A stretch of DNA of 64,000 nucleotides from an uncultured Acidobacteriota bacterium. Its GTDB lineage: Bacteria > Acidobacteriota > UBA6911 > RPQK01 > JAPXNP01. A program made the translations under genes and the position numbers. Location: assembly GCA_963777605.1 (NCBI GenBank), contig CAVZRV010000013.1, forward strand, positions 96,001 through 160,000. Reading direction: 5' to 3'. The notes beneath the pieces were generated by a model. It ran no database searches. It saw only the letters and a list, made by a program, of their open reading frames with translations, and had not been told where the DNA came from. This document shows, piece by piece, positions 1 to 64,000 of this stretch (within the stretch, counting starts at the first letter, position 1; each line of letters begins with the position of its first letter).

Positions 1-595
1 AAAGTCAGGCTCCGAAGAGATTCCGCCATGGTTTTCGATCATGATGTTGATCTTGAATTCCCTGGCGTAATCGAGCAGCGCGGAGAAAGCCTCGGCCGCC
101 CGGTTGATGGCGTCGGGGTCTTCGGCCATCGATGCCCCGGCACCTCGCGCATTGCATCGGATTGCGTGGCAGCCCAGATAGTTTGCCACTTCCACCCATT
201 TCCGGTGGTTGATGACAGCCTGTTTCCGTACCGCTGGGTCCCGGGAAACCATGTCGCCCTCGTTGTCGACCATGATCAGGACATTCCTGATACCGTAGTC
301 TTTCGAAGCCTTGTTGAGCCGATCGAGATACCCTGCGACTGGTGCTTCAAAGAAGGCGGTAACGTATTCGACACCATCCAGGCCGAAATCCTCGCGGCAA
401 ATCCGGTGAATATCTGTAAGTTTCCAGATGCCGGCGCGGAAGCTGCGCACCAGAGACCAGGTGGCCAGAGAGATTTTGTTTTCGGTCGGCCGTGGATAAG
501 CCCACTGCGCCGGCCGTCACGCTGGGCGCGATACCTGCTGCGATCCCGGCTAATGTTGTGTTGCGGAGAAAACTGCGACGGTTGAATGAGTTCAC
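1..595 (-). CDS. Tat-exported sugar phosphate isomerase/epimerase (xylose isomerase-like TIM barrel); 3' partial, frameshift near 480-490
   Basis: GTG start with twin-arginine NRRSFL; after a frame change reads KISLATWSL...GLDGVEYV...LIMVDNEG...INIMIENHGG, typical of the family; runs off the window edge. Confidence 0.75.
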
Positions 596-708
596 GATGC
601 CCCCTCTTTCTTGGTGGTTGGAGGACAAACCTCCTCCCATCTTGTCTCGACTTGGCTATGCTACCACTCGGACCAGTCTGAGCTAAATGTTAGGATTGCC
701 CGAATTCT

Positions 709-2829
709 ATGGACATTGTTCTGGCTCTCAGCCTATTGCTGGCAACAGGGTTCGGCGTCGCCCGACTCGTGAAACTGGTCCGCCTTCCGGCTGTCACCGG
801 CTATATCATCGCGGGACTCGCCCTCGGGCCTTCAGGATTCGGAATCATCGGGCCCGAGTTGAGTGAGAGCCGGTTGGTGGTTTTCACCAACATTGCGATG
901 ATGTTGGTTGCGTTCGGAATCGGGGAACGCTTTGACCTCCAGCAATTGCAGCGCTGCAGGGCGGCGTTGGTTAGAGTCAGTGCCGGGGAGTGCGGCTTGA
1001 CTTTTCTGCTGGTGTTGGTTGGCGTAACCCTCTCCGCTTTTCTCCTGGGAGAGGGAGGAGCCGACGGTGACCTGGGATGGTGGCTGGCCCTCGGACTGAT
1101 AGCGGCTTCGATCGCGGTCGCGACCGCTCCCGCTTCCACGGTCGCAGTTTTGAGGGAAATCGAGGCCTCGGGACCGATATCGCGTCTGGTGCTGTCCAAT
1201 GTTGTGGTCAACAACGCAGTCAGCGTCACCCTGTTCGGGGTTGCCCTGACGGCCGGGGCGGTCCTGCTCGAAACCCACACGTCGCCCGGCTTGGCAGGTC
1301 TCCTGCTTCCGCTGGGGAAGACACTGAGTTCCCTGGTCCTGGGAATGCTCGTGGGCTGGCTGATTGACCTGATCGTCCACCGTCTGGTCCGCCGCGACGA
1401 CGTGCTGATTGTCGCTCTGGCGGCGGTCTTCTTTTGCGGAGGACTCGCGAGTTTCCTGGGCCTGTCTTCTTTGCTGGCTGGCGTTTCGGCCGGGTTTGCA
1501 GTGGTCAACCGGGATCGGCGCGACGTCCGTGCCTTCCGGGCACTCAACGATTTTGAGCCCCCGATCTATGGGATTTTCTTCGCCCTTGCCGGGGCCCAGC
1601 TTCACCTGGCCGAAATGGCCTCGTCCGGGATTCTGGCGGCTGTCTACATCGCCTGCAGGTCGGGAGGAAAGTACCTCGGGGCCTGGTGGGGGGCGCGGGC
1701 GGCCGGGCTCGAGCCATTGCGCGCGCGTTCCATCGGCCTCGGCCTGCTGCCCCAGGCTGGACTGGCGATCGCTCTGGCCTACATCATTCGTCAGGAGCCG
1801 ACCATGGTCCCGATCCGGTCGGTGCTGCTCAACATCGTCATTGCCAGCGTCGTAATCAACGAGCTGGTTGGACCTCCCCTCGTCGCGGTGATGGCCTGGC
1901 GGGTTGGAGAGGTTCCCCAAGCCGTTCAATCGGTGGTTCCGTCGCGATCGGTCCAGGTTTCTCAGGTTCAGGCCTGGGAGGGCCCCCGCCTGGTTCCGAC
2001 CGAGCGGCAAGAGGGATATGTCCTCTTCGGCCTGTCGCATCCCGGCCGGGCTGTGGCGATGACCCGGGTTGCGACGCTACTGAGCCACCAATTTCAGGCA
2101 AAGCCGCTGGCGGTACGAATCATTGCGGGAGAGCACCAGGGTGATTTCTGGGAAGCCAAGACCGACCAGGAGACGCTCGGCCTGTTCCAACTGGCACGGC
2201 GTGAAGCGCAGGCACTCGGGTATTCGCTGGACACCTATTCCGAGTTCGCGCATGAAACTGCGGAGGGAATTGTGCGGGCTGCGGATTCGGTCGATGCGAG
2301 GGCAATCATCCTGGGACATCCCCTGGCGAGGCGAGCTCCCGAGTTTGCCAGGATCGTGGATGCGGTGGCCCGGGATGCCGTGTGTCCCGTCGTGATTGCC
2401 AAAATTACTTCCGACGTAAACCTGAAGAGCGTCCTGGTACCGATCAGCGCAATGGCCGAGATTCCATCCGTGGTGCCGATCGTGATGTCGCTGAAGCTGG
2501 TGAGTGGAAGCCAGATCCGCTTTCTCCGGCTCATGCCGCATGAGGCGTCGAGCGGGGAACTGGACCAGCGCGCCGAGCAACTAAGAGATGCCTTGCCCGA
2601 CTTTCTGAAAGATTCGAGGTGCGATGCGACTGCAACCGAATCGAGAGTTCACCGGATCTTGGAAGCATCGGGAAATCACGATATTGTCGTGATGAGCGCC
2701 AGTGACCAGCGTGGCTTGCGACGGGTTTTCTTCGGGTCTCTGGCGGAAGATGTCGCATTGAGAATCGAGCGGCCAATGCTGCTGGTTCGTGGAGGCATGG
2801 AGTGGCGTGCACTAACTGGTTGGAGTTGA
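709..2829 (+). CDS. Cation:proton antiporter (CPA2/Kef-type) with C-terminal universal-stress-protein-like domains
   Basis: ~12 hydrophobic helices, GYIIAGLALGPSG, ATAPAST, FFALAGAQL and GLLPQAGLAI motifs; C-terminus ends FFGSLAEDVALRIERPMLLVR (USP signature). Confidence 0.85.
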   Translation: MDIVLALSLLLATGFGVARLVKLVRLPAVTGYIIAGLALGPSGFGIIGPELSESRLVVFTNIAMMLVAFGIGERFDLQQLQRCRAALVRVSAGECGLTFLLVLVGVTLSAFLLGEGGADGDLGWWLALGLIAASIAVATAPASTVAVLREIEASGPISRLVLSNVVVNNAVSVTLFGVALTAGAVLLETHTSPGLAGLLLPLGKTLSSLVLGMLVGWLIDLIVHRLVRRDDVLIVALAAVFFCGGLASFLGLSSLLAGVSAGFAVVNRDRRDVRAFRALNDFEPPIYGIFFALAGAQLHLAEMASSGILAAVYIACRSGGKYLGAWWGARAAGLEPLRARSIGLGLLPQAGLAIALAYIIRQEPTMVPIRSVLLNIVIASVVINELVGPPLVAVMAWRVGEVPQAVQSVVPSRSVQVSQVQAWEGPRLVPTERQEGYVLFGLSHPGRAVAMTRVATLLSHQFQAKPLAVRIIAGEHQGDFWEAKTDQETLGLFQLARREAQALGYSLDTYSEFAHETAEGIVRAADSVDARAIILGHPLARRAPEFARIVDAVARDAVCPVVIAKITSDVNLKSVLVPISAMAEIPSVVPIVMSLKLVSGSQIRFLRLMPHEASSGELDQRAEQLRDALPDFLKDSRCDATATESRVHRILEASGNHDIVVMSASDQRGLRRVFFGSLAEDVALRIERPMLLVRGGMEWRALTGWS

Positions 2830-2896
2830 GGATTGGCCCTGCCGGTTCCTCCTGGGGATGCCGAGTGGGTTCTGGAGTGTAAGGGAGGAGAGATAG

Positions 2897-4541
2897 ATGA
2901 GTGACAATGCTTCGAAGTTGAGCCGCCGTGGATTTATTGCTGTCTCCTCGAGCGGGGTCCTGGTTGCGGGCCTGAGCGGGTGTGTAACGGTTGACCAGGA
3001 AACCGGATCCGAATCGGGAGGCGGGCAGTCCGACCGTTTTCAACTTAACGAACTATCGATTGCCGATCTCCACAAGGCGATGGACGAGGGAAGCCTGACC
3101 AGTCACGAGATCACCCGGCTATACCTGGACCGGATTGAGAAGATGGACCGGCGAGGGCCTGCCCTGCGGGCCGTCATCGAGGTGAATCCGGAGGCTCTCG
3201 AGATTGCTCAGAAGCTTGACAAGGAACGTAAGGACGGAAAGAAGCGGGGGCCGCTTCACGGCATTCCGGTCGTCCTCAAGGACAACATCGATACCGCCGA
3301 TCGAATGACGACGACAGCCGGTTCGCTCGCCCTTGAGGGGTCGATCCCGGCCCAGGATTCGTTTGTGGCCGCCCAACTCAGAAAGGCGGGCGCGATTCTG
3401 CTCGCCAAGGCCAATCTCAGCGAATGGGCGAACTTTCGATCCGACTACTCTTCGAGCGGCTGGAGCGGTCGGGGAGGGCAATGTCGCAACCCCTACGCCC
3501 TCGACCGAAATCCATGCGGTTCTAGTTCTGGGTCGGCGGTGGCGGCTTCGGCCAATCTTTGTGCTGGAGCCATCGGCACTGAAACCAACGGCTCGATCGT
3601 GTGTCCCTCCAATGCCAACGGGGTCGTCGGGCTGAAGCCGACCGTCGGCCTGGTGAGCCGGTCCGGCATTATTCCCATTTCGCACACCCAGGATACGGCC
3701 GGCCCGATTACCCGAACCGTGGCGGATGCCGCCACGATTCTGAGTGCCCTGGTCAGGGACCGACCCGCACGATCCGGCGACGGCCGCCAGCGAAGGCCAC
3801 TTCCAGCAGGACTACACTACCGCCCTCAAACGGGGAAGCCTGAAAGGTGCGCGAGTTGGGGTGGTTCGGCAGTACCTGGGATTCCTCCCCGCCGTTGACC
3901 GGCTCATGGAGGATGCGATGCGGGTCATGAAGGAACTCGGTGCCGAGATCGTCGATCCTGCCGACATCCCGACCAACCGCCAGTTCGGCCGACCGAGCTT
4001 CCAGGTTCTCCTGTATGAGTTCAAAGCCGACCTCAACGCCTATCTGGCCGGATTGGGAGAGAAGGCCCCGGTCCACAGCCTGGCGGAGTTGATTCAGTTC
4101 AACAACGAGCACGCAGACGAAGAGATGCCCTTTTTCGGCCAGGAACTCTTGATCCAGGCCGAGGCGAAAGGTGACCTGGCCAGCAAGGAGTATCTGGACG
4201 CCGTGGAGGCGGCCAAGCGCCTGGCGGGACCCGAGGGGATTGACAAGGTCATGGACGACAACAAACTCGACGTGCTGGTGGCGCCGACGGGTGGACCTGC
4301 CTGGAAGACCGATCACATCACAGGGGACCATTTCCTGGGCGGGAGCTCGGGTCCGGCCGCGGTAGCGGGATACCCGAACCTATCAGTCCCTGCCGGCTTC
4401 GTCAGCGGGTTGCCGATCGGGATCTCGTTCTTTGGCCGGGCCTGGAGCGAAGCGAAACTGATCGGGTATGCCTATGACTTTGAGCAGGAGACGAAACTTC
4501 GCCTCCCGCCCCAGTTCATCCCTTCCCTGGAAACCGTGTAG
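2897..4541 (+). CDS. Amidase signature family amidase, Tat/lipoprotein signal; frameshift near 3750-3760 joins ORFs 2897-3898 and 3744-4541
   Basis: SRRGFI Tat motif and LSGC lipobox; GPLHGIPVVLKDNI, GSSSGSAVA, GTETNGSIVCPS and QDTAGPITRTVADAA; second ORF supplies the C-terminal YPNLSVPAG...GLPIGISFFG. Confidence 0.9.
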
Positions 4542-7124
4542 CTACGGTTTGACTCGCGAGACTCGACTTCGCCGCCCCTGCTGGTCGAAGGTTGCGAGAA
4601 TCACCTCGCCGCTGACCGGGATCGGGTCTTCGTATGCCGGTGATTCCGGGGTGGGAGCCTTCCCGTCAAGCGTATAGCGGATGGTGAGGCCGGGGAATGC
4701 CACGTTGGCAGTCAAGAGTCCATCCGTGATGGAGGCTCCGGGAGGCGGAAGCCGGTAGGCCACTCCTCCGTGCCAGTAGTCGAGGCGCGGAAGCTCTCGT
4801 CGGCCAACCAGGTTGGCAAAGCGATTCCAGGCCTGCTCCCGCATCTCCAAAGCTCTTTTCAGGTTGGGGGTTTCTGCCCACTGCGGCGGCTGCGCCCAGG
4901 CCCGCTCGGAAAGTCCCATCAACTTGGGAAGGGCGAGGTACTCGGTGATCTCGTCGGTCTTTTGGTTTTCGGACCAGAGCTGTCCCTGAAGTCCGAGGAT
5001 GTTCGACCGGCCGTTGGAACTGAGCCGGGTGGCGTCCCGGTATCTCGAGGGTTCGATCGGATTGCCCATGACGTCCCTTTCAGCACCCCGGTAAATGTCG
5101 AAAGGAATCAGCTCCCAGGCGCTGCGGGTCTCTACGAAACCGGCCCAGTAGTATCCCGGCTCCTGGGGATGCTTGCCGTAAGCCAGGTCGAAGTAGAGGT
5201 TGCTTGCATTGGAGAGAACGACGCGGTATCCGGCATTCGCAAGCTCGTAGGCATTCTGCTCTCCGCCCGATCCCCAAACGCTGTTCCAAACGTAGGCGAC
5301 GAAGTTCCGGTTCACGAATTTCGGGTTGGGCTTCCTGGATGCGGAATCGTCGTGACCTGAACTGGTCAGGCCCACTTCCTCCCACCCGGCGAGGGTCAGT
5401 CCGCGGGATGAGAGAATGTCGTCGAGTCGACCGAGGAAATAGGTTGTCAGCGGCCCCGGACCAGAGCTCCCGGTTTGCTCTTCGAACGCCTGGCAGCGAG
5501 GAGAACCTTCCCAGACGCCGGCCGGCACCTCATCCCCACCGACGTGGACAGAGTGAAGCGGCACCCCGGCTTCAAGGTACATGCCGCGAACCTCGTCGAT
5601 CACCTTTTCCAGGAATGCATAGGTAGAGTCCTGGCAGACGTTGACCACGTTGTCATTCCATCCCTGCACTGACCGGTAGACCGACTGGTCCTCGGGATCG
5701 TTGAGCAGGTAGCGGTCCGCCTCTGAGTCAGAGCCCTCCGCCATGAGCCGGTCGTGGCGCACCTGCATCGACTTGATTGCCGCCCGGGCGTGGCCGGGGA
5801 CGTCGATTTCGGGAATTACCTCGATGTGTCGGCTGGCTGCGTAGCGCAGGATGTCGATGAACTCCGTCCGGGAGTAGAAACCCGAGCCGGAGGAAGCCGA
5901 TGGGTCGGGGTTCGGGCCTGAACCGAAGGACGGATAGAGGCGGTCCCTTTCGTCCAGGGTGTGTCCCCGGTGTCCTCCGACGTTGGTGAGTTCGGGCAGT
6001 CCCGGGATCTCAAGGCGCCAGCCTTCGTCGTCGGTGATGTGGAAATGGAATCGATTCAGCTTGTAGAAAGCCATCAGATCGAGAAGTCGCTTGACCTCGT
6101 CTGCTTTTCTGAAGTTCCGCGCCACGTCGAGGTGGAGTCCGCGATAGGCGAACCGCGGGCTGTCGAGCACCTCCACTTCTCCAACTTCAATGGAACCTCC
6201 CTCACGAGCCCATGCGGAAATCGGGAACCACGCGCGCAGCGTCTGGATCCCGCAAAGGACCCCTGCAGGCGACGCGCCCGATATCGACACGCCATTCTCC
6301 GCGGAAATGCTGAGACGATAGGCGTCCGGAGAAGGCTGCCCTTCCGGCTCGAGTTCCAGGCAGATCCGGTTGGGCCCGGTCTCGGGACTGCTTTCCTCCA
6401 CGATGTCCGGGCTGGCTCCCAGCAGGTCCGATATCGCCTCTGCCAGGTAGGAGGCTTCGAACGCGAGCCCGGGCTGGTAGAGAAGAAGAAAGTCGGAGGT
6501 CAAGTCCAGTTGTCCGGTGCCGGGGCGAAGGGAGACTGGAGTCGGGACGATTCCCCGAATTTCGGTTTCCGGCATGAGGGAAAGCGGGGCGTTGGCCTGG
6601 AAGAGCACGTCGGGGGTCTGAACCGGCACGACATCGTTCTTCGCCCGGGACGTCTGGTCCGGTCCCTCGAATGCGCCGATCTCCTCCGATCCGATCTCTT
6701 GCGGAGCGGCATCGCCGTCGTACACGATGTAGAAGCCGGCCGGGGCGACGGAGTCATTGATCACCGATGCCTCGCCGTCGAAGCGAACGGTGATCCACTC
6801 ACCGGGTTCGAGGGGAGAGAAGTCGTCTCCGGGACGGAGCCGGTAAAAGTCTCCGTTCACGTGTTCGATCCGGACCGGACCCTTGACCGAGTCCTTGATA
6901 ATCACTCGTGCGAAGTTGAAGTAGATTGCCCAGCCTCCGGTCGGGAGGCTTGCCTGCCCATGATTGGAGAGCACCAGTTCAGACGAAAATCCGTCGGGAG
7001 CAAAATTAGTGATCAAGCTCCAGCGGGCTCCCAGGTCATTGCCGGAGGGGTGATCCTTCGTCGAACGACAGGACATCAGGCCAACCATACAGCAACATGC
7101 CACCAGCGTGATCCCTTTCAGCAT
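4542..7124 (-). CDS. Beta-N-acetylhexosaminidase (GH20, chitobiase-type), lipoprotein
   Basis: DSPRFAYRGLHLDVARNF, HFHITDDEGWR, IPEIDVPGH, HVGGDEVP catalytic motif and GLQGQLWSE; LMSC lipobox. Confidence 0.92.
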   Translation of the reverse strand: MLKGITLVACCCMVGLMSCRSTKDHPSGNDLGARWSLITNFAPDGFSSELVLSNHGQASLPTGGWAIYFNFARVIIKDSVKGPVRIEHVNGDFYRLRPGDDFSPLEPGEWITVRFDGEASVINDSVAPAGFYIVYDGDAAPQEIGSEEIGAFEGPDQTSRAKNDVVPVQTPDVLFQANAPLSLMPETEIRGIVPTPVSLRPGTGQLDLTSDFLLLYQPGLAFEASYLAEAISDLLGASPDIVEESSPETGPNRICLELEPEGQPSPDAYRLSISAENGVSISGASPAGVLCGIQTLRAWFPISAWAREGGSIEVGEVEVLDSPRFAYRGLHLDVARNFRKADEVKRLLDLMAFYKLNRFHFHITDDEGWRLEIPGLPELTNVGGHRGHTLDERDRLYPSFGSGPNPDPSASSGSGFYSRTEFIDILRYAASRHIEVIPEIDVPGHARAAIKSMQVRHDRLMAEGSDSEADRYLLNDPEDQSVYRSVQGWNDNVVNVCQDSTYAFLEKVIDEVRGMYLEAGVPLHSVHVGGDEVPAGVWEGSPRCQAFEEQTGSSGPGPLTTYFLGRLDDILSSRGLTLAGWEEVGLTSSGHDDSASRKPNPKFVNRNFVAYVWNSVWGSGGEQNAYELANAGYRVVLSNASNLYFDLAYGKHPQEPGYYWAGFVETRSAWELIPFDIYRGAERDVMGNPIEPSRYRDATRLSSNGRSNILGLQGQLWSENQKTDEITEYLALPKLMGLSERAWAQPPQWAETPNLKRALEMREQAWNRFANLVGRRELPRLDYWHGGVAYRLPPPGASITDGLLTANVAFPGLTIRYTLDGKAPTPESPAYEDPIPVSGEVILATFDQQGRRSRVSRVKP

Positions 7125-7335
7125 CGGCCCTTCTTTCCTTCTCCTGAATTTCGAAGCAGCGCAGCCGTTGCCATGCTAAAGCGGGGCGGCTGAAACGGCA
7201 AGGGATCTTGCATTGTCGAACGGGGTCAGGTAGCTTGCTCGGCAATGTTCGAAGGCCGCAAATCTTACGGAGGTGGTAACCGGGGGGCTGGCGGAACGCC
7301 GGAAGCGCCTCGGTAATCGAAAAGGAGGAGCGAAC

Positions 7336-8004
7336 GTGAAGAAAGGTTTCCTGGGAGTTCTGGTGTTCGCATTTGTGGTGGGAATACAGGTGTTCACGGC
7401 GCTGACTGCCGGGGATACTATCCGGCTGTTCGACGGAAAGGACCTCTCGGGGTGGCACGCCTATCTGTCTGAACACGGGGTCCCGATGGGAGATGTCTGG
7501 AGCGTCAAGGATGGACTGCTCGTGTGCAAGGGTACGCCAATGGGTTATCTTTACACCAACCAGACTTTCACCAGTTATGAGTTAGAGGTCGAATGGAGAT
7601 GGGCACCGGGTTCGGAACCCGGCAACAGCGGGGTCCTGTTACGAATCAACGGCGAACCGAGGCCGTTGCCGCGAACGATTGAGGCTCAGCTTAAAAGTGG
7701 GGATGCCGGGGACCTTTACGGGTTTCACGGGATGAAGATCAACGGTGATGCCGCTCGCACCAGCCGCAGCAGTAACGCTCTGGCCGGCGAATTCGTCGGC
7801 GTGAAGAAGATCACGGGAGCCGAAAAGGCTCCCGGTCAGTGGAATCGCTACGAGATCCGGCTGGACGGCGGCAACCTCGAGGTGAAGGTAAACGGGAAAT
7901 TGGTTAACCAGGCCACCGATTGTGAGGTTCTGAGTGGGCCGATCGGGCTCCAGTCCGAGGGCGGAGAGATCCAGTTCAGGACCGTGGAATTGCGGCCTCT
8001 CTGA
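7336..8004 (+). CDS. DUF1080 / 3-keto-disaccharide hydrolase family secreted protein
   Basis: RBS AGGAGG before GTG; signal peptide; LFDGKDLSGW, GNSGV, GQWNRYEI and GPIGLQSEG...FRT motifs. Confidence 0.88.
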   Translation: MKKGFLGVLVFAFVVGIQVFTALTAGDTIRLFDGKDLSGWHAYLSEHGVPMGDVWSVKDGLLVCKGTPMGYLYTNQTFTSYELEVEWRWAPGSEPGNSGVLLRINGEPRPLPRTIEAQLKSGDAGDLYGFHGMKINGDAARTSRSSNALAGEFVGVKKITGAEKAPGQWNRYEIRLDGGNLEVKVNGKLVNQATDCEVLSGPIGLQSEGGEIQFRTVELRPL

Positions 8005-8089
8005 AGGGTCTGTAAGTTCCGGCCATCCGTTCGGCGACAGGACTGGCCGGAGGGGGAAGCGGGTCCTGCCAGAATAGCGGGAGTGAATT

Positions 8090-8446
8090 ATGCCCCAGAT
8101 CATTGAAGGTCCGGCCGTCATTGAGTCGGCTGGAAACAAGCCCAAGCGCATCGAAGAATATTTCGGTCGGGTCAACTCCGGTACTGCTGCTGTCAGTATT
8201 GCTCGAATGAAGAGTCCCCCGGGATGGCTGGAACCGGGACAGCGGCCAGAGTTCGATGAATACACGATCGTTCTGTCGGGTTACCTGCAGGTCGATTCCG
8301 AGGAAGGCGTCTCCAGAGTTTCGGCCGGACAGGCGGTTCTGGCGAGGGCTGGTGAGTGGGTTCAGTACAGCACGCCGGAGGGCGCGGAATATGTGGCAGT
8401 CTGCATTCCGGCCTTCTCCCCTGATACGGTCCGCCGCGACGATTAA
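8090..8446 (+). CDS. Cupin domain protein
   Basis: KPKRIEEYFGRVN, EPGQRPEFDEYTIVLSG and EYVAVCIPAFSPDTV, a conserved small cupin family. Confidence 0.8.
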   Translation: MPQIIEGPAVIESAGNKPKRIEEYFGRVNSGTAAVSIARMKSPPGWLEPGQRPEFDEYTIVLSGYLQVDSEEGVSRVSAGQAVLARAGEWVQYSTPEGAEYVAVCIPAFSPDTVRRDD

Positions 8447-8497
8447 ATGGCCAGGATGAGGACGGAATACGGCGCAGGGGACAGGGGCCCTATGGAC

Positions 8498-9643
8498 CTA
8501 TGGGACAGGACGAGTTTGTGACGGTTTGACTCGGGCGATCAGGAGTGTCTGGTCGTCCCTCTGGGTGACCTCTCCGGTGTATTCGGACACTGCCTGAAGA
8601 ATCATCGACGCGAGGTCTTCTACGGGAAGCTGTCGCTTGGCGACGATCAGGGCCTCCATGCGCTCTTCTCCGAACTGGTTGAGGTCGGGACGCTCCGCTT
8701 CGGTCAGGCCGTCCGTGAAGACGACCAGGAGATCCCCGTTCTGGAGGTCAATGGCCTCTTGCCGGTATGCGGACTCTTCAAACGCTCCCAGCAGCGGCCC
8801 GGTAGGATTGAGCCGCTGAGCCTGGCCGTCCCGGACGAGGAAGGGCGGGCAATGTCCGGCATTGAAGTACTCGAGCCGGCAGGTGGCTGAGTCAAAGACA
8901 CCGTAGAAGAGTGACGCGAACCGATTGCCGTTGTTGCTCTCGCCCATCGACTGGTTGAGGACGTGGGCCAATCGATCGAGTCGGTCCGGGTGGAGCGGTC
9001 CGTTGCTTCGCAGCAATCCCTGCAGGTTGGCCATCAGGAGGGCCGCCGAGATCCCCTTGCCCGAGATATCCCCGACTGCCAGGGAGAGCTTGCCGGGCCA
9101 GAGTTCCAGGTAGTCAAAGTAGTCTCCCCCGATGATTTTGGCGGGCTGACACACCGCGTAGTAATCCATGCCCGGGATCGAGGGTTTGAGCTGGGGAAAG
9201 AGATGGGTTTGGACCTCGGCCGCGATCCGGAGTTGCTCGTTGATGGCGGCATTTTCCTCGCGGAGTCGTTGCAGTTCGAGGTCCTGAAGCACCGTCGTTC
9301 TGAGTGAGTAGGGCTCCCACGGCTTCAGGATGTAGCGGTGCACCTGTCCCTCGTTGATTGCCCCCATCAGGTCCTCGGCTTCGCTGTAGCCGGTGAGGAT
9401 GATGCGGAGCGCCCGCGGCGAAAGAGCCAGCGACTCCCGAAGCAGATCGACACCGCTCATTCCCGGCATCCTCTGGTCGGTGATAATGACCTGGAACGTC
9501 TGCTCTTTCAGCCGCCTGAGCGCTTCTGCGCCTGAGCCGGCCTGGCAGACTTCGAAATCGCCAAGGAAGGTTCGCTTCAGTTTTTGAAGATTGGCCGGTT
9601 CGTCATCGACGACGAGAAGCCGGGGCTTGCTTCCACTCTTCAT
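8498..9643 (-). CDS. Response regulator receiver fused to PP2C/SpoIIE (RsbU-type) phosphatase
   Basis: LLVVDDE, TDQRMPGMSG and KPW receiver motifs; GGDYFD, GDISGKGISAAL, NAGH, TDGLTEA and DDQT phosphatase motifs. Confidence 0.92.
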   Translation of the reverse strand: MKSGSKPRLLVVDDEPANLQKLKRTFLGDFEVCQAGSGAEALRRLKEQTFQVIITDQRMPGMSGVDLLRESLALSPRALRIILTGYSEAEDLMGAINEGQVHRYILKPWEPYSLRTTVLQDLELQRLREENAAINEQLRIAAEVQTHLFPQLKPSIPGMDYYAVCQPAKIIGGDYFDYLELWPGKLSLAVGDISGKGISAALLMANLQGLLRSNGPLHPDRLDRLAHVLNQSMGESNNGNRFASLFYGVFDSATCRLEYFNAGHCPPFLVRDGQAQRLNPTGPLLGAFEESAYRQEAIDLQNGDLLVVFTDGLTEAERPDLNQFGEERMEALIVAKRQLPVEDLASMILQAVSEYTGEVTQRDDQTLLIARVKPSQTRPVP

Positions 9644-9676
9644 CTGGTTCCCATCGCTCTCAAAATGAACCGAGTG

Positions 9677-10453
9677 CTAATCCAGGACTTCGATCACGGC
9701 CTGGTCACGGCCGAAGTTGCGCGTCTCGGGCTGGCTGGCGACAACTTCGAGCAGGTATGAACCCGCAGACGGAAGCGGCAGTTGACCGGTGAACACGCTG
9801 ACTTCACCGGAGAATGCCAGCGGGACTTCGGCAACCTTTTTCTCGCTGGAATCATAGATTTGGGCGACCACGTTGATCTTGTCGGCATCCCAGAGCCCAC
9901 CGGGCTCGATCGGGCACCCTCAGGTCATGGTCATCTTTGCCCGGATTGTCGTTTTCGTCCCGGCAGTTAGCTCCCGTCCTTCCTCCGGAGCGAGGATCTC
10001 GACGATGAACCCGTTCAGTTCCAGGATCAGCCCTTCTCCGAGGACATCTTTGCCGGGGACCAGGAGGATGGTCTTGGAACTCGTCTGGACGGCCTGCGGG
10101 TACTCCAGGGGGCCCTCGGCGATGACCTGCACCGGAGTGGGCCGGTGGAGCATGAGCGTGGTCTCGAAGTAGGCCGTTCCCTCCAGGTCGTAGACCGTCC
10201 CATGACGCTCCCGCGGTTGCACCATGATCTTATCGGTGTTCCCGGTTCCCCCCAACTGAAGACCTTTGGCCAGGATCTCACCCGTTTCGAGATCCTTAAT
10301 GGTGACAGAAGCGCCGCCGACGTGTGTTCCAACCACCTTGGCATCACGGGAAACGACACGGACGCGCAGCTTTGTAGGGACCTGTTCGGCGAGTGCCGGC
10401 ACAAGGAGGAGCAGGGTCGCTCCCAGAGCTACTACGAATCTTCGAAATTTCAT
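9677..10453 (-). CDS. Secreted protein with in-frame UGA at 9920-9922, candidate selenoprotein (MTMT-U-GCP)
   Basis: ORFs 9920-10453 and 9677-9871 are in the same frame, separated only by one TGA; read-through gives 258 aa with a signal peptide and ...KMTMT*GCPIEPGGLWDADK...; a hairpin directly follows the UGA. Confidence 0.75.
9884..9919 (-). promoter_or_regulatory. Putative bacterial SECIS element
   Basis: mRNA after UGA is GGGUGCCCGAUC-GAGCCC-GGU-GGGCUC-UGGGAUGCC: 6-bp upper stem, G-starting apical loop 18 nt after UGA, U-containing 5' bulge and a lower stem. Confidence 0.65.
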
Positions 10454-10532
10454 GCGCCGATTATATCTGCCTCCGCGCTGTCATCCACGCTGAATTGACT
10501 TCCGGCGGCCGGGTTCGACAAACTAACGGGCC

Positions 10533-11862
10533 ATGAAGTCTCTTCTCGTCCGGGCCGAATCGGGCCACCAACTGGATCGCGTGACCCCGCTGAGCCCTTC
10601 CGACCTGTCCGGTGTGGTCCGCCGAAGTGGCCGCCAGGCCATGGTCGAGAGTTCTTCCCGTCGGTGTTTTCCGGACGCGACCTACCGGGAAGCCGGTGCC
10701 CGCATTGTTCCTGTTGGAAGCACGGGTGACGTTGCTCTGGGAATTCGAAACCTGTCCAGTGAGCCCTTCGAACCGGGGAGTGTCCAGTTGCTGTTCCTTG
10801 ACGCTCCATCAGGACGGCTCGACCGGATGAGCGTTCTCAAGGCAGCCCTTGAAGGTGGAGCCACCCTGATCGATCTGGAGGGAATCAAAGATGCGCAGGG
10901 GAAGCGCCTGGTTGGCCTGGGACCCTATTCCGGGCACGCAGGTGCCTTGAACGGGGCGTGGCTGCTGGGACGCAAGTGGGCGGGAAGGGGACTGATCACC
11001 CCATTGGCCCACTGCCGCCAGGCGAGAGATTTCGCAGATCTCTCGGCAGCCTGTACCGAGTTCCAGCATATCGGCCGGATCATTTCGGACAAGGGGTTTC
11101 CGAGGGAACTCTGTCCGGTGACGATCGGGATCCTGGGCCATGGCCCGGCGGCGAACGGGGTAGTGGAGGTGTTGGAGAACTGGCCCGTGGAGTGGGTTGA
11201 ACCCTCGGCACTCGTCACTGCTCTCCAGACGTGCGGGAGCCGATCCCAGAAAGGTCTACTTGACGGTGTTCGAAGAGAAGCACCTGGTCGAGCGGCTGGA
11301 CGGGAAAGGCTTCGAGCCGCGCGACTATATTGTCCATCCATGGCTGTATCGCAGCCGTTTCGACACCTACCTACCCTGGTTGACTGCTGTGATCAACGCC
11401 GTGTCGTGGGATTCCCGTTACCCCCGTTTCGTAACCTGGGCGGGGTTGGGAGCGCTTGCCGCCCGTCCCGGAGCGATGAAACTGGAGGCTCTGATCGACC
11501 TGCCCGGACACGTCGAGGGATCGATCGAGTGTACCGTTCGGGCAACCGACAGCGAACAGCTGGCTTACCTCTGTGACCCCGTTCGTAAGGAGGTCTGTGA
11601 GAGCATCGAAGGGGACGGGGTTCTGGTCATGGCGAACGGTGAACTGGAAGGGGAACTCCCGGTAGACACTTCCACCTTCCTCAGCGGGAGCCTGAAACCG
11701 TATCTCCCGCAGATTCTGCTGGCCGACTTCGACGAAGGGCTGGAGCGGTCAGGACTTTCCGAAGAGGTCAAGAGAAGCGTTGTCGCCTGTCGCGGCGAGT
11801 TGACTCAGCCATACCGCTACCTGGCGGAGCTGGTTGACCGGTCAGAGGCGTCGGCTCCCTGA
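10533..11862 (+). CDS. Lysine-ketoglutarate reductase/saccharopine dehydrogenase-like protein (AlaDh/PNT fold); frameshift near 11210-11250
   Basis: RAES...RVTPLSP, VESSSRRCFPDATYREAGA, TLIDLEGIKDAQGKRLV, INAVSWDSRYPRFVT, GSIECT and ELPVDTSTFLS. Confidence 0.7.
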
Positions 11863-12474
11863 TACGTGAATCACCCGGTCGGTTGCCTCCTCAATCGAGA
11901 TGTCCGGACCGAGGACGAAGTGGGCGAACTCTCTCGTCGGTTCGACAAATTGCCGATGCATGGGCCGGACGCTGCGCAGGTACTGGTCCAAAACCGATTC
12001 GACCGTCCTGCCGCGCTCCCGGATGTCTCTCTGCAGCCGGCGAATCAGGCGAATGTCGTCCTCTACATCAAGGTAGACTCGCAGGTCGAGCAGGTCCCGG
12101 ATGACGGGATCGTGAAAGAGGAGGATACCGTCAACGAGCAGGGTTGAAACAGGGCTGAGGTGGCGCGTCGATCCAGTCCGTGTGTGTGTAGGAAAGTCGT
12201 ATCGCGGCACGTCCACAGGCTCTCCCGAGCGCAGCGTTCGCAGGTGTTCCAAGAACAGCGGCCAGTCCAGTTGGTCCGGGTGATCGTAGTTGAGGCCGGC
12301 GCGCTGTTCCGAGTTGAGTGCCCCCCGGTCCCGGTAGTAGGAGTCGAGTTCGAGGGAGCTGGCTCGTTCGGGCCCGAGCCGGTCAATCAGACGCCCCACC
12401 AGAGTGCTCTTCCCGGAACCGCTTCCCCCAGCAATCCCGATGACGACTGGACACGGTTTCGGAGAACTCTTCAT
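11842..12474 (-). CDS. udk: Uridine kinase
   Basis: IGIAGGSGSGKST P-loop, DSYY, NYDHPD, DIRLIRRLQRDIRERGR and VRPMHRQFVEPT. Confidence 0.9.
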   Translation of the reverse strand: MKSSPKPCPVVIGIAGGSGSGKSTLVGRLIDRLGPERASSLELDSYYRDRGALNSEQRAGLNYDHPDQLDWPLFLEHLRTLRSGEPVDVPRYDFPTHTRTGSTRHLSPVSTLLVDGILLFHDPVIRDLLDLRVYLDVEDDIRLIRRLQRDIRERGRTVESVLDQYLRSVRPMHRQFVEPTREFAHFVLGPDISIEEATDRVIHVSGSRRL

Positions 12475-12595
12475 GAGCTCAAAGATATTGCACGAAACTG
12501 TGACCAAATCCAGTACCGCGAAGGCGCTTCTTGATGCGGGGCACCTGCCTCGCCTGCGGTGAACCGGGCCAAGTGGGGCTTGAAACTTCATTTGG

Positions 12596-12629
12596 GATGA
12601 GTTCCTGGTTCCTGGTTTCTCGTTCCTGG
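12596..12629. repeat. Heptamer tandem repeat (GTTCCTG)n, degenerate
   Basis: gttcctg-gttcctg-gtttctc-gttcctg in intergenic DNA. Confidence 0.6.
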
Positions 12630-13045
12630 AGGGAGAATAATCCAGGCAGGCCGTGCCTGGTATGTCGGCCGGGCAGCTTGCCCGGCGGAAGTGAACCTTC
12701 TCAATCCAGGATTCTTGATTTCCGGTTTGTTCTGAAACAGTCCGCCACCGGGACTGAATCGCACTTTCAGTGCTGCATTGCCGTCCCGGCTCCTATTCCC
12801 GGGCGTTGCCGCCGGGCTGAAAATGACCCAGCGCCGTTGGCGCGCTCATCTGGCGATGCTTCACCAGTTTTACACGCTGAATGATCCGCGCAGGGCGGGG
12901 GGCGCGGGCTGATTTGAACGGTCCGTTGTGTGGGATTATTAAAAGGGTGGTATCGTCTGGAATGAGAGAGCGTTGCAGTTCTTGAATCATGAACATCGAC
13001 ACCTCTGGATCCGTCCGTTCCAGGGTTGAGGAGCAGGAGAATTCT

Positions 13046-14158
13046 ATGGACCCGCGGTACGTTAAGCTGGCCGGCACGCTGATTGAGTATTCGGTAGACC
13101 TTCAGAAAGGCGAGAAGGTTCTCATCGAGGCGATTGAGGTCCCGACCGCATTTACTCAGTCCCTGATCCGGGCCGTCTATAATCGTGGCGGCACGCCTGT
13201 GGTCTTGCTGAAGGACCTTTCGGTGCAGAGAGAATTGCTGCTCGGTGCCGAAGAAGATCAACTCCGGCTGATCGGAGCCTCGGAGAAGTTGCTGATAGAG
13301 AATGTCCAGGGATACGTGGGAGTTCGCGGAAGTGCCAACATCTCCGAGTTGGGTGACGTGCCGGCTTCGAGAATGAAGCTTTACGACTCCGAGATCTGGC
13401 GACCCGTGCATATCGAACGCCGGGTTCCGAACACGAAGTGGGTCGTCCTGCGCTGGCCGAGCCCTTCAATGGCCCAGCTTTCCCAGATGTCTACCGAGGC
13501 GTTCGCCGACTTCTTCTTCCAGGTCTGCACGATGGACTATGCCCGGATGTCACGGGCCATGGAACCGCTCGAGGAACTGATGGAGGCAACGGACCGGGTT
13601 CGCCTTGTGAGCCCCGGCACCGAACTCGAGTTCAGCATTAAGGGGATCCCGGCGATCCGCTGTGATGGTCGGCGCAACATTCCCGACGGGGAGGTCTACA
13701 CGGCCCCGGTTCGGGACAGCATCAACGGGACCATCACGTACAACACACCGACGATTTACCAGGGAGTTACCCACGAAAACGTCCGTTTCAGGTTCGAGAA
13801 TGGAAAGATCGTGGATGCTTCGAGCAGCAATCCTGAGCATCTCAACCAGGTTCTGAACACCGACGAAGGGGCCCGATACGTCGGAGAATTCGCGATCGGT
13901 TTCAACCCCTACATCACCCGGCCGATGAAAGACATCCTGTTCGACGAGAAGATTGCGGGCAGCATTCACCTGACTCCCGGCAATGCCTACAAGGAAGCCA
14001 ATAACGGCAATTCCAGCCAGGTTCACTGGGACCTGGTGTTGATGATGGATCCATCGACCGGAGGCGGCGAGGTCTACTTCGACGGGCGGCTGGTTCGCAA
14101 GAACGGACTCTTCGTACTGGATCAGCTTCAGGGACTCAACCCGGATCAGCTGAAGTAG
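13046..14158 (+). CDS. Aminopeptidase, M29 family (AmpS/PepS-like)
   Basis: RBS AGGAG; MDPR start; NIPDGEVYTAP, TDEGARYVGEFAIG, LFDEKIAGSIHLTPG and SQVHWDLV. Confidence 0.92.
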   Translation: MDPRYVKLAGTLIEYSVDLQKGEKVLIEAIEVPTAFTQSLIRAVYNRGGTPVVLLKDLSVQRELLLGAEEDQLRLIGASEKLLIENVQGYVGVRGSANISELGDVPASRMKLYDSEIWRPVHIERRVPNTKWVVLRWPSPSMAQLSQMSTEAFADFFFQVCTMDYARMSRAMEPLEELMEATDRVRLVSPGTELEFSIKGIPAIRCDGRRNIPDGEVYTAPVRDSINGTITYNTPTIYQGVTHENVRFRFENGKIVDASSSNPEHLNQVLNTDEGARYVGEFAIGFNPYITRPMKDILFDEKIAGSIHLTPGNAYKEANNGNSSQVHWDLVLMMDPSTGGGEVYFDGRLVRKNGLFVLDQLQGLNPDQLK

Positions 14159-14166
14159 GCGGTTCC

Positions 14167-16308
14167 GTGACGAATTCCAAGCTGCCCCTGGTGTTGCCAC
14201 TGGCATTAGTACTGTCTTGCGGCCTTGCTCCGTACGCGCTCTCCCAGACCGTGAACGTGGAGCCGACGACACAACCTCCTCGAATCGACGGGAAGCTCGA
14301 CGACCCGGTCTGGCGTGACATCGTCCCAATTCGAAATTTCCAGCAGCGGGAACCAAACCCGGGAGCGCCGCCCTCAGAGGAGACCGAGGTCTACGTCACC
14401 TTTGACCACGACCAAATCTATTTCGGATTCCGCTGCAAAGTGAGTAGTCCGGACGAGATTACGGCCAAGGAAATGGCCCGGGATGCCGACCTCTCGGTGG
14501 ACGATCGGGTCCAGATCATCCTCGATACGTTCCTGGATCGACGAAACGGCTACTGGTTTCAGATCGGTCCCCGCAGCTCCATCGGTGACGCGCTCGTCAG
14601 CGACAATGGCGAACGCTTCAACAAGGAGTGGGACGGGCTCTGGGAAGGGAGGGCGGCAATTGGTCCGGACGCCTGGACGGCTGAGGTCGCCATCCCGTTC
14701 AAGACTCTGAACTTCCGCCCGGGTCAGTCGGAGTGGGGCCTGAAGCTGATCCGCTATATCAAGCGCAAGGAAGAAGTAGACTACTGGCCCCTGGGAAACC
14801 TGGACACCTACCGCTTTCAGATCTCCGATTCGGGAACCATCAGTGGACTCAAGGGGTTGTCGCAGGGCAAAGGTCTGGACATTCGGCCTTACGGATTGGC
14901 GGGTATCAACCAGTATGCCGACCGGGATAGCGAGCTGGTCGGTGACGCCGGAGTGGACGTCTTTTACCAGTTGACTCCCGGCCTGAAAACAGCTCTGACG
15001 ATCAATACCGATTTTGCCGAAACCGAGGTAGACCAACGACGGGTCAACCTGACTCGTTTCCCGCTCTTTTTTCCCGAGAAACGGGATTTCTTTCTGGACG
15101 GCGCCGACTACTTCACCTTCGGGACCAGCCGATCCGACCTGATCCCGTTCTTCTCCCGGCGGTTGGGTCTCGACGAGAACGGCGAGCCGATCCCGATCAC
15201 GGTGGGAGGGAAGCTGACCGGTCGCCAGGGACAGTGGAATATGGGAGTCCTGGGCGTGATCGATGATCAGAATGGGGACAACCGTGGGTTCGGAGTTGTA
15301 CGGGTAACCCGCAACCTGGGACGCCAGTCCTCGGTCGGGATGATCGCCACCGGCGGCAATGCGCTGGGAAGCCTCGACAATTCGGTGATCGGCGGAGACT
15401 TCCGGCTCGCAAGTTCGACCTTCCGCGGGAATCAGAACATCGGACTGACCTTCTTTGGGCTCAAATCATCGACTTCGGGAACCCGGGGAAACGATTCCGC
15501 TTACGGGTTCCAGTTTCTTTACCCCAACGACTTTGTTCAGGCCCAGGCCGGGTTCCAGGAGATTGGCGACGACTTCAATGCTGGAATAGGCTTTGTTCCC
15601 CGAGTCGGGATTCGCCAGTCATACGCAAGTGCAGGCCTCGGCCCGAGGCCCCGGGCCTGGGGCATTCGCCAATTCTTCTTCAGGGCGTCCGGAGAGTACA
15701 TCACCGACCTGGACAACAGTCTCTTAACCCGCAGCCTGAGGTTCACACCGGTCGAGGTTCTCTTCGATTCGGGGGATCACTTTGAAGGCGACGTCACTTT
15801 CCAGTACGAGTGGTTGACCGAGGATTTTGCCATCCATCCCGACTACACGATTCCAACCGGAAGCCACGAGTTTGCCTACTACTCCGCTGAGTTCCGGTCG
15901 GCTCATCGGAGGGATCTCTGGTTTGATGCCGAGGTGGAGTGGGGAGAGTTCTTCAACGGGAGAACCCGGGACCTCCAGTTGGCTACCGGGTACAAGGTAG
16001 CGGTTCCCCTTTTCCTGGGAGTTCAGTATGAGAGAAACCGGGTATACCTCCCGGAAGGGGACTTCACTGCCAATGTCTCCCGCCTGAACGCCAACATTCT
16101 GTTCAGCCCTGATGTCACGCTATACAACTATGTGCAGTATGACAATCTCAGCGAGCGACTTGGCTGGCAGTCCCGGTTCTACTGGATCCTCAAGCCGGGA
16201 AACGAGATCATAATGGTCTGGAACTCGAGCATTACAGATCCCTTCGACCGGTTTGTTCTCACCGAGAGCACTGCCCGGTTCAAGGTGAATTACAATTTCC
16301 GTTTTTGA
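14167..16308 (+). CDS. CBM9-like domain plus DUF5916 outer-membrane barrel protein
   Basis: PRIDGKLDDPVW, WTAEVAIPFKTL, TINTDFAETEVD and FFPEKRDFFL; C-terminal Phe. Confidence 0.85.
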   Translation: MTNSKLPLVLPLALVLSCGLAPYALSQTVNVEPTTQPPRIDGKLDDPVWRDIVPIRNFQQREPNPGAPPSEETEVYVTFDHDQIYFGFRCKVSSPDEITAKEMARDADLSVDDRVQIILDTFLDRRNGYWFQIGPRSSIGDALVSDNGERFNKEWDGLWEGRAAIGPDAWTAEVAIPFKTLNFRPGQSEWGLKLIRYIKRKEEVDYWPLGNLDTYRFQISDSGTISGLKGLSQGKGLDIRPYGLAGINQYADRDSELVGDAGVDVFYQLTPGLKTALTINTDFAETEVDQRRVNLTRFPLFFPEKRDFFLDGADYFTFGTSRSDLIPFFSRRLGLDENGEPIPITVGGKLTGRQGQWNMGVLGVIDDQNGDNRGFGVVRVTRNLGRQSSVGMIATGGNALGSLDNSVIGGDFRLASSTFRGNQNIGLTFFGLKSSTSGTRGNDSAYGFQFLYPNDFVQAQAGFQEIGDDFNAGIGFVPRVGIRQSYASAGLGPRPRAWGIRQFFFRASGEYITDLDNSLLTRSLRFTPVEVLFDSGDHFEGDVTFQYEWLTEDFAIHPDYTIPTGSHEFAYYSAEFRSAHRRDLWFDAEVEWGEFFNGRTRDLQLATGYKVAVPLFLGVQYERNRVYLPEGDFTANVSRLNANILFSPDVTLYNYVQYDNLSERLGWQSRFYWILKPGNEIIMVWNSSITDPFDRFVLTESTARFKVNYNFRF

Positions 16309-16326
16309 GCATTCCGGAGTGCAGCC

Positions 16327-17079
16327 ATGCGTATTCGACTTGCCTTTCTTCTCTTCGCTGCGGCAGCGATCTGCCTGATCGGGGCTACCTCGCCCCGCCC
16401 GACGCTGCGTGTTCTGACATACAACATCCACCACGGAGAGGGGAGGGACGGGCTGTTCGACTACAACCGCCTGGGTCGCATCATTTCGGGTGTCAATCCG
16501 GATGTCGTTGCCCTGCAGGAAGTTGACAAGGACACTATTCGGGCGGATCGCAAAGACCAGGCTCAGCTTCTCGGCGAACTCACCCAGATGGACCCGTTCT
16601 TTGGACGGGCGATGTACTATCAGGAAGGCGAATACGGGGGGGCGGTCCTGTCCCGGTATCCGCTCGAGAACATGAAAGCACATTCGCTTCCGTATCGGAC
16701 CGGGAGTGAACCCCGGGTGGCCGTCGAAGTGACCGTGAACCCGGGCGATGGCCTGCCGAATTTCATTTTCGTTTCAACGCATCTCTGTAATGCCAACGAG
16801 GTGGTTCGAACCGACCAGGCGACTCGCCTTCAGGCACTCTTCGGTGATGCCAAACTCCCGGTCGTAATGGCGGGTGACTTCAACTCCCGGGCCCATCAGC
16901 CGCCCATGCGTTTGCTGTTCTCGAAAGGCTGGCTCGATGCGACCCGAAATGTCTCTCGAATCGACTACATCCTGATCAGGAACATGGATCCCTGGAAAGT
17001 CATTGAAGATAAGGCTTTGGACGAACCCGTCGCGTCCGACCACCTCCCCCTCCTGGCCGTGCTCGAGTGGGAACAGTGA
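16327..17079 (+). CDS. Endonuclease/exonuclease/phosphatase family secreted protein
   Basis: LTYNIHHG, DVVALQEVD, STHL, MAGDFN, RIDYIL and ASDHLP. Confidence 0.9.
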   Translation: MRIRLAFLLFAAAAICLIGATSPRPTLRVLTYNIHHGEGRDGLFDYNRLGRIISGVNPDVVALQEVDKDTIRADRKDQAQLLGELTQMDPFFGRAMYYQEGEYGGAVLSRYPLENMKAHSLPYRTGSEPRVAVEVTVNPGDGLPNFIFVSTHLCNANEVVRTDQATRLQALFGDAKLPVVMAGDFNSRAHQPPMRLLFSKGWLDATRNVSRIDYILIRNMDPWKVIEDKALDEPVASDHLPLLAVLEWEQ

Positions 17080-17080
17080 T

Positions 17081-17453
17081 TTTCGATTGACGATTGTCGA
17101 CCTGCGATTGACGATTTTGGGGTGTCTTTCCGAAATCGCTATCGGAGGCAGATCTAGCCCATCTCTCCGTGCCCAACCCGTCGGCGGGCACACGACACCC
17201 CCGGGCAAAGCCTCCGGCGGGGGCCAAACCCCAAACCCCAACTAATATTTACGAACGTGCGGGAAAAAGTGCGAAGAGCCCGCTGGAAAAAAGTGGAAAC
17301 GGTGGGATTTGAAGGGAGATGAAGCGGAGGGAATGGAGGGGAGCAAGGATGGACGGGACAATCCAGGGAGAGACAGTGTCTCCACTCGAGTCTGGGCAGC
17401 GCGGCCTTTGTTCTTCCTGGAACCAGCAATCGAAAACAGCAATCGTCAATCGC
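17081..17453. repeat. Inverted pair of heptamer repeat tracts (CGATTGA / TCAATCG-type) between convergent genes
   Basis: ttcgattga cgattgt cgacctg cgattga cgattt at 17082-17118; caatcga aaacagc aatcgtc aatcg at ~17427-17452. Confidence 0.55.
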
Positions 17454-18315
17454 GAAACTTCTTCTCCAACTCCTCCCAGCGGGGCAGGCCGACGATCTTC
17501 TTGAACTCGGGAAAGTCTATCGGGGTTGGAAATCCACGGGTCGTTCCCTGGCTCTGCAGGTATTCGAAAGCCTGCCGCATGGCTGAAGTGGCTGCGAAGA
17601 GCCCGGTCAATGGGTAGACGACTATCTTGAAACCCATTCCGGACAGTTCGTCAGCCGGCAGCAGAGGCGTCCGGCCTCCCTCGATCATATTGGCAAAGGT
17701 GGGGATCCCGGGCAGTGATTTGGGAATTTTCTTCAGTTCCTCGAGGGATTCGGGCGCCTCGATGAAGATCACGTCTGCGCCGGTCTCGAAATACTTTTGA
17801 CCGCGCGCAATTGCCCTGTCCAGGCCTTCGACCGCCCGAGCGTCGGTTCTGCCAATAATCACCAGTTCCGAGTCGCCACGTGCTTCGACCGCGGCCCTGA
17901 TCTTTTCACTGTGCTCTTCCACCGGGATTACCCGCTTGCCGCCGAAGTGCCCGCAACGTTTTGGCCAGACCTGGTCTTCGAGGATGATTCCGGCGATTCC
18001 CGCGCGAACCGCCGATTCAACTGTGCGAAAGACGTTCAGGGGCCCGCCGTAGCCGGTGTCGAGGTCGGCAACGATCGGAACCTTCACCGAACGGGCCAGG
18101 TTCCCCGAGGCGTCGAGAACCTCAGACGCGGTCAGGAGTCCGTAATCGGGTCCTCCGAGCAGCGCCGCTGACAATCCGAATCCGCTCGTGAACAGGGCAG
18201 GGAAGCCCGCCTGCTCGGCCAGCCGTGCACTCAGGCAGTCGTAGACTCCGGGCAGGACCAGTGCACCGGGCTCATTCAGCAGGGAACGCAGTTGGGGACT
18301 GCGGGACTTCGTCAC
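17446..18315 (-). CDS. Isocitrate lyase/PEP mutase family enzyme (methylisocitrate lyase-like)
   Basis: RBS GAGGAGG before GTG; PGVYDCLSARL, ADLDTGYG, EDQVWPKRCGH, RTDA, FIEAP and NMIEGGRTP. Confidence 0.88.
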   Translation of the reverse strand: MTKSRSPQLRSLLNEPGALVLPGVYDCLSARLAEQAGFPALFTSGFGLSAALLGGPDYGLLTASEVLDASGNLARSVKVPIVADLDTGYGGPLNVFRTVESAVRAGIAGIILEDQVWPKRCGHFGGKRVIPVEEHSEKIRAAVEARGDSELVIIGRTDARAVEGLDRAIARGQKYFETGADVIFIEAPESLEELKKIPKSLPGIPTFANMIEGGRTPLLPADELSGMGFKIVVYPLTGLFAATSAMRQAFEYLQSQGTTRGFPTPIDFPEFKKIVGLPRWEELEKKFRD

Positions 18316-18436
18316 GTGGGCAACCTCCTCGGGATCAAGTTGGCGGAAAACTATACCCCAGACAAAGGAATAGCCCAACCGGGTTTCCCCGGTCGGGCTG
18401 GGAGTCTCAAGTGGCTCTGAGGAGCGCTCGTGGCTC

Positions 18437-20467
18437 CTAGTGAGGCCGCTCTCGCGGGGGGCGAGGAGCCGAACTGGGCCTGCTTGGTGCGGGCCGGCTC
18501 GGCATCGGCGTTGACCTTTGATAGCTGGGTCTCGATGGCGATGGTCGGGACATGGTCGAAGGCCGGCTGATCGACGGGCTCGGCCGGCTTGCCGGGGACG
18601 GCCGGCTGATCGATGGCGACACCGATCGGCTCGGGCGCTCGGGCCGCGTGGAACGGTAGCTCGGCGTTGACCGGGAACTCGGAGTTGACCACCAGCGCGA
18701 GGAAGAGCGATTCGGTGACACGGTCGATCGAGGGACCGCCGGTGTGGAACGGGCGGTCGATGGAGGTGTCACCATCTCTCGAGTTGGGTAACGGTACGGT
18801 TCAATCGTGTTGCTGCGGCTCGAGCTCGGACGTGCGTCTGGAGTGGAGTATGTGAAACCCGAACGATCCTGTGATCGATTTGAGAACGTATTTCGTTCCG
18901 GCACCGGAGGCCTGGTCGTACTTCGTTGCGGCACGGCAGGCCTGGTCGTATTCGATCCTGGTCGAACCGTTTCGGGAGTTCTACTGGGTACCGTTCTCGA
19001 TCGCACAGCCGGAGCGATGTCGGGGGAGCGGGCCACGGACCGTCCACTCACGCCGCCGCCGCGCGAGTTACCCGGGTTTGTCTGCACCGGCGAGCGTCCC
19101 CCGGTAGCCCGGCTTTCCGGGATGCTGCGGGTCGTCGTGGGCGGACGTACATAAGAACGGTCGGTGTTTCCCCGGGTCGATCCGCGCTCCGTGAATGAAG
19201 AGGCCACGCCGTTCGGCGGAGTCCTTCCCACGGTGCCGCGATCACCGGAGACCGCCCGGTTCTGGCCACGGGTGAAGCTGTAATTGCGGAGGTTGTCGGG
19301 GAGCCCGGTGCGAACCTCGCGGCTAAACTCGGAGGGGATCCGGTTGAGAGCAACCTGGTTGACTCTGGTTCGGCTGAAGTCGTTGGAACGCACCAGCGTC
19401 AAGCCTCTTCGCGAAGCATTGTTGATGATCGTCGTGTTGTTGATGATCGTTGTGTTGTTGGAGTTCCAGTTGCTGCGGGGATACCAACCCACGTAGCCGC
19501 CCGAGTGGTAGAAGTTAACGGGCGCAGCGCTCCAGTGGTTGAATCCGCCTGGGAGCCAGCACCAGCGGGAGTTGTAGTATCTCCAGGCCCCGTAGTGGTA
19601 GGGGAGGTAGCCCCAGGGTTCATTGCTCATCCAGGTCCAGCCCCATCCGAGCGAGAAGTCCACCCAGAAACCGTTGCGGAACGGAACCCACCCGACCGAC
19701 ACGTTCGGAACCCAAACTGTTCCGTAGGTCGGGTAGTTGACCCAGGTTCCATAGTAGTCAAGGTCGTAGACTCCCGGGTAGTAGACACCGCCGACGTGGG
19801 CAACCGAACGGCTCGAAACCATGCGGGCGTCACGCCGGGAGCTCCACACATCAAAGGAGTCCTCCGAGTAGCCGTAGCTGACGTTGACGACCGTACCCTG
19901 GGTGGAATCGATCAGGGCCCGCTGGTCGTTCTCGATCCTCTGAGTACCCTGGGATCCGTCAAAGTCGGCTCTGCCCTTGCGGACAACGACTTCGATGGCC
20001 CCGTTGGAATCGAGACCGATGCGATACAGACCTTTCTTGTTGATGTAAACGGGACCGGCGGGAGTATAGATCCGGAAGTTTTCGCTGTCGTTCACACGCA
20101 GGATCACGGCACCGGTGTGCAGTTCCAGCACCGTTTCCTTGCCGTCAACCTGGACGAAGGCCACGTCGGTCTCCGGTCCAAGTCTGAGAAAGTTCTGCTT
20201 CCCGAAATCGACTTCAACTCGTGAGTCGGCCTGGGAGAAAATTCGGTCCCCGTTTAGAAGCGGGAGGTTCACGGTTACTTCGTCCCAATCCACGTTGCCG
20301 GCAGGCTCGTAGGCACCACGGCCGTCCAGGTAGCTGATCCGCGGAGGGTAGTAATCAGCCGCCAGCACCCCCGCCTGCAGCCCAAAAAAGACGAGCAGCA
20401 GGAAAATCGGCACCGGCAAATGGAATCGAGACAAGGACGTTTTGTTTTTCATTGTCTTGCTCCTCAT
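18437..20467 (-). CDS. FecR plus DUF6600 secreted protein with long Ser/Arg/Pro-rich tail
   Basis: RISYLDG, NLPLLNGDRI, LDYYGTW, GWVPFRNGFW and EPWGYLPYHYGAW; low-complexity C-terminal ~280 aa. Confidence 0.8.
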   Translation of the reverse strand: MRSKTMKNKTSLSRFHLPVPIFLLLVFFGLQAGVLAADYYPPRISYLDGRGAYEPAGNVDWDEVTVNLPLLNGDRIFSQADSRVEVDFGKQNFLRLGPETDVAFVQVDGKETVLELHTGAVILRVNDSENFRIYTPAGPVYINKKGLYRIGLDSNGAIEVVVRKGRADFDGSQGTQRIENDQRALIDSTQGTVVNVSYGYSEDSFDVWSSRRDARMVSSRSVAHVGGVYYPGVYDLDYYGTWVNYPTYGTVWVPNVSVGWVPFRNGFWVDFSLGWGWTWMSNEPWGYLPYHYGAWRYYNSRWCWLPGGFNHWSAAPVNFYHSGGYVGWYPRSNWNSNNTTIINNTTIINNASRRGLTLVRSNDFSRTRVNQVALNRIPSEFSREVRTGLPDNLRNYSFTRGQNRAVSGDRGTVGRTPPNGVASSFTERGSTRGNTDRSYVRPPTTTRSIPESRATGGRSPVQTNPGNSRGGGVSGRSVARSPDIAPAVRSRTVPSRTPETVRPGSNTTRPAVPQRSTTRPPVPERNTFSNRSQDRSGFTYSTPDARPSSSRSNTIEPYRYPTREMVTPPSTARSTPAVPRSTVSPNRSSSRWWSTPSSRSTPSYRSTRPERPSRSVSPSISRPSPASRPSPSISRPSTMSRPSPSRPSYQRSTPMPSRPAPSRPSSAPRPPRERPH

Positions 20468-20638
20468 TCCACTCTTTTAGATTGGGTTTCTACGATTATG
20501 TTTCATTCTGTCACGAATTGTAAGGGCTGGGGATGTCGATGAACAGGGTGAACTGGGAGGGGCAGGTGGTCCAGGCCGGCCGGGCCGGGCTGGGCTTTCT
20601 GACCGGATCGACCGGAGACTCCTCAATTGACCCGGAGT

Positions 20639-21797
20639 TCAGGGCGTTTGCCGGTCCATCGTAAACGTACCGCTGTCGGTGCTCAGATCATCGAGATGGG
20701 TGATCACCCAGGTCCCCGTCACCTGGGTGTCCGAGAACGCGAAGTCTGTGACTCCCATGTAGATGGTCAGGTAGGGACTGCTGATCAACCCGGTACCTCC
20801 GTCCATGAACTTCGTCTCCGCGAAGAAGGAGAGATCGAGGAACTGTTCGAGTTTCTGTCCGTTCACCAGGACTGGGAAGTCGTTGCTAACCGTCTGGTTG
20901 TCGAGATTGTTGATGGCAAGGTAGCCTTTGACGAAATGGCCTTCCGCCCAGAGGCGTGATCGTGCCGTCGATTCTCTGGATCGAACTTCCCGCGTCTCCG
21001 ACCAGAGCGATGTTGTAAGCCACCGGGGAGGGAAGCAGGGGAAGACTTGAGATTTGACCGTTGACGAGGGTCAGGGCGGTGCCCACGATGGGGGCGGGAA
21101 GCGACAACGGTCCCACGCTGGCGATCTCCACTTTGCCCTTTCCAAGGCTGATGCCCGGGAAAATCTCACTGAGAAACTGTGCGGTGTGGGCTTGGGGGCC
21201 GAGGCTGATCGTCGTGGATGTGACCTCCCTTGCGTCGCTGCCGTCGATCAGGGTGATCAGCACCTGGGTTGGAGCGACATTCGGGGAGGGGTTGGCGAGC
21301 GCGAGTGCTACCGCAAAAAAGTCCTCAAAGGGAAGCGCGGTGAGGTAGAACTCGGTGGACGGCGATACCCCGACGCTGTCGGTGATCACGCCGTTTTGAC
21401 GGAAGTAGTAGGTCAGATTGGCTTCAACAAAATTGTCCTGGTAGAGGTCGATGGCACGGATCACCGCAAACCCGGTTTCAACCGTATTGGTGCCGGTAAC
21501 GTGCAGGACCACGGTCTGGTCAGTCGGAATCTGGAATCGAAGTTGGCCCAATGTGACCGGCGTCCCATTGACTACCGGGTTCCAGGCGGAACCGTTCAAG
21601 CCGCGCGAGAAGGAGATCTTGGCGTCGTATTCATGGCCGCCCCGGTTGGTCAGCGTGAGCACGGTTTCGAGGCCGGGCCCGGCGGCGACCTGGGCAAATG
21701 CGAGATCCTTCTGGGCTACCAGCCACTGACCAAAGGCCGTCGTTCCAGTCAGGAAAATGGTTGCTGCAAGAAGAACTACCTTCGCTGAATTCCGCAT
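20639..21797 (-). CDS. Secreted hypothetical protein; frameshift near 20950
   Basis: Signal peptide; FAQVAAG...TVLTLTN and ALALANP...LGPQAHTAQFLSEIF motifs; after a frame change continues LWAEGHFVKGYL...VNGQK into ORF 20639-20866. Confidence 0.6.
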
Positions 21798-21884
21798 GGA
21801 GATTTCCTTTCGTGGTCTATTCGTGGTTTATTATGCCACTAAGTAAGAGACGGTTCCCACGGCCGGGTAGGTTCAAACCTTACG

Positions 21885-23150
21885 TCACGGCCGGGCAGGG
21901 GGCGAAGGGTTGACGCGGGCGCCTTCTTCGAGGTCTCTCAACACCTGGAAAGGACCGGTGATGAGCTCCGTTCCCGGGTTGATCCCGTCCACTGAGATGT
22001 CGAGCCCGCCGATGATGCCCGCCTTGACCGGTTTGAAATGGGCGACTCCGCCTTCCGGAACAAAGACACCGGTCTGTTCGGTACCGTCCCGGTTTCGCAG
22101 GACGACCGACTGGAGGGGGACGACGACCGCGTCGGGGATTTCATCGGTGAGAATTTCGGCGTCGCAGGTCAATCCGGGCCGGAAACCGGGATCCGGGTTG
22201 TCGATCCGGATGACGACTTTAAATTCGCGGGCAGCCGCACCCAGGCCCACGTCGCTAAGGGCACTGGTTCCGACTTCAATCACCTCTCCACCGAACTTCT
22301 GGTCGGGCACCGCATCCAGTGTCACGGTCGCTTTCTGGCCCAGTTTGATTCTGAGTATGTCGGCTTCGGCCACTTTGACTTCGGCGTTGACGCCGCTCAG
22401 GTCCGAGATGGTCATGAGAGTGGTTCCGGGTTGGTTCTGGATTCCAATGACAACCATTTCGCCAAGGCGCACCCGGAGCCGGCTGACAATCCCGGACATC
22501 GGGGAGCGGACCTCGGTCTTGGAGAAGGTGTCGGCAGCCCGGGTGAGCTGCGCTTTCGACTGGAGCAATCGCTCGCGGGCCGCGTTGACCACGCTACCGG
22601 ATCGATCCAGATCGGCCATCGCCGCATCCAGATCGGCTGCTGCCGCGTCGCGATTGACAGTGGCCTGGTCGAGATCGGCCTTCGAGGAAACACCCTTGGA
22701 GTAAAGTGTCTGAGTCCGATCCAGCGTGAGTTGGCGGTCCTTCAAAACGGCTTGGGTACGGGCCACCTGGGACTGGGAGACCTGTACCTGCCTCTCGGCC
22801 GACTCGACGTCCGCGCTGAGGGCCTTGACCTGCTTGTCCGCGGCATCCTTCTCGGCAGCGGCCTGGATCGGGTCGATGCGTGCCAGCAGGTCACCCCGCC
22901 GAACCGGTTGCCCCTCCTGAACCGGCAGATCGACGATCTTTCCCATGATGCTGGAGCCAATGTCGGCGTATCTCGTGGCGACGATCTCTCCTGAGGCTGT
23001 GACGTAAGAACGGAATACCTCGCGCCGGGCTACCGCCTCGACATCGACGGCGACTCCCTTCTCTTCGCGTTGGGAAACCAGTCGATAGGTCACCGCGGCG
23101 ATAGCGAGCAGAACCAGGAAGACCAGTAGACGACGAACTATTCGGCTCAA
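21885..23150 (-). CDS. Efflux periplasmic adaptor subunit (MacA/HlyD family)
   Basis: N-terminal TM; VTASGEI, VQEGQPVRRGDLLARID, coiled coil, RSPMSGIV, EADI and VVVPLQSV. Confidence 0.9.
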   Translation of the reverse strand: MSRIVRRLLVFLVLLAIAAVTYRLVSQREEKGVAVDVEAVARREVFRSYVTASGEIVATRYADIGSSIMGKIVDLPVQEGQPVRRGDLLARIDPIQAAAEKDAADKQVKALSADVESAERQVQVSQSQVARTQAVLKDRQLTLDRTQTLYSKGVSSKADLDQATVNRDAAAADLDAAMADLDRSGSVVNAARERLLQSKAQLTRAADTFSKTEVRSPMSGIVSRLRVRLGEMVVIGIQNQPGTTLMTISDLSGVNAEVKVAEADILRIKLGQKATVTLDAVPDQKFGGEVIEVGTSALSDVGLGAAAREFKVVIRIDNPDPGFRPGLTCDAEILTDEIPDAVVVPLQSVVLRNRDGTEQTGVFVPEGGVAHFKPVKAGIIGGLDISVDGINPGTELITGPFQVLRDLEEGARVNPSPPARP

Positions 23151-23318
23151 TCCGCTAACTCCTTGTTGTCAAACATTTTCACAAACCGAGGTGAAGATGC
23201 AACCCGCTCCCGAAGTCGGCCGGTCAACCTGACTGAACGTGCAGGAAGCCGCCGGTCAGCCGGGCAACTTTCCCGACGTGATCGAAGCCACGGAAGATTC
23301 GGGAGATAATACGCAAGA

Positions 23319-24569
23319 ATGGCGGACAGGACGCGAATAATTCGGGCAGTTTCGGACACTCTGGCGGTTTCCTTCCGGAGCGCCTTCACTCATCCGCTTC
23401 GGACCGGGCTGTCGAGCCTCGCGATTGCGGTGGCGGTCGCGACCGTTGCGGTCGTCAACACCGGTCTCGAAGGCTTCGGGCGGTTCGCGCGGGAAACCAG
23501 CGCCAAGACGTTTGGGACCGACAGCTTCGTTGTGGTCCAGGTTGTCACGGGCGATCTCAGCCGGAAAGAACTGGTGGAGAAGCTGCGACGAAACCCGCCG
23601 GTCCGCCGCGACGACGTTCGCTTTCTGGAACGTTTCGCCGAAGGTGACGTGATCTATTCTCCGGTTGCGCAGCGGAGGGCCGATGTGGTCTACCGGTCCC
23701 GCAAGGCTGAAGAGGTCTCTGTCAACGGAGTGGGTGCCGACATGTTTCGCATTCGGGACCTGGGAATCTCGAGAGGGCGTTTCTTTGAGGCTTCTGAAGA
23801 CCTGTCGGGAGCCCAGGTCGTGGTCCTGGGGGCGGAAATCGTAGACGAGTTGTTCCCGGCGGGCGACCCGCTGGGGAAGACCGTTCGGCTGGGTGGGCGA
23901 GGGTTCAGGGTGATCGGGTTGCAGGAACGCCAGGGGACAACGGTTGGGGTGTCGCTCGATCGGTACGCCTGGATCCCGATCCGGGCCTACGAGCGGATTT
24001 ACCCGGTACCGGATTCCCTGCAGGTTTTTGCCCGGCCTGCCGACGGTGACTCGACTCAGGTAGCGGAAGACCGGGCTCGGGTCACGATGCGGGCGCGCAG
24101 ACAGCTGAGACCCGGGGCTGAGGCGAATTTCGACATCCTGACACCCGAGGCGTCGCGGGGATTTGTCTTCGAAATATCCCAGCGGATCAGCATGGCTGGC
24201 GGACCGATCTCGGCGGCGGCGCTTTTGGCCGCGATCGTGGTGGTCACCAATACGATGTTGGTTTCGATAACCGAAAAGACCCGGGAAATTGGGATTCGAA
24301 GGGCCATCGGAGCAACCCGGAGCCGAATCATCGGCGAGGTCCTGGCCGAGTCCGCCCAGGTCGCGCTTTTGGGCGGGGGCCTGGGAATTCTGGTTTCGCA
24401 GGCGGCGCTTACGCTGGGCGGCCGGCTCCTCGGCTTCGGGTTGCCTCTTTCGGCTGAAACGCTCGGCTGGAGCCTGGCGGCTGCCGGATTGAGCGGGGTG
24501 GTTGCCGGAATCTACCCGGCACGAAGAGCTGCCCGGGTCGAGGTGATACAGGCTCTGAGAATTGAATAG
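23319..24569 (+). CDS. ABC transporter permease (MacB/FtsX family)
   Basis: LRTGLSSLAIAVAV, GRFF, NTMLVSITEKTREIGIRRAIGA and GIYPARRAARV. Confidence 0.9.
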   Translation: MADRTRIIRAVSDTLAVSFRSAFTHPLRTGLSSLAIAVAVATVAVVNTGLEGFGRFARETSAKTFGTDSFVVVQVVTGDLSRKELVEKLRRNPPVRRDDVRFLERFAEGDVIYSPVAQRRADVVYRSRKAEEVSVNGVGADMFRIRDLGISRGRFFEASEDLSGAQVVVLGAEIVDELFPAGDPLGKTVRLGGRGFRVIGLQERQGTTVGVSLDRYAWIPIRAYERIYPVPDSLQVFARPADGDSTQVAEDRARVTMRARRQLRPGAEANFDILTPEASRGFVFEISQRISMAGGPISAAALLAAIVVVTNTMLVSITEKTREIGIRRAIGATRSRIIGEVLAESAQVALLGGGLGILVSQAALTLGGRLLGFGLPLSAETLGWSLAAAGLSGVVAGIYPARRAARVEVIQALRIE

Positions 24570-24587
24570 GAGTAAGGCAATCCGATA

Positions 24588-25868
24588 ATGCGCGCTCTGG
24601 CGAAATGGATCCGGCGATGGGTTCTGGCTCTCTTCGAGGCCGTTCGGCTTTCGGTCGAGTCGGTCTGGGCTAACCGTCTTCGCTCGGCACTGGCCATCTC
24701 GGGTGTGGTTATTGGTATCGTGACCGTCGTGCTGGTGGCCTCCGTTCTCTCCAACCTGCGTGACCAGATTGCTCTGCTCTTCCGTGAGCTGGGCACGGAC
24801 AATGTTTTTGCCTATCACCTGACCGGTGATCCCTACCAGCCGCCGACCGAGCAGGAGATCGGCCGGAAGCCGCTCAAGCCGGAGTTTGCCGGGGACCTGA
24901 TTCGTCTCGGCACTTCGATTCGCACGGTGTCGGTGCAGATCCTTGTCCCCAACATCGTCAACGGGGTCGCCGTGACGGCGCGGGCGGGGGGCAACGAATC
25001 CGACAGCGTCCTGGTCGAAGGCGTTTCTTCCAATTTCTTCGACGTGGTTGGCGCCGAGTTCAGCAGTGGCCGGCCGTTTACCGAGTTGGAGGATCGATCG
25101 GGTGCCCGCGTTGCGGTTCTGGGTCCCTCCATTGCCCGGGCCCTCTTCGGCAAGCGGTCGGCAGTCGGGCGTTCCCTGGTGCTGACTGGAGACACCTATT
25201 TCGTGGTGGGGGAGCTGGCTCGAAGGCGAGGAGGCTTCTTCGGCGAAAACCGGCAGGACAGCGTCCTGGCGATTCCTGCGGGTACCGCCCGGAAACGGTT
25301 CTCCGATGCGGATCGGACGGTGCTCTACATACAGGCGAAACCGGGGCGGCTCAACGAAGCCCGTGACGAGGCTGAGTTCATTCTTCGCCGGCTGCGGGGC
25401 CTGGGTCCGAGGCAGGCGGATGACTTTAACCTCTCCACCGCGGAGTCGATCATTCGTTCGTTCGACGAGTTGAGCGCCCGGATCGGGCTGGCGACGATTG
25501 CCCTGGCGGGCCTGAGCCTGCTGATCGGGGGAATCGGGATTGCCAACGTGATGGTGATCTCAGTGACCGAACGTACCAGGGAGATCGGCGTGCGTCTGGC
25601 GATCGGGGCCCGCAGAATCGAGGTTCTGACCCAGTTCTTGATCGAGTCGGGAATCCTCTCGGTGATCGGGGGAATCGCCGGCGTCTCGGTCTCCCTTCTC
25701 ATCGGCCTTGCCCTGAAATATGTTTTGCAAGGCTTCTCGGCGGTCCCTCCGCTGTGGGCCGTCTTATCGGGTGTCGCGGCGTCTTTTGGTGTCGGTGTAA
25801 TTGCCGGGTTCTGGCCCGCTCGCCGAGCCGCCGCCCTGGACCCGGTGGATGCCCTGCGGCACGAGTAG
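24588..25868 (+). CDS. ABC transporter permease (MacB/FtsX family)
   Basis: NRLRSALAISGVVIG, GGIGIANVMVISVTERTREIGVRLAIGA and PARRAAALDPVDALRHE. Confidence 0.92.
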   Translation: MRALAKWIRRWVLALFEAVRLSVESVWANRLRSALAISGVVIGIVTVVLVASVLSNLRDQIALLFRELGTDNVFAYHLTGDPYQPPTEQEIGRKPLKPEFAGDLIRLGTSIRTVSVQILVPNIVNGVAVTARAGGNESDSVLVEGVSSNFFDVVGAEFSSGRPFTELEDRSGARVAVLGPSIARALFGKRSAVGRSLVLTGDTYFVVGELARRRGGFFGENRQDSVLAIPAGTARKRFSDADRTVLYIQAKPGRLNEARDEAEFILRRLRGLGPRQADDFNLSTAESIIRSFDELSARIGLATIALAGLSLLIGGIGIANVMVISVTERTREIGVRLAIGARRIEVLTQFLIESGILSVIGGIAGVSVSLLIGLALKYVLQGFSAVPPLWAVLSGVAASFGVGVIAGFWPARRAAALDPVDALRHE

Positions 25869-25970
25869 CGTTTCAAATCTCACCGCCGCTCGTGCGCACG
25901 ACTCCCATGTCCTACAAGTCGTAAAGGTCGCATGAGTCTCATGGGCTCGTGATGATCAATAAAGGGCCCC

Positions 25971-26267
25971 TCACGACTCCGAGCGAACTTTCTCGAGCTC
26001 CTTCTCCAGGGCCCTCTCGAAGCGCTGCTTCTCGTCGCCCAGGATTTTCCGGGCCTGCTCGGCTGCTTCGGGCTCGCCTGACAGGAGAGCTTTGCGAACC
26101 TTGGTTTGGGTGGCGATTTCGAGTTCCGCGGCCTTGGCGCTGTAACGAGAGCGGATGTCGGCAATCCGAGCCTTCTGGTCGTCGGTCAATTGCCGAGGGC
26201 TCGTTCCCTCCGCACGATCGAGTTTCTCCATTGCCAGGTCCAAAGCCGATTTCAGTTCGTCGCTCAT
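25971..26267 (-). CDS. Small conserved coiled-coil hypothetical protein
   Basis: MSDELKSALDLAMEKL...LTDDQKARIADIRSRYSAK pattern; upstream GGAGG. Confidence 0.65.
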   Translation of the reverse strand: MSDELKSALDLAMEKLDRAEGTSPRQLTDDQKARIADIRSRYSAKAAELEIATQTKVRKALLSGEPEAAEQARKILGDEKQRFERALEKELEKVRSES

Positions 26268-26393
26268 CCAGTCAACCTCCACCCACCATCATAACGTAAG
26301 CTCCATATCACCAGTCAGCTCGATTCCTCGATACCACAAAGATCACTCAACGAGTGACCCGGTCAACTCAATTCAAGAATCACAAATCAAACA

Positions 26394-27512
26394 TCACAGA
26401 TGTTCTTCGACTTGCTGCCGTCCTTCGAGAAGCTCGAATTCAAGCCTGAACTCCCGGGTCTCACCTGGTTCGAGGACCGGAACACGTCCCGCCTTCCGTT
26501 CGTGGTTCCGGTTGTGTGGAAACCCCGTCGACGGTTCCAGGCCGGTCACGTAGCCGTCCTCTTCCGCGGCCAAATTCTTCCACAGGCTGAAATAGGGAAG
26601 TTGGTTGGCTGGATAGCGAAGGAGGATTCCCCGGTCACCTCCGGGCGAGGCGAGCAGTACTGCTGCCAAACCCCGGCTGTCGGCCTGGGGCCGCATGCAG
26701 TAGACCTGTTCGACAAACCCGGCCTGGGGTCCCGGGTAGAAATCGTAGGTGTCGAGATTCTCTGCCGCCCTCGCATTGATCGGCTCGACCTCGGAAACAG
26801 CCCCGTAGAAGCGGGATCCGTCACCCAGAAGTGGCTTGCCGACATTAATGTGATAGAGCAATTGAAACTCCTGCTTCTGGGCCGAGCGATTGGTGATCCG
26901 GTCGTGGACGACGAACCGGGACGAACCGACCTCAGTTCCAATTTCGCTGGTCAGTTCGAAATTGGGCCCGAAGAGCATGGTCTCCTCAACGATCCCGCAC
27001 AGTCGGAGACGATGGGGTGCTTCCCGGTCTGCCTCGAACCAGACGTCGGAGGCCGGAATGTTGGCGATCTTCCCGTGGAGAGTCAGGTTCATCTCCGCCT
27101 GGTCTCCCATGTTATTGACGAACTGATCCAGCCCTGGGGCACCCGCCCACTCCAGTCCGCAGCGAACCAGCCATTCGTTGAAACCTTCCAGCCATCCGAG
27201 ACCACCGCGGGACTCCAGGTTGACGTGCCGGGGATGAACGACCTGGCGGACCGGCGAATGCCACCCCAGCCGAAAGTCGCCCATCGTCACGTCGAGTATT
27301 CCCATGCCGCGGGTGGGAATTACTCGGATGTTGAGCCGGCCGTTGTCGAGGGTGACCAGATCGACCCCGTCCTGCTTGCCGCCTGTGAGGCGATTCATTT
27401 CGACCGACCAGGGAAGCCGGGCTGAACTCGACATCTCGTAAGAGGTCAGTTTGCCGTGAGGAATCGTTTCCTCTCCACGCGAACCAATCAAACAGTGACG
27501 TTTACGCTGCAT
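26394..27512 (-). CDS. Aldose 1-epimerase-like DUF4432 family protein
   Basis: GGKQDGVDLV, PTRGMGI, LVRCGLEWAG, LHGKIANIPA, LYHIN and GYVTGLEPST. Confidence 0.85.
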   Translation of the reverse strand: MQRKRHCLIGSRGEETIPHGKLTSYEMSSSARLPWSVEMNRLTGGKQDGVDLVTLDNGRLNIRVIPTRGMGILDVTMGDFRLGWHSPVRQVVHPRHVNLESRGGLGWLEGFNEWLVRCGLEWAGAPGLDQFVNNMGDQAEMNLTLHGKIANIPASDVWFEADREAPHRLRLCGIVEETMLFGPNFELTSEIGTEVGSSRFVVHDRITNRSAQKQEFQLLYHINVGKPLLGDGSRFYGAVSEVEPINARAAENLDTYDFYPGPQAGFVEQVYCMRPQADSRGLAAVLLASPGGDRGILLRYPANQLPYFSLWKNLAAEEDGYVTGLEPSTGFPHNRNHERKAGRVPVLEPGETREFRLEFELLEGRQQVEEHL

Positions 27513-27517
27513 AATTT

Positions 27518-27548
27518 CCTGTCTCCTGTCTCCTGTCTCCGGTCTCTA
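27518..27548. repeat. Heptamer tandem repeat (TCCTGTC)n
   Basis: tcctgtc tcctgtc tcctgtc tccggtc. Confidence 0.65.
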
Positions 27549-27553
27549 GCCCT

Positions 27554-28597
27554 TCACCAAACTCTCAGTCCCTGCCGTGACAGGTAGATCGGAAGGATCG
27601 AGTACGAGCGCCCGTGGATTTCCTTCAACATCCGGCGCTTCTTGGTCATGTCCCCGTCAGAGAGGATGGTCAGCGATCCCCCGTCTCCCCCCGCCCCGTT
27701 GACCTTGCAGCCGAGAGCCGCGAAATCGCTTGCGATCTCCATGAGTTCCTCGAACTGATGGCAGACCAGGCCGGGGTGAAGGCTCCGCTGCATTTCGGTG
27801 TTTCGATTCATAGTCTCCCCGAGTCGTTCGAAGTCGGCCTCATAGACCGCGTCCTTGGCCTCGTGGGCCAAGCGGCGCAACTCAATCAGCACGGGGTTGT
27901 CCCGGGCATCGTCTCCGAGTCGCTCGATCACCTTGCGATGAATGTCGCTCGAGTTGTGGGGGCTTCCGATGAAAATGACCGACAGGCGGTTCTCCAGTTC
28001 CCACCAGACCGGATTGGCGATCTGGATGCTCGACACGCTGGCCCTGGGATACTCGTACATCTCGATGAAATTGATGCCGCCGTAGGCACTGGCCAGTTGA
28101 TCCTGGATCCCTGACTGAAGATTGAGCTTGTCGGTCTCGATCGAGTGTGCCATCGCGGCGACCTCGTGGGGAGTCAGACGGCCCCGGGTGAGCCGGTCGA
28201 GGGCGCCGATCAGCGCCACCGAGACCGCCGCGGAGGTTCCCGTCGAGGCTCCCGGAGGAGCGTCCGAGTAGACATTGAGCAAGAGCGAGAACTCGTCGGG
28301 CCAATCCATGACTTCGAGGGCGGCCTCGAGCAGGGGATGCTTGCCGTAGGCCAGCCGTTCGCGGTCAACGACATAGTCTTCCCCGTAGTTCTCGACTGAA
28401 ATGCGAATCGTGGACCGGTTCGAGAGTGGTTCCACTACTCGAAGTTGCACTTCCACGTAGGGGTAAACGGCAATGTTGAATACCGTTCCAGTACCGGCAA
28501 ACCAGGTGTCGGTCCACCCGCCAATGTCACAGACCCGGATGGGTGCTACCGCGTTGACCCGGGCACCCGCTTCAACTGCAAAATTCTGCTTGGCCAT
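27554..28597 (-). CDS. GHMP-family sugar kinase (HddA-like)
   Basis: APIRVCDIGGWTD, PPGASTGTSAA, SGIQDQLASAYGG and KVNGAGGDGG. Confidence 0.85.
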   Translation of the reverse strand: MAKQNFAVEAGARVNAVAPIRVCDIGGWTDTWFAGTGTVFNIAVYPYVEVQLRVVEPLSNRSTIRISVENYGEDYVVDRERLAYGKHPLLEAALEVMDWPDEFSLLLNVYSDAPPGASTGTSAAVSVALIGALDRLTRGRLTPHEVAAMAHSIETDKLNLQSGIQDQLASAYGGINFIEMYEYPRASVSSIQIANPVWWELENRLSVIFIGSPHNSSDIHRKVIERLGDDARDNPVLIELRRLAHEAKDAVYEADFERLGETMNRNTEMQRSLHPGLVCHQFEELMEIASDFAALGCKVNGAGGDGGSLTILSDGDMTKKRRMLKEIHGRSYSILPIYLSRQGLRVW

Positions 28598-28737
28598 CTA
28601 GAGATTGGATGCTAGATTCCTCGACGCCCACGGTCAAGTCGAACTGCTTGACCCAAAGCCCCTCGAAACTTACAATTTGACCGTCCAATCGGGCGGACCT
28701 GGCGGATCGGTCCCAACCCGTACCGTTAATTGAGGAA

Positions 28738-29337
28738 TTGGGATTGAGCTGGGAAGAACTGTTTGGGACATTATTCGGTGCCAAGCGGCCGGAGGTTTTT
28801 AATCTCGATTTGTCCGGCCGGGACCTGGTTGAGGTTCCTCCCGAGGTCTATCGCCTGGGGAGCCTCACCCAGTTGAACCTGCAGCGCAACCGGCTACAGA
28901 CAATTCCCGATGAACTACGATCCCTGGCTGACCTGATCAGCCTGGATCTGAGCTTCAATGAAATCGATGAACTTCCGAGGTCGTTCTTCGAGCTCCAGAA
29001 TCTGATCCAGCTTGATCTAAGTTACAATTCGATGGGGGCTCTACCGCAGGAAATCGAGCATCTGGGCAGTTTGGTCCAGCTGAACCTGAGCCATAATCGC
29101 TTGCGCGATTTACCCGATCAGGTGGGGTCGCTTCCCAATCTGGTGCAGTTGGACCTGAGTTTCAATCAACTCAGCCAGGCGCCGTCGGCCCTGTTTCAGT
29201 TGAAGAACCTGGTCCGACTCGACCTGGAAGGGAATAACTTGCCGTTGGATGAAGAACTTGTGGCCCGAAAAACGGAGCCGGGACTGATCCTTCGTGCCCT
29301 TAGCGGGAGCGCGGAGAATCGTTTGATGCGATCGTGA
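28738..29337 (+). CDS. Leucine-rich repeat protein (~6-7 repeats of 23 aa)
   Basis: Repeats LxxLxLSxNxLxxLPxxIxxLxx; TTG start after GAGG. Confidence 0.85.
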   Translation: MGLSWEELFGTLFGAKRPEVFNLDLSGRDLVEVPPEVYRLGSLTQLNLQRNRLQTIPDELRSLADLISLDLSFNEIDELPRSFFELQNLIQLDLSYNSMGALPQEIEHLGSLVQLNLSHNRLRDLPDQVGSLPNLVQLDLSFNQLSQAPSALFQLKNLVRLDLEGNNLPLDEELVARKTEPGLILRALSGSAENRLMRS

Positions 29338-29398
29338 CACTCGATTGAGATGTCGCAAGCCTCGACGAGAGTCCGAGCGAGGCATGGAGAGACAATAG

Positions 29399-30406
29399 AT
29401 GAAGAGGCTCGACAAAATGCTGGCAGCCAGGATGGCTGCTCGGGGGACGCTCAATTACAGCCTCAAGAGGCCCATTGCCGTTTCTTTCGAATTAACCCAT
29501 TCCTGCAGTTGCAACTGCCTTCATTGTGACCATGGAGGGCGCCTCAAGAAGGAACCACGCCTGACCGCGGATGACTATCACCGGCTCGAGCGGAAACTCA
29601 AGCCAGTCCTTCTCCAGTTGTCCGGTGGAGAGCCGACGCTGCGTGAAGACCTGCTCGAAATTGCCCGGGCCGTCAAGGAACCGTCCGGGATGCCTTACTT
29701 GATCGTGGTCAGTAATTCCAGCGACCTGACGGAAGACCTGTACTTGAAGTGTATCGAGGCTGGAGTCAACCAGTTCTCGATCTCCCTCGATTTTCCCGAC
29801 GAACGGCACGATGAGTTCCGTCGCCTCAAGGGGCTGTATAAGCACCTTTCCGAGTTGATCCCTCGTCTGCAGTCGCACGGGTACGGGAACATCGTCATGA
29901 ACACCGCGATCACGCGGTGGAATCTTCCTGTCCTGGAGGACTGCTACCGGAAGGCCCAGGAGTGGGGAGTGAGCATTTCCTACAGTGCGTACACCTCCAA
30001 GCGGACCGGGGAAGAGGATTACACGATTAAGAGCCCCCAGGACCTGGAACTTCTGCGCAAGACGATTGACCGGCTCCTCGAACTGAAGCGAAATAACGGT
30101 GCGATCGTTAATTCCGATTGGACCCTTTCGGGAACCTACGATTTCTACAAGAACGGAGAGGCCCCCGGGTGCAAGGCCGGCGAGCGCTACGTCGTCGTCA
30201 ATCCAGATGGAACCTACCGGGCCTGCTCCATGTTTGACCATAAGTACGAGACCATGGGGGAGATGAAGCGGGATTTCGTGAAGAACAACCATTGTGGGGA
30301 TTGCTACGTCTCGATTCGCGCCTACCTGAGCGAAGACTATTGGACGTTGCTGAGCCAGAACGTTCGCGAGCGAGTGTTCAAGCGCCAGGATTGTGGCTGC
30401 CATTAG
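29399..30406 (+). CDS. Radical SAM protein with C-terminal SPASM/twitch-like cysteines
   Basis: CSCNCLHC (CxxxCxxC), SGGEPTLR, ISLD, CKAG...NPDGTYRAC and CGDC. Confidence 0.85.
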   Translation: MKRLDKMLAARMAARGTLNYSLKRPIAVSFELTHSCSCNCLHCDHGGRLKKEPRLTADDYHRLERKLKPVLLQLSGGEPTLREDLLEIARAVKEPSGMPYLIVVSNSSDLTEDLYLKCIEAGVNQFSISLDFPDERHDEFRRLKGLYKHLSELIPRLQSHGYGNIVMNTAITRWNLPVLEDCYRKAQEWGVSISYSAYTSKRTGEEDYTIKSPQDLELLRKTIDRLLELKRNNGAIVNSDWTLSGTYDFYKNGEAPGCKAGERYVVVNPDGTYRACSMFDHKYETMGEMKRDFVKNNHCGDCYVSIRAYLSEDYWTLLSQNVRERVFKRQDCGCH

Positions 30407-30433
30407 TGCCTCCAGGAGCAAGGCCTGAATCCG

Positions 30434-31183
30434 ATGGCGAAGTGGTACCAGGGGTTCTTCGACGAACTGGTCCTGGATCTTTGGAGTCGGTCCAACTCAC
30501 CGGAACAGACTGCAGCCGAAGTCGAAATGATTCAGGACCTGTGTGGCTGCCGTCCGGGCTGCCGGATTCTGGATTTGGCCTGTGGAATGGGACGACACGC
30601 TCTGGGTCTTGCCCGGTTGGGTTGCGGCGTCACGGCAGTTGACCTCTCCGGCGATGCCCTGCGGGCGGTTCGTACGTCGGCCGAACGCGAGGACCTGGCG
30701 ATCCACACGGTTCAATGCGATCTCGCGGATCTCGAAGTGCCCGGTTCCTTTGACGGGAGTTGCCTCCTGGGAAACAGTTTTGGCTATCTTGATGCCGGAG
30801 CCACACTTGGTTTTTTTCAACGACTTGCGAACTGCCTCGAGCCGGGGGCGGGGTTCCTGCTCCACACGGGAATGGCTGCCGAGTGTCTCCTCCCCAACCT
30901 GGACGAGCGGAACTGGGTCCAAGTCGGAGGAGCGCATCTCTTGCTGGAGAACGAGTACCACAGTCGGGAAGGCTTTCTCGTTACCCGCTACACCATTCTC
31001 GACGGTAAGCGTCAGGAAGCCCGGGAGGCAAAGCATTATGTCTTTACGGTCTCGGAAATCGGGAGAATGCTCGATGCCTCCGGATTTGAAACGATCGCCC
31101 ACTTCGCCTCGAGTGAACAGGATGCCTTCGACGTTGGAGATCCCGAACTCTACCTGTTTGCCTGCCGCCGATCTGAAAGGTAG
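30434..31183 (+). CDS. Class I SAM-dependent methyltransferase
   Basis: ILDLACGMGRH, AVDLS, NSFGY and LEPGAGFLL. Confidence 0.9.
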   Translation: MAKWYQGFFDELVLDLWSRSNSPEQTAAEVEMIQDLCGCRPGCRILDLACGMGRHALGLARLGCGVTAVDLSGDALRAVRTSAEREDLAIHTVQCDLADLEVPGSFDGSCLLGNSFGYLDAGATLGFFQRLANCLEPGAGFLLHTGMAAECLLPNLDERNWVQVGGAHLLLENEYHSREGFLVTRYTILDGKRQEAREAKHYVFTVSEIGRMLDASGFETIAHFASSEQDAFDVGDPELYLFACRRSER

Positions 31184-31521
31184 CTGGAGCCGGTGATCAG
31201 GACTCCGAGGCCCACAATGGCGGTCAGGACCAGGAACAACGGGTCGTGGGTCGAGCGGTAATTCCAGATCAGGACAACCAGGATCACCAGCCGAACCAGC
31301 AGTGTCGTGGGGTAAAGCGGCTCCACCCGGTGCCGGATCACTTGGATCACGATGATGGCGAGTCCGAGCAGTAGCACGCCCGCCAGTCTGACCATGGCGA
31401 AATCGTAGTTCCCGGTTGAGAGGAACAGCTTGAGACTTGGCCCGGGAAAGAAGACGAGCCCGCCTCCCCCAAACAGCAAGTACAAGGCAAGGTAATAGAG
31501 GCTGAATCGTGTCCTGCTCAT
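31150..31521 (-). CDS. Small 4-TM membrane protein
   Basis: Four hydrophobic segments; start overlaps the upstream aminotransferase stop (ATGA). Confidence 0.7.
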   Translation of the reverse strand: MSRTRFSLYYLALYLLFGGGGLVFFPGPSLKLFLSTGNYDFAMVRLAGVLLLGLAIIVIQVIRHRVEPLYPTTLLVRLVILVVLIWNYRSTHDPLFLVLTAIVGLGVLITGSSYLSDRRQANR

Positions 31522-32780
31522 GGATGTGCCACCAGTTCCCGGGAGTTCTCCTTGATTTTCCGAACCGCTCCACCAATATCTGCCAGGTCTTCGTCCGGGG
31601 AGAGAAGGACCTGGTGGGGAATCACCACCGTCTCGGCGCATATCCGTTCGCTGACCGGCAGGGGCGTATTGGCCAGATCGACTTCCCTGCCGTAATAGGG
31701 GCAGGTATAGGGACAGCCTTTCGCGCCTTCCGGGATATTTTGGAACATGGGATTTCGGGTCAGCGGCCAGGGGTAACCGATGTGGCACGGGATCCCTTCG
31801 GCATTCAGGGCTTCCACGAACCGGTCTCGGGAGGCACCTGAGAACTGCGATGCGTCATATCGGAGCAGGCAAAGGTAAAGTCCGTTGACGTCGGTGTTGC
31901 TGTCGCCAGGGACGGCCTGAAGGCCTCCGATCGAGTCGAGTTCACTTGCCAGGAACTTTCTCGCGCGGTTCTTTCTGGCGATCTGTTCGTCAAGCCGCTC
32001 CAGTTGAGCGAGCAGCACTGCGGACTGGAGTTCGGAAAGGCGATAGTTGACCGGCATCGCGTAGTGGACGTACCAGGACTCTCCTTCTTTCCGTCCGCAA
32101 CTGCGGTACATGATGCAGCGCTCGGCGTAGTCCGGATCATTGGTGGTGATCATGCCGCCTTCCCCGGCGGTCATGGACTTGCTTTCCTGAAAGCTGAAAG
32201 TCGCCATGTGGCCAAGCGTCCCGATCTTCCGTCCCCGGTAGACGGCGCCATGGGCATGTGCCGCATCTTCGATTACGCACAGGTTCTTCGGCCGGGCAAT
32301 CGCCATGATCCGGTCCATGTCGCAGGCAAATCCGCCAAAGTGAACCGGAATTACCGCTCGGGTCCGATCGGTGATGGCCGACTCGATGGCGGCCGGGTCG
32401 ATGCAGTGGTTTTCGTAGAGAGTGTCTACGACCACCGGTACCGCATTGACCTGGAGGACAGCACTGAGCGTGGCAATAAAGGTGAGGGCCGGGACGATCA
32501 CCTCGTCGCCGGGACCGATGCCGGCGGCGCGCAACGCTATTTCCAGGGCGACCGTTCCGTTACAGCACGCGATGCCGTAGCGCGCCCCGTGATAGGCCGC
32601 AAAACGGTCCTGGAGGAGTTCGGTCTTGGTGCCCGGATCGGCACCCCGCATTCCGGAAAACCAGCGCCGGCTTCGAACGACTTCTTCGAGAAGTTGCAGT
32701 TCGCGGTCGTCAAATACCGGCCAGGGGTGAAATGGACGAGTACGGCAGGGAGTGCCTCCGTTGACGGCGAGTTGGCCCAT
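31518..32780 (-). CDS. DegT/DnrJ/EryC1/StrS PLP-dependent aminotransferase
   Basis: MGQLAVNGG, NGTVALEIAL, GDEVIVPALTF, IEDAAHAHG and FSFQESKSMTAGEGG; RBS AGGAGG. Confidence 0.92.
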   Translation of the reverse strand: MGQLAVNGGTPCRTRPFHPWPVFDDRELQLLEEVVRSRRWFSGMRGADPGTKTELLQDRFAAYHGARYGIACCNGTVALEIALRAAGIGPGDEVIVPALTFIATLSAVLQVNAVPVVVDTLYENHCIDPAAIESAITDRTRAVIPVHFGGFACDMDRIMAIARPKNLCVIEDAAHAHGAVYRGRKIGTLGHMATFSFQESKSMTAGEGGMITTNDPDYAERCIMYRSCGRKEGESWYVHYAMPVNYRLSELQSAVLLAQLERLDEQIARKNRARKFLASELDSIGGLQAVPGDSNTDVNGLYLCLLRYDASQFSGASRDRFVEALNAEGIPCHIGYPWPLTRNPMFQNIPEGAKGCPYTCPYYGREVDLANTPLPVSERICAETVVIPHQVLLSPDEDLADIGGAVRKIKENSRELVAHP

Positions 32781-32868
32781 TGCTCTCCTCCTTCTTCTCG
32801 AATCGACCCGGTTTGACCCGGGAGATTTCAATCGGAATCGCGACCAAGTTGCGCTAGCATACCACCCC

Positions 32869-33624
32869 GTGGTCTTGAAGAATCGAGGAGAACGGGGGAA
32901 ATTGTCAATCATCGTGCCGGTTTTCAACGAGGCCCCGGCGTTGAGGCGTTCTGCGGAACGCCTTTTTGCCGCGCCTTGCCCGGTCGAGCGCGAGTTCGTT
33001 TTCGTCAACGACGGATCAAGCGACGAGAGTCTGGCGATTCTCGCGGAACTCCAGGAAGCGCACCAGGTGCGGATCATTGACCTCGGGAGCAACCAGGGGA
33101 AGGGAAGTGCCGTGCGCAGCGGAATTGACAACGCCTCCGGCGACTGGATCCTGGTTCAGGACGCCGACCTCGAATACGACCCCTGTGACATTCCCCGCCT
33201 CCTCAAACCGATCCTGGACGGCCGGGCGGACGTGGTTTATGGAAGTCGCTTCAAGCGCTCGGGGACTCAGGTTCACAGAACCTTCCACTACTCGGTCAAC
33301 CGGGTGCTGACCTTTCTTTCCAACCTGCTGTCTGGCATCTATCTGACCGACATGGAGACCTGTTACAAGATCTTTCCCCGCGACCTTGTCCAGAGCATGA
33401 ACCTGACCTCGAAGAGGTTCGGGATTGAGGTGGAGGTGACCGCTTACCTGGCCCGAACTTCGGCCCGGATCTCCGAGTTGCCGATCCGTTACGCCCCGAG
33501 AGGGCGACTCCAGGGCAAGAAGATCCGCTGGACCGACGGACTCGCGGCCCTCTACCACCTGGTTCGGTTCAACTTTCGCTCCGACCGGGCCTGTTTCACA
33601 AACCTGCCCGAACGCTATCGCTGA
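32869..33624 (+). CDS. Glycosyltransferase family 2 (DPM1-like)
   Basis: SIIVPVFNE, NDGSSD, NQGKG, QDADLEYDP, GSRF and TDMETCYK; start uncertain. Confidence 0.9.
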   Translation: MVLKNRGERGKLSIIVPVFNEAPALRRSAERLFAAPCPVEREFVFVNDGSSDESLAILAELQEAHQVRIIDLGSNQGKGSAVRSGIDNASGDWILVQDADLEYDPCDIPRLLKPILDGRADVVYGSRFKRSGTQVHRTFHYSVNRVLTFLSNLLSGIYLTDMETCYKIFPRDLVQSMNLTSKRFGIEVEVTAYLARTSARISELPIRYAPRGRLQGKKIRWTDGLAALYHLVRFNFRSDRACFTNLPERYR

Positions 33625-33627
33625 AGG

Positions 33628-33996
33628 CTATCCAACCTTGACGAGGTCGGTGCCGCAGCTGCACTTCCCGGAAGACTGGGAGATCATTTTGCAGGAGCAA
33701 CTGGGGCCGCACCCGCACGTGTACTTGCCGACCCGACTGAAGGTCCGCGTTCCATCCGGGAACTTGAGATCGACCGTAGTGTCTCCCACTTTCTCGACGG
33801 TCACTTTGGCCAGGTCGGTGCCGCAGTGGCATTTGCCGGGGCGGTTGGAGATCGTTTGACACGGGCAGGATGTCCCGCAACTGCAGGCATATACGGTGTC
33901 GCCGGCTTTGAGGTCCATCTTTCCTTGGGTGGGGCTGGCCGGAAGGGCGATGGTTGCCGCGACGAGAGAACAAAAGACAAGCAGATGCTTCCTCAT
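33628..33996 (-). CDS. Exported Cys-rich putative metal-binding protein with two internal repeats
   Basis: RBS AAGGAG; signal peptide; YACSCGTSCPCQTISNRPGKCHCGTDL and YTCGCGPSCSCKMISQSSGKCSCGTDL. Confidence 0.8.
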   Translation of the reverse strand: MRKHLLVFCSLVAATIALPASPTQGKMDLKAGDTVYACSCGTSCPCQTISNRPGKCHCGTDLAKVTVEKVGDTTVDLKFPDGTRTFSRVGKYTCGCGPSCSCKMISQSSGKCSCGTDLVKVG

Positions 33997-34327
33997 ATGT
34001 TTCTCCTTGTGAGAACCCAGGATCGGGTAGATTGAATAACGTTGTAACCAAGTTAGCACACCTGTAGTAAGGGTGCGAGTTATTGACATTCAGATCTGGT
34101 GGCGGAGCTGCACACGGTGGTGGAGCTGATGCCGGAGGCGGGCACCGCCCGGATAGGGCAAGGCTTCAAAGTTCCGGGTTCCCGTGTATTGCCGCTCGTG
34201 AATGGGCTAGACTGTGTTCTTCGTGACGAGGCTGTGGGCTCCAACTCTCCTTGAGTTCTGGCCGCTTGCCGGGACTGGGAGGTGTCGGAAGGTAATACCA
34301 GGTTTTTGAGAAGGGAAAGTACCTGTC

Positions 34328-37300
34328 ATGAAGCGATTCCCCTGTGTCATCACCCTGTTGGCGTTTGCCTCGGCCCTTTTCATTTCCGGGGCGGCCCGGG
34401 CGGAAATCCAGCCGGCGACGTCCCTCTTTCAGAAACCGACAGTCAACGGGACGCAGATTGTCTTTGAGTACGCCGGCGACCTTTGGCGCGTGTCCCGTGA
34501 CGGGGGTGATGCGGTTCGGTTGACGGTCGGGCCGGGTGCGGAGTCAGGGCCCTTCTTTTCTCCGGACGGCAAGATGATCGCGTTTACCGGGCAATATGAC
34601 GGCAGCACGGACGTCTTTGTGATCCCGACCGAAGGAGGAGTCCCCCAGCGCCTGACCTTCCATCCGGGCACCGATACCGCGGTCGGCTGGACCCCGGACG
34701 GTCAGGTTCTGTTCTCTTCCTCTCGGGCCAGCCAGGGGCCCTATCCTCGATTGTTCGTTGCCCGTCTTGATGGCGGAACTCCCAATCCGCTCCCTCTTCC
34801 AACTGGTGAACGGGGATCTTACTCGCCCGACGGGACCCGGATCGCCTATGAACCGCTCGCGCAGTGGCAACCCGAGTGGAAGCGGTACCGGGGCGGCCAG
34901 ACTGACAAGATCTGGATCGCACGTCTGAGTGATTCGTCGGTCGAGATGATCCCAAGGGAGAACTCCAACGACCGTTACCCCATGTGGGTCGGCGACACCG
35001 TCTACTTCGTGTCCGATCGCGACGGCCTCTATTCGCTGTTCGCCTACGACGTGAATTCGAATCGTGTGACCCGGGTGCTGAAAGACGGCGACATGGACGT
35101 CAAGTCGGCAAACGCATGGCGAGGCGATGCGTCGAGCAAACCCGCAATTGTCTACGAACAGTTCGGGACGATTCATCTCTTCGATCCGGCCTCGGGGAAG
35201 GCGAGCAAGGTGAACATTCGCGTTGCCGCCGATCTTCTTGCTGTCCGGCCCCGGCTCGAAAAAGTTGGAAGCCGGATATACAGCGCCGGTGTCTCTCCGA
35301 CCGGCGTCCGGGCGGTTTTTGGGGCCCGGGGGGAGATCGTCACGGTGCCGGCGGAAAAGGGGGATCCGAGGAACATCACCAATACTCCCGGCGTGAATGA
35401 ACGTGACCCCGCGTGGTCGCCCGACGGGAAGTGGATTGCTTACTTCAGCGATGAGAGCGGAGAGTACGCGCTCCACGTCCGTGACCAGATGGGAAGGGAA
35501 GCGGCCCGGAAGTTCCCGCTCCCCGCGACCTTCTACTACTCTCCTGTCTGGTCTCCCGACAGCAGGAAGATCGCCTTCACCAATAAGAAGCTGGAGCTCT
35601 GGTACCTGGTCGTTGACGGGGGAGAGCCGGTCCGGGTGGACAGGAACCCTCTTGGGATCAACGAGGACATTCTCGATCCGGTCTGGTCTCCGGACAGCCG
35701 CTGGATCGGCTACATCCGGCACCTGGACAACCGTCTCAGGGCGGTTTTCCTGTACTCGCTCGAGACCGGTACGGCAACCCAGTTGACCGACGGGATGAGT
35801 GACGCCCGGTACGTGGCCTTCGATCGGGGCGGCAAGTACCTTTATTTCACGGCGAGCACCAACCTTGGTCCTGGATTCAGCTTTGCCGAAATGTCGACCT
35901 TTCCGTTCCAGTCCTCGCGTAGCGTCTACGCAGCCGTTCTGCGCGACGACATTCCGTCTCCGATGGCTCCTGAAAGCGACGATGAGAACGCCGAGAAGGC
36001 GGACGGGAAGAAGACTGGACGGGAAGAAGGACAAAGAAAAGGAAACCGGAGACAAGCCATCCGAGAGTGATTCCAAGACCGGGCAGAAGGGGGATTCGGA
36101 GAAGTCTTCCGGGCAGGAGGGCGTTGAGCCGATCCGCGTGGATCTGGACGGGATCGGCCAGCGGATCCTGGCTCTTCCGATTCCGTCCCTGCACTACGTG
36201 GGCATCGAAGCGGCCCAGGAAGGAGAGCTCTACCTGCTGGAACTCCCGCCCAGAGGACCGGGTGATCCCGAGGGGCCCCAGGGGCTCGCACTGCACAAGT
36301 TCGATCTCAAGAAGCGCAAGGTGGACGAGGTAACCGACGGCCTGAGTGCCTTTGAGATTTCCTCCGACGGCAAGTCTGCTCTTTACCGGAAAGGTGGGGG
36401 AAGGGGCGGGAGCTGGTATCTGTCGGCTCTTTCGGCGTTGTCCAAGGGCGGCAACGCCGGTGCGGGCAATGGCGCCCACGCGCTGAAGGTCTCGGATATT
36501 TCGATCGAAGTCGATCCGGTCGCGGAGTGGAAGCAGATGTACCACGAAGTCTGGCGGGGCGAACGGGATTTCTTCTACGATCCCAACCTGCACGGGCTCG
36601 ACCTCGCGGCGACCGAGAAGGAGTATGCCCGCTACCTCGGGTCGGTCGCGCATCGGAACGACCTCAACTACCTTTTCACCGAGATGCTCAACCAGTTGAC
36701 GGTGGGGCACATGTTCATCCGGGGCGGGGACATTCCCGACCCCGAGTTCATCCCGGGCGGATTGCTGGGCTGTGACTACGAAGTGGCTAACGGGCGATAT
36801 CGCTTTTCCAAGATCTACAACGGGGAGAACTGGAATCCCGACCTGACGGCTCCCCTGACCCAGCCGGGCATCAACGTGAACGCCGGCGAGTACCTGCTGG
36901 CTGTTGACGGGAAGCAGGTTCAGGCGACCGACAATGTTTTCGGCTTTTTCGAAGGGAAGGCAGGCAAGCAGGTTCTGATTCGGGTTGGGCCCAATGCGGA
37001 CGGTAGCGATGCCCGCGACGTGGTCGTGGTTCCGGTGCGGAGCGAAGCGGGCCTGCGCAACCGCGACTGGATCGAAGGAAACCGGCGCCGGGTCGACGAA
37101 CTGAGCGGCGGCCGGCTCGCCTATGTCTACGTTCCCAACACGTCCACGGCTGGGTACGACAGTTTCAACCGCTACTTTTTCTCCCAGACTCAAAAGGAGG
37201 GCGCGGTTATCGACGAGCGTTTCAACCAGGGGGGAGCCCTGGCCGACTACATCGTCGACTACCTGACCCAGCCGATCCTCAACATGATCTACTTCCGTGA

Positions 37301-37715
37301 AGGACGGGACATCCCAACCCCGCTCGGCGCGATCTATGGTCCGAAAGCGATGATCATCAACGAAATGGCCGGGTCCGGCGGAGACGCACTCCCCTGGTAT
37401 TTCAGAAAGAGAAGCGTCGGACCGCTGGTGGGCAAGCGAACCTGGGGCGGCCTGATTGCGTCGTTCCCCGCTCCGCAGTTGATGGACGGTGGTTCCGTGA
37501 CGGCGCCCGATGCCGCCATCTACGGTCTCGATGGCCATTGGGAAGTCGAGAACGTCGGCGTCCCGCCGGACATCGAAGTCGAGTTCGATCCGGCAGCCTG
37601 GAGGCAGGGCAAAGATCCCCAACTTGAGCGTGCGGTCTCAGAGGTCCTGGAGGCGCTCGAAAAGAATCCGCCGAAGAAGTATCAGCGACCGCCGTTTCCC
37701 AACTACCACAAGTAG
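34328..37715 (+). CDS. Tricorn protease (S41) with PD40 propellers and PDZ; frameshift near 36010-36030
   Basis: IVFEYAGDLW, WKRYRGG, PD40 repeats, EWKQMYHEVWR, IDERFNQGG, AGSGGD catalytic Ser, GKRTWGG and ENVGVPPD. Confidence 0.92.
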
Positions 37716-37756
37716 GCGGTAGGATAAGCATCCCTGCTTGTTTCCGTGACCGAAGC

Positions 37757-37832
37757 CGGAGACTGGAGACTGGACAAGGCCGGAGTTTGGTTCCTGGTTC
37801 CTGGTTCCTGGTTCCTGGTTCTTGGGGATTTT
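37757..37832. repeat. Heptamer tandem repeats (GGAGACT; GTTCCTG x4)
   Basis: ggagact ggagact gg, then gttcctg gttcctg gttcctg gttcctg gttcttg. Confidence 0.75.
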
Positions 37833-37909
37833 GGACTGCGAGTTCAATCGGTTGGCTCCAAACACAGAGCCGGGGGTAAGGCAAAGCCGCGCCCCCGGGT
37901 TCGCCGAAT

Positions 37910-38135
37910 TCACCACAACCCTGGCACGAGGCGATACCGGACCCGCTCGGCATAATCGGAAAACCCGGGAAGTTCCCGCTGCAGGAGCCGATCTTCCAGG
38001 GACGTTCGAACCAGGAGGGTCACCAGCGTTGCCGCGATCGGGAGAAAAGCCCAAACCGAGTTCAACAGAATCGGCATCGCGGCGATGGCGAGCCCGAACC
38101 CGACGTAGCCCGGATGGCGGACCCACTGGTAGCGT
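37910..38135 (-). pseudogene. 3' fragment of an isoprenylcysteine carboxyl methyltransferase (ICMT/PEMT)-family gene
   Basis: YQWVRHPGYVG...RTSLEDRLLQRELPGFSDYAERVRYRLVPGLW; N-terminal part not recognisable. Confidence 0.7.
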
Positions 38136-38268
38136 TCATCCAGTCCAAGTTTCTTCGTCATGAGATCGCTCCCACGGCCCCGTTTGGTCCAATCCGAACG
38201 GACCTGCGGGGCAACTGGCAACAAGTCATGGATAGCTCCCTTTTGACTCTTTGTCTAGAATGCGAGCG

Positions 38269-39728
38269 ATGTTGAAGTTGGGAGAGTGGGCGCTGCTGCT
38301 GGGGGTGCTCGTGGCCGGAACGGTCCACGTGCGCGGAGAATCTCAAGCGGTCGTCGTTCCGAATGCTTGCCTGCAGGATTCTGCGCAGGCCAAGCCGAAC
38401 CCGGAGTTGGCCGGTGACCCGGGATCGCCCGGGTCTCTGCCCGAATCAGAAGGCCCGGCCGAGGAGACCGGGTCCGAGGAATCTTCTCCAGCGGCAAACA
38501 AGGGTGCAGGGCCGACGTTCCGTTCTCTGGAGTTTCACGGGTTTCTCGACAGTGTCATGCATTTCGAGGAACTCCGGGAGAAGCAGCGCGAGTGGTGGCT
38601 CAACACCAACCGGGCTACGTTCCGTACCTTTGCCACCGTCAACGAGCACCTCGATTTCAAGGTCGGAGTCGTCGGGCGAATGCTGATCGGAACGAAAACG
38701 TTGGACTACGTTCCGTTCATGCCCTGGCACGTTCGGGACGAGTTGATCCCCGACGACCCGGTGAGTGGAAGGCCCGGGACTGGCGATTACCTGGTTGGTC
38801 AAGCCGAAGGGGATCTCTACGTTCAGGAAGCCTACGGAAACGTCAACGCGGGCCGGCTTTTCTTTCGATTGGGGCGTCAGAAGATTGAGACGGGAGTCGG
38901 TTATTCGTATGATCCCACCGATCTTCTCAACCGGAAGAACCCGCTCGACCCGACCTATGAGCCGGACGGATTCGACGCCGCCCGCGTCGGGTTCCGGCTG
39001 TCGTCGGAGTCTGATTTTCAGGTGCTGGTGGTGCCCCGAGGGATTCCCGCGTACCTGGCCCGGTTGGAGAACCGGGCGGAGTCCGGCAAGTTGGCACTTC
39101 AGTTCACGTCGGTGGCAAGGCCCCGGGTGAACTGGAACGCCATGAACACATCCTGCGGGTCTTGACCGTCTGTGGGAGGGGGCCTCAGTCTCCGACTTCG
39201 AGTCCGACTACCGGTGGAACCAGGTTTCGGGAGAGTTCGTCCGCGAAATTCAGGGGACACAAATTTACGGAGAGGCCGGGATCGCGTTCATCCAGGACCG
39301 GCCCGGAAACGATGTCCCGCCCGAATTCATTCGCAACCATCTGCGCTTCCTGGCGGGAGTCGAGCGCACGTTTGAGTCACGTCTCCGTTTGATTCTCGAG
39401 TACATGCGGCAGGGTGACGGGCGGCCCGGGGGCGTTCCGATCGACCTGAACGACATGATGGCGTTCAATGTCGGGGAAACCCTGGCGGCCGACCGGGACA
39501 GTCTCTACGGTGAGGTCTCCTACCCGGTTGCCCGAAAAACCGAGCTGACCTTCAAGTCGCTGGCCGTTCTCAACCACGCAGCCGTCTTCGTCAATCCCTG
39601 GCTCAACTTCGACCTGCGCAGCAACCTGAGGTTGTCGGTCTCCGTCTACAAGTTCTTCGGAACAGCCGGAAGTTCGTACGAAGACGTCGGGATCGGGAGC
39701 CTACGGCGAACTGAGGGCGAGTTTCTGA
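38269..39728 (+). CDS. Putative outer-membrane beta-barrel protein; frameshifts near 39150 and 39697
   Basis: Signal peptide; LYVQEAY, RLGRQKI..G.G, PTDLLN and G.DA.R; joined frames end AYGELRASF* (C-terminal Phe). Confidence 0.6.
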
Positions 39729-39914
39729 TGGAGTTCCGCCCGCGATCCCTCCTTTGTGTGTCGATATCTTGAATTAATCCTACACATTTAGGATTAAGGG
39801 AGTTAATATAGCCCCCTACTTCGTTTGTCAAAGAAGTATATTCGCATGATCCGGTCCCGCATTCAGGCGCGCCGCGGCTGTCACGGCCACGATCAGCGAA
39901 GCGAGGAGGTAGCG

Positions 39915-42900
39915 ATGTTAAGAAGCTACGGCATTCCTCCCATCCGCCTTGAGTCCCTCTGTCGAATCCTTTTGGTTGCAGCTGTTGGCCTGGCTGGAGT
40001 TGGGGGGCTTCATGCTGCCGACTGGTGGGTTCCCATTGGGCCCCCGGGTGCTCTGGTGACCGATCTCGCCACGGCGACAGAACCCGTGCCCGTTCTCTAT
40101 GCTTCCACGGTGAGAATCCCGTTTGTCACTGGTTCTCCCGTGAAAATCAGCGGCAGCCCGTTCTACCGAAGCTTCGATGGGGGAGAGCACTGGCTCGGGG
40201 GAAGGCTGGCGGCTCGAGACGCCACCTCGGTTGCGGTCGATCCCACGGACGGTTCCATCGTCTACCTGGGAACCAGTCACGCCGGCGTTTTCCGCAGCGC
40301 TGATTTCGGGGAGACCTGGACGGAAGTCAACAACGGTCTTCCGGGCGGGACAATCATATCGGTCGTTGTGGACCCGGCTCGTTCCGCGATTGTGTATGCC
40401 TTGATCTACAATCACGGACTTTTTCGAAGTACCAATGGCGGACTGGACTGGGTGCCTCTCAGCGCCGGACTGCCGAACCTCACGCTCCAAGACTTGGCGA
40501 TTCGCCCCGACTTGCCTTCGACACTCTTCCTGGCCACTTCAGGTGAACCCCTTGTCAGTTTCGATTCGGGCGCCACCTGGACCCCCCGGGGCCCCTTCGG
40601 CGTCGAGCGACTCGCGTTCAATCCCGCCTCCCCCGAAACGGTCTATGCGGCCGGCAAAGAATTGGGCGTCTGCCGCAGTCCGGACCTGGGCGAAACTTGG
40701 AGCTGCTCAACGGACGGCCTGGGTGCTGCCCAGTTCTCCGACCTGGCCGCCGATCCGAATTCGCCCCAGACTCTTTTCGCCGCGTCGTCGGCCGGTCTCT
40801 ACCGGTCTGCGGATGCCGGTGAAAGCTGGGAAGCGGTGAACTCGGGGATTTACGGTCGCAACCCCCAGGCCCTGGTTTGGGATCCGGCCGACAACTCGTC
40901 CCTGTTTGTGGGTATTTTGGGTGGGGTTTTCAAGTCGGCAGACAACGGTGACCACTGGACCGCCTGCAACCGGGGTTTCCAGGGGCTCGGAGTCGATGCC
41001 GTCGGCTTCTTATCCCCTTCAATCCTGCTCGCAGGTACGGAGGCGGGTATTTTTCGCAGCCCCGACTTGGGTGTGTCCTGGGACGCTGCCTTAACCGGGC
41101 TTCCGATTCGTCAAATTTCGGTCGATCCTTCCAGGCCGGGCAGTGTCTATGCGTACGGGGAAGGCCTGTGGCGCAGCACGGATTCGGGATCGTCCTGGGC
41201 TCCCATCGAGTCGGCAACGCAGATTGCGGGAGTGAGCGATGTGGCCGTCGATCCTATTCACGCCGGTAGCATCTATCTGGCAACCCACGGTTCGGGGGTG
41301 TTCCGGAGCCTCGATGGCGGTGAAACCTGGGCGCCTTCAAACGAAGGCCTGACGGTCCTCTGGATCGACCGATTGGCCTTCGATCCCGAGCATCCCGGGA
41401 CGCTTTGGGCGGCCACCAACGGTGGCGGAATCTTTCACTCGGAGGATCAGGGAGAGAGCTGGACCGCCTTCCTTCCACCCGAGGAAAACCTGTGCCCTAC
41501 CACCGAACTGATCGTGGCAGATTCCAACCTCTACACCGTACACTGCGGGGGCTACCTCCAGTGGAACTGGCCCCATTTCAATTCTGGTTCTCCCGGCGGC
41601 TGGGATCTCCTGGGCTTGAATGACGGTGCCTACGTCTTCCGGGCTGCAATCGATCGGGCGAACTCTTCAGTGTTGTACGCGGGCGGTTATCGGCAGCTCG
41701 ATTTTGGTGACATTGGCGAGCTCACTCGGCCCAGTGTCTGGAAAATCAAGGGTGCCGGAGGGGACCCCGAGTCCCTCGACCTGGAATTGTTGGATGCAGG
41801 TCTACCTGGTCCGGGAACGGCGCTGTCGCTGTCGCAAGGAAGCGTGATGACGGTTCTGCCTCTCGAAACCCCCGTCCCCCTGTTTGGTACGCCAGACGGC
41901 TTGTTCGCCCTGCGCGAAGTTGGCGTTGAACGCGTGTTTGCCCAGTTTGGCTACGGCGAGAACGAGTTGAGCAGCCGGCTTCTCCTGTTTAATCCGGACC
42001 CGGCGAACGATGTGCATGTTGCCGGGTTCTTCCGGGATGACGGCGGGGAGGTGCTCCCGGTCGAAGAGGAGAGCGGGCCGATGACGGCGGAAGACCTCGT
42101 AATGGACATTCCCGCCGGCGGATTCAGTTCCTTTCAGACGGCTGGCTCGGGCTCGCTTCGGGTCGGATCTGCTGGAGTCTATTCGACCCTCCCGGTTCAG
42201 GGAGCGATCTTGCTGGACAGCCCCCGGGGAATGGCAGGTGTTGCGGCGGGAGAATCGTCAGCGGGCGGGTTCGTGGCCCCGGTTGAGCGCCATTCGGCCG
42301 GCGGTCTCAACTCCGGAATCGCGGTTGCCGGGCGGGCGAAGTCGGAAACCCGGGTGGATTTGACTCTGCTGGGCGTGGACGGGAGCGAGTTGGCAAGGGC
42401 TCAACTGGTGTTGCCGCCCAACGGCCATCTTGCCCGGTTTATCAACGAGATCGATTGGGATGAAACGGTGGATCTATCAAACTTCCAGGGACTGGTGAAG
42501 GGGCTTCCGACTGACGCGGTGTCGGTGACGGTGATTCAGACGACTTCCGGGGAATATGCGACCATGCCGGTCATCCCCGTAGCCGGCGAATCCGCTCAGC
42601 CGGTCGGGGAGGGAACCACCGAACTCCTGTTCGCCCAATTCGGAAATGGACGTGAAGGCGAAACGAACGTCAGCAGCCAGATCCTGCTGGTCAATCCGAA
42701 CGACCAGTCTGCGGTCACGGCAGAGGTCCTCCTGCTCGACGATCAAGGGCTCCCAATCGCAAGCAGTTCCGTTGGAGCTGGACGAGGGCTCGCGAGCCAG
42801 TTTCTTATCCCGGCGGGAGGAATGGGTGTCCTCCAAACATCCGGTGAAGGCCCGCTGACGACCGGTTCGGTCAAAGTCGTCGCCGACCGGCCGCTTGGAG

Positions 42901-43307
42901 GCGTGGTTCGCTACGGGGGCAGTATCGGGGTCGCTGGAGTCGGGGAAAGTCCAATTTTGACGGACGGTTTCATGGCTCCGGTTAAGACCAGTTCTGAACT
43001 CGAGGTTGATACCGGCTTGGCCCTGATGAATCCGGGGGACGTCCCGCTGGAAGTGTCGATGGAACTTTTCAATGGGGCCGGCTTGAAGCTGGCAACGGTG
43101 GAGTTGTCCGGCGAAAATGCGATCGCCCCGAACGGGCACAAGGCCGTTTTCGTCACCGAACTGGATTGGGCGCCGACCGTAGACTGGACCGCTTTCAACG
43201 GCTACATCCGTGCCACGACATCGGGACCCGTAGCCGCCACAATCCTCCTCGTCCGCCCCAACCAGCTCGCGACCCTCCCCGTTGCCCCGATCCCCGGAGG
43301 TTCCTAA
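39915..43307 (+). CDS. Large secreted BNR/Asp-box (sortilin/YCF48-like) beta-propeller protein with duplicated C-terminal domain
   Basis: RBS GAGGAGG; many GxxRSxDGGxTW Asp-boxes; two FAQFG...SS.ILL.NP...G(L/I)A...PNGH.A.F..E modules. Confidence 0.8.
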   Translation: MLRSYGIPPIRLESLCRILLVAAVGLAGVGGLHAADWWVPIGPPGALVTDLATATEPVPVLYASTVRIPFVTGSPVKISGSPFYRSFDGGEHWLGGRLAARDATSVAVDPTDGSIVYLGTSHAGVFRSADFGETWTEVNNGLPGGTIISVVVDPARSAIVYALIYNHGLFRSTNGGLDWVPLSAGLPNLTLQDLAIRPDLPSTLFLATSGEPLVSFDSGATWTPRGPFGVERLAFNPASPETVYAAGKELGVCRSPDLGETWSCSTDGLGAAQFSDLAADPNSPQTLFAASSAGLYRSADAGESWEAVNSGIYGRNPQALVWDPADNSSLFVGILGGVFKSADNGDHWTACNRGFQGLGVDAVGFLSPSILLAGTEAGIFRSPDLGVSWDAALTGLPIRQISVDPSRPGSVYAYGEGLWRSTDSGSSWAPIESATQIAGVSDVAVDPIHAGSIYLATHGSGVFRSLDGGETWAPSNEGLTVLWIDRLAFDPEHPGTLWAATNGGGIFHSEDQGESWTAFLPPEENLCPTTELIVADSNLYTVHCGGYLQWNWPHFNSGSPGGWDLLGLNDGAYVFRAAIDRANSSVLYAGGYRQLDFGDIGELTRPSVWKIKGAGGDPESLDLELLDAGLPGPGTALSLSQGSVMTVLPLETPVPLFGTPDGLFALREVGVERVFAQFGYGENELSSRLLLFNPDPANDVHVAGFFRDDGGEVLPVEEESGPMTAEDLVMDIPAGGFSSFQTAGSGSLRVGSAGVYSTLPVQGAILLDSPRGMAGVAAGESSAGGFVAPVERHSAGGLNSGIAVAGRAKSETRVDLTLLGVDGSELARAQLVLPPNGHLARFINEIDWDETVDLSNFQGLVKGLPTDAVSVTVIQTTSGEYATMPVIPVAGESAQPVGEGTTELLFAQFGNGREGETNVSSQILLVNPNDQSAVTAEVLLLDDQGLPIASSSVGAGRGLASQFLIPAGGMGVLQTSGEGPLTTGSVKVVADRPLGGVVRYGGSIGVAGVGESPILTDGFMAPVKTSSELEVDTGLALMNPGDVPLEVSMELFNGAGLKLATVELSGENAIAPNGHKAVFVTELDWAPTVDWTAFNGYIRATTSGPVAATILLVRPNQLATLPVAPIPGGS

Positions 43308-43394
43308 AAGCCGAATGTGGAGTGCGGACAGCGAAAGCTTCCACTCTAGAATTTGCCTGCACGTCCCTGGGTCACCGGAGTCTGGACATCCCTG

Positions 43395-43738
43395 GATCAG
43401 CGCCGGAGGCACAGCGGAATGATGGATTAGCACCGGAGGCACTGCCAAAATTGGTGGAATCAGCACCGGAGGTGCGCCCGAAAATAGCCCAGGGTTTCAA
43501 CCCTGGGTCCGGGGGCAGCAATCGAGGAGAAAGTCCCGGAGGGACGACCGAACCGTCATGTTTGCTACCCCTCCTGCGACCAACCCCTCATGGACCTGCT
43601 CCTCGTGGAACCGGGAATCGAAAGGGACGACGTAACGCGTACCTCGGCCGTCCCTCCGGGACTGGGGACGGGGTAATCGGCCGACGATGACCCAGGGTTG
43701 AAACTTGGGCTATTTTCGATACGTCACTCCGGGACTCC
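43395..43738. repeat. REP/REPIN-like inverted-repeat element
   Basis: AAAATAGCCCAGGGTTTCAACCCTGGGTC (43481-43509) and AGTCCCGGAGGGACG are mirrored by CGTCCCTCCGGGACT and GACCCAGGGTTGAAACTTGGGCTATTTT (43689-43716); preceded by three degenerate AGC(A/G)CCGGAGG units. Confidence 0.75.
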
Positions 43739-43852
43739 GGAACAACATACGCCCTCGCGGACGCCGGATCAACCATGAACTCCGGATCAAGGGATGCCAA
43801 TTGGGTTGTGATTTCGTATGCTTCCTTCGTAATTTCCTGGGAGAGAGCAACA

Positions 43853-44737
43853 ATGACGCAGTTGGACCTTTTTGATCGAGACAGGGTTATGCGGGAGGAG
43901 ATTCGGTCGGCTTTGGTGGGGCTGGATTTTCGCCGTGCCGGGGAACTTTGCCGGCAGTACGCGGAAATTCCTGGAGCCGCTTCCCTGGAATGGGAGCTGG
44001 ACGTGTTGCACTTCGTCAAGCGGCATGCCCGGAGGCGGTTGAGCCTGGAGGCCGGCGTGAGGCTCTGGGAGGACTTTGAGTCGTCCCTTTTCTTCGGCAG
44101 GATTCCCTCCGTTTATGCTCTGGATCTCGAGAAGAGCTACTTCTCCCGGCTGCTGGCCGCAAACCGGACACTGTTCGATTCGACCAACTCCCCGGAGCGG
44201 GCCCTACTGGCACCGCTTTACATGAGAGCCGGCCAGGCGAAGAACGCCCGGCGCCTGATCCAGAAGGAGATCGAAGAGAACGGTGAAAACTGGGAACTTC
44301 GTCTCCTCCTGGGCAATTGCTTTCTGAGTCTGGGAGAGCCGGTTGCGGCGCGGGTTAACTACACCTGGGCGGCATTGTGCGGACTGCCCGAGACGGCGAT
44401 CGGCGAAGTTGAGGATCCAGACTTCGTGAGGCTCCTCCGGTCAGGGGTCGCACCAGGATGGGGTTTCGCCGAAGCCGCGGCTGAAGGCGTTGTCCGAGTT
44501 CCTCGATTCAAGTCTCGGGATGACTTCGAATCTTTTGTTTCCGAATTCGTCGATCGGATCGAGGGAAACCCGGACAGTATTTCACCGCCCTGCCGGTTCG
44601 CGGTCTGGCTCACCCTCAGCGAGAATCGCCGATTCTGCACCGACGGCCAGTTGCAGGCGGCCCGTCGCCGGCTCAAGGAACTCAACCCAAGACTGCACGC
44701 CGTCCACATGAACCGGCTCAATGCCGAAGGGGGATAG
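43853..44737 (+). CDS. Hypothetical helical (TPR-like) protein
   Basis: GGAGAG before ATG; LAPLYMRAGQAKNARRL...LLLGNCFLSLGEPVAAR TPR-like segment. Confidence 0.55.
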   Translation: MTQLDLFDRDRVMREEIRSALVGLDFRRAGELCRQYAEIPGAASLEWELDVLHFVKRHARRRLSLEAGVRLWEDFESSLFFGRIPSVYALDLEKSYFSRLLAANRTLFDSTNSPERALLAPLYMRAGQAKNARRLIQKEIEENGENWELRLLLGNCFLSLGEPVAARVNYTWAALCGLPETAIGEVEDPDFVRLLRSGVAPGWGFAEAAAEGVVRVPRFKSRDDFESFVSEFVDRIEGNPDSISPPCRFAVWLTLSENRRFCTDGQLQAARRRLKELNPRLHAVHMNRLNAEGG

Positions 44738-44933
44738 GCCGTACGAATTGGCCCGAAAAGGCCGGCCGTCGCGATCGGTTGCGAGGCGCCATTTGAATTC
44801 AGGAATTGACCCCGCAGAGGTCGGATGATTGCCGCCCGGGTGCAAGCGCAGCACGACCCTGTACATAAACGGCAGGGCCCCATCTGGAGTGCGGAAGCGA
44901 AAGGTTCCGCTTTTGAACGAACGACAAAGGCCC

Positions 44934-45254
44934 ATGAGTGAACTGAAAGAAGAGATCAGGAAATCGGCGGCTAGGCGGATCCTCTTCACCGCCCACTCCG
45001 TTCGGCAGATGTCTCGGCCGGAGAGGATGATCAACTCGTCCGAGGTGAAGCGGGTCATCGCGGAGGGAGAAGTCATCGAAGACTATCCGTCCGATCCGCC
45101 CGGTCACAGTTGCCTCCTGCAGGGCAGAGGGAAGAGGGATCGAGCGGTGCATGTTGTATGCTCGCCGAAGGAAGACTATCTGGCCGTGATTACGGCTTAT
45201 CTTCCGAATCCCGAAGAGTGGGAGCCCGGGTTTCGGAATCGGAGGAAGAAATGA
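44934..45254 (+). CDS. DUF4258 family putative toxin (RelE-like fold)
   Basis: FTAHSVRQM, GEVIEDYP.DP.GHSCL, VHVVC and VITAY.P.PEEW. Confidence 0.85.
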   Translation: MSELKEEIRKSAARRILFTAHSVRQMSRPERMINSSEVKRVIAEGEVIEDYPSDPPGHSCLLQGRGKRDRAVHVVCSPKEDYLAVITAYLPNPEEWEPGFRNRRKK

Positions 45255-45463
45255 AATGCATTCATTGCGGCGGAGAAGTGCGCCGCGGACGGGCACCGTT
45301 CCAGATCGACCGGGAAGGGTACGTCCTGACACTTCAGGCGGTGCCGGCCTGGATCTGTGGTCAATGTGGAGAGGCATATTTTGAGGATCGCGAAGTCGAT
45401 TTCATCCAGGAGGTGATCCGGTCGATGGATACAAAAGCCCGGAATCTGGCGGCATCCGCTTAG
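45251..45463 (+). CDS. YgiT-type zinc finger (MqsA-like) antitoxin
   Basis: MKCIHCGG...VPAWICGQCGEAYF; ATGA overlap with the toxin. Confidence 0.85.
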   Translation: MKCIHCGGEVRRGRAPFQIDREGYVLTLQAVPAWICGQCGEAYFEDREVDFIQEVIRSMDTKARNLAASA

Positions 45464-45494
45464 CAGCCTTTGCGGTTGAGACCTGAAACCCGTT

Positions 45495-45835
45495 ATGCAA
45501 CTAGATACACTCGACAAGAAACTCAACGACATCTACGCCGGCCGAGTGGTCCGCAAGGACCTCCTCCACCGGGTTAAAAAGGGCACTAACATTCCGTCTT
45601 TCGTACTGGAGTTCCTGCTGGCCCGATATTGCGCGAGCGACGATCCGGACGAGATCCAGGCAGGGATCGATGCCGTCTTCGAGACGCTGCAGAAGCACTA
45701 CGTCCGTCCGGACGAGTCGAACAAGGCCCAGTCCCACGTCCAGCAGAAGGGGAAGCACAAGTACATCGACAAGCTCCAGGTCCGCTGCGTGGAGCGGGAG
45801 AAACGCCACTGGGCCGAGATGGAGAACTTCGACTC
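45495..45835 (+). pseudogene. brxL: N-terminal fragment of BREX Lon-like protein BrxL
   Basis: LDKKLNDIYAGRVVRKDL...GTNIPSFVLEFLLARYCASDD...YVRPDE...IDK; similarity ends after ~112 aa and no ATPase or protease domain follows. Confidence 0.75.
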
Positions 45836-45990
45836 CGCAGTTGGAGGGCGACAAATCACCTTACGCCGAAGGTCATCGTCAGGCTTTCCGCACCAAAGGC
45901 CCTTCAAAGCGCGCGAAGGAACTGATTCGTCGGGTCAAAGCAGCAAAAGCGAAGAAATACTGAGCCGGCGACCGCACTCGGCAGCTGGTA

Positions 45991-46440
45991 CTAGGACTTG
46001 GCCGGCTTGAAATTCTCCGGGATTGTGCCGAGCAACCCGAGAAGGTTTTCAAGTGTTCTTGCCATCCATTCGTTCAGTTCGGGCCAGGTTTCAAGCCTGA
46101 AGATCTGGGATGGTCGTCTCAGGCTGAGGAGGCTTCCTTTGCTGTCTTTGGGGAGCCAGACGACTTCACCGAGCGGAGAGAGTTGCTCTTTGAGCTGACT
46201 GCGAAGCCGATCGTCGATCCGGTCGAACCAGGATTCAGCGCCTGGCCCTGTCAGGCGCACCCAGATTCCGGAGGTGCCGCTGAGCACGTTCCAGAGCACC
46301 AGCCGAATCGGACCCGGACCGGGGATCTCCTTTCCAATGCTTCGATTAGAGGGTTTGCCGAGCTTGATAGAAGGGTCCCGGTTGGCCATGTACTCGTGGA
46401 ACTGCGTCCAGAACCGCTCATGGAGGGCCGCGGCGTTGAC
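45991..46440 (-). CDS. DUF4268-like domain protein, probably truncated
   Basis: RFWTQFHEYM...KPS...W...ETWPELNEWM pattern; no clear start. Confidence 0.5.
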   Translation of the reverse strand, partial: VNAAALHERFWTQFHEYMANRDPSIKLGKPSNRSIGKEIPGPGPIRLVLWNVLSGTSGIWVRLTGPGAESWFDRIDDRLRSQLKEQLSPLGEVVWLPKDSKGSLLSLRRPSQIFRLETWPELNEWMARTLENLLGLLGTIPENFKPAKS

Positions 46441-47081
46441 CCGCGGTCGGGCCGAGTCATCTCCCCAGAACGACGAATGAGTGAGGCGGCATGTGGATTC
46501 GTGGGATGTAGACTCGATTGCCACCCTGGCGCGTCCATGGCATGCGCGCGGCGATAGCAGGAAGATCGTAGACCATGCCGGTGTCACGGTTGACCACTTG
46601 GTATTCGGGGTTCAATTGCAGTCAGAGTTTCAACCTGGTCTCAGCCATGTGTTACTTCCCGGCGGCCGCCTTCCCGTTGAAGCGAGTCATCATCCATTGA
46701 AGGGTCGATGCGACTGTCCCCTGAATGTTAAGGCGTGACATCCAATTCTGGTCGATGATGCCAAAACGCGCAATGGACTCCGCATTGATCCACAAGAGTC
46801 AGAGCACCGTCGCGAAGACCGAGTTGGGACCTGCCGGTTACCCGGTTCGACTACACTCCGGGTATCCGGCAGGTGATCGAGTCGAAGATTCTCCATTATT
46901 CGGCATCAGCAGGATCTTCTCCTGTCTCTTTTCTTGGCTCGGGAACATGCAACTCGATCCCAAAGTGGACGGTGGACCAGACCGGGCCGCAGGCCATGCC
47001 TCCGGTTGTCAGTGAGAGGCAGAAACGCAGGGATTACGGGCCGTTCCAGCTCAGACCAGAGGAGTGCGGGGAGAAGGCATG

Positions 47082-47114
47082 AACCTGGGTTAATGCGGTC
47101 CAAACCCAGTTTGA
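47082..47114. promoter_or_regulatory. Orphan copy of the AACCTGGGTT tandem motif
   Basis: AACCTGGGTTAA (47082) and AACCCAGTTTGA (47103) resemble the pair at 51040/51060. Confidence 0.35.
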
Positions 47115-47174
47115 GGATGTGAAAGAAGCGGCGCCGGCTCAAGGGACTCAACCCGAGACTGCACGCCGTCCACC

Positions 47175-47520
47175 CTAACTTGGCGTCTTTGCCACGGATT
47201 TTAACTCCCGATCCACGAATCCGGCGAACCTTGTCGCCGCGATGAGGACCGCGGCGATGTCGGCTGAGGCGAGGCGGAAGGTGGAGGGGTGGGCGAAGGA
47301 GTTGCCGCAGGTTTGGAGGAGCTTCAGGTGGGAGAACATCCAGGGGCGGGAATCGATCTGGAGATCGTAGGCGAAAACCCGTACATGCTTCAGCCCGGGT
47401 GCAGTATCCACCCAGCGGCGGATCAGGTTGAGAGTTTCGTCGGCGGCATCTTCCGGCGGGATGCCCTGGTCTCCGGTGCCCAAAAGGGGCAGGGAGACGG
47501 ACTCGACTCCGGGAGGGCAG
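47175..47520 (-). pseudogene. 3' fragment of a Macro-domain-like protein with HEPN-like tail
   Basis: VESVSLPLLGTGDQGIP resembles the Macro SIAxPxIGTG loop; downstream GNSFAH resembles the HEPN RxxxxH site; no 5' end. Confidence 0.45.
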
Positions 47521-47529
47521 TGTCGAAGC

Positions 47530-47872
47530 AGAGATTCAGATCATGGTGGGGATTCGGGGCCGGGCGCTCGAGCATGCCGACCAGGGGCGCTGGGAAGATG
47601 CCGCGGTCCTGCTCGGCCAGTGCGTCGAGGTGATCCGGGGCTTCGGAATTGACGATCCCAGGATCCAGTCGGAGATCGAAGAACTCGAGGAGATGGCCCG
47701 AAACCTGCGTTTCCGGGGAGAGGAGTACTACTCGCCGGTGGTCCGCAAGCGTGCCTTTTATGCCTCGGAGCTGGCCTCGAAGGGACGCTTCGACCAGGTG
47801 GCTTCGATGAGGATCCGGCGTTCCGAGGACTACCTGGATCCGGATAGAATCCGAAGAAACCGGCGAAGATGA
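47530..47872 (+). pseudogene. C-terminal helical fragment resembling VWA-protein tails
   Basis: ALEHADQGRWEDAAVLL...EIEELEEM...RKRAFYAS; no convincing start. Confidence 0.35.
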
Positions 47873-48041
47873 TTCAGTTCAGAGACTGAAGGGCGAGTGA
47901 TACTTTGCCGACAAAGAGGGAGGAGTCGAGTGGATACCGTCCGCCTGGAGGCAAAAGGACTGTTCGGCAGAAGTACGGACGATTCCGGAGATCGAAGGGG
48001 GAGTCCTTGGCAGAACGAAGACAGATTGGAAGGAGAACTGA

Positions 48042-49115
48042 ATGAGTGATCCGGGGCTGGAGATACTGCAATTCGTATACGACTCGGCGAAGATCGACTC
48101 GGAGTGGTCGGTTTGGGAAGATCGAAGCTTTACCTGGTGGGGCGGGGGGCTCGCCCAAAAAGTCTGGGCTGAAGAGGCCCATGACGACGATGGAATCGTC
48201 ATTTACCGGCTGCATGCTCGAACGGACTGCGTCCGGAGTTTCGATGAAGGCGTTTGCAATGAAATAATGCCTGAGTTGCTGCCATTGATCTCTCCACTTT
48301 GTGGTCCGATTCTTGACCCGGCGGATTTAACCAGGATCAAACTGGCTTCAAGCATGATCGTGCACGAGGAAAGCTCTGAGTGGATCAAATCCGTCTTCTC
48401 CTGGGCGGTGGCCGTCCAGGCGGCGGAGGCGCACGCGCTGTGCCCGACGATGGCCGATCTGTTATCCGGAGAACCGGATTATTCCAGCCACCCGAAGTCC
48501 GGTTCTCGAGGCGAGTTGGATGACATGCTCAATATTGTTTCGGAGACCGTGCGTCCGCAGGGTGAATCCCCATGTACCTTTGTTGGGCCTGAAATGGAAC
48601 GCGTCGGGGCGATGCTGCAGCGGCCTCCCTGCGTGTTGGCAACCAAGGATGAGGACGGAATCACGGCAGAGTACCCGTTTGGGGATGCCACCAGTCTCGT
48701 GGAAGTGGTGCCCGACACTCACCCGCGCCTGGGGAACGGCTTACGGATCTGTGTCCAGTTGCCGTTCCTCGTATCCGACGAAGACGATCCCGACGGTGAG
48801 ACCCTCTCTTTCCTGCGACTGAATCGCCAGGATTTTGATCTCCCGCTCGGGGGATACTTCCTGGGCACCTGGGGGAGCATGCCCAACGGCTATCTCTCCC
48901 ACAACTCCTTCTTCCCGAACGTCTTATATCGACCCGGGATCCTCACGAACCTGGTTCTGGGAACGTTCGTTCGGGTCAAGTGGATTACGGAGAACATTTT
49001 CGAGCTCCCCTTGATGGAGAATTACGATGCGGCCTCGCAGCGGAGGATGGAGAAGCTCGAAGAACTCGCGGGGGATCCCGACGCCTTGATGCGATTGCTT
49101 GGCGGGGAGGAGTGA
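48042..49115 (+). CDS. Conserved hypothetical protein, possibly tandem YbjN/T3SS-chaperone-like domains
   Basis: RBS AAGGAG; FTWWGGGLAQKVW, SSHPKSG.R...DDML, GITAEYPF, HPRLGNGL and FLG.W. Confidence 0.6.
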   Translation: MSDPGLEILQFVYDSAKIDSEWSVWEDRSFTWWGGGLAQKVWAEEAHDDDGIVIYRLHARTDCVRSFDEGVCNEIMPELLPLISPLCGPILDPADLTRIKLASSMIVHEESSEWIKSVFSWAVAVQAAEAHALCPTMADLLSGEPDYSSHPKSGSRGELDDMLNIVSETVRPQGESPCTFVGPEMERVGAMLQRPPCVLATKDEDGITAEYPFGDATSLVEVVPDTHPRLGNGLRICVQLPFLVSDEDDPDGETLSFLRLNRQDFDLPLGGYFLGTWGSMPNGYLSHNSFFPNVLYRPGILTNLVLGTFVRVKWITENIFELPLMENYDAASQRRMEKLEELAGDPDALMRLLGGEE

Positions 49116-49158
49116 GGACAAGGGCGCGCCGACTGGGAATCGGCGTTGACGGAGGGGA

Positions 49159-50168
49159 ATGAGCAAACGGCAATTGGAACCGATCGAACGACTCTCCTAC
49201 GAAGCCACAAGGCTGTTTCGAGAGCACCCACCGGTGATTCGCGACCGCAACAAGCAGGTCGTTTTCGAAATTGCCTGCCCGGAAGGATCGCGGCACCGTG
49301 GAGAGATTGTCTACTCCCGTTGGATATCGATGCCGGTTCCGGCCCAAATGGATCCAGTGCGGGCCGTTTCACGAGTTGAGGCCAGCAAGTCAATTTACGA
49401 TTACGGACCGGTTGCTCCTGGCGCGGTGGAGTGGCATGTAAACTTTGCCGATTCGGAGCTGTTCGGCTTTTACGCGACAGGACTTTTTGCCCAGGACGAA
49501 CTGCAGGTGGCCGAGCATCCGATCCTGGGCTCCCTTAAGGAGGCTCTCCGGGCGTCGAATCGACCAAGACCTCACAGTCGAGGTGGGACGCCCGACCCCG
49601 ATTCTCATCTCGGGTGCGGAGCGGCGCTGCCGGGTGGCGATCGACCCGAATCCTGACGAGGGGCGCCCGTTTGGACTCTATGGCAACCGGTTCGCGCAGG
49701 CCCCCGAGGACGCCGTTCGCGGGGCGACTGCCCGGATCGATCCGCCGACGGTCAGCAACCTGGTCTGCATTGCCGCCCCGGCCTGTGGCTTGGGGAACTA
49801 CTCGCGCGAGCAGATTCAGTTCATTATGGAGACGGCCTACACGGGTTTTCGGGCGGCCGTTCTGGAATCGGGGCGAGCTCACGGAGACGAACGACCGGTG
49901 GTTGTCCACAGCGGGCTTCTGGGGTTGCGGCGCCTTCGGGGGGAACCGGGTGCTGATGGCTACTCCTCCAGGTTCTTGCCGCCGAAGCTGCTGGACTGTG
50001 AGCCGACTTGTCTTTCACACGGTCGATGCTGCGGGGTCCGCGAAACTGGCGGAGGCCTTGGAACTGATTCAGTCGCGGCCGGCGACCGAACGCGTCGAAA
50101 ATACCGAGGCTCTGGTTGACTGGATTCTCGGTCACGGCTTCCGGTGGGGAATCAGCGACGGCAATTGA
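49159..50168 (+). CDS. Poly(ADP-ribose) glycohydrolase, eukaryotic-type PARG catalytic domain; about 4 frameshifts
   Basis: WHVNFAD..LFG....LFAQDELQ (QEE-loop equivalent), TAYTGF, GFWGCGAFGGN and LLQVLAA, spread across three frames. Confidence 0.75.
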
Positions 50169-50236
50169 GTAGCCGCACAAAGCCACGCCGGGAATGCTGA
50201 AGGGGGCCCGAACATTACCAGGTCTCAGCGAGTCGT

Positions 50237-51004
50237 TCAGCCAACTGTCGAATGCAGGCGGGAACCATTCCGATGATTGAGTTGGCCGGCCGGGATTTTG
50301 TCTGCTCCCCATCGGGCCCCTCCGATGGAGCCCACCAGTACCGGGCAGTAATTGGCCGGCCCGGCAAACTCCAGGGAGCTTTCCAGTGCCTTCTCGAAGC
50401 TTTCGGCCCGATCGAGGAAATGAACGGCGGCGGCGAAGACCTGCGGAGCAAAGCCACCCCTTGAGAGTTCATTCCTCGGGAATCCGAGACGCCCGCCGGG
50501 CAAGGCCACAGGAGGGATCCTTCCCAACGCAACTCCCCAGTCGAATCCCCGGATCAGTCGTCGACACAGTTCGGCAACTGCGGCCGAGACCTCTCCGGCA
50601 ATCGGCGAGTAATGCGTCAGTCGCGCTTCCTCCCGGGCAAAATCGGCAACCTCGGTATCTGTGAGGAATCCGGCTGCAGCCAGGACGGAGGCCCGGTGGG
50701 CGGGGTTGCACCCTCCGGTCAGGCCGCCCAGATCGTCGTCCGTTCGTCGTGCTGCCTCGACACGATCGATACCCTGTTCGAGATAATGGAAGACCCGGGT
50801 GAACACCTCCCCGGTGTCGAAGGCATCGGTATGCCACCAGTCGAGGTACCGGTTGAACAGGTCGTCCGGATCAAAAGCGCTTCGGCTCAGGAGAGTCTTG
50901 GCGACGAACGACGCCATTCGGATCGGCCCGCCGTTTCGGTCTCCGGCAGCAAGTCCAAGAAGCAAGCCCTGGGCGCGGTTTCGGTATTCATCGCGAAGAT
51001 TCAT
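50237..51004 (-). CDS. ADP-ribosylglycohydrolase (ARH/DraG) family, degenerate variant
   Basis: RAQGLLLGLAAGD, FDPDDLFNRYLDW, N.A.R, ARLTHYSP and VGSIGGARWG...IP. Confidence 0.8.
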   Translation of the reverse strand: MNLRDEYRNRAQGLLLGLAAGDRNGGPIRMASFVAKTLLSRSAFDPDDLFNRYLDWWHTDAFDTGEVFTRVFHYLEQGIDRVEAARRTDDDLGGLTGGCNPAHRASVLAAAGFLTDTEVADFAREEARLTHYSPIAGEVSAAVAELCRRLIRGFDWGVALGRIPPVALPGGRLGFPRNELSRGGFAPQVFAAAVHFLDRAESFEKALESSLEFAGPANYCPVLVGSIGGARWGADKIPAGQLNHRNGSRLHSTVG

Positions 51005-51039
51005 CGGAAAAGGATAACCTGGAAGGTCGCGCTACGGTG

Positions 51040-51071
51040 AACCTGGGTTGAAGATGCTTAACCTGGGTTGA
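51040..51071. promoter_or_regulatory. Tandem putative enhancer (UAS) sites for the sigma54 activator
   Basis: AACCTGGGTTGA repeated exactly at 51040 and 51060 (20-bp period, near-palindromic), ~110-140 bp upstream of the predicted start. Confidence 0.55.
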
Positions 51072-51153
51072 TGACTTCGTATATGTTTTTGGAGATGATC
51101 GACTCGATAGGTAATCTATTAAATGCAATGACTTAGCCGAACATCGCATCGAG

Positions 51154-51170
51154 TTGGCATGGCTCCTGCA
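51154..51170 (+). promoter_or_regulatory. Sigma54 (-24/-12) promoter
   Basis: TTGGCATGGCTCCTGCA = GG-N10-GC; AT-rich IHF-like tract at ~51112-51136; next to a bEBP gene. Confidence 0.75.
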
Positions 51171-51180
51171 GTAGATGCTC

Positions 51181-51263
51181 TCGGGTCCGGGTGAGAGCGG
51201 CGGTTACCCCCAGAAACCATGCGGGAGCTGACCTCCTGCAGGCCGCTTTCTGCCCGGGCCGGA
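51181..51263 (+). ncRNA. Putative structured RNA / 5' leader
   Basis: Starts at the predicted +1; 5' TCGGGTCCGGGTGAGAGCGGC pairs with 3' GCCGCTTTCTGCCCGGGCCGGA and encloses hairpins GGTT/AACC and GCGGGAG/CTCCTGC. Confidence 0.5.
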
Positions 51264-51276
51264 ATGGAGGAGTGTC

Positions 51277-52227
51277 ATGCAGTTTCCAAAATCAGTCTTG
51301 AATCCGTTGACCCTGGGCGAGCCGATGACAAGTGATGCGCTCACGGTCTATCCCGTCCTGGGTGCTTCCGAAAGTGCCATCCAGCTGTTCGATCTCGACG
51401 AGGCCCTTGCGCAGGGTTGGATCGAGATCGGCGAGGTTTCTGAATCGGGAAACGTCCCCGAATTAGGCGTGATCAACCAGTCGCCCCATCGGGTCATCCT
51501 CTTTGACGGGGAAGAGCTCGTCGGGGCCAAGCAGAACCGGATCGTCAATGTCACGATCGTGGTCGCTCCCTTTGCCAGGCTGAGGATCCCGGTGTCGTGC
51601 GTGGAGCAGGGACGCTGGCGGTGGCACAGCCGTCACTTCGACGCGGGCGAATTTGCCTACCCGAGCCTGCGACGGGACAAGTTCGAGCGCGTCAGTCAGA
51701 ACTTGGAGATGCGGCAGGGATTTGCCGCCGACCAGGGGATGATCTGGCACGACATTGCCGCCAAGTCCGCCCGCATGGGCGTTCACAGCGAAACCGGCTC
51801 GATGCGGGACATCGGGGCGCGGCATTTCATTGATGACCGCCAGATCCAGAAGGAGATCGCGCACCAGCCCCGCCAGGTCGGCTATCTCGCCTTCATCCGG
51901 GACGGCTTCGCCGGTGGCGACATCTTCTCGTCGTCTGAAATCTCGGCGCGGAAATTTTACAAGCTGGTCCGGACATATTACCTGGACTCGCGCGATCCTG
52001 AAGCCGAGTTCCGCCCGGTCCCGGCCGATGAAGTGATGGGTCGCATCGGGAGCAGCGCGGTCGAACCGGTCGAGAGCATCGGGGAGGGAAGTGACTTCCG
52101 ATTCCGTCAGCGCGACATCCAGGGATCGCTGACCCAGGTCGGTGAGATACTGGTCCACCTGGCGGTTTTCCCCGTTGTCCGGGATGGCTTCCGGCGGCCG
52201 GCACGACCGCATTTCCGGGTTGACTGA
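51277..52227 (+). CDS. ARPP-1 / DUF6569 family protein
   Basis: RBS GGAGGAG; LDEAL, EVSESGNVPEL, DGEELVGAKQNRIVN, IPVSCVEQGRW and DQGMIW. Confidence 0.75.
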   Translation: MQFPKSVLNPLTLGEPMTSDALTVYPVLGASESAIQLFDLDEALAQGWIEIGEVSESGNVPELGVINQSPHRVILFDGEELVGAKQNRIVNVTIVVAPFARLRIPVSCVEQGRWRWHSRHFDAGEFAYPSLRRDKFERVSQNLEMRQGFAADQGMIWHDIAAKSARMGVHSETGSMRDIGARHFIDDRQIQKEIAHQPRQVGYLAFIRDGFAGGDIFSSSEISARKFYKLVRTYYLDSRDPEAEFRPVPADEVMGRIGSSAVEPVESIGEGSDFRFRQRDIQGSLTQVGEILVHLAVFPVVRDGFRRPARPHFRVD

Positions 52228-52245
52228 AACCGAAATTCGCCATAG

Positions 52246-52292
52246 CGTTCCCGGACGAGCCCCTTCAGATCAGCGGAGGGGCCCGGGAGCGC
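52246..52292 (+). other. GC-rich intergenic hairpin without U-tract
   Basis: GCGTTCCCGG...GCCCCTT / GAGGGGC CCGGGAGCGC. Confidence 0.45.
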
Positions 52293-52311
52293 TCAGGGAA
52301 AGGATTTGGAA

Positions 52312-53916
52312 ATGCCACGGACTGCACAAGGAACACTGCTCACCTTCACCGGGTTCCATGACCCCTATTCCGACGGACCCGTCGAAGGAAGCCGCCAGCC
52401 GGGCCCGATTCTGAGCCTGCTCGGAGAGCGCTCGTTTCGCCGGGTCATCCTGTTTTCAACCCCGTCCACCGTGGAAGTGACCGAAAAGACGAGGGAAGCC
52501 ATTGCCGAAGAAGAGCCGGATGTACAAGTCGCGGTTCGGCATCTCGAGCTGCCCGATCCGACCGACTATTCGTCCATTCTCCAAGAACTGCGTCGAAGCC
52601 TTCGGGATCTTGCCGCCTGGAAGCTGGGAGACGTCTTTATTGCCACGGCCTCCGGCACCCCTCAGATGCACGCCTGCTGGATCCTGCTCGTGACGTCCGG
52701 GGAACTGCCGGGTCGCCTCCTTCACGTTCGCCCACCCCGGTTCGTCAGCCGCGACGCACCCATGGTTACGGAAGTCGATCTCTCGGAGCCGGAGTTCTCC
52801 CCTCTGGTGCTCCGGGAGAGCAGCCATTTCCGTGACGTCGGCGCCGATGAACTCGACATGGAGGAGCCGTTTATGTCGGCGTTGGCCCTGCCGAGCGCAC
52901 CTTCGATTGAGCGGTCTCGCGTAGACCGGGTGATCGAAGCCACCTCGCGGCCCGAACCTGACTTGGCGGCAATTTGCGAGCAGGAAGGGATCGTCGGGGA
53001 TGATCCCGGAATGATCGATGCCGTGAGGCGGGCGGTGACCGTTGCGCCTTACGATGAGCCGGTTCTCATTTTCGGCGAAAACGGAACCGGCAAGGAGTTG
53101 ATTGCCAGGCTGATCCACCGGACGAGCCATCGTTCGGGAGGCCCCCTGGTTTCGGTGAATTGTTCGGCGATTCCGGAGGACCTGGCCGAGAGCATCCTGT
53201 TCGGACACAAGAAAGGTTCGTTTACCGGAGCCATTCAGGATGAGCAGGGGAAATTTCGGTTGGCCAATGGAGGCACGCTCTTTCTGGACGAGGTTGGAGA
53301 GCTTTCCTTTGCGATTCAGGCCAAGTTACTGAAGGCGGTTGAATATCAGGTAATTGAACCGGTGGGGGAAGGTCGAGAAAGCACAGTCGATATCCGAATT
53401 GTGACGGCGACGAACCGAAACCTGTGGGATATGGTCGGGTCTGGATCGTTCCGTAAGGACCTCTACTATCGGCTGGTCGGGGCGCTGGTTGAGGTGCCGC
53501 CGCTTCGATCACGTCGCAGTGATATCAGCAAGCTGGCGATTCATTTCCTGGAGGCGTTCTCACGACGGTACCGGACGAGGCGTCAGTTTACTACCGCGGC
53601 GTTGCGTCGCCTGCAACATCACGATTGGCCGGGCAATGTCCGCGAGCTCGGGCACGTGGTTCGGGCGGCCGCGATGCTGGCCCACAGCGGGAAGATCGAA
53701 GCCGACGACATCGAACTGCTGGCCCGAAAGCCCGACCACGATCTTCCGGAACCACACGACGGTTTTTCGGTCGAGAGGTATCTGGCCGAGGTCCGCCGCA
53801 AACTGTTCGAGCGGGCTCTGGAAATCAGTCAAGGCAACCAGGCCGCCGCGGCACGCCTGCTCGGCGTCAGCGGAGCCGCGGTGTCCAAGTTCGTGAACAA
53901 GGAACGGCCCGCGTAA
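52312..53916 (+). CDS. RtcR-like sigma54-dependent activator (CARF-type N-domain, AAA+, Fis HTH)
   Basis: LLTFTGFHDPY, DPTDY and SGTPQMHACW N-domain; GENGTGKE, ESILFGHKKGSFTGA, LFLDEVGEL, FRKDLYYRL, WPGNVREL and NQAAAARLLG. Confidence 0.88.
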   Translation: MPRTAQGTLLTFTGFHDPYSDGPVEGSRQPGPILSLLGERSFRRVILFSTPSTVEVTEKTREAIAEEEPDVQVAVRHLELPDPTDYSSILQELRRSLRDLAAWKLGDVFIATASGTPQMHACWILLVTSGELPGRLLHVRPPRFVSRDAPMVTEVDLSEPEFSPLVLRESSHFRDVGADELDMEEPFMSALALPSAPSIERSRVDRVIEATSRPEPDLAAICEQEGIVGDDPGMIDAVRRAVTVAPYDEPVLIFGENGTGKELIARLIHRTSHRSGGPLVSVNCSAIPEDLAESILFGHKKGSFTGAIQDEQGKFRLANGGTLFLDEVGELSFAIQAKLLKAVEYQVIEPVGEGRESTVDIRIVTATNRNLWDMVGSGSFRKDLYYRLVGALVEVPPLRSRRSDISKLAIHFLEAFSRRYRTRRQFTTAALRRLQHHDWPGNVRELGHVVRAAAMLAHSGKIEADDIELLARKPDHDLPEPHDGFSVERYLAEVRRKLFERALEISQGNQAAAARLLGVSGAAVSKFVNKERPA

Positions 53917-54002
53917 TCGGAGTGCGTCTGAAGCCTCGCGAGTGAAGAAGGCGACGCCCGCGGCTACGTTCGGTGACTGTGGGAGTGAACCGAGCGCAAA
54001 AG

Positions 54003-54073
54003 GCAACCTGGCAGGTTGCGCGACCTGGCAGCCTGGAAGGCCGGATTACTCTCGCAACCTGGAAGGTTGCGCT
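54003..54073. repeat. REP-like palindrome cluster
   Basis: GCAACCTGGCAGGTTGC (54003-54019) and CGCAACCTGGAAGGTTGCG (54053-54071); related copy AACCTGGAAGGTCGCGCTAC at 51016-51035. Confidence 0.65.
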
Positions 54074-54084
54074 GAGTGAGGGGG

Positions 54085-54103
54085 TATGGCGGAGAGGGTG
54101 GGA
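54085..54103. repeat. att direct repeat (duplicate of tRNA-Ser(GGA) 3' end)
   Basis: TATGGCGGAGAGGGTGGGA identical to 61099-61117. Confidence 0.85.
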
Positions 54104-54503
54104 GACTCCTGATGCAACACTGGAAAAAGCACTTAACCTATTTATAATCAATGGATAAAGGAAAAAATGAGCTGTTTGAAAGTTGATCGGTTTTGGCCTT
54201 TTTTATGCATGTGATGCAGCGTTTGACGCAGTACTGGTGCGGCTTTCCAGAGATTCGGACTGTTGCGACGCTCGGAGGCAAAACGGCGGAGAGGCATTTC
54301 TCTTCCGCCAAAAGTCCGCGGAAACCCAGGCAGACTCAGCGTTTCCCGTTTGCCAAAAACCCTCTCCGCCATCTTTTTCGGCTCTTACGACTTGACTGAA
54401 TTGCATCATTTGATTGCGCATTCAAGTCGTTTAGTTTCGTCAAGTCGGCACGACAGCTGAGAAGGGAACGCACAGCAATCCCCTTGATGTAATGATTCGC
54501 CGT

Positions 54504-54653
54504 TTGCCGAGCTATCTCGTTTTGGCGGATTCCCGGTTTTGCGTTCTGTTCGCGGTCGATTTAGAGGAAAATAATGTTCGGGTCGTGACGGCATATCGCC
54601 CGGATCCCGATGAGTGGACCGAAGACCTGAGAACAAGGAGAACCAAGAAATGA
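54504..54653 (+). pseudogene. 3' fragment of a second DUF4258 toxin
   Basis: LPSYLVLA...VLFAVDLEENNVRVVTAYRPDPDEWTEDLRTRR; no N-terminus. Confidence 0.7.
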
Positions 54654-54870
54654 AGTGTCGTGTCTGCGGAAGTCATCTGGAAGCCACGACGACAGACCTC
54701 CCGTTCAAAGTCACGGAACACACGATCGTGATCCTCAAGAAGTTGCCGGTGGCACAGTGCAAGCGATGCAGCGAATATCTGATTGAAGACACGGTCTTGA
54801 AAGAGTCGAAGAACTGTTCTCCAAGGTAGACACATCAGCTGAACTTGAAATCATCCCATTCGCTGCGTGA
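54650..54870 (+). CDS. YgiT-type zinc finger antitoxin; frameshift near 54800
   Basis: MKCRVCG...TDLPFK...LPVAQCKRCSEYLIED, then RVEELFSKVDTSAELEIIPFAA* in another frame. Confidence 0.75.
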
Positions 54871-55000
54871 TTCAAGGAATCGAGCCAACACCCAGTCGGG
54901 GGCTGCTGGGCTCCCCGGCACGTCTCTCTATCTCTGAAGTAGTGGTGATCGCCCCGTTTGTCGATGCAAAATTTGAGGCCTTCTGTCCGATAAATTGATT

Positions 55001-55019
55001 TGTCCATTAGTAATGGACA
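55001..55019. promoter_or_regulatory. Perfect inverted repeat, possible operator or recombination site
   Basis: TGTCCATTA-G-TAATGGACA. Confidence 0.4.
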
Positions 55020-55174
55020 TGCAATATTAGTGGACGTTCGCAGGCCTTGGCCCGACTTGACTAGCCACGAGCAGGCAACCTCCAATCGAGGGATTTCCGT
55101 CCGTGGATGAGCCACGGTTGAATGGCTGACAGAGGGCTCTCGACGCGGCGAATTGGCCGATTTACGATGCGTCT

Positions 55175-55764
55175 ATGCCTTACCAAACCATCACTTTTGA
55201 TCGCGAAAAGTTGTACGAGGAAGTCTGGTCGATGTCCGTCTCCCAGTTGGCTCCGAAGTACGGGTTCTCGGACGTCGGACTCGCCAAAATCTGCGAGAAG
55301 CTGAAGATCCCGAGACCCGAGCGGGGTTACTGGGCCAAGGTGCAAGCCGGGAAGGCAATGGGTGTTCGCGAGCCCTCCGAATCATGGACACCACGCTCAA
55401 GGCGCTGGAGGAACGTGGATTTGCGATGGTTCTCCGGGAAACGGAACGTGAAGGTCAGAAGTGGGAAACCCGAGTCTAGGTACTCGGGGAGAGTATTGGG
55501 ATCCGTCTCCGCGAGCGCTATCAGCAAGTCCGAAACGAAGGAAAGAACGCTTATCCAAGAGTTGAGCTGAAACGGACCGGCATCCTGGAACTCACCTATG
55601 GATACAGCTACTCGGAGACGGGGTGCCGGGATGGAAAGAAATCGCTCGAAGAGCAGCTCAATGCCTTCATGATCAAACTCATCAAGCACCTAGCAAAACG
55701 ACGAGGCGAATCGATTCGAAGTCAACGTGAGGAAGAGATCGAAGAACAGCGGCGGCAGTATTGA
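55175..55764 (+). pseudogene. Degraded island-associated HTH-type hypothetical gene
   Basis: REKLYEEVW...SDVGLAKIC..LKIPRPERGYWAK N-terminus; later LEEQLNAFM segment out of frame. Confidence 0.6.
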
Positions 55765-55819
55765 ACCGCCATCAGATGTCCAAAGTGTTCTGCTTCTTAG
55801 ATCAAGAGCCCCTTACCTC

Positions 55820-57370
55820 TCACGGTTCATGAACTCCGATGGATGGTCTTGTACCAGTCTTCAGTTCCTTGCCCCAGAAATCCTGGCCGCCGTTTTCCGC
55901 AATTGGTACACCCGCCCCAATCGCCGGAGACCCTGGTGCCAGTTTATAGCCCTCAACGCTTTCGAAACTTTTAGATCCCTTGCCCGGATCAACCAGTTTT
56001 GGGTCGTTTATCATGGCTCTCCATGCCTCAGGAATATCCTCGAAATTGCCTTTCAGCATATTCGCCTCGAACACAATGTTGTTTGATCCCCCAAAGCCCG
56101 GTTCAGTGATGAAGGTACCGTCATCAGCCTCACCTTGCTTTCTCCTGAGGCCGAATCTGTTCCGACCCATACCGTCCGAGTAGAAGATATTGTTCTGGAT
56201 AGCCACACTGGATGGCCATATACTGCCTTCGATAGTCCAGAGGAAGAGATAGGCGTCGATATCCTCCCCGATGTAGAAGAGATTATTATAGATTTGAACG
56301 TCCCGGGTCCGGCCGGCCACGTGAAACAGGCGAGCCTTGTCATTCTGACTGATGTTGTATCGAACAACCGTGTCGGAATTATCGCCGCACATCAACATGA
56401 AACCACCGTCGTTGTCGTGAGAATAGTTATACTGGAAGGTCGTATTGTAACAGAAACCATCGGTGTCGAATGCCTGTCCATCCTTGGTTCCTTTAACTCC
56501 GCTGACTTCATTGAACTGGATCACTGTATTGTCACAATTCCAGGGCCAAATCCCGGCGGCATAGTCATCACACCTTTGACGGGCGCCTTCAACCACGTTG
56601 TATTCGACGACTGCACCATCACATGACCAGATTTTGATCGCATCACCGCCGATATCCAGCAACCTGTTTTTGCGGATTACCACGTTCAAACTCGGGTACC
56701 ACTCCTCTCCACGTCCGCTTGGATAACCGGAGTATCCGCAAATGCCGTTGCGATCGGTACGTTCCAGGAGGCAGCCTTCGATAAGGAGGTCATCAAAACG
56801 GCTCAGCTTCTCTTTACCTCCAATCTGCCAGGTGATCCCATGCCCTTCACCTGAATCACGCTTTATCAGGGAGCCATTCACATCGTGGACGTGTAGATTT
56901 CGGAGGTGAATATGGTGCATGGTTCCAAAGTTCCAGGAGCGCAAACGGACTCCGTAACGGAGTTCTTCTCGCGTGGGTCCCTGATTGGTTAGCTGAAGGT
57001 TGTTCAACTCCCAGTACTCCTGGTTTTCGAGTAGTAAGGCCTCGGAGAACTTGCCCTCTGCAGCAATAACCGGCTTTTCCCCGGTGTCATACATATCAAC
57101 GAGGACAGGCGCTTCCATTGAACCGGAACCTTTCGGGCTCAATCGCCCTTGATACGCCGTTCCGGCCTGGATAAACAGACGGTCCCCGGGACCAAAAACG
57201 AAAGCATTGACTTTGTTGAGACTCTTCCAGGGACTTCTTTCGGAGAGTCCGTTGTTGCGGTCATCCCCGTTTGCACTGCTCAGATAATATGTTCGTGGCT
57301 GTTCCGTACAGGCAACAACCACAAGGGTCAGAGCTGCGATAACCAAAATCGAATATAGTTGTGATCTCAT
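55820..57370 (-). CDS. Right-handed parallel beta-helix (pectin lyase-like) lipoprotein
   Basis: VVVAC lipobox; YYLSSANGDD.N.GLS..PWKSL, AAGIWPW, DGQAFD.D, QYNYSHDNDGG and RYNISQND. Confidence 0.85.
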   Translation of the reverse strand: MRSQLYSILVIAALTLVVVACTEQPRTYYLSSANGDDRNNGLSERSPWKSLNKVNAFVFGPGDRLFIQAGTAYQGRLSPKGSGSMEAPVLVDMYDTGEKPVIAAEGKFSEALLLENQEYWELNNLQLTNQGPTREELRYGVRLRSWNFGTMHHIHLRNLHVHDVNGSLIKRDSGEGHGITWQIGGKEKLSRFDDLLIEGCLLERTDRNGICGYSGYPSGRGEEWYPSLNVVIRKNRLLDIGGDAIKIWSCDGAVVEYNVVEGARQRCDDYAAGIWPWNCDNTVIQFNEVSGVKGTKDGQAFDTDGFCYNTTFQYNYSHDNDGGFMLMCGDNSDTVVRYNISQNDKARLFHVAGRTRDVQIYNNLFYIGEDIDAYLFLWTIEGSIWPSSVAIQNNIFYSDGMGRNRFGLRRKQGEADDGTFITEPGFGGSNNIVFEANMLKGNFEDIPEAWRAMINDPKLVDPGKGSKSFESVEGYKLAPGSPAIGAGVPIAENGGQDFWGKELKTGTRPSIGVHEP

Positions 57371-57524
57371 TAATCCTCCCAGGGATTTGCCGACCTGCGG
57401 GCGGATAGAGCTTTGTCGCAAGTCAGCGCGGGCCCCCCGGTTCGACGGGGATCATTCAATGGGTGAAACTCACAGATATCGAGGCCTCTGGAATCCTTTA
57501 TTCTTTGTTCTATATTCTTTAATC

Positions 57525-57562
57525 CGACTCCTGAATTCTGCATTCTGAATTCTGACTTCTGT
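57525..57562. repeat. Heptamer tandem repeat (TTCTGAA-type)
   Basis: tcctgaa ttctgca ttctgaa ttctgac ttctg. Confidence 0.6.
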
Positions 57563-57640
57563 TCTTGAAGTTTCGGATCAGTAGATCAATGTTGTCCTCC
57601 CGAACATATTGGTTTCATGGCCATCCGGTTTTTCCTGGAC

Positions 57641-58630
57641 TTAGTTCCTGCCGTTGAGAACGCGCATTCCGGGAGGTCGGGACATCATTTCCTCGATGAG
57701 TTCGGCCATCTCGTCAGGCCGGAGTCTTGGCAGAACCAGGTGATGGTTCGCCCGGTCCACCCGGGGATTCCAGACAACCTGGCCGTCCGACTTCCGCTCC
57801 ACGCTTCCGGAATCTTCGATAGTGAAGAGTTCTGGTCTGATCACAAACAGAACAGCTACCTGGTCCCAACTGGAGCGACCTTCTGTGATCGCTGTCCCAT
57901 TTCCCCACAGCCGATAGGCTTCACGGACAGGATTCGATTCAGGAGTGAAAGGCAGCAATCGATGCCCTGTTAGAATGTCTTTTCCGGCGGGTGAAATGTA
58001 AAACGGCTTAAACCATCTTTCGAGTAGTTCTTTGCAATAGGCAGACATTCCCATTTCCTGGAAGTTCCATCCTCCCATTCCCATGGCTACCCACCTTTTC
58101 ACCTTGCTTCGCACCAGTTCTTCACCCTTGGAATCGCGCAAGAGATGGACTAGGCCATGCGGATGCCCGACAGTGCAGATCGTTACGCTCTGATTCGGCT
58201 GCGACAAGAGAATGGACTTGTAGACATCAACAAGATCGGGAGCTTGGTCCACAATGTCATGACCAAAACGTTTTGTGTCCCTGGCGATTTGTTCGGTGTA
58301 AGAATTATGATGATCTCCTACATCGGTACCCTGGTACTGACCGAGAGGGAGGTCGCCCCGCCCATAATAAGTGTTAATTGCGTCGCACGTCCCGACCCCA
58401 TAACGGTTCTTCCCGCTGCTGAAAACAACTCCCAGGATTTTCACTTCGCCTGCATCTGCCAGGGAATGCAGCACAGCCAGCGCGCCGGCATCATCGCAAT
58501 CGGAACCCATATCCGTATCGAATATCACTGCAGGAACATCCGTCTCGGCCCCATTCAGGCCCATCGGGCAGAAAAGCAGAAGCATCAGAATAGTTGATGT
58601 AAACAGATAAAATCTATCAAAAGAATTCAT
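57641..58630 (-). CDS. Nucleoside hydrolase-like (IU-NH fold) secreted protein
   Basis: Signal peptide; IFDTDMGSDCDDAGALA, INTYYG, NPVREAY and SWDQVAVL. Confidence 0.8.
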   Translation of the reverse strand: MNSFDRFYLFTSTILMLLLFCPMGLNGAETDVPAVIFDTDMGSDCDDAGALAVLHSLADAGEVKILGVVFSSGKNRYGVGTCDAINTYYGRGDLPLGQYQGTDVGDHHNSYTEQIARDTKRFGHDIVDQAPDLVDVYKSILLSQPNQSVTICTVGHPHGLVHLLRDSKGEELVRSKVKRWVAMGMGGWNFQEMGMSAYCKELLERWFKPFYISPAGKDILTGHRLLPFTPESNPVREAYRLWGNGTAITEGRSSWDQVAVLFVIRPELFTIEDSGSVERKSDGQVVWNPRVDRANHHLVLPRLRPDEMAELIEEMMSRPPGMRVLNGRN

Positions 58631-58686
58631 AACTCACTAGTAGGCGATATTTTTGAAAGAGTCAAACAGAAAAGTGCCGTCTATGA

Positions 58687-58764
58687 GAGGAGTATCTTTC
58701 TCCCCTGGCCCTGACTCAGAAGGAACCGACAGATCGTCTCGGCTGTGATGTGAAGGTTATCAAC
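58687..58764 (+). pseudogene. Internal fragment of a HigA-family antitoxin
   Basis: In-frame EEYLSPLALTQKEPTDRLGCDVKVIN resembles the HigA HTH start; unrelated sequence follows. Confidence 0.5.
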
Positions 58765-59599
58765 ACCGAGTACTTTCGCATCCGGTCCGGCGCCGTGACC
58801 GACCTCTTCTACAGCCGAGTCTCCGGCCGCCGCATCAAGACCGCCGTCTTCGTCAGCCCGCCGCTGCTTTTCAGCAAGGGAAAGAAGCACTACATGACGA
58901 TGTCTGAGCTCAACACTGCTGCAGCTGGATTTTGGCAACTCCGTTGGATATCTCTCGATTCCTTTCGTCGGCCCCGTTAATGTCGTGACGGGCAAGTGGG
59001 CGGAACGGGACTTCAATCGAATGCTTGCGGAACTGACGGCGATTGCAGGAGGTTTACCCTACTCTGCCGACTCTGCTACAGCATTACCCTATGATCGAAT
59101 CGTGGCCTCGAGAGAGGACGTTCTCTACCACGCGTTTACGTATCTACGCCACGTTCTGACGACGGACGATCCTGGTGAGCAGCTCCTCCCAGCCCTGCGA
59201 TCCATTCTTGCCGACCCCCATCGGAAGCTGTAGCAGACCCGGCAATGAGTCGGATGGGTGTCTGAGAGGGAGAGGGGTACGGCATGGGCCAGATGTCGCT
59301 GGAGCCCGAACTTCCTGAATGGCGGATAGCTCTTGGTGCCGACCCCACTGTCCGGGGATTTCTCACCAAAAGCGACTGGGAAAGATGTCTTTTCTGGTCA
59401 CTGTTCCGGAGCAACTGTCTCGTGAGCGCAATTCTCCATCGTGGCTTGCGACGTTGCCTTCCGCTTGCCGACGGTCACTGCTGACTGATTCATGGGTGGG
59501 TTCACAAACCCTATATTAAGTACCTAATAAAGGGGTCATGGACCCAGTTGGTAGATTGCCGGCACCTCGAATGCCCTAGGCCACTCCTTGTGAATTCGC

Positions 59600-60145
59600 T
59601 CAGTCTGGGACTTTGAGCGTCTCCTGATTCTCGGCCACAAAACCACCCGGGCTCCAGTGATAGGTCGTCCGAACGAACTGGGTGGCGCAGCAGTCTCCAT
59701 TGCTCCCCTCCGGCGAGTTGAGATCCACTACCAACTTCCCGTTCTTGACTCGAATACCTCTCAGGCCTCCATCCGCCCGGTCGCCGGTATTGAAATACCA
59801 AAGCGGATCCCGCTTTCCGTCGTGGAGGCTGTAGATGTAAACCAGTTGAGGAGCCGCCGAGCCCCCTGTCGTGATGTCCATTGTCAGCACGGCTTCATCA
59901 TCCCCATCACCAGTCAGATCACCGTATATGACGGCCTTCAGAGTGACCGGCATGTTCGAAAGGGATCCATCCGCACGCCGCTCAATGGGGATGGTTCCGT
60001 CGGTCAAGGTGAAGGTTCTGACCGGGGAATTTGGAATCATCAATCCCTCAGTCCAAGGGTAGGTGCAGTTCTCCCAATCGACGGAATGGATGTCCGCTAT
60101 CGCTGTCGCGCCCAGAAGCCAGATCGCCAAGAAAAGGAACTTCAT
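59600..60145 (-). CDS. Secreted hypothetical protein
   Basis: GGAGG RBS; signal peptide; IHSVDWENCTYP, YGDLTGDGDDEA, TGGSA, GDRADGGL and CCAT. Confidence 0.7.
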   Translation of the reverse strand: MKFLFLAIWLLGATAIADIHSVDWENCTYPWTEGLMIPNSPVRTFTLTDGTIPIERRADGSLSNMPVTLKAVIYGDLTGDGDDEAVLTMDITTGGSAAPQLVYIYSLHDGKRDPLWYFNTGDRADGGLRGIRVKNGKLVVDLNSPEGSNGDCCATQFVRTTYHWSPGGFVAENQETLKVPD

Positions 60146-60158
60146 CGAAGCCTCCACC

Positions 60159-60413
60159 TCACTGTAAGCGATCCACCTCCAATAATTCTATGCCCCTGCG
60201 ATACTCCCGGATCCATTCATCAAGGTGGATGGGACGCTTCCCGCAGCACTTGGTGATGGCCTCTTCGATCTCCGTTGGCTCGAGGCGGGTATCTCCTTGT
60301 TTGAAAGCCTCGAGGATGAACTTCTGGAACTTGCGCTGGTGGAGTGGATGGGGCATGGCCCAGTCGACGGTGCGGGCAAAGGCTTCGAGCTTCTGAAGCG
60401 TGGCCGGGTGCAT
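60159..60413 (-). CDS. Small hypothetical protein
   Basis: Plausible helical ORF ending 1 bp before the ORF containing the next gene. Confidence 0.45.
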   Translation of the reverse strand: MHPATLQKLEAFARTVDWAMPHPLHQRKFQKFILEAFKQGDTRLEPTEIEEAITKCCGKRPIHLDEWIREYRRGIELLEVDRLQ

Positions 60414-60505
60414 GGTTGACAATATACACCTTTTCTTCACCTATGTGAACCGCCTCTTTCTGCATTGACTCGCCTTCGTGGCAGCGGTAGCCTCAACCAG
60501 TAGTC

Positions 60506-60735
60506 ATGCCTGTAAAACGCCTGTTTGCACTTCTCTTCCTGTTGTCCTGCCTGTGTGCGAGTGCGTTCGCCCAAAGGCCTGTGGAGCTGGAGATATTTCT
60601 GACATCGGTTCAACCGACGCAATGCAAAGATGTCCGCGAAGTGGACTTTCGAAATCGGGTTTATGCCATCCATGACTTCGGCATGGGCTTCGTGGAGCTG
60701 AAGGACGGAAAGTGGGAGTTCAGCCCTCATACGAT
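60506..60735 (+). pseudogene. Truncated secreted protein related to 59600-60145
   Basis: Signal peptide plus VREVDFRN...VELKDG parallels IHSVDWEN...FTLTDG; runs into the resolvase fragment. Confidence 0.4.
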
Positions 60736-60754
60736 CACTCCTCCTCTGGCCAGT

Positions 60755-60932
60755 TCACCCGGAGATGGTGCTTTTGGAGACGCCGAGCCTCTCGGCAATC
60801 GCGCGGATCGAGTGACCTTCCTCCCGGAGTTTGAGGACCACCTTGGGCTTGATACCTGAGCTGGGACGGCCGAGACGCTTGCCCTGACTCTTGGCCCGCT
60901 CAAGGCCCATCACGACCCGTTCCCGGATCAGG
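60755..60932 (-). pseudogene. C-terminal fragment of a serine resolvase/invertase
   Basis: LIRERVVMGLERAKSQGKRLGRP followed by HTH SIRAIAERLGVSKSTI. Confidence 0.8.
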
Positions 60933-61016
60933 GATGTATTTCCGGTGGCCAAATTCGTCGGTGCAGACGGCGTAGTAGTAACCGGTGCTCTTGCGGAGGT
61001 AAATGTCGGCACTCAC
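60933..61016 (-). pseudogene. Putative N-terminal stub of an integrase
   Basis: GTG-SADIYLRKSTGYYYAVCTDEFGHRKYI, 85 bp after the tRNA 3' end; resembles tyrosine-integrase arm-binding N-termini. Confidence 0.45.
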
Positions 61017-61100
61017 AGCCAAAATCGTAGCTCTCGGCAACGATTTTGCAACTATTTGATTGTTTGGCTGTAAGTTGTGGATTTTGAATGAGTAAAGATA

Positions 61101-61190
<90 letters not shown>

Positions 61191-61223
61191 ACAACCGTCA
61201 TATACATCCCCGCATCCGGGATA

Positions 61224-61316
61224 CGGAGGAGGTGGGATTCGAACCCACGTGCCAAGCTCATCACCTGACAACCCGATTTCGAGTCGGGCCCGTTACGACC
61301 ACTTCGGTACTCCTCC
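61224..61316 (-). tRNA. tRNA-Ser(CGA)
   Basis: GGAGGAG acceptor, CCCGA-CTCGAAA-TCGGG anticodon arm, long variable arm, GGTTCGAATCC; CCA not encoded. Confidence 0.95.
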
Positions 61317-61542
61317 GCACTCAGCCTGGAAGCATAGCATTAAAGCCTTCTGACGGGGCCAAGTCAAGCGGGCCGGGGGATTGGGAGCACTGGAAGAAAG
61401 GGATGAAGGTGAGGGACTCGAAGTCTTCAGGAATGGGACAATTTGACGAGCGCTGCATATCCAGGGCGCCCACGTTCCTCCAAATCCGAAACCTTCCAAC
61501 CCCGGGCAAATCTGGTATAGTCTCCACTGGTTTATTTCTTGT

Positions 61543-61645
61543 CAGGTTTCGGGCCCTGTGCAACGGTCCCCCCGAACCATGTCAGGTCCGGAAGGAAGCA
61601 GCATTAAGGGGACCCGATCGTGTGCCGCAGGTAACCCGAAGCCTG
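61543..61645 (+). ncRNA. ffs: Signal recognition particle RNA (4.5S)
   Basis: GTCAGGTCCGGAAGGAAGCAGC helix-8 motif, terminal stem CAGGTTTCGGG/CCCGAAGCCTG, located directly upstream of dnaX. Confidence 0.95.
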
Positions 61646-61694
61646 TCCTTCATGACTCTTCTCGGGTTCGGGCTGAAGTCGGTACCAGATCAGC

Positions 61695-63425
61695 ATGAGT
61701 TATCAAGTCATTGCCCGAAAATGGCGTCCCCAGAGTTTCGATGAGACGGTGGGGCAGGAGACCGTCACTCGCACCCTCCGGAATGCGCTCTCGACCGGCC
61801 GGATCGCCCACGCTTTTCTGTTTTCCGGAGTCCGCGGAGTAGGCAAGACCACGACCGCCCGAATCCTGGCCAAGGCGCTCAACTGCCATCGGGGGATCGG
61901 TGACCAGCCCTGCAACGAGTGCCCGTCCTGCCTCGAGATCACGGCCGGAAACTCGGTTGACGTGCACGAGATAGACGCAGCGTCCAACCGCGGAATCGAC
62001 AGTATCCGGGAGCTTCGTGAAGGGGTCCGCTACGGAACCGCTCGAGACCGTTTCAAGATTTACATCGTGGACGAGGTCCACATGCTGACTAACGAGGCGT
62101 TCAACGCCCTCCTGAAGACCCTGGAAGAGCCCCCCTCTCACGTCAAGTTCATCCTTGCTACCACCGAGTTTCACAAGATTCCGGCGACGATTACATCACG
62201 GTGCCAGAAGTACGATTTCAAGCCGATCCCCTTTAAGGCGATTCAGGAGCGGATCAGGCTGATTTGTGAGTCTGAAGCGGTCAAAGCCAGTGAGTACGTG
62301 ATCGGAGTGGTTGCCGGCCTGGGCCAGGGGAGCATGCGGGACGCCCAGTCAGCTCTCGACCAGTTGATCGCATTTGGAGGCAAGGAGCTTCGAGACGAGG
62401 ATGTCAAAGCCCTGCTGGGTGTCGTCGATCAGAGTGTTGTGGCCAACCTGATCGATGCGGTTCGCCTGAGCGATCGTTCCCGCCTGATTCAGGGAATCCA
62501 GGAACTTGCCGAATCGGGTATTTCACCGTCGATTGTCTGCACAAAGGTGATCGAACGGGTCCGCTGCCTTCTGGTCTGCAAGGTTGCCGGTTGGGATCCG
62601 GTCCTGCTCCAGCTTCCGGACAGCGAGCGGGAAAGCCTCCTTGAGCAGTCGGAGGGTTTTTCGGAGTTGGACCTGATCCGGTTCTACGATGTTCTGAATC
62701 GGACGCTCTCCGATCTCCGCTATCACTCCCAGCCGAGTGTCCACCTCGAAATCGCACTTCTGAAACTGGTTGAGGTGGGGCAACTGAGCCGCATCGAAGA
62801 CGTCCTGCGAGAGATCCGTTCGGGTGGAGGCGGGAGCCGGGATACTTCCTCCTCACCGGGCCGGCGAGCCAGGTTTGAATCTCCGCGTCCCTCGATTGCC
62901 GGAAGACGACAGCGTGACACTTCAGCGTCCGCCGTCGATACGGCCCGCCTCACCACGCCGGAGACGCGACCGGAGTCGAGTCCTTCCGCAACTCGTCCCG
63001 TCGAGAAGGTGTCGCCAGCCCCAAATCGCGAGCGGGAGGGGGATGATGCACCGGCCGGCGGGAGTGCGCCGTCCATGAACCTCGGGAACGGTCCGCTCAC
63101 GGTTCGTACCCTGATGGGGGGATTGAAGGATCGCTTCAACTCGCTCTACGCTCAGCTTCAGACTGCGTCCGACATCCTCTATTCGGACGGCCGGCTGATG
63201 GTTCGATTTCCGGCCGGGGACCAAATCCATGCGTCGATGCTGGATCGCGGACGGCTGTCGGCAGCTTTTGCTAGTATTCTCGGTTCGAAACCCGAGGTTG
63301 ACGTGGAGGTTGACGAAAACTCGGATGTGGAGGAGCCGGCCAAGGCTCCGACCGAGGATCCGAGGGTCCGGTCCTTTATCGACAAATTCCCGGGTAAAGT
63401 AGTAATTCGCAAACTGGAAGGCTAA
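61695..63425 (+). CDS. dnaX: DNA polymerase III subunit gamma/tau
   Basis: MSYQVIARKWRPQSF, GVRGVGKTT, EIDAASNRG, DEVHML, NALLKTLEEPP and SRC. Confidence 0.97.
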   Translation: MSYQVIARKWRPQSFDETVGQETVTRTLRNALSTGRIAHAFLFSGVRGVGKTTTARILAKALNCHRGIGDQPCNECPSCLEITAGNSVDVHEIDAASNRGIDSIRELREGVRYGTARDRFKIYIVDEVHMLTNEAFNALLKTLEEPPSHVKFILATTEFHKIPATITSRCQKYDFKPIPFKAIQERIRLICESEAVKASEYVIGVVAGLGQGSMRDAQSALDQLIAFGGKELRDEDVKALLGVVDQSVVANLIDAVRLSDRSRLIQGIQELAESGISPSIVCTKVIERVRCLLVCKVAGWDPVLLQLPDSERESLLEQSEGFSELDLIRFYDVLNRTLSDLRYHSQPSVHLEIALLKLVEVGQLSRIEDVLREIRSGGGGSRDTSSSPGRRARFESPRPSIAGRRQRDTSASAVDTARLTTPETRPESSPSATRPVEKVSPAPNREREGDDAPAGGSAPSMNLGNGPLTVRTLMGGLKDRFNSLYAQLQTASDILYSDGRLMVRFPAGDQIHASMLDRGRLSAAFASILGSKPEVDVEVDENSDVEEPAKAPTEDPRVRSFIDKFPGKVVIRKLEG

Positions 63426-63452
63426 CAGTCCGCCAGGGGGAGTAGTTTTTTC

Positions 63453-63755
63453 ATGAATCCGAAACAAATGCAGAAGATGCTGCGCCAGGCCCAGGAGATG
63501 CAGCAGCGTATGGAAGAAGAGATGGGCCAGATGGCAGTCGAAGGTTCGAGCGGCGGGGGGATGGTAACCGTCGTTATCGACGGCAAGAAGAATCTGAAGT
63601 CCGTGACGATCAAACCTGAGGCGGTCGATCCCGACGACGTGGAGATGCTGCAGGACATGATCGTGGCCGCCGTTCAGGACGCGAGCCGCAAGGCGGACGA
63701 GAGTCTCAGTTCCCAGTTGGGCGGCCTGACCGGTGGCCTGATGGGCGGCATGTAA
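63453..63755 (+). CDS. ybaB: YbaB/EbfC nucleoid-associated protein
   Basis: QAQEMQ, GSSGGGMVTV and DPDDVEMLQDMIVAA; between dnaX and recR. Confidence 0.93.
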   Translation: MNPKQMQKMLRQAQEMQQRMEEEMGQMAVEGSSGGGMVTVVIDGKKNLKSVTIKPEAVDPDDVEMLQDMIVAAVQDASRKADESLSSQLGGLTGGLMGGM

Positions 63756-63788
63756 CGTCGTTCAGAAGCGGCGGATTGGAGAACTGAC

Positions 63789-64000
63789 TTGTCGGACAAA
63801 GACCCGATTCAGACCCTGGTCGATGAGTTTCGCAAGTTGCCGGGCATCGGTCCGAAATCTGCGCAGCGAATCGTATTTCACCTGCTCAAACGCCCCGACG
63901 ACACCTCGAGAGCCTTGGCTGAGGCGATCATCAACCTGAAGGCGCGATTGTGCCTGTGCAGCGTCTGCAACAACATTTCCGATGTGGATCCCTGCCGGTA
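63789..64000 (+). CDS. recR: Recombination protein RecR, 3' partial
   Basis: TTG start; DPIQTLVDEFRKLPGIGPKSAQRIVFHLL...CSVCNN...DPC. Confidence 0.95.
   Translation, partial: MSDKDPIQTLVDEFRKLPGIGPKSAQRIVFHLLKRPDDTSRALAEAIINLKARLCLCSVCNNISDVDPCR

Follow-up and report, generated by a model that had tools for sequence, protein, structure and literature searches.

The window, i.e. the whole 64,000-nt stretch analysed, was found to contain on its minus strand (10453..9677) a reading frame with one internal stop only, the TGA at 9920-9922. The same frame yields two listed ORFs, one of 177 aa (9920..10453) and one of 64 aa that starts with GTG (9677..9871). An earlier note on this DNA had proposed that the two are a single frame split by this TGA, and both the ORF list and the translation agree. 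When TGA is translated as selenocysteine (Sec, U), the read-through product consists of 258 residues, ...RAKMTMT-U-GCPIEPGGLWDADKINV... (..MT-U-GCPIEPGGLWDADK from the residues before Sec178), and matches the sequence quoted in that note. Comparison with homologues (see below) indicates that the frame is very probably a true gene with Sec decoding, belonging to a widespread family that has no name. The features assigned to it are as follows.

9677..10453, minus strand: complete putative selenoprotein gene, 258 codons plus a TAG stop (9677-9679), ATG at 10451-10453; from the sequence, the ORFs and the translation with TGA as U
10388..10453, minus strand: predicted Sec-type signal peptide, residues 1-22; from the translation and the N-termini of homologues
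10013..10381, minus strand: predicted N-terminal beta-sandwich domain, residues ~25-147; from AlphaFold2 (pLDDT 94-98 per block) and conservation among homologues
9680..10012, minus strand: predicted C-terminal Ig-like (E-set/macroglobulin-like) beta-sandwich, residues 148-258, which bears the U-G-C loop
9920..9922, minus strand: in-frame UGA, codon 178, probably read as selenocysteine; from the sequence and the TGA/TGC/TGT column in homologues
9914..9916, minus strand: Cys180 (TGC), the sole Cys of the protein and putative partner of Sec178 in U-G-C; from the translation
9884..9918, minus strand: candidate bacterial SECIS element; pairing 88.3% in 28 TGA sequences versus 67.4% in 62 distinct Cys sequences
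9893..9907, minus strand: upper hairpin of the candidate SECIS element, GAGCCC-GGU-GGGCUC, starting 12 nt past the UGA within the E-P-G-G-L codons

The sole Cys thus lies two residues past the UGA, as the note had stated. Read by eye, the N-terminus (MKFRRFVVALGATLLLLVPALA/EQ) resembles a Sec-type signal peptide, which the note had also claimed, with MKFRR, a hydrophobic core and A-L-A followed by EQ (MKFRR-FVVALGATLLLLVPALA/EQ). Export by the Tat pathway was ruled out because the twin arginine is not kept among homologues.

AlphaFold2, run with an 82-row alignment, gave a model with a pLDDT of 96 and a pTM of 0.88 that, outside the signal peptide and short turns, is entirely beta and comprises two tandem Ig-like beta-sandwiches (residues ~25-147 and 148-258). 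The fold, described as unknown in the earlier note, is therefore predicted to be a common one. The N-terminal domain retains the conserved motifs DAK, VGGA, GGTGDT, AEGPL and PGxDVxGxG. In the second domain, U178-G-C180 follows the strand at residues 167-176 and opens a structured loop of 17 residues, the most conserved loop of that domain. The matches listed by three fold searches were generic Ig-like modules only, with 2qsv, Cox11, SoxY and DsbD absent among the best 50 matches; a sequence search of solved structures gave one chance match (E 0.32), and a search of the ESM Atlas with a natural Cys homologue gave unnamed hypothetical clusters only. A predicted fold of this generic kind says nothing about chemistry.

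Downstream on the same strand, a gene for a response regulator fused to a PP2C/SpoIIE phosphatase (8498-9643) starts 34 nt past the selenoprotein stop. A scan of 9400-10700 detected no promoter or terminator and, since no terminator-like site separates the two genes, they may be co-transcribed; this pairing is not kept in relatives. Elsewhere in the window, on the plus strand, an amidase gene (PF01425, 2897-4541) spans two ORFs that overlap and differ in frame, 2897-3898 corresponding to profile positions 1-216 and 3744-4541 to positions 208-444; this is a frameshift, whether a real one or an indel introduced by assembly. Upstream of the selenoprotein gene and on the opposite strand is a gene with an AlaDh/PNT N-terminal domain (10533-11576, plus strand) and an Arg-rich, nonsense-looking tail, overlapped in another frame by an ORF of 221 aa (11197-11862) that reads like the real C-terminal part, and the region 10533-11862 is probably a second frameshifted gene.

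Codon 178 among the homologues

A word-indexed protein search returned 577 proteins at E <= 0.001, and a HMMER scan of cluster representatives returned 575 matches, 118 of these at E <= 1e-30. Members of the family are named only "hypothetical protein" in the databases. Full-length relatives (~260 aa) can be aligned end to end with the read-through protein and read ...TM(T/M/L)-C-G-C-P-x-E-P-G-G-L-W-D. The earlier note had expected gene callers to split the protein in two, and they do truncate it: the window's product is stored as 177 aa, the Sec forms of relatives are stored as hypothetical proteins of 158-193 aa, and the three closest relatives (77-88% identity) end exactly at ...MTMT. One further protein, P0186, with an unrecognised N-terminal extension of 270 residues, stops at ..RLTMT and is thus presumably a TGA form as well. 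The consensus of 82 diverse homologues, MMCGCPIxPGGLWDA, reproduces the motif MMCGCP..PGGLWDA that the note had named. W188 is invariant in these homologues; 81 of the 82 have both C178 and C180, and the lone exception (S-G-D) has neither. By this pattern of conservation, U178 and C180 would constitute a functional pair, kept or lost together.

When 41 genomes from the family and order of the window's organism were searched in six frames, 18 of them, the window's own genome included, proved to contain the gene, and all 22 matches in them carry exactly one TGA; in each of the 20 loci fetched, this TGA is the codon directly before G-C-P or G-C-T. The codon-178 column was then compiled for 97 distinct loci, namely those of the order plus 80 loci from named GTDB species genomes, minus 3 duplicates. 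It holds TGA in 31, TGC in 57 and TGT in 9 loci and no other codon, with G-C always following. Since all 97 carry TGA, TGC or TGT there, the placement of TGA is far beyond chance. The UGA is therefore aligned with Cys in homologues, as the note had supposed, and 30 further distinct loci bear TGA in the same column. These counts include one locus (L016) from an unpublished genome (G018); without it, TGA is present in 30 of 96 loci and the gene in 17 of 40 genomes, and the conclusions are unchanged. Downstream of the UGA, about 80 in-frame residues are conserved, W188 among them, so that both sides of the codon are conserved.

Named TGA carriers belong mostly to the Acidobacteriota (Blastocatellia, Pyrinomonadaceae, Chloracidobacterium and Terriglobia), with one Thermodesulfobacteriota MAG in addition, and Cys forms are carried by Gemmatimonadota, Acidoferrales-type Terriglobia, Rhodothermales and others. 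Several relatives with the TGA form (G004, G022 and G036) have genomes in a single contig. Of 301 sampled genomes of the phylum, 18 contained the family, in the TGA form in 8 and in the Cys form in 10. On a midpoint-rooted FastTree tree of 92 loci, drawn without branch supports, at least 7 changes between the Sec and Cys states are required. Shared ancestry among the TGA loci inflates the counts, which is offset by the spread of these loci over several clades and by protein identities down to 43%.

The stem-loop 3' of the UGA and the Sec machinery

The candidate SECIS element reaches back to the UGA and consists of a lower stem of 4 bp, a 1x1 internal loop, a middle stem of 4 bp, a 2-nt bulge, and an upper stem of 6 bp closed by the loop GGU; the stem below the upper hairpin is formed by CCCA/UGGG and GGUG/CGCC-type pairs. 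Because the Cys forms encode the same E-P-G-G-L peptide, they provide a built-in control for the hairpin. In the hairpin codon count, for which 96 of the 97 distinct loci fitted the pattern used, a perfect 6-bp upper stem was present in 27 of 31 TGA loci versus 2 of 65 Cys loci. The stem codons of the TGA loci are nearly fixed (CCC for Pro in 29 of 31, GGG for the second Gly in 29 of 31 and CTC for Leu in 28 of 31), and their loop Gly codon varies (GGT 12, GGC 9, GGA 8 and GGG 2). The Cys loci use CCG (24), CCC (24) and CCT (14) for Pro, GGC (32), GGG (15) and GGA (13) for Gly, and mostly CTG (33) for Leu. In two loci (L037 and L038) GAG..CUC is replaced by CAG..CUG (Gln for Glu, Leu as CUG), a compensatory change that preserves the closing pair; with one pair in two sequences, the covariation is thin.

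When a fixed structure of 14 pairs was imposed on the 28 TGA sequences, 88.3% of the cells were paired, compared with at most 49.7% for slid partners, and only 1 of 500 shuffles matched this value. The 62 distinct Cys sequences, at 67.4%, were no better paired than shuffles (393/500). As the folding energy of the 81-nt stretch does not exceed that of dinucleotide shuffles (z = 0.19, with 109 of 200 shuffles folding equally well), the case for the SECIS element comes solely from comparison. An Rfam scan of 9780-9980 detected neither SECIS nor another family, the only match being a chance lncRNA at E 8.6. In canonical bacterial SECIS elements of the E. coli fdhF type, a stem-loop inside the reading frame follows the UGA immediately, and its apical loop, about 20 nt past the codon, contains G residues; the candidate is like them in these features. 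It differs from them in the 2-nt bulge below the upper stem, in the lack of an Rfam family match, and in the apical loop of 3 nt (GGN; 5 nt with the top C-G pair open), which is short for a bacterial SECIS. Taken together, the sequences suggest that a conserved stem-loop directly 3' of the UGA marks the Sec forms, as expected of bacterial selenoprotein genes.

The genome to which the window belongs (6.73 Mb in 53 contigs, 96.7% complete) contains selA, selB, selD and a tRNA-Sec with the anticodon tca, all of them present where the note had suggested looking for selA, selB, selC and selD. Its selD itself carries an in-frame TGA (..VKCAG-U-ASK; G000:C7:931111-932034), which fits the motif UxxK given for SelD in a table of a recent review (PMC13188914). 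The tRNA-Sec gene (C7:942798-942896) is located about 11 kb from selD. No match to FdhA reaching the model cut-off was detected in this genome. Of 41 relatives, 40 yielded SelA, the exception being a 91%-complete genome in 750 contigs, as did 4 of 5 Cys-form carriers examined, so that the use of Cys is not simply due to absence of the machinery. One Cys-form carrier, G331, combines an intact selA with a further SelA-like stretch (C2:1612889-1614067), which is broken into two parts and includes an in-frame TGA. General reassignment of TGA was ruled out: TGA closes 814 of the 1361 frames of at least 500 codons in the window's genome and is the commonest stop, and it is therefore an ordinary stop codon.

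Neither the NCBIfam release of June 2026 (E up to 1) nor Pfam recognises the protein, apart from a single Pfam match at E up to 1, to Big_7 (E 0.17), and a Pfam scan of 82 members gave weak Ig-domain matches only. Table 1 of the review of May 2026 lists 119 prokaryotic selenoprotein families and subfamilies, nearly all with a Pfam, TIGR or NF model, and none of the Pfam, TIGR and NF models in that table matches the protein; its cd and PTHR entries were set apart by their names only, as thioredoxin-like, CopZ, BtuF or Fe-S proteins (PMC13188914). There is no mention of such a family in the passages retrieved by term search from the deep-Sep (PMC12013277), Olavius (PMC1976440) and BSepDB (PMC13326102) papers. 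A literature search found no paper describing the family, its scope being such that supplementary tables and the BSepDB website, which lay outside it, could hold one. The family is apparently uncatalogued as a selenoprotein.

Alternative readings of the gene and of the U-G-C pair

SelB and Sec-tRNA(Sec) would decode UGA-178 as selenocysteine, guided by the stem-loop just past the codon with its 6-bp apical hairpin 12 nt downstream; these proposed decoding steps are supported by comparison. The view that the TGA is instead a true termination codon, an error of sequencing or the lesion of a pseudogene, with a 177-aa product and a downstream frame that is meaningless or a separate small gene, can appeal to the prevalence of TGA as a stop in this genome, to the 177-aa form stored in the databases, and to the two nearby genes that look frameshifted, a sign of some lesions in the assembly or in the genome itself. 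Nevertheless, 30 other distinct loci, with identities down to 43%, share the TGA column and keep the downstream 80 residues in frame, truncation would cost the family its most conserved loop together with half of the second domain, and the hairpin is specific to the TGA forms; judged by these comparative data, such a view is already contradicted, and we consider it extremely improbable. Contigs assembled from four DNA runs cover shares of 0.15 and 0.10 of the stretch in two cases and next to none of it in the other two (those of the first run's study), most of the gene lies outside them, and over codon 178 they contain only a 42-nt piece of a relative, less than 90% alike, at 9887-9928. The search for sequencing runs listed no RNA run. 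A different question is whether the Sec-decoded gene belongs to a new family or is a divergent member of DUF1573 (PF07610), its nearest analogue, which is listed in Table 1 of the review as a selenoprotein family with the motif UGC (PMC13188914). Both have an extracytoplasmic Ig-like beta-sandwich with an invariant C-G-C directly after a beta-strand, in both it is the first Cys that gives way to Sec, and the phylum harbours Sec forms alongside Cys forms, TGA forms of DUF1573 being common there. In addition, three TGA loci of the family read U-G-C-T, the invariant motif of DUF1573 being C-G-C-T, and a 62-column hhalign alignment pairs CGC with CGC and V.A.DP with V.SNDP. This alignment, however, is not significant (probability 1.5%, E 0.035), PF07610 matches none of the 82 family members at E up to 10 and has no six-frame match in the window's genome at E up to 0.01, and 2qsv_A, the one solved structure with a DUF1573 stretch, is absent among the best 50 matches in three fold searches. 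The family also differs in its usual motif, C-G-C-P followed by xEPGGLWD, and in a fixed two-domain architecture with an extra conserved N-terminal domain. Membership in DUF1573 is therefore a quite unlikely reading, and a separate family is preferred.

As for function, the protein would be exported by the Sec pathway and fold into two tandem Ig-like beta-sandwiches, giving a mature product of about 236 residues in which Sec178 and Cys180 (C-G-C in most relatives) may act as one pair on a surface loop. The likeliest reading, at about even odds, is that U178 and C180 are a selenol/thiol with redox activity and alternate with a selenenylsulfide state; Sec178 would attack and Cys180 resolve, the substrate being an extracytoplasmic thiol, disulfide, peroxide or chalcogen. 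No known redox partner is encoded near the gene. The main rival is that the same two residues bind a soft metal or metalloid (Cu(I), Hg, Cd, As, or Se/S) as a bidentate ligand, which would make the selenoprotein a periplasmic binding, chaperone or carrier protein instead of a redox catalyst. We favour the redox pair because Sec comes first in the motif, where the attacking residue of UxxC/UxC redox selenoproteins stands, and because no conserved His or Met accompanies the pair and most selenoproteins, as far as the review's catalogue goes, are redox proteins (PMC13188914). Metal-related neighbours, moreover, are single cases among 98 scanned ORFs, and a fold match to CopC is no better than those to dozens of unrelated Ig domains, so metal binding is possible but on the unlikely side.

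Relatives, gene context and significance

DUF1573 genes themselves are common in the phylum and present in 38 of 61 genomes of a separate sample, a tally that counts the window's own genome although that genome is without a match, and in none of the four genomes of the window's own order within that sample; 22 DUF1573 matches among the matches listed (L108-L111 and others) contain one in-frame TGA. TlpA has a thioredoxin fold. The present family is like the TlpA-type selenoprotein in being exported and in having U-G-C as a presumed selenol/thiol redox pair, and unlike it in its all-beta, Ig-like model; the thioredoxin-fold UxC/UxxC class (TlpA-like, Trx-like Sec.2) was rejected on the basis of this model and the lack of any thioredoxin-type Pfam or NCBIfam match. 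The N-terminal domain of DsbD is an Ig-like periplasmic redox domain with a close Cys pair for electron relay, and Cox11 is an Ig-like Cu(I) chaperone whose CFCF pair binds Cu(I); to our knowledge, neither is a selenoprotein. Both resemble the present family in having an Ig-like periplasmic scaffold with closely spaced Cys residues but differ from it in Cys spacing and surrounding motifs, and no Pfam match to either was obtained here. The tripeptide UGC of the TlpA-type selenoprotein is that given in the review's inventory (PMC13188914).

Among about 60 loci with 98 flanking ORFs, the neighbours differ and there is no family-wide partner. In the TGA subgroup reading ..VRLL-U-GCPIEPGGLWD, a symporter of the SSS family begins a few nt past the stop in 8 loci (e.g. 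L015:2208-3617, L023:2213-3631, L026:2217-3632 and L120-L122, with the symporter of L121 split into two ORFs), and a LarA-like NPN-dependent hydroxyacid isomerase adjoins the symporter in 3 loci of this subgroup. The adjacency of symporter and isomerase may be inherited synteny within one order. Two among the 150 representatives listed are fused to beta-lactamase-fold serine hydrolases (PF00144) in opposite orders: P0128 (680 aa) and P0129 (709 aa), the hydrolase being N-terminal in one and C-terminal in the other, both with C-S-C. In a word search for longer fused relatives none scored, which is weak evidence.

Taken as a whole, the family may be an unrecognised class of extracytoplasmic selenoproteins, a proposal that we regard as doubtful at present: its two-domain Ig-fold scaffold would carry the U-G-C loop as the smallest kind of selenol-thiol active site, separate from the thioredoxin fold, it would count with SelD among the proteins that maintain Sec decoding in this Acidobacteriota lineage, it may work with the symporter and the LarA-like isomerase or with the fused beta-lactamase-fold hydrolases, and it would form with DUF1573 a wider Ig-fold CGC/UGC group. 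Since the Sec forms in databases are cut to 158-193 aa, the entire family is misannotated in the Acidobacteriota, a dominant soil phylum. Its recognition would add one family to the 119-entry inventory and give a second U-G-C site of the non-thioredoxin, Ig-fold kind, and the pattern of a UGA, 12 nt and then GAGCCC-GGN-GGGCUC would be a SECIS pattern for annotation pipelines. The finding also bears on the retention of the costly Sec machinery, with SelA in 40 of 41 relatives and no FdhA selenoprotein in the window's genome. Finally, the repeated interchange of Sec and Cys, together with the presence of SelA in Cys-form carriers, would provide a natural series on the benefit of selenium in an oxidising compartment.

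Follow-up and report, generated by a model that had tools for sequence, protein, structure and literature searches.

Little is understood of how bacterial immune genes are induced and, to our knowledge, descriptions of the RtcR-like activators that head defence 'superoperons' have so far gone no further than gene neighbourhood. The locus considered here, part of a 64-kb stretch of DNA from an uncultured Acidobacteriota bacterium (the window), raises the question of what such an activator controls when it lies among genes related to ADP-ribose. RtcR of E. coli and Salmonella is the activator of rtcBA or rsr-yrlBA-rtcBA. A preliminary description of the window had proposed that, within seven kilobases, a regulator of this type was wired to a set of ADP-ribose erasers in place of RNA ligase. 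The analysis points to a smaller working unit, a two-gene, sigma-54-dependent and self-activating operon of ARPP-1 followed by the activator (ACT), a reading to which a probability of about 0.6 is attached. The features on which the argument turns are as follows.

47175-47540, minus strand: perhaps what is left of the C-terminus of a Macro domain, on a weak Pfam match, and may not be a gene
48042-49115, plus strand: 357-aa protein with two TY-chaperone-like domains (YbjN / type III secretion chaperone fold) in its AF2 model
49159-50168, plus strand: pseudogene of a canonical-type PARG with at least two frameshifts, traced by tblastn with the intact ortholog of a related locus, L010
50237-51004, minus strand: ADP-ribosylglycohydrolase-fold protein (ARH) of a conserved short subfamily (PF03747, 85 bits)
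51038-51071, plus strand: predicted pair of sites for binding of the activator (UAS), TGAACCTGGGTTGA and TTAACCTGGGTTGA, with a spacing of 20 bp and at -116/-96 from the promoter
51154-51170, plus strand: sigma-54 (-24/-12) promoter TTGGCATGGCTCCTGCA, 107 bp 5' of the ARPP-1 start codon
51178-51269, plus strand: hairpin in the 5' leader of the ARPP-1 mRNA, with a 3' arm extending to the GGAGG ribosome-binding site
51277-52227, plus strand: intact gene for ARPP-1 (ARG and rhodanese-phosphatase-associated protein; PF20208, 259 bits), the predicted sigma-54 target
52306-53916, plus strand: intact gene for ACT, an RtcR-like CARF/AAA+ (sigma-54 interaction) activator by Pfam and structure, with a probable C-terminal HTH, starting 78 bp past ARPP-1

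The activator, described from the outset as RtcR-type, is confirmed as RtcR-like. Its product matches the Pfam RtcR family PF06956 over residues 44-159 (38.2 bits, cut-off 23.1), Sigma54_activat PF00158 (209 bits) and AAA_lid_14 (72 bits), the C-terminus scores 20.8 bits against the Fis-type HTH_8, slightly below the cut-off of 22, and the translation holds a Walker A motif (GENGTGKE), a Walker B motif (LFLDE) and a GSFTGA loop of the GAFTGA type. The AAA+ domain matches chains of ZraR, NtrC1, FleQ and PspF (E 1e-70 to 1e-56) and rpoN is found in the same genome; judged by its motifs, ACT appears complete for sigma-54 activation, its C-terminal HTH being a probable one. The CARF-like nature of the N-terminal domain, also suggested previously, is upheld by the PF06956 match and by an AF2 model (pLDDT 86.6) for which the best Foldseek match was the Csm6 CARF 6tug (E 2.7e-7). 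A probability of 1.00 was returned for 62 chains at E <= 0.001, and the CARFs of Csm6, Cam1, Csx1 and Can2 were among the matches, with E values against CARF effectors of 2.7e-7 to 5e-4 and a TM score on the query of up to 0.69. As modelled, the domain is a Rossmann-like CARF fold.

The likely sigma-54 promoter of the preliminary description also stood: TTGGCATGGCTCCTGCA is the sole strict-consensus match across the 64-kb window, with a PWM score of 16.8 against 8.5 for the runner-up, and L010 has a promoter at the same relative place. A strict consensus search over 160 related activator loci gave 60 matches in 1.73 Mb, and in 45 of the 160 a promoter lies between +1591 and +1668 relative to the start of the CARF domain. 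Of the 50 loci with a promoter, 44 carry the consensus TCAAC-N4-GTTGA upstream of it, at about -112/-91 and at a density of 7.3 per kb compared with 0.038 per kb elsewhere, an enrichment of roughly 190-fold; by their position only, these palindromes are putative ACT binding sites. In the family the promoter and its two sites typically come right after the ACT stop codon, whereas in the window a cassette of the same geometry stands 5' of ARPP-1. Only one of 85 sigma-54-like promoters in the 6.7-Mb genome, that of the window, carries the paired sites, so that the predicted regulon comprises ARPP-1 and ACT itself. A scan of the window found neither a sigma-54 promoter nor a UAS serving the PARG, ARH or chaperone-like genes, and the predicted regulon therefore does not take in the erasers. 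The structured RNA noticed earlier finds weak support: it matched no Rfam family. The ARPP-1 leader does fold (MFE -51.2 kcal/mol, z -2.78, with 1 of 200 shuffles equally good), and its outer stem is retained in L010 with three one-sided pair-preserving changes, a comparison of two sequences only.

The 160 related loci (80 at species level and 80 from metagenomes) show what ACT normally precedes. Their CARF domains are 50-77% identical to that of the window and mostly lie ahead of restriction-modification or other defence genes, Type I R-M being the most frequent cargo, with BREX and other defence genes also present. In the 80 species-level loci ACT is followed by HsdR in 44 and by HsdM in 37, while an unnamed small protein comes after it in 46 and an AAA_15 ATPase in 22; HsdR was found in 25 of the 80 metagenome loci. 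In the window there is no such cargo: past 53916 nothing lies but a toxin-antitoxin pair, truncated (a second copy, at 54492-54829), and small unnamed ORFs, with no co-directional defence genes, no sigma-54 promoter and no UAS. Remnants around the locus include an N-terminal fragment of BrxL (45495-46010) and a fragment of a DUF4268 protein. The absence of rtcA, rtcB and rsr from the window, remarked on previously, extends in part to the whole genome, in which no rtcA and no Ro/TROVE gene was found; rtcB is present as a single copy on another contig (C10), with no promoter bearing paired UAS near it.

ARPP-1, correctly recognised in the preliminary description as a DUF6569 protein, keeps an invariant Cys108 together with Gln86 and Gln153 in an alignment of 21 sequences. 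It adjoins ACT in seven of the 160 related loci (L010, L011, L037, L090, L099, L140 and L148), and the pairing occurs in two orientations and in two separate clades of the activator tree, each with a support of 100. A sigma-54-like promoter faces ARPP-1 in six of the seven loci, the window included, that have sequence there; ahead of ARPP-1 in L090 no promoter was recognisable. In L099 and in L140/L148, ARPP-1 and ACT are divergently oriented, and the cargo headed by ACT is of BREX type or methyltransferase type. The L140/L148 activator has sites in both directions, a second UAS and a weak promoter lying past its stop codon and ahead of defence-type cargo, and ARPP-1 would thus be co-regulated with defence genes there. 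The association is rare when viewed from ARPP-1: in a survey of 401 genomes of the phylum, ARPP-1 was present in 104 and the CARF domain in five, the two were adjacent only in the window genome and one relative, and an ACT was present in none of 30 and none of 60 other ARPP-1 loci. The gene most often beside ARPP-1 in the phylum encodes a sigma70_r4-HTH protein, seen at 12 of 59 loci, others including XRE-M78 regulators (four loci) and two-component genes. The activator ortholog in L010 is frameshifted, and decay of the module may therefore be under way in this lineage.

The remaining genes of the seven kilobases fared unevenly. The eukaryotic-type PARG was rightly identified, and the copy is a broken one: tblastn with the L010 ortholog gave three HSPs in frames 3, 1 and 2, the three overlapping frames being 57, 62 and 46% identical to what in L010 is one intact ORF of 332 aa. 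That ortholog passes PARG_cat_C PF05028 (50.4 bits, cut-off 26.3) and has matches in the PARG chains of human, mouse and rat, whilst no fragment in the window matched Pfam and no single open frame was found. On reading the DNA, the frame changes near 49560-49575 and 49905-49912, and there is probably a further out-of-frame stretch near 49955-50000. The divergent ARH is likewise real. Aligned with 2cwc and DraG 2woc, it has GPANY in place of GDADT, lacks some 35 residues after the GDxxG motif and ends a little early at its C-terminus. All 15 aligned members of its subfamily keep GPANYCP and GCNPAHR invariant or almost invariant, and throughout the subfamily the canonical GDxDT and upstream Asp metal ligands are absent. 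Judged by sequence it is a non-canonical ARH, without the canonical metal-binding Asp motifs. The chaperone-like protein was confirmed by an AF2 model (pLDDT 93.9, pTM 0.92), the N-terminal half of which aligned with 2plg_B (Z 11.3, rmsd 2.8 over 129 residues; VIA-align), rows 1-19 of the VIA-align results being mostly YbjN-family proteins or T3SS chaperones; it matched no Pfam family and its own family holds 1295 representative clusters. The Macro fragment proved weak (PF01661 positions 93-116 of 118, E 0.067, 13.6 bits with a cut-off of 22), and the VWA fragment reported with it was not found in Pfam scans of the window ORFs. When the recurrence of these neighbours was examined among the 160 activator loci, ARPP-1 recurred in seven and PARG in one (L010, directly 5' of ARPP-1 and ACT), and window-type ARH, chaperone and Macro genes in none; neither ARH nor the chaperone was found beside ARPP-1 at 60 loci. 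By the refuting condition that the preliminary description set for itself, this counts in part against its reading. The PARG, ARH and chaperone genes thus show no conservation with ACT, and they are in part decayed.

The preferred mechanism would be one in which, in this lineage, the promoter cassette of an RtcR homolog has been placed ahead of ARPP-1. Dimers of ACT would occupy the two TCAAC-N4-GTTGA-like sites about 100 bp 5' of the -24/-12 promoter, the CARF domain would bind a nucleotide or RNA ligand derived from infection or damage, and binding would release oligomerisation of the AAA+ domain. The oligomer would then open the sigma-54 promoter complex and ARPP-1 and ACT would rise together. 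The identity of the ligand, the function of ARPP-1 and a role of the two genes in phage defence are matters that we infer.

Three other explanations, and one extension, have to be set against the ARPP-1/ACT operon. That the whole seven kilobases are a single inducible regulon, with ACT turning on PARG, ARH, Macro and chaperone proteins to reverse phage or toxin ADP-ribosylation, draws strength from the clustering here of ARPP, ARG, Macro-fold enzymes and TY-chaperones, all of them recurrent parts of the predicted ARG-centric systems in section 3.8 of Iyer et al. (Viruses 2022, PMC9503650), and from the position of PARG in L010. However, the sole promoter and site pair in the window serve ARPP-1, PARG lies 5' of the sites in both genomes and is broken in the window, ARH is on the opposite strand and lacks canonical metal ligands, ARH and the chaperone accompany ACT in 0 of 160 loci and ARPP-1 in 0 of 60, and eraser neighbours were found at none of 11 loci of chaperone homologs. 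A regulon of that extent is improbable; what stands of the eraser regulon first proposed is the CARF activator, its sigma-54 promoter and the lack of linked rtc genes, with only ARPP-1 and ACT under the promoter. Still less credible is a non-functional relic, a defence superoperon stripped of its cargo in an island of broken genes where rearrangement left ARPP-1 beside ACT by accident. The BrxL and DUF4268 fragments, the broken PARG, the truncated toxin-antitoxin copy, the frameshifted L010 activator and the lack of cargo or promoter 3' of ACT would all suit a relic, but both ARPP-1 and ACT are intact with all motifs present, the cassette is complete and correctly spaced, and the two genes are found together repeatedly, in two clades and in two orientations.

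It is doubtful, though somewhat less far-fetched, that ARPP-1 is the signalling partner of ACT, an enzyme for making, trimming or destroying the ligand of the CARF domain in a sensor module pluggable before any defence operon. RtcA for RtcR and ring nucleases for cOA offer analogies. The divergence of ARPP-1 from cargo-heading activators in L099 and L140/L148, with sites in both directions in the latter, is consistent with such a role, as are the regulatory genes found beside ARPP-1 in the phylum and its conserved Cys and Gln residues. Against it, the simplest reading of an adjacent regulator is that it regulates that gene, 153 of the 160 loci work without ARPP-1, and we know of no biochemical activity for ARPP. 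A two-gene pair of ARPP and a WYL ligand-sensing regulator, described in passages of PMC9503650, also fits a signalling partner. An unlikely extension would make ARPP-1 and ACT a portable sensor pair, in which a CARF ligand derived from ADP-ribose or ribose phosphate would be made or processed by ARPP-1, so coupling phage- or toxin-driven ADP-ribosylation, or NAD+ breakdown, to sigma-54 transcription, with ARPP-1 as the output here and BREX-type and methyltransferase-type operons as outputs in L099 and the L140 lineage. If the portable pair were real, it would provide the first ligand class for defence-type RtcR homologs and the first function for an ARPP.

On the preferred reading, that of the two-gene operon, the family gains a concrete control cassette, in which a pair of TCAAC-N4-GTTGA sites stands about 100 bp 5' of a sigma-54 promoter and which in two lineages is predicted to drive ARPP-1. 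Since ARPP-1 is itself tied by comparative genomics to ADP-ribose systems, it becomes a candidate for connecting ADP-ribose metabolism with CARF signalling, and the cassette offers a simple reporter system for a CARF ligand search. As an eraser regulon the window copy has limited value, since PARG, ARH and the other erasers lie outside the unit and are partly broken. The chaperone-like gene, the broken PARG and the opposite-strand ARH instead form an Aravind-type ARG/ARPP neighbourhood outside the sigma-54 unit, and the locus joins a defence-type RtcR homolog to that neighbourhood. Both halves have already been published as computational predictions, in passages of PMC11090510 and PMC9503650, and their combination is new as far as a literature search shows, nothing having been found that combines RtcR-homolog control with ARG/ARPP systems.

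In comparison with known systems, ACT shares with RtcR the CARF/sigma-54 AAA+ architecture, probably with the C-terminal HTH, a passing match to PF06956 and a sigma-54 promoter adjoining the regulator gene. It differs in scoring 324.1 bits against the NCBIfam RtcR equivalog NF038308, under the curated whole-protein cut-off of 650, in the genomic absence of rtcA and Ro and the location of rtcB on another contig, with no matching promoter of its own, in a CARF model nearest to the cOA-binding Csm6, Cam1 and Csx1, and in a target, ARPP-1, whose operon contains the activator gene itself. Closer are the RtcR homologs that, as a computational prediction in passages of Bell et al. (eLife 2024, PMC11090510), head superoperons of Type I R-M, Druantia III and CoCoNuT; from those passages and the loci here, the ACT family elsewhere heads Type I R-M, BREX and CoCoNuT operons. 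These belong to the same family as ACT, whose CARF is 50-60% identical to relatives preceding HsdR/M/S, AAA_15, VWA, kinase and BREX genes, but the window has no defence cargo 3' of ACT and the cassette lies 5' of ARPP-1 instead. The passages on RtcR homologs do not mention ARPP-1, which the supplements may list.

ARG/ARPP/chaperone/Macro systems are predicted, in passages of PMC9503650, to counter viral ADP-ribosylation, with a one-component Nudix- or WYL-HTH regulator in about 42% of ARG-centric systems and a coupled phosphatase (rhodanese-phosphatase, calcineurin-like, HD or HAD) in about 55%. The window likewise clusters an ARPP, an ARG-fold protein, a PARG (Macro fold; pseudogene), a TY-chaperone-fold protein and a ligand-sensing transcription factor. 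Its regulator, however, is a positive sigma-54-dependent CARF activator and not a Nudix- or WYL-HTH repressor, neither of which occurs in the ORFs scanned at 43.7-55.6 kb; no phosphatase family was found among the window ORFs scanned, the ARG subfamily lacks the canonical catalytic metal ligands and only ARPP-1 is under the regulator's promoter. No cyclase or CRISPR locus turned up among the ORFs scanned. With the type III CRISPR CARF effectors (Csm6, Csx1, Can2, Cam1 and Cad1) ACT has its sensor fold in common, whereas its output would be transcription via the AAA+ domain, and not a nuclease, a pore or a deaminase.

The gene order of the window was established from the ORF listing together with Pfam and NCBIfam scans.

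Genes and gene remnants of the island (window coordinates)
45495-46010, + strand: remnant of the BREX protease BrxL, N-terminal 113 residues (PF20442, 117 bits)
45991-46611, - strand: DUF4268-like fragment, next to the BrxL remnant
48042-49115, + strand: 357-aa protein, no Pfam family
49159-50168, + strand: three overlapping reading frames (PARG), from the ORF listing
50237-51004, - strand: ADP-ribosylglycohydrolase-family gene, ARH (PF03747, 85 bits)
51277-52227, + strand: ARPP-1 (PF20208, 259 bits)
52306-53916, + strand: ACT, the 536-aa RtcR-like activator, starting after a 78-bp gap behind ARPP-1

In the Pfam scan ACT has an N-domain of the RtcR type (PF06956, 38.2 bits against a cut-off of 23.1), a sigma-54 interaction domain (209 bits) with an AAA lid, and a weakly scoring HTH of the Fis type (20.8 bits against a cut-off of 22), and the Walker A (GENGTGKE) and Walker B (LFLDE) motifs and the GSFTGA loop are all legible in its translation. 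It scores 324 bits against the NCBIfam RtcR equivalog, for which the cut-off is 650, and is an RtcR-family protein, yet not an RtcR. A model of the N-domain built from 12 sequences (pLDDT 86.6) found its best structural match in Csm6 with a cA6 analogue (6tug, E 2.7e-7, probability 1.00, TM 0.69 on the query), followed by Csm6', Cam1, Sso2081, Csx1, Can2 and Cad1, with 62 chains at E <= 0.001. As modelled, the N-domain is a CARF fold, and the RtcR-type activator with a CARF N-domain of the preliminary description is borne out. The structural neighbours of this CARF domain bind cyclic oligoadenylate. The ligand shown for Salmonella RtcR is 2',3'-cyclic-phosphate tRNA halves (PMC7790460).

Use of the CARF domain alone as a query gave 921 protein clusters, with 134 relatives among contigs representing one genome per species and 419 among metagenome contigs, and the loci considered here are the best 80 of each set; these 160 include duplicates, 117 of the 126 full-length proteins being distinct. 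The domain is rare in the phylum of the window (5 of 401 genomes). When every ORF of the 80 species-level loci was clustered without supervision and the cluster representatives were searched against Pfam, a dominant co-directional layout emerged in which the activator is followed by a small unnamed protein (46/80), HsdR (44/80), HsdM (37/80) and further genes, including an AAA_15 ATPase in 22 loci as well as kinase, pPIWI-associated nuclease and VWA sets. HsdR was found in 25 of the 80 metagenome loci. The association of such activators with HsdR is already published, since the available part of Bell et al. 2024 (PMC11090510) describes "superoperons" of Type I restriction-modification (R-M) and CoCoNuT genes that are headed at the 5' end by RtcR homologs. 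Two clusters of small proteins, of about 100 aa (46/80) and 160 aa (30/80), lie between the activator promoter and HsdR (e.g. L058:11582-11953 and L063:2026-2601); neither has a Pfam family even at E <= 1, and they may be the BrnT-like proteins mentioned in that part of Bell et al. Near-identical activators (L044, L049, L052, L058, L065 and their tree neighbours; branch lengths 0.005-0.07) were present in genomes labelled Syntrophobacteraceae, Planctomycetota, Desulfobacterales, Nitrospirales and Syntrophaceae, and this spread of labels points to recent cross-phylum transfer of the activator/R-M unit.

A loose scan for TGGCAC-N5-TTGC with two mismatches was uninformative (47 matches against 49 expected), and a strict pattern and a family position weight matrix (PWM) were used instead. 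The strict pattern, YTGGCAY-N5-YTGCW, has 60 matches on both strands of the 1.73 Mb of the 160 loci. Of these, 45, all on the + strand, fall between +1591 and +1668 counted from where the CARF match begins, right behind the activator stop codon, and five more at +1762 to +2499. The palindrome TCAAC-N4-GTTGA (at most one mismatch) occurs 5' of 44 of these 50 promoters, typically as two copies at about -112 and -91, and its density is 7.3 per kb upstream of them compared to 0.038 per kb in the remainder of the same loci. Position and conservation make these palindromes putative activator-binding sites (UAS). A cassette of two palindromes and a near-consensus sigma-54 promoter, about 100 bp past the activator stop and ahead of the first cargo gene, is found family-wide (L013-L169; e.g. 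L016, L022, L025, L029), and the available part of PMC11090510 does not mention it. In the window the equivalent elements precede ARPP-1.

Predicted promoter elements ahead of ARPP-1 (window coordinates)
51038: UAS 1, TGAACCTGGGTTGA, -116 from the promoter
51058: UAS 2, TTAACCTGGGTTGA, -96 from the promoter
51154: sigma-54 promoter, TTGGCATGGCTCCTGCA, its end 107 bp before the ARPP-1 start codon

On a PWM trained on 44 family promoters TTGGCATGGCTCCTGCA scores 16.8, the second-best site in the window scoring 8.5. Genome-wide (6.7 Mb) there are 85 sites with scores of at least 11, none of them near rtcB, and among these 85 paired palindromes occur only at the window ARPP-1 promoter; rpoN is present in the genome. 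Since within the window no such promoter or palindromes lie ahead of the chaperone-PARG pair or ARH, nor behind ACT, the predicted regulon consists of ARPP-1 plus ACT in a positive autoregulatory loop. Thus the proposed sigma-54 regulon of ADP-ribose erasers stands as regards a promoter, which faces ARPP-1, but not as regards the eraser genes, none of which it serves.

Folding of the ARPP-1 5' leader gives a long hairpin (-51.2 kcal/mol, z -2.78) that extends to the GGAGG ribosome-binding site, and its outer stem is retained in the closest relative, L010, with three one-sided pair-preserving changes; conservation between two sequences only is suggestive. No Rfam family matched between 46.5 and 55.8 kb, either at gathering thresholds or at E <= 1, and therefore no Y RNA is present there, and the spacer at 47873-48050 folds no better than shuffled sequences (z -0.96). 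The structured RNA expected at the locus is accordingly reduced to the foldable leader, which has no Rfam family. At the left edge of the island there is an Acido-Lenti-1 small RNA (RF01687, 53.6 bits, 43462-43507, - strand).

An important consideration is whether the activator recurs with the ADP-ribose genes, as had been proposed. ARPP-1 adjoins the activator in three of the 80 species-level loci (L010, L011, L037) and four of the 80 metagenome loci (L090, L099, L140, L148, the last two near-identical), that is in 7/160, and PARG in 1/160 (L010), but ARH and the chaperone-like protein in 0/160. The order ARPP-1 then activator matches the window in L010, L011 and L090, and the two genes are divergent in L037, L099, L140 and L148; identity to the window ARPP-1 is 34% in L099, L140 and L148, and 48% over a partial match in L037. 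In the window, L010, L037, L099, L140 and L148 a sigma-54-like promoter points towards ARPP-1; none was found in L090, and the L011 sequence lacks the DNA upstream. The activator of L099 is followed by BrxA-BrxB-BrxC, and that of L140/L148 by DUF4007, a Schlafen/AlbA-type protein, a 1310-aa PglX-like methyltransferase and a reverse transcriptase. Past the stop codon of the L140/L148 activator lie a weak promoter and a further palindrome, again perfect. Directly 3' of ARPP-1 a short HisKA_3/HATPase_c histidine kinase lacking a sensor domain was observed in both L099 (756-1466, -) and L140 (437-1222, -). In a tree of 126 full-length activators, which omits L010, L037 and L090 as loci with cut or frameshifted activator proteins, the ARPP-1-linked activators form two separate clades, the window with L011 and L099 with L140/L148, each with a support of 100.

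Within the phylum ARPP-1 is present in 104 of 401 genomes and adjoins the activator only in the window genome and that of L010. Neither the activator, this ARH subfamily, PARG nor the chaperone occurred in the 30 best ARPP-1 loci (+/-1.5 kb) or in 60 further ones (+/-8 kb). The commonest neighbour was a protein of about 330 aa (12 of 59 loci; e.g. L238:6856-7893) in which a C-terminal sigma-70 region-4 HTH alone is recognisable, others being XRE-M78 regulators (4 loci) and two-component genes. The HTH protein, taken with the published pairing of ARPP with a WYL regulator, suggests that a transcription factor is a general companion of ARPP-1. ARPP-1 may be an induced effector, or it may be a partner making or removing the CARF ligand; a complex prediction for ARPP-1 with the CARF domain scored 0.00 in a run without controls and gives no verdict. 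A literature search found nothing on DUF6569 and nothing joining CARF, sigma54 and ADP-ribose, although the supplements of PMC11090510 and PMC9503650 may list ARPP beside RtcR homologs; on RtcR and BREX only the CoCoNuT papers were relevant.

The PARG of the window is broken. An intact 332-aa ORF in L010 matches its three frames in turn (57, 62 and 46% identity), passes PARG_cat_C (50.4 bits) and, through the signature WGCGAFGG, finds only PARG chains (human, mouse, rat, other) among PDB sequences, so that the eukaryotic-type assignment holds for the ortholog but the window copy is frame-broken. The frame changes near 49560-49575 and 49905-49912, and a further short out-of-frame stretch was seen by eye near 49955-50000. 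Because the four genes around it have open frames, real decay is favoured over random assembly error. A sequencing-run search returned one DNA run with 5% of the words and listed no RNA run. The pattern is reversed in L010, where PARG and ARPP-1 are intact and the activator is split into frames of 336 and 220 aa (5920-7520), possibly by an assembly error.

The minus-strand ARH gene encodes a member of a large subfamily (about 265 aa, 1078 matches). In an alignment with the ARH of T. thermophilus and with DraG, GPANY replaces their GDADT, and about 35 residues are missing behind its first GDxxG motif; the window copy also stops about 20 residues early. All 15 aligned members share GPANYCP and GCNPAHR with little or no variation, and as these motifs stand in place of the canonical motifs the alignment identifies a non-canonical yet conserved ARG-fold protein. 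The "divergent ARH" is therefore a PF03747 protein, but one without the canonical metal-binding aspartates, and because these are replaced it probably does not share the chemistry of DraG or ARH3. The subfamily (50237-51004 in the window; P0272-P0390) is widespread, with about 50% identity across phyla.

For the 357-aa protein an AF2 model from 81 homologs (pLDDT 93.9) was compared with known structures. Foldseek alone gave only weak chaperone rows, and a wide VIA search settled the fold: the N-terminal half resembles YbjN-family proteins and type III secretion chaperones (2plg_B, Z 11.3, rmsd 2.8, 129 residues), the class of most of the first 19 structural rows, which agrees with its earlier description as chaperone-like. 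A comparable helix-meander-helix layout recurs in the second half. Residues 171-320 weakly match Atg10 and the E2-like parts of Cap2/CdnG-E2 complexes (Z 4.4-6.8), which may merely share the arrangement. "TY-chaperone" proteins have been described in ARG-centric systems (Iyer et al. 2022; PMC9503650, section 3.8) and the model is consistent with that class. The 497-aa ORF in the corresponding place of L010 shows no similarity to the 357-aa protein. Fused homologs of the latter, of which 29 were scanned, carry unrelated CpXC, trypsin-like, WD40, receiver and peptidase A24 domains and no ADP-ribose domain; 11 of the phylum's 401 genomes have a homolog, with eraser genes in none of the 11 loci.

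The surroundings are indeed those of BREX and toxin-antitoxin remnants next to a tRNA island, with the BrxL fragment as the only BREX gene of the window, and with ordinary chromosomal genes on one side and tRNA-Ser genes on the other. By eye, a DUF4258 and MqsA-like zinc-ribbon pair occurs twice, whole at 44829-45463 and with a truncated first gene at 54492-54829, and the copies bracket a stretch of about 9 kb with the BrxL fragment, the erasers, ARPP-1 and the activator. Of the reported Macro and VWA fragments, Macro was recovered weakly (47175-47540, -, E 0.067), but VWA was not found by Pfam in the region scanned. The absence of rtcA, rtcB and rsr from the window extends, for rtcA and Ro/TROVE, to the whole genome, whose single rtcB is on another contig.

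The solid core of the locus is an intact ARPP-1/activator operon with its own predicted CARF-gated sigma-54 switch. The activator is one of the defence-type RtcR homologs, and the promoter cassette of that family would have moved to the front of ARPP-1. The chaperone, PARG and ARH genes lie outside this unit, show no conservation with it and have in part decayed. These three are of the kinds listed as components of the ARG-centric systems described by Iyer et al. 2022 (PMC9503650), a likeness that would explain the presence of ARPP-1 at this locus.

Follow-up and report, generated by a model that had tools for sequence, protein, structure and literature searches.

The window, by which we mean the whole 64,000-nt stretch of DNA that was analysed, contains an ARPP-1 gene followed on the same strand by the gene for an RtcR-like activator, with a divergent ADP-ribosylglycohydrolase gene on the far side of their promoter. 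A stable RNA fold occupies the leader of the ARPP-1 message and a second hairpin lies beyond the ARPP-1 stop codon. The features of the locus are, in order of position:

50237..51004, minus strand: ARG gene (ADP-ribosylglycohydrolase, 255 aa), divergent; Pfam PF03747, E 6.9e-24
51040-51051 and 51060-51071, no strand assigned: tandem direct copies of AACCTGGGTTGA, a probable enhancer (UAS), from reading the sequence
51155..51170, plus strand: sigma-54 promoter TGGCATGGCTCCTGCA, GG-N10-GC, score 19.5/21.5 with simple consensus weights
51181..51263, plus strand: 83-nt three-way-junction fold, from folding, strand and conservation
51265..51288, plus strand: small Shine-Dalgarno (SD) hairpin, in which GGAGG pairs with codons 3-4 (UUUCC) and the AUG lies in the loop
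51266-51272, plus strand: GGAGGAG, the ribosome-binding site (RBS) of ARPP-1
51277..52227, plus strand: ARPP-1 (DUF6569) gene, 316 aa, ATG at 51277; Pfam PF20208, E 7.3e-77
52236..52300, plus strand: second hairpin, downstream of the ARPP-1 stop codon and ahead of the RtcR-like gene, −41 kcal/mol
52306..53916, plus strand: RtcR-like activator gene; PF06956, PF00158, PF25601, PF02954

The promoter was called against the sigma-54 consensus, which is GG-N10-GC with TGGCA/TGCA elements, and an AT-rich spacer separates it from the AACCTGGGTTGA repeats. No sigma-70-like promoter was found in 50900-52400. With the promoter, the tandem upstream repeats and an AAA+ activator encoded within the operon all present, sigma-54 dependence of the transcript is predicted from sequence. 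The activator has a CARF-type N-terminal domain (PF06956, 38.2 bits against a cut-off of 23.1), followed by a sigma-54 AAA+ domain (PF00158, E 4.6e-62), PF25601 and an HTH domain (PF02954, HTH_8). The in-frame ATG at 52312 is a more likely start for its gene than 52306. This activator presumably binds the tandem AACCTGGGTTGA repeats. The pair of repeats is the sole such pair in the 6.7-Mb genome and the activator is the genome's only match to PF06956, so the regulator is probably dedicated to this locus, its own gene included; that is, it probably controls this single locus and switches on its own gene. Two further observations concern the neighbouring ARG gene. A weaker sigma-54-like site (51124-51139, minus strand) faces it, with a good −12 and a poor −24 element, and scores at chance level. 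A near-perfect long hairpin (50298-50380, minus strand, −44.8 kcal/mol) lies within the ARG reading frame, towards its 3′ end.

An earlier note on this DNA had described a structured RNA of about 83 nt filling the leader between the predicted +1 and the RBS, with a closing stem of about 20 bp that contains G-U pairs and a bulge and encloses two small hairpins. Folding bore out each part of this description. The MFE of 51181-51263 on the plus strand is −51.0 kcal/mol, and the centroid structure is the same as the MFE structure. Dinucleotide shuffles of the same stretch averaged −35.65 (sd 3.4), which gives a z of −4.51, and 0/200 shuffles were as stable. The closing helix (51181-51201/51242-51263) comprises 2 + 9 + 9 = 20 bp, with one G/G mismatch, one bulged U and three G-U pairs. 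Within it, hairpin 1 (51202-51218) is weak, having 4 bp and a 9-nt loop, and hairpin 2 (51220-51240) has 8 bp, one of them a G-U pair, and a 5-nt loop. Almost every pair of the closing helix and of hairpin 2 has a pair probability of at least 0.9. The fold begins at the predicted +1 and its 3′ edge lies 2 nt upstream of GGAGGAG, so that it spans the gap from promoter to RBS.

The stability of this leader is exceptional both within the window and among comparable leaders. Among 12,784 overlapping 83-nt windows covering both strands of the 64 kb (mean −24.1, sd 6.0) it ranked first, and the runner-up regions that were checked (around 1651-1763 and 18371-18653) both overlap long open reading frames. 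It also ranked first among 66 leaders found genome-wide by the combination of sigma-54 motif, SD and open reading frame, at −51 against a mean of −23.5 (sd 7.8), the next most stable reaching −39.3. Such folding is therefore no general habit of sigma-54 transcripts in this genome. When the same 96 nt were folded on either strand, the plus strand gave −51.8 and the reverse complement −37.0. The leader fold is real, and it is an RNA-level feature of the plus strand.

We compared the leader with known classes of RNA. ARAGORN found 0 tRNA or tmRNA genes in 50000-53000, and no model of the tRNA clan in Rfam matched the 161-nt stretch around the leader at E ≤ 10. The Rfam comparison that the earlier note had proposed returned no family: the best matches to the 161 nt were miRNA hairpin models at E 0.49 and 15.5 bits, against gathering scores of 58-74. 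The equivalent 151-nt stretch of the orthologous locus in genome G010, described below, likewise matched only microRNA-hairpin models (E 0.27), the scores for the two stretches being 15-19 bits, and an Rfam scan of 10 kb gave no relevant family. The genome, which is 96.7% complete, had 0 matches to the Ro/TROVE gene (PF05731) in a search in which positive controls were detected, and its rtcB lies on another contig. A tRNA, a Y RNA, a known riboswitch and a ribozyme are thus out by ARAGORN, Rfam and the absent Ro gene, and the earlier statement that the RNA is not a standard tRNA or YrlA stands. Terminator-like sites numbered 0 in 50900-52400; the helix is followed by GGAAUGGAGGAG with no U-tract, and an intrinsic terminator or attenuator was rejected since no U-run follows the hairpin. 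The leader is single copy in the genome, with 1 match by DNA search and 1 strong match by covariance model, which eliminates a dispersed repeat (REP/MITE) or mobile element.

How much of the helix the message contains depends on where transcription starts. From the geometry of the sigma-54 promoter we infer a +1 near 51181. For a predicted start anywhere in 51178-51184 the helix still forms, with 0-5 nt unpaired at the 5′ end. A start upstream of 51178 would allow three extra pairs, of CUC with the GAG of the SD (RNAalifold), and according to the folding model a start well downstream of 51181 would leave the helix unable to form.

The sole close orthologue that could be assessed is locus L004 of G010, whose ARPP-1 protein is 67% identical. 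The sigma-54 promoter of G010, TGGCACGAAGCCTGCA, lies at the same distance from the fold as in the window, and the leader has the same architecture, with hairpin 2 at 41-57/59 from the predicted +1 in both. The AACCTGGGTTGA motif also occurs upstream of the G010 promoter, but in inverted orientation. The 7 nt between promoter and fold, TGCTCTC (51174-51180; L004 1372-1378), are identical in the two genomes. The MFE structure of the G010 leader has an alternative upper pairing; the long-stem fold is 0.7 kcal above it and makes up about 0.6 of the ensemble. A conserved upstream open reading frame was considered and rejected, the ATG within the window's leader being without a counterpart in G010.

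Conservation between the two loci is concentrated in the lower stem. Fourfold degenerate sites are identical at 42/111 positions (38%), i.e. saturated, and the spacer between promoter and enhancer at 34/95 (36%), whereas the arms of the lower stem are each identical at 14/17 (82%). The promoter itself is identical at 13/17 positions and the leader interior at 17/49. Seventeen leader pairs are unchanged, 5 have changed on one side, all in a wobble-compatible manner, 6 have changed on both sides yet still pair, and 8 have been lost at helix ends and in hairpin 1. This pattern indicates selection on the plus-strand RNA helix, although two sequences are not statistical proof: with n = 2 carriers there can be no statistical covariation test, and common descent alone accounts for some of the resemblance. 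The helix is kept while loops and junction vary from one leader to the other, as expected if the helix counts as such and not as part of a ligand pocket. Function seems to reside in the lower closing helix, which is conserved in sequence. Its 82% arm conservation exceeds what plain protection of a 5′ end would need, and this hints at a specific partner, either a protein or an RNase.

The region upstream of promoter and leader differs between the two genomes, with a PARG gene in G010 in place of the divergent ARG gene of the window. In G010 (L191, G010:C2) the PARG gene, of the macro-fold type (PF05028, E 2.8e-13), lies at 3600-4598 on the same strand as the leader. Whether the upstream gene encodes PARG or ARG, its presence ties the ARPP-1 module to ADP-ribose removal. 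The RtcR-like gene of G010 is read in two overlapping frames (L191 5920-6930 and 6858-7520), reflecting a frameshift or an assembly error.

Two smaller structures accompany the leader. The SD hairpin, which abuts the big helix, is predicted in both the window and G010 when the first 30 coding nucleotides are included. With 5′ ends at or after the predicted +1, the mean probability that the SD is unpaired was 0.29-0.34 in the window and 0.01-0.06 in G010. The hairpin uses the minor Phe codon UUU in both genomes, UUU making up 30% of Phe codons genome-wide. These predictions give a faint suggestion that the hairpin sequesters the SD. If transcription starts at 51181 or later, the SD has no predicted alternative partner within the fold. 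The second hairpin (52236-52300) has a z of −4.70, with 0/200 shuffles as stable, and is not a U-tract terminator. Its counterpart in G010 (L004 about 2436-2500) has 21 predicted pairs, of which 7 show one-sided changes, 2 show two-sided changes and 0 are broken, and the 15-nt flank TTCGCCATAGCGTTC is identical in the two genomes. The intergenic region of a third genome, G006, is likewise strongly structured. Genes for RNase III (rnc) and RNase E/G are present in the genome.

We then considered how widely the leader and its gene are distributed. Counting the genome itself, close ARPP-1 relatives occur in 3/16 genomes of the family, 3/76 of the order and 3/137 of the class. In phylum samples, counted in the same way, they occur in 4/401 genomes, and in 1/401 at completeness of at least 98, with no further close relative. 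The close relatives other than the genome itself are those of G010 and G006, and in G006 the contig ends at ARPP-1 residue 83; a search of that assembly for the missing piece did not find it. A single ARPP-1 protein as query against genome contigs gave no loci. An alignment of 25 close homologues gave at least 80 plus at least 80 loci, all of them at most 48% identical among the matches listed, and the same alignment gave no loci on viral contigs. Closer ARPP-1 proteins come from metagenomes (P0003-P0018, 50-77% identity). The names carried by homologous proteins assign the organism to the Acidobacteriota. One other, P0124, is an over-long reading frame call whose 65-aa N-terminal extension is rich in Lys, Glu, Arg and Asp; these have purine-rich codons, which argues against a GC-rich self-complementary stem there, and P0124 was not used as evidence.

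A covariance model was built from the leaders of the window and G010, which it scored at 113.5 and 105.7 bits, respectively; on the minus strand of G010 the score was 22.3. A search of 148 other related genomes, drawn from the family, the order, the class and part of the phylum, gave a best match at an E of 0.006 per genome. Weak matches were seen in 19 other genomes, and the top five came without a comparable fold or promoter/RBS context and were treated as chance. Against 175 other ARPP-1 loci among the matches listed, the model found 0 at E ≤ 0.01, 20 of the loci having been run with filters off. We also folded the 100 nt upstream of 159 ARPP-1 loci among the matches listed. The mean z was −0.65, against −0.22 for a coding control, and loci at z ≤ −3 numbered 8 upstream and 2 in the control. 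A structured leader common to the ARPP-1 family was rejected, given upstream regions barely above the coding control and 0/175 loci matching the model. Upstream regions at or below −45 kcal were found at 5/159 of the listed loci, one of which is the orthologue L004. The earlier note had expected a functional RNA to fold better than shuffled sequence and to have conserved structure upstream of homologues. The first expectation held by a wide margin and the second held only in the sister genus.

The association of ARPP-1 with an RtcR-like activator extends further than the fold does. Among the matches listed, ARPP-1 adjoins an RtcR-like gene only in the window, G010, G006, L016 (G045:C532) and the metagenome contig L074; at L106 the sole match was to the AAA+ domain, and it lies farther from ARPP-1. 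L016 and L074 belong to more distant lineages and have the activator divergent to ARPP-1, and so the pairing recurs across lineages. Their sigma-54 promoters end 28 and 41 nt before the ARPP-1 ATG, which implies leaders of roughly 15-30 nt, too short to hold the fold. The fold is thus dispensable for the RtcR/ARPP-1 system as such. It is an addition within one acidobacterial family, not a general component of RtcR/ARPP-1 loci. Some distant ARPP-1 loci have palindromes upstream that are probably repressor operators: GGCTCA-N5-TGAGCC occurs 100-150 nt upstream of ARPP-1 in L096, L127, L133 and L142, which are mostly proteobacterial, and TGTCA/TGACA palindromes occur upstream in L114, L143, L165 and L175.

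Taken together, the fold, its strand specificity, the conservation pattern, the promoter/RBS geometry and the second hairpin are the observations on which our interpretation is built. The explanation we favour, and to which we would give about an even chance of being right, is that of an mRNA leader specific to this lineage and acting in cis, which protects or processes the 5′ end of the message and limits its translation. The RtcR-like activator, bound to the tandem upstream repeats, would fire the sigma-54 promoter, and the nascent RNA would immediately fold into a 20-bp helix that includes its own 5′ end or lies no more than 0-3 nt from it. Flush with the terminus, such a helix should shield the message from 5′-end-dependent decay of the RNase E/G type. 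Alternatively, a helix of about two turns could provide a defined site for RNase III or for a protein. The adjoining small hairpin would tie the SD to codons 3-4 and thereby throttle ARPP-1 translation, and the second hairpin, past the ARPP-1 stop codon, would bracket the cistron so that the effector message is stabilised or expressed differently from that of the regulator gene. Each of these steps of decay, processing and translation is our inference. Post-transcriptional brakes and stabilisers would make sense in an operon that activates itself. Among the readings that the earlier note had listed, a cis-regulatory leader fits best. Its ligand precursor for the CARF domain and its decoy were both weakened by the absence of the fold from L016 and L074 and by the model's 0/175, which together mean that the fold is not general to RtcR/ARPP-1.

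An unlikely alternative, on our estimate, is that the leader acts as a switch, riboswitch-like or operated by a protein, in which a protein or a ligand such as an ADP-ribose or NAD derivative opens or closes the SD hairpin. An ADP/NAD-sensing riboswitch class is known from Acidobacteria, and this counts in favour of a switch. The three-way junction does adjoin a partly sequestered SD, and the two near-isoenergetic folds of G010, at roughly 0.6/0.4 of the ensemble, are what a switch might look like. The domains encoded in the operon further suggest a concern with ADP-ribose chemistry, in agreement with the available part of PMC9503650. However, neither leader geometry nor conservation is of the expected kind. 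The SD lies outside the big helix and, for starts at or after 51181, has no predicted alternative partner in it. A junction and loops that vary while the helix is conserved are the opposite of the usual riboswitch pattern, and no relevant Rfam family, riboswitches included, matched the 161 nt at E ≤ 10 above miRNA noise.

It is also unlikely that the fold is released from the message, perhaps through RNase III cleavage of the closing helix, and lives on as an independent RNA of some 80 nt acting in trans or as a sensor. As such it could act as a decoy for an RNA-targeting nuclease or ADP-ribosyltransferase, or be the substrate of one, or it could supply the CARF ligand in a feedback loop. Being very stable and compact, with its ends paired, the fold would last as a free molecule, the retained sequence of the lower helix points to a specific partner, and self-priming is conceivable in an operon that holds its own activator. 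The precedent is RtcR itself: according to the available part of PMC7790460, its CARF domain binds RNA fragments, namely 5′ tRNA halves with a 2′,3′-cyclic phosphate, and the Salmonella rsr-yrlBA-rtcBA operon is RtcR-regulated and carries Y RNAs. The earlier note's statement that RtcR regulons can include Y RNAs is therefore correct. Nevertheless, the short leaders of L016 and L074 mean that the fold cannot be a general CARF signal. The RNA has no terminator or defined 3′ end and runs into the SD, and conservation is lacking in its loops and junction, the parts with which a decoy would imitate another RNA. It has no tRNA-like or Y-RNA-like features, the genome is without a Ro gene, and the fold was found neither elsewhere in the genome nor in the 148 other related genomes.

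That the fold has no selected function, being a GC-rich intergenic hairpin shared through recent common ancestry, we regard as improbable. The carriers are only two related genomes, GC-rich genomes often fold stably, and 5/159 of the listed ARPP-1 upstream regions also reach −45 kcal. Yet silent sites and spacer are saturated at 38% and 36% while the stem arms remain at 82%, compensatory changes are present, and the leader is the most extreme of the 12,784 windows and of the 66 sigma-54 leader candidates.

More improbable again is a reading in which the leader, perhaps together with the intercistronic hairpin, would be bait. A phage enzyme would cut or ADP-ribosylate it, the product would be the CARF ligand, and the operon would activate itself. 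If true, such an RNA-baited, CARF-gated sigma-54 circuit would differ from the tRNA-fragment sensing known of RtcR. Finally, a feature of the DNA (a pair of inverted sites for a protein, downstream of the promoter, or a cruciform, with the RNA fold a by-product) is very improbable: the arms do form a sequence-conserved inverted repeat (14/17 each), but they are about 45 bp apart, the G-U pairs count as mismatches both in DNA and on the opposite strand (−51.8 vs −37.0), the single changes of the lower stem are all wobble-compatible on the plus strand only, and the upper stem and hairpin 2 still pair despite sequence change.

The cis-acting leader that we favour has parallels among well-studied bacterial messages. 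The E. coli ompA leader is a 5′-terminal stabilising stem-loop. The leader described here shares with stem-loops of that type a stable helix at or near the 5′ end (in our case predicted), upstream of the RBS and in cis; it differs in being much larger, with 83 nt, a three-way junction and a 20-bp helix, and in having a helix of conserved sequence. The pnp and rnc leaders are hairpins processed by RNase III. In them too a 5′ UTR helix spans about two turns, contains a bulge or mismatch and governs what becomes of the message; rnc is present in this genome, and the leader is a candidate substrate for cleavage. No autoregulatory logic is known for the ARPP-1 leader. Intercistronic hairpins, including those of the REP type, give segmental mRNA stability within operons such as malEFG and puf. 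The hairpin at 52236-52300 resembles them as a stable structure after the first cistron without a U-tract, and together with the leader it brackets ARPP-1. Unlike REP-type hairpins, it is single-copy and not part of a dispersed repeat family.

Shared with the Y RNA and YrlA of RtcR-controlled rsr-yrlBA-rtcBA operons are a structured RNA with a long terminal helix and a sigma-54 promoter under an RtcR-type CARF activator, as far as the available part of PMC7790460 describes the latter. Here there is no Ro/TROVE protein and no tRNA-like module or T-loop, and the RNA is continuous with an mRNA, whereas the Y RNA is a separate gene. The operon here encodes ARPP-1, in contrast to the RtcB and RtcA of rsr-yrlBA-rtcBA.

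ARPP-1 systems are predicted counter-measures against ADP-ribosylation, and ARG/ARPP systems were tied to ADP-ribose removal in a prediction of Iyer et al. 2022, in the available part of that paper (PMC9503650). The linkage of ARPP-1 to an ADP-ribose hydrolase, ARG in the window and PARG in G010, agrees with the ARG-centred systems of that source. The ARPP systems in the same available part have Nudix or WYL repressors, whereas the system here has an RtcR-like activator. The term RtcR has 0 occurrences in the text of PMC9503650, and its section 3.8, on ARG-centred systems with ARPP, describes no RNA element. Our search of the literature found no account of an RtcR-linked ARPP-1 operon or of its leader, although the supplements of PMC9503650 may list ARPP neighbourhoods linked to CARF or sigma-54.

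Given these comparisons, the leader is best filed as a real, conserved, structured 5′ mRNA leader, unmatched in Rfam, in an uncommon sigma-54/RtcR-like setting of ARPP-1. ARPP-1 is wired here to an RtcR-type CARF activator and sigma-54, and in one acidobacterial family two conserved, very stable RNA structures flank the effector gene. Should they govern how long the message lasts, how it is processed or how well it is translated, they would contribute both to the silence of a self-activating defence operon and to its later expression. They are also clean experimental handles for the operon, and the leader would add a new candidate motif to the RNAs of Acidobacteria. With two genomes known to carry it, its general importance is limited unless more members are found.

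Several other features were observed in the surroundings. Acido-Lenti-1 RNA (53.6 bits) lies at 43462-43507 on the minus strand, a few kb upstream. A short open reading frame at 45495-46010 on the plus strand encodes only the N-terminal domain of the BREX protein BrxL (PF20442, E 6.3e-34). Together, the Acido-Lenti-1 RNA and the BrxL fragment suggest a neighbourhood of defence or mobile elements. Near 61 kb, two tRNAs and an SRP RNA lie within 61104-61644.
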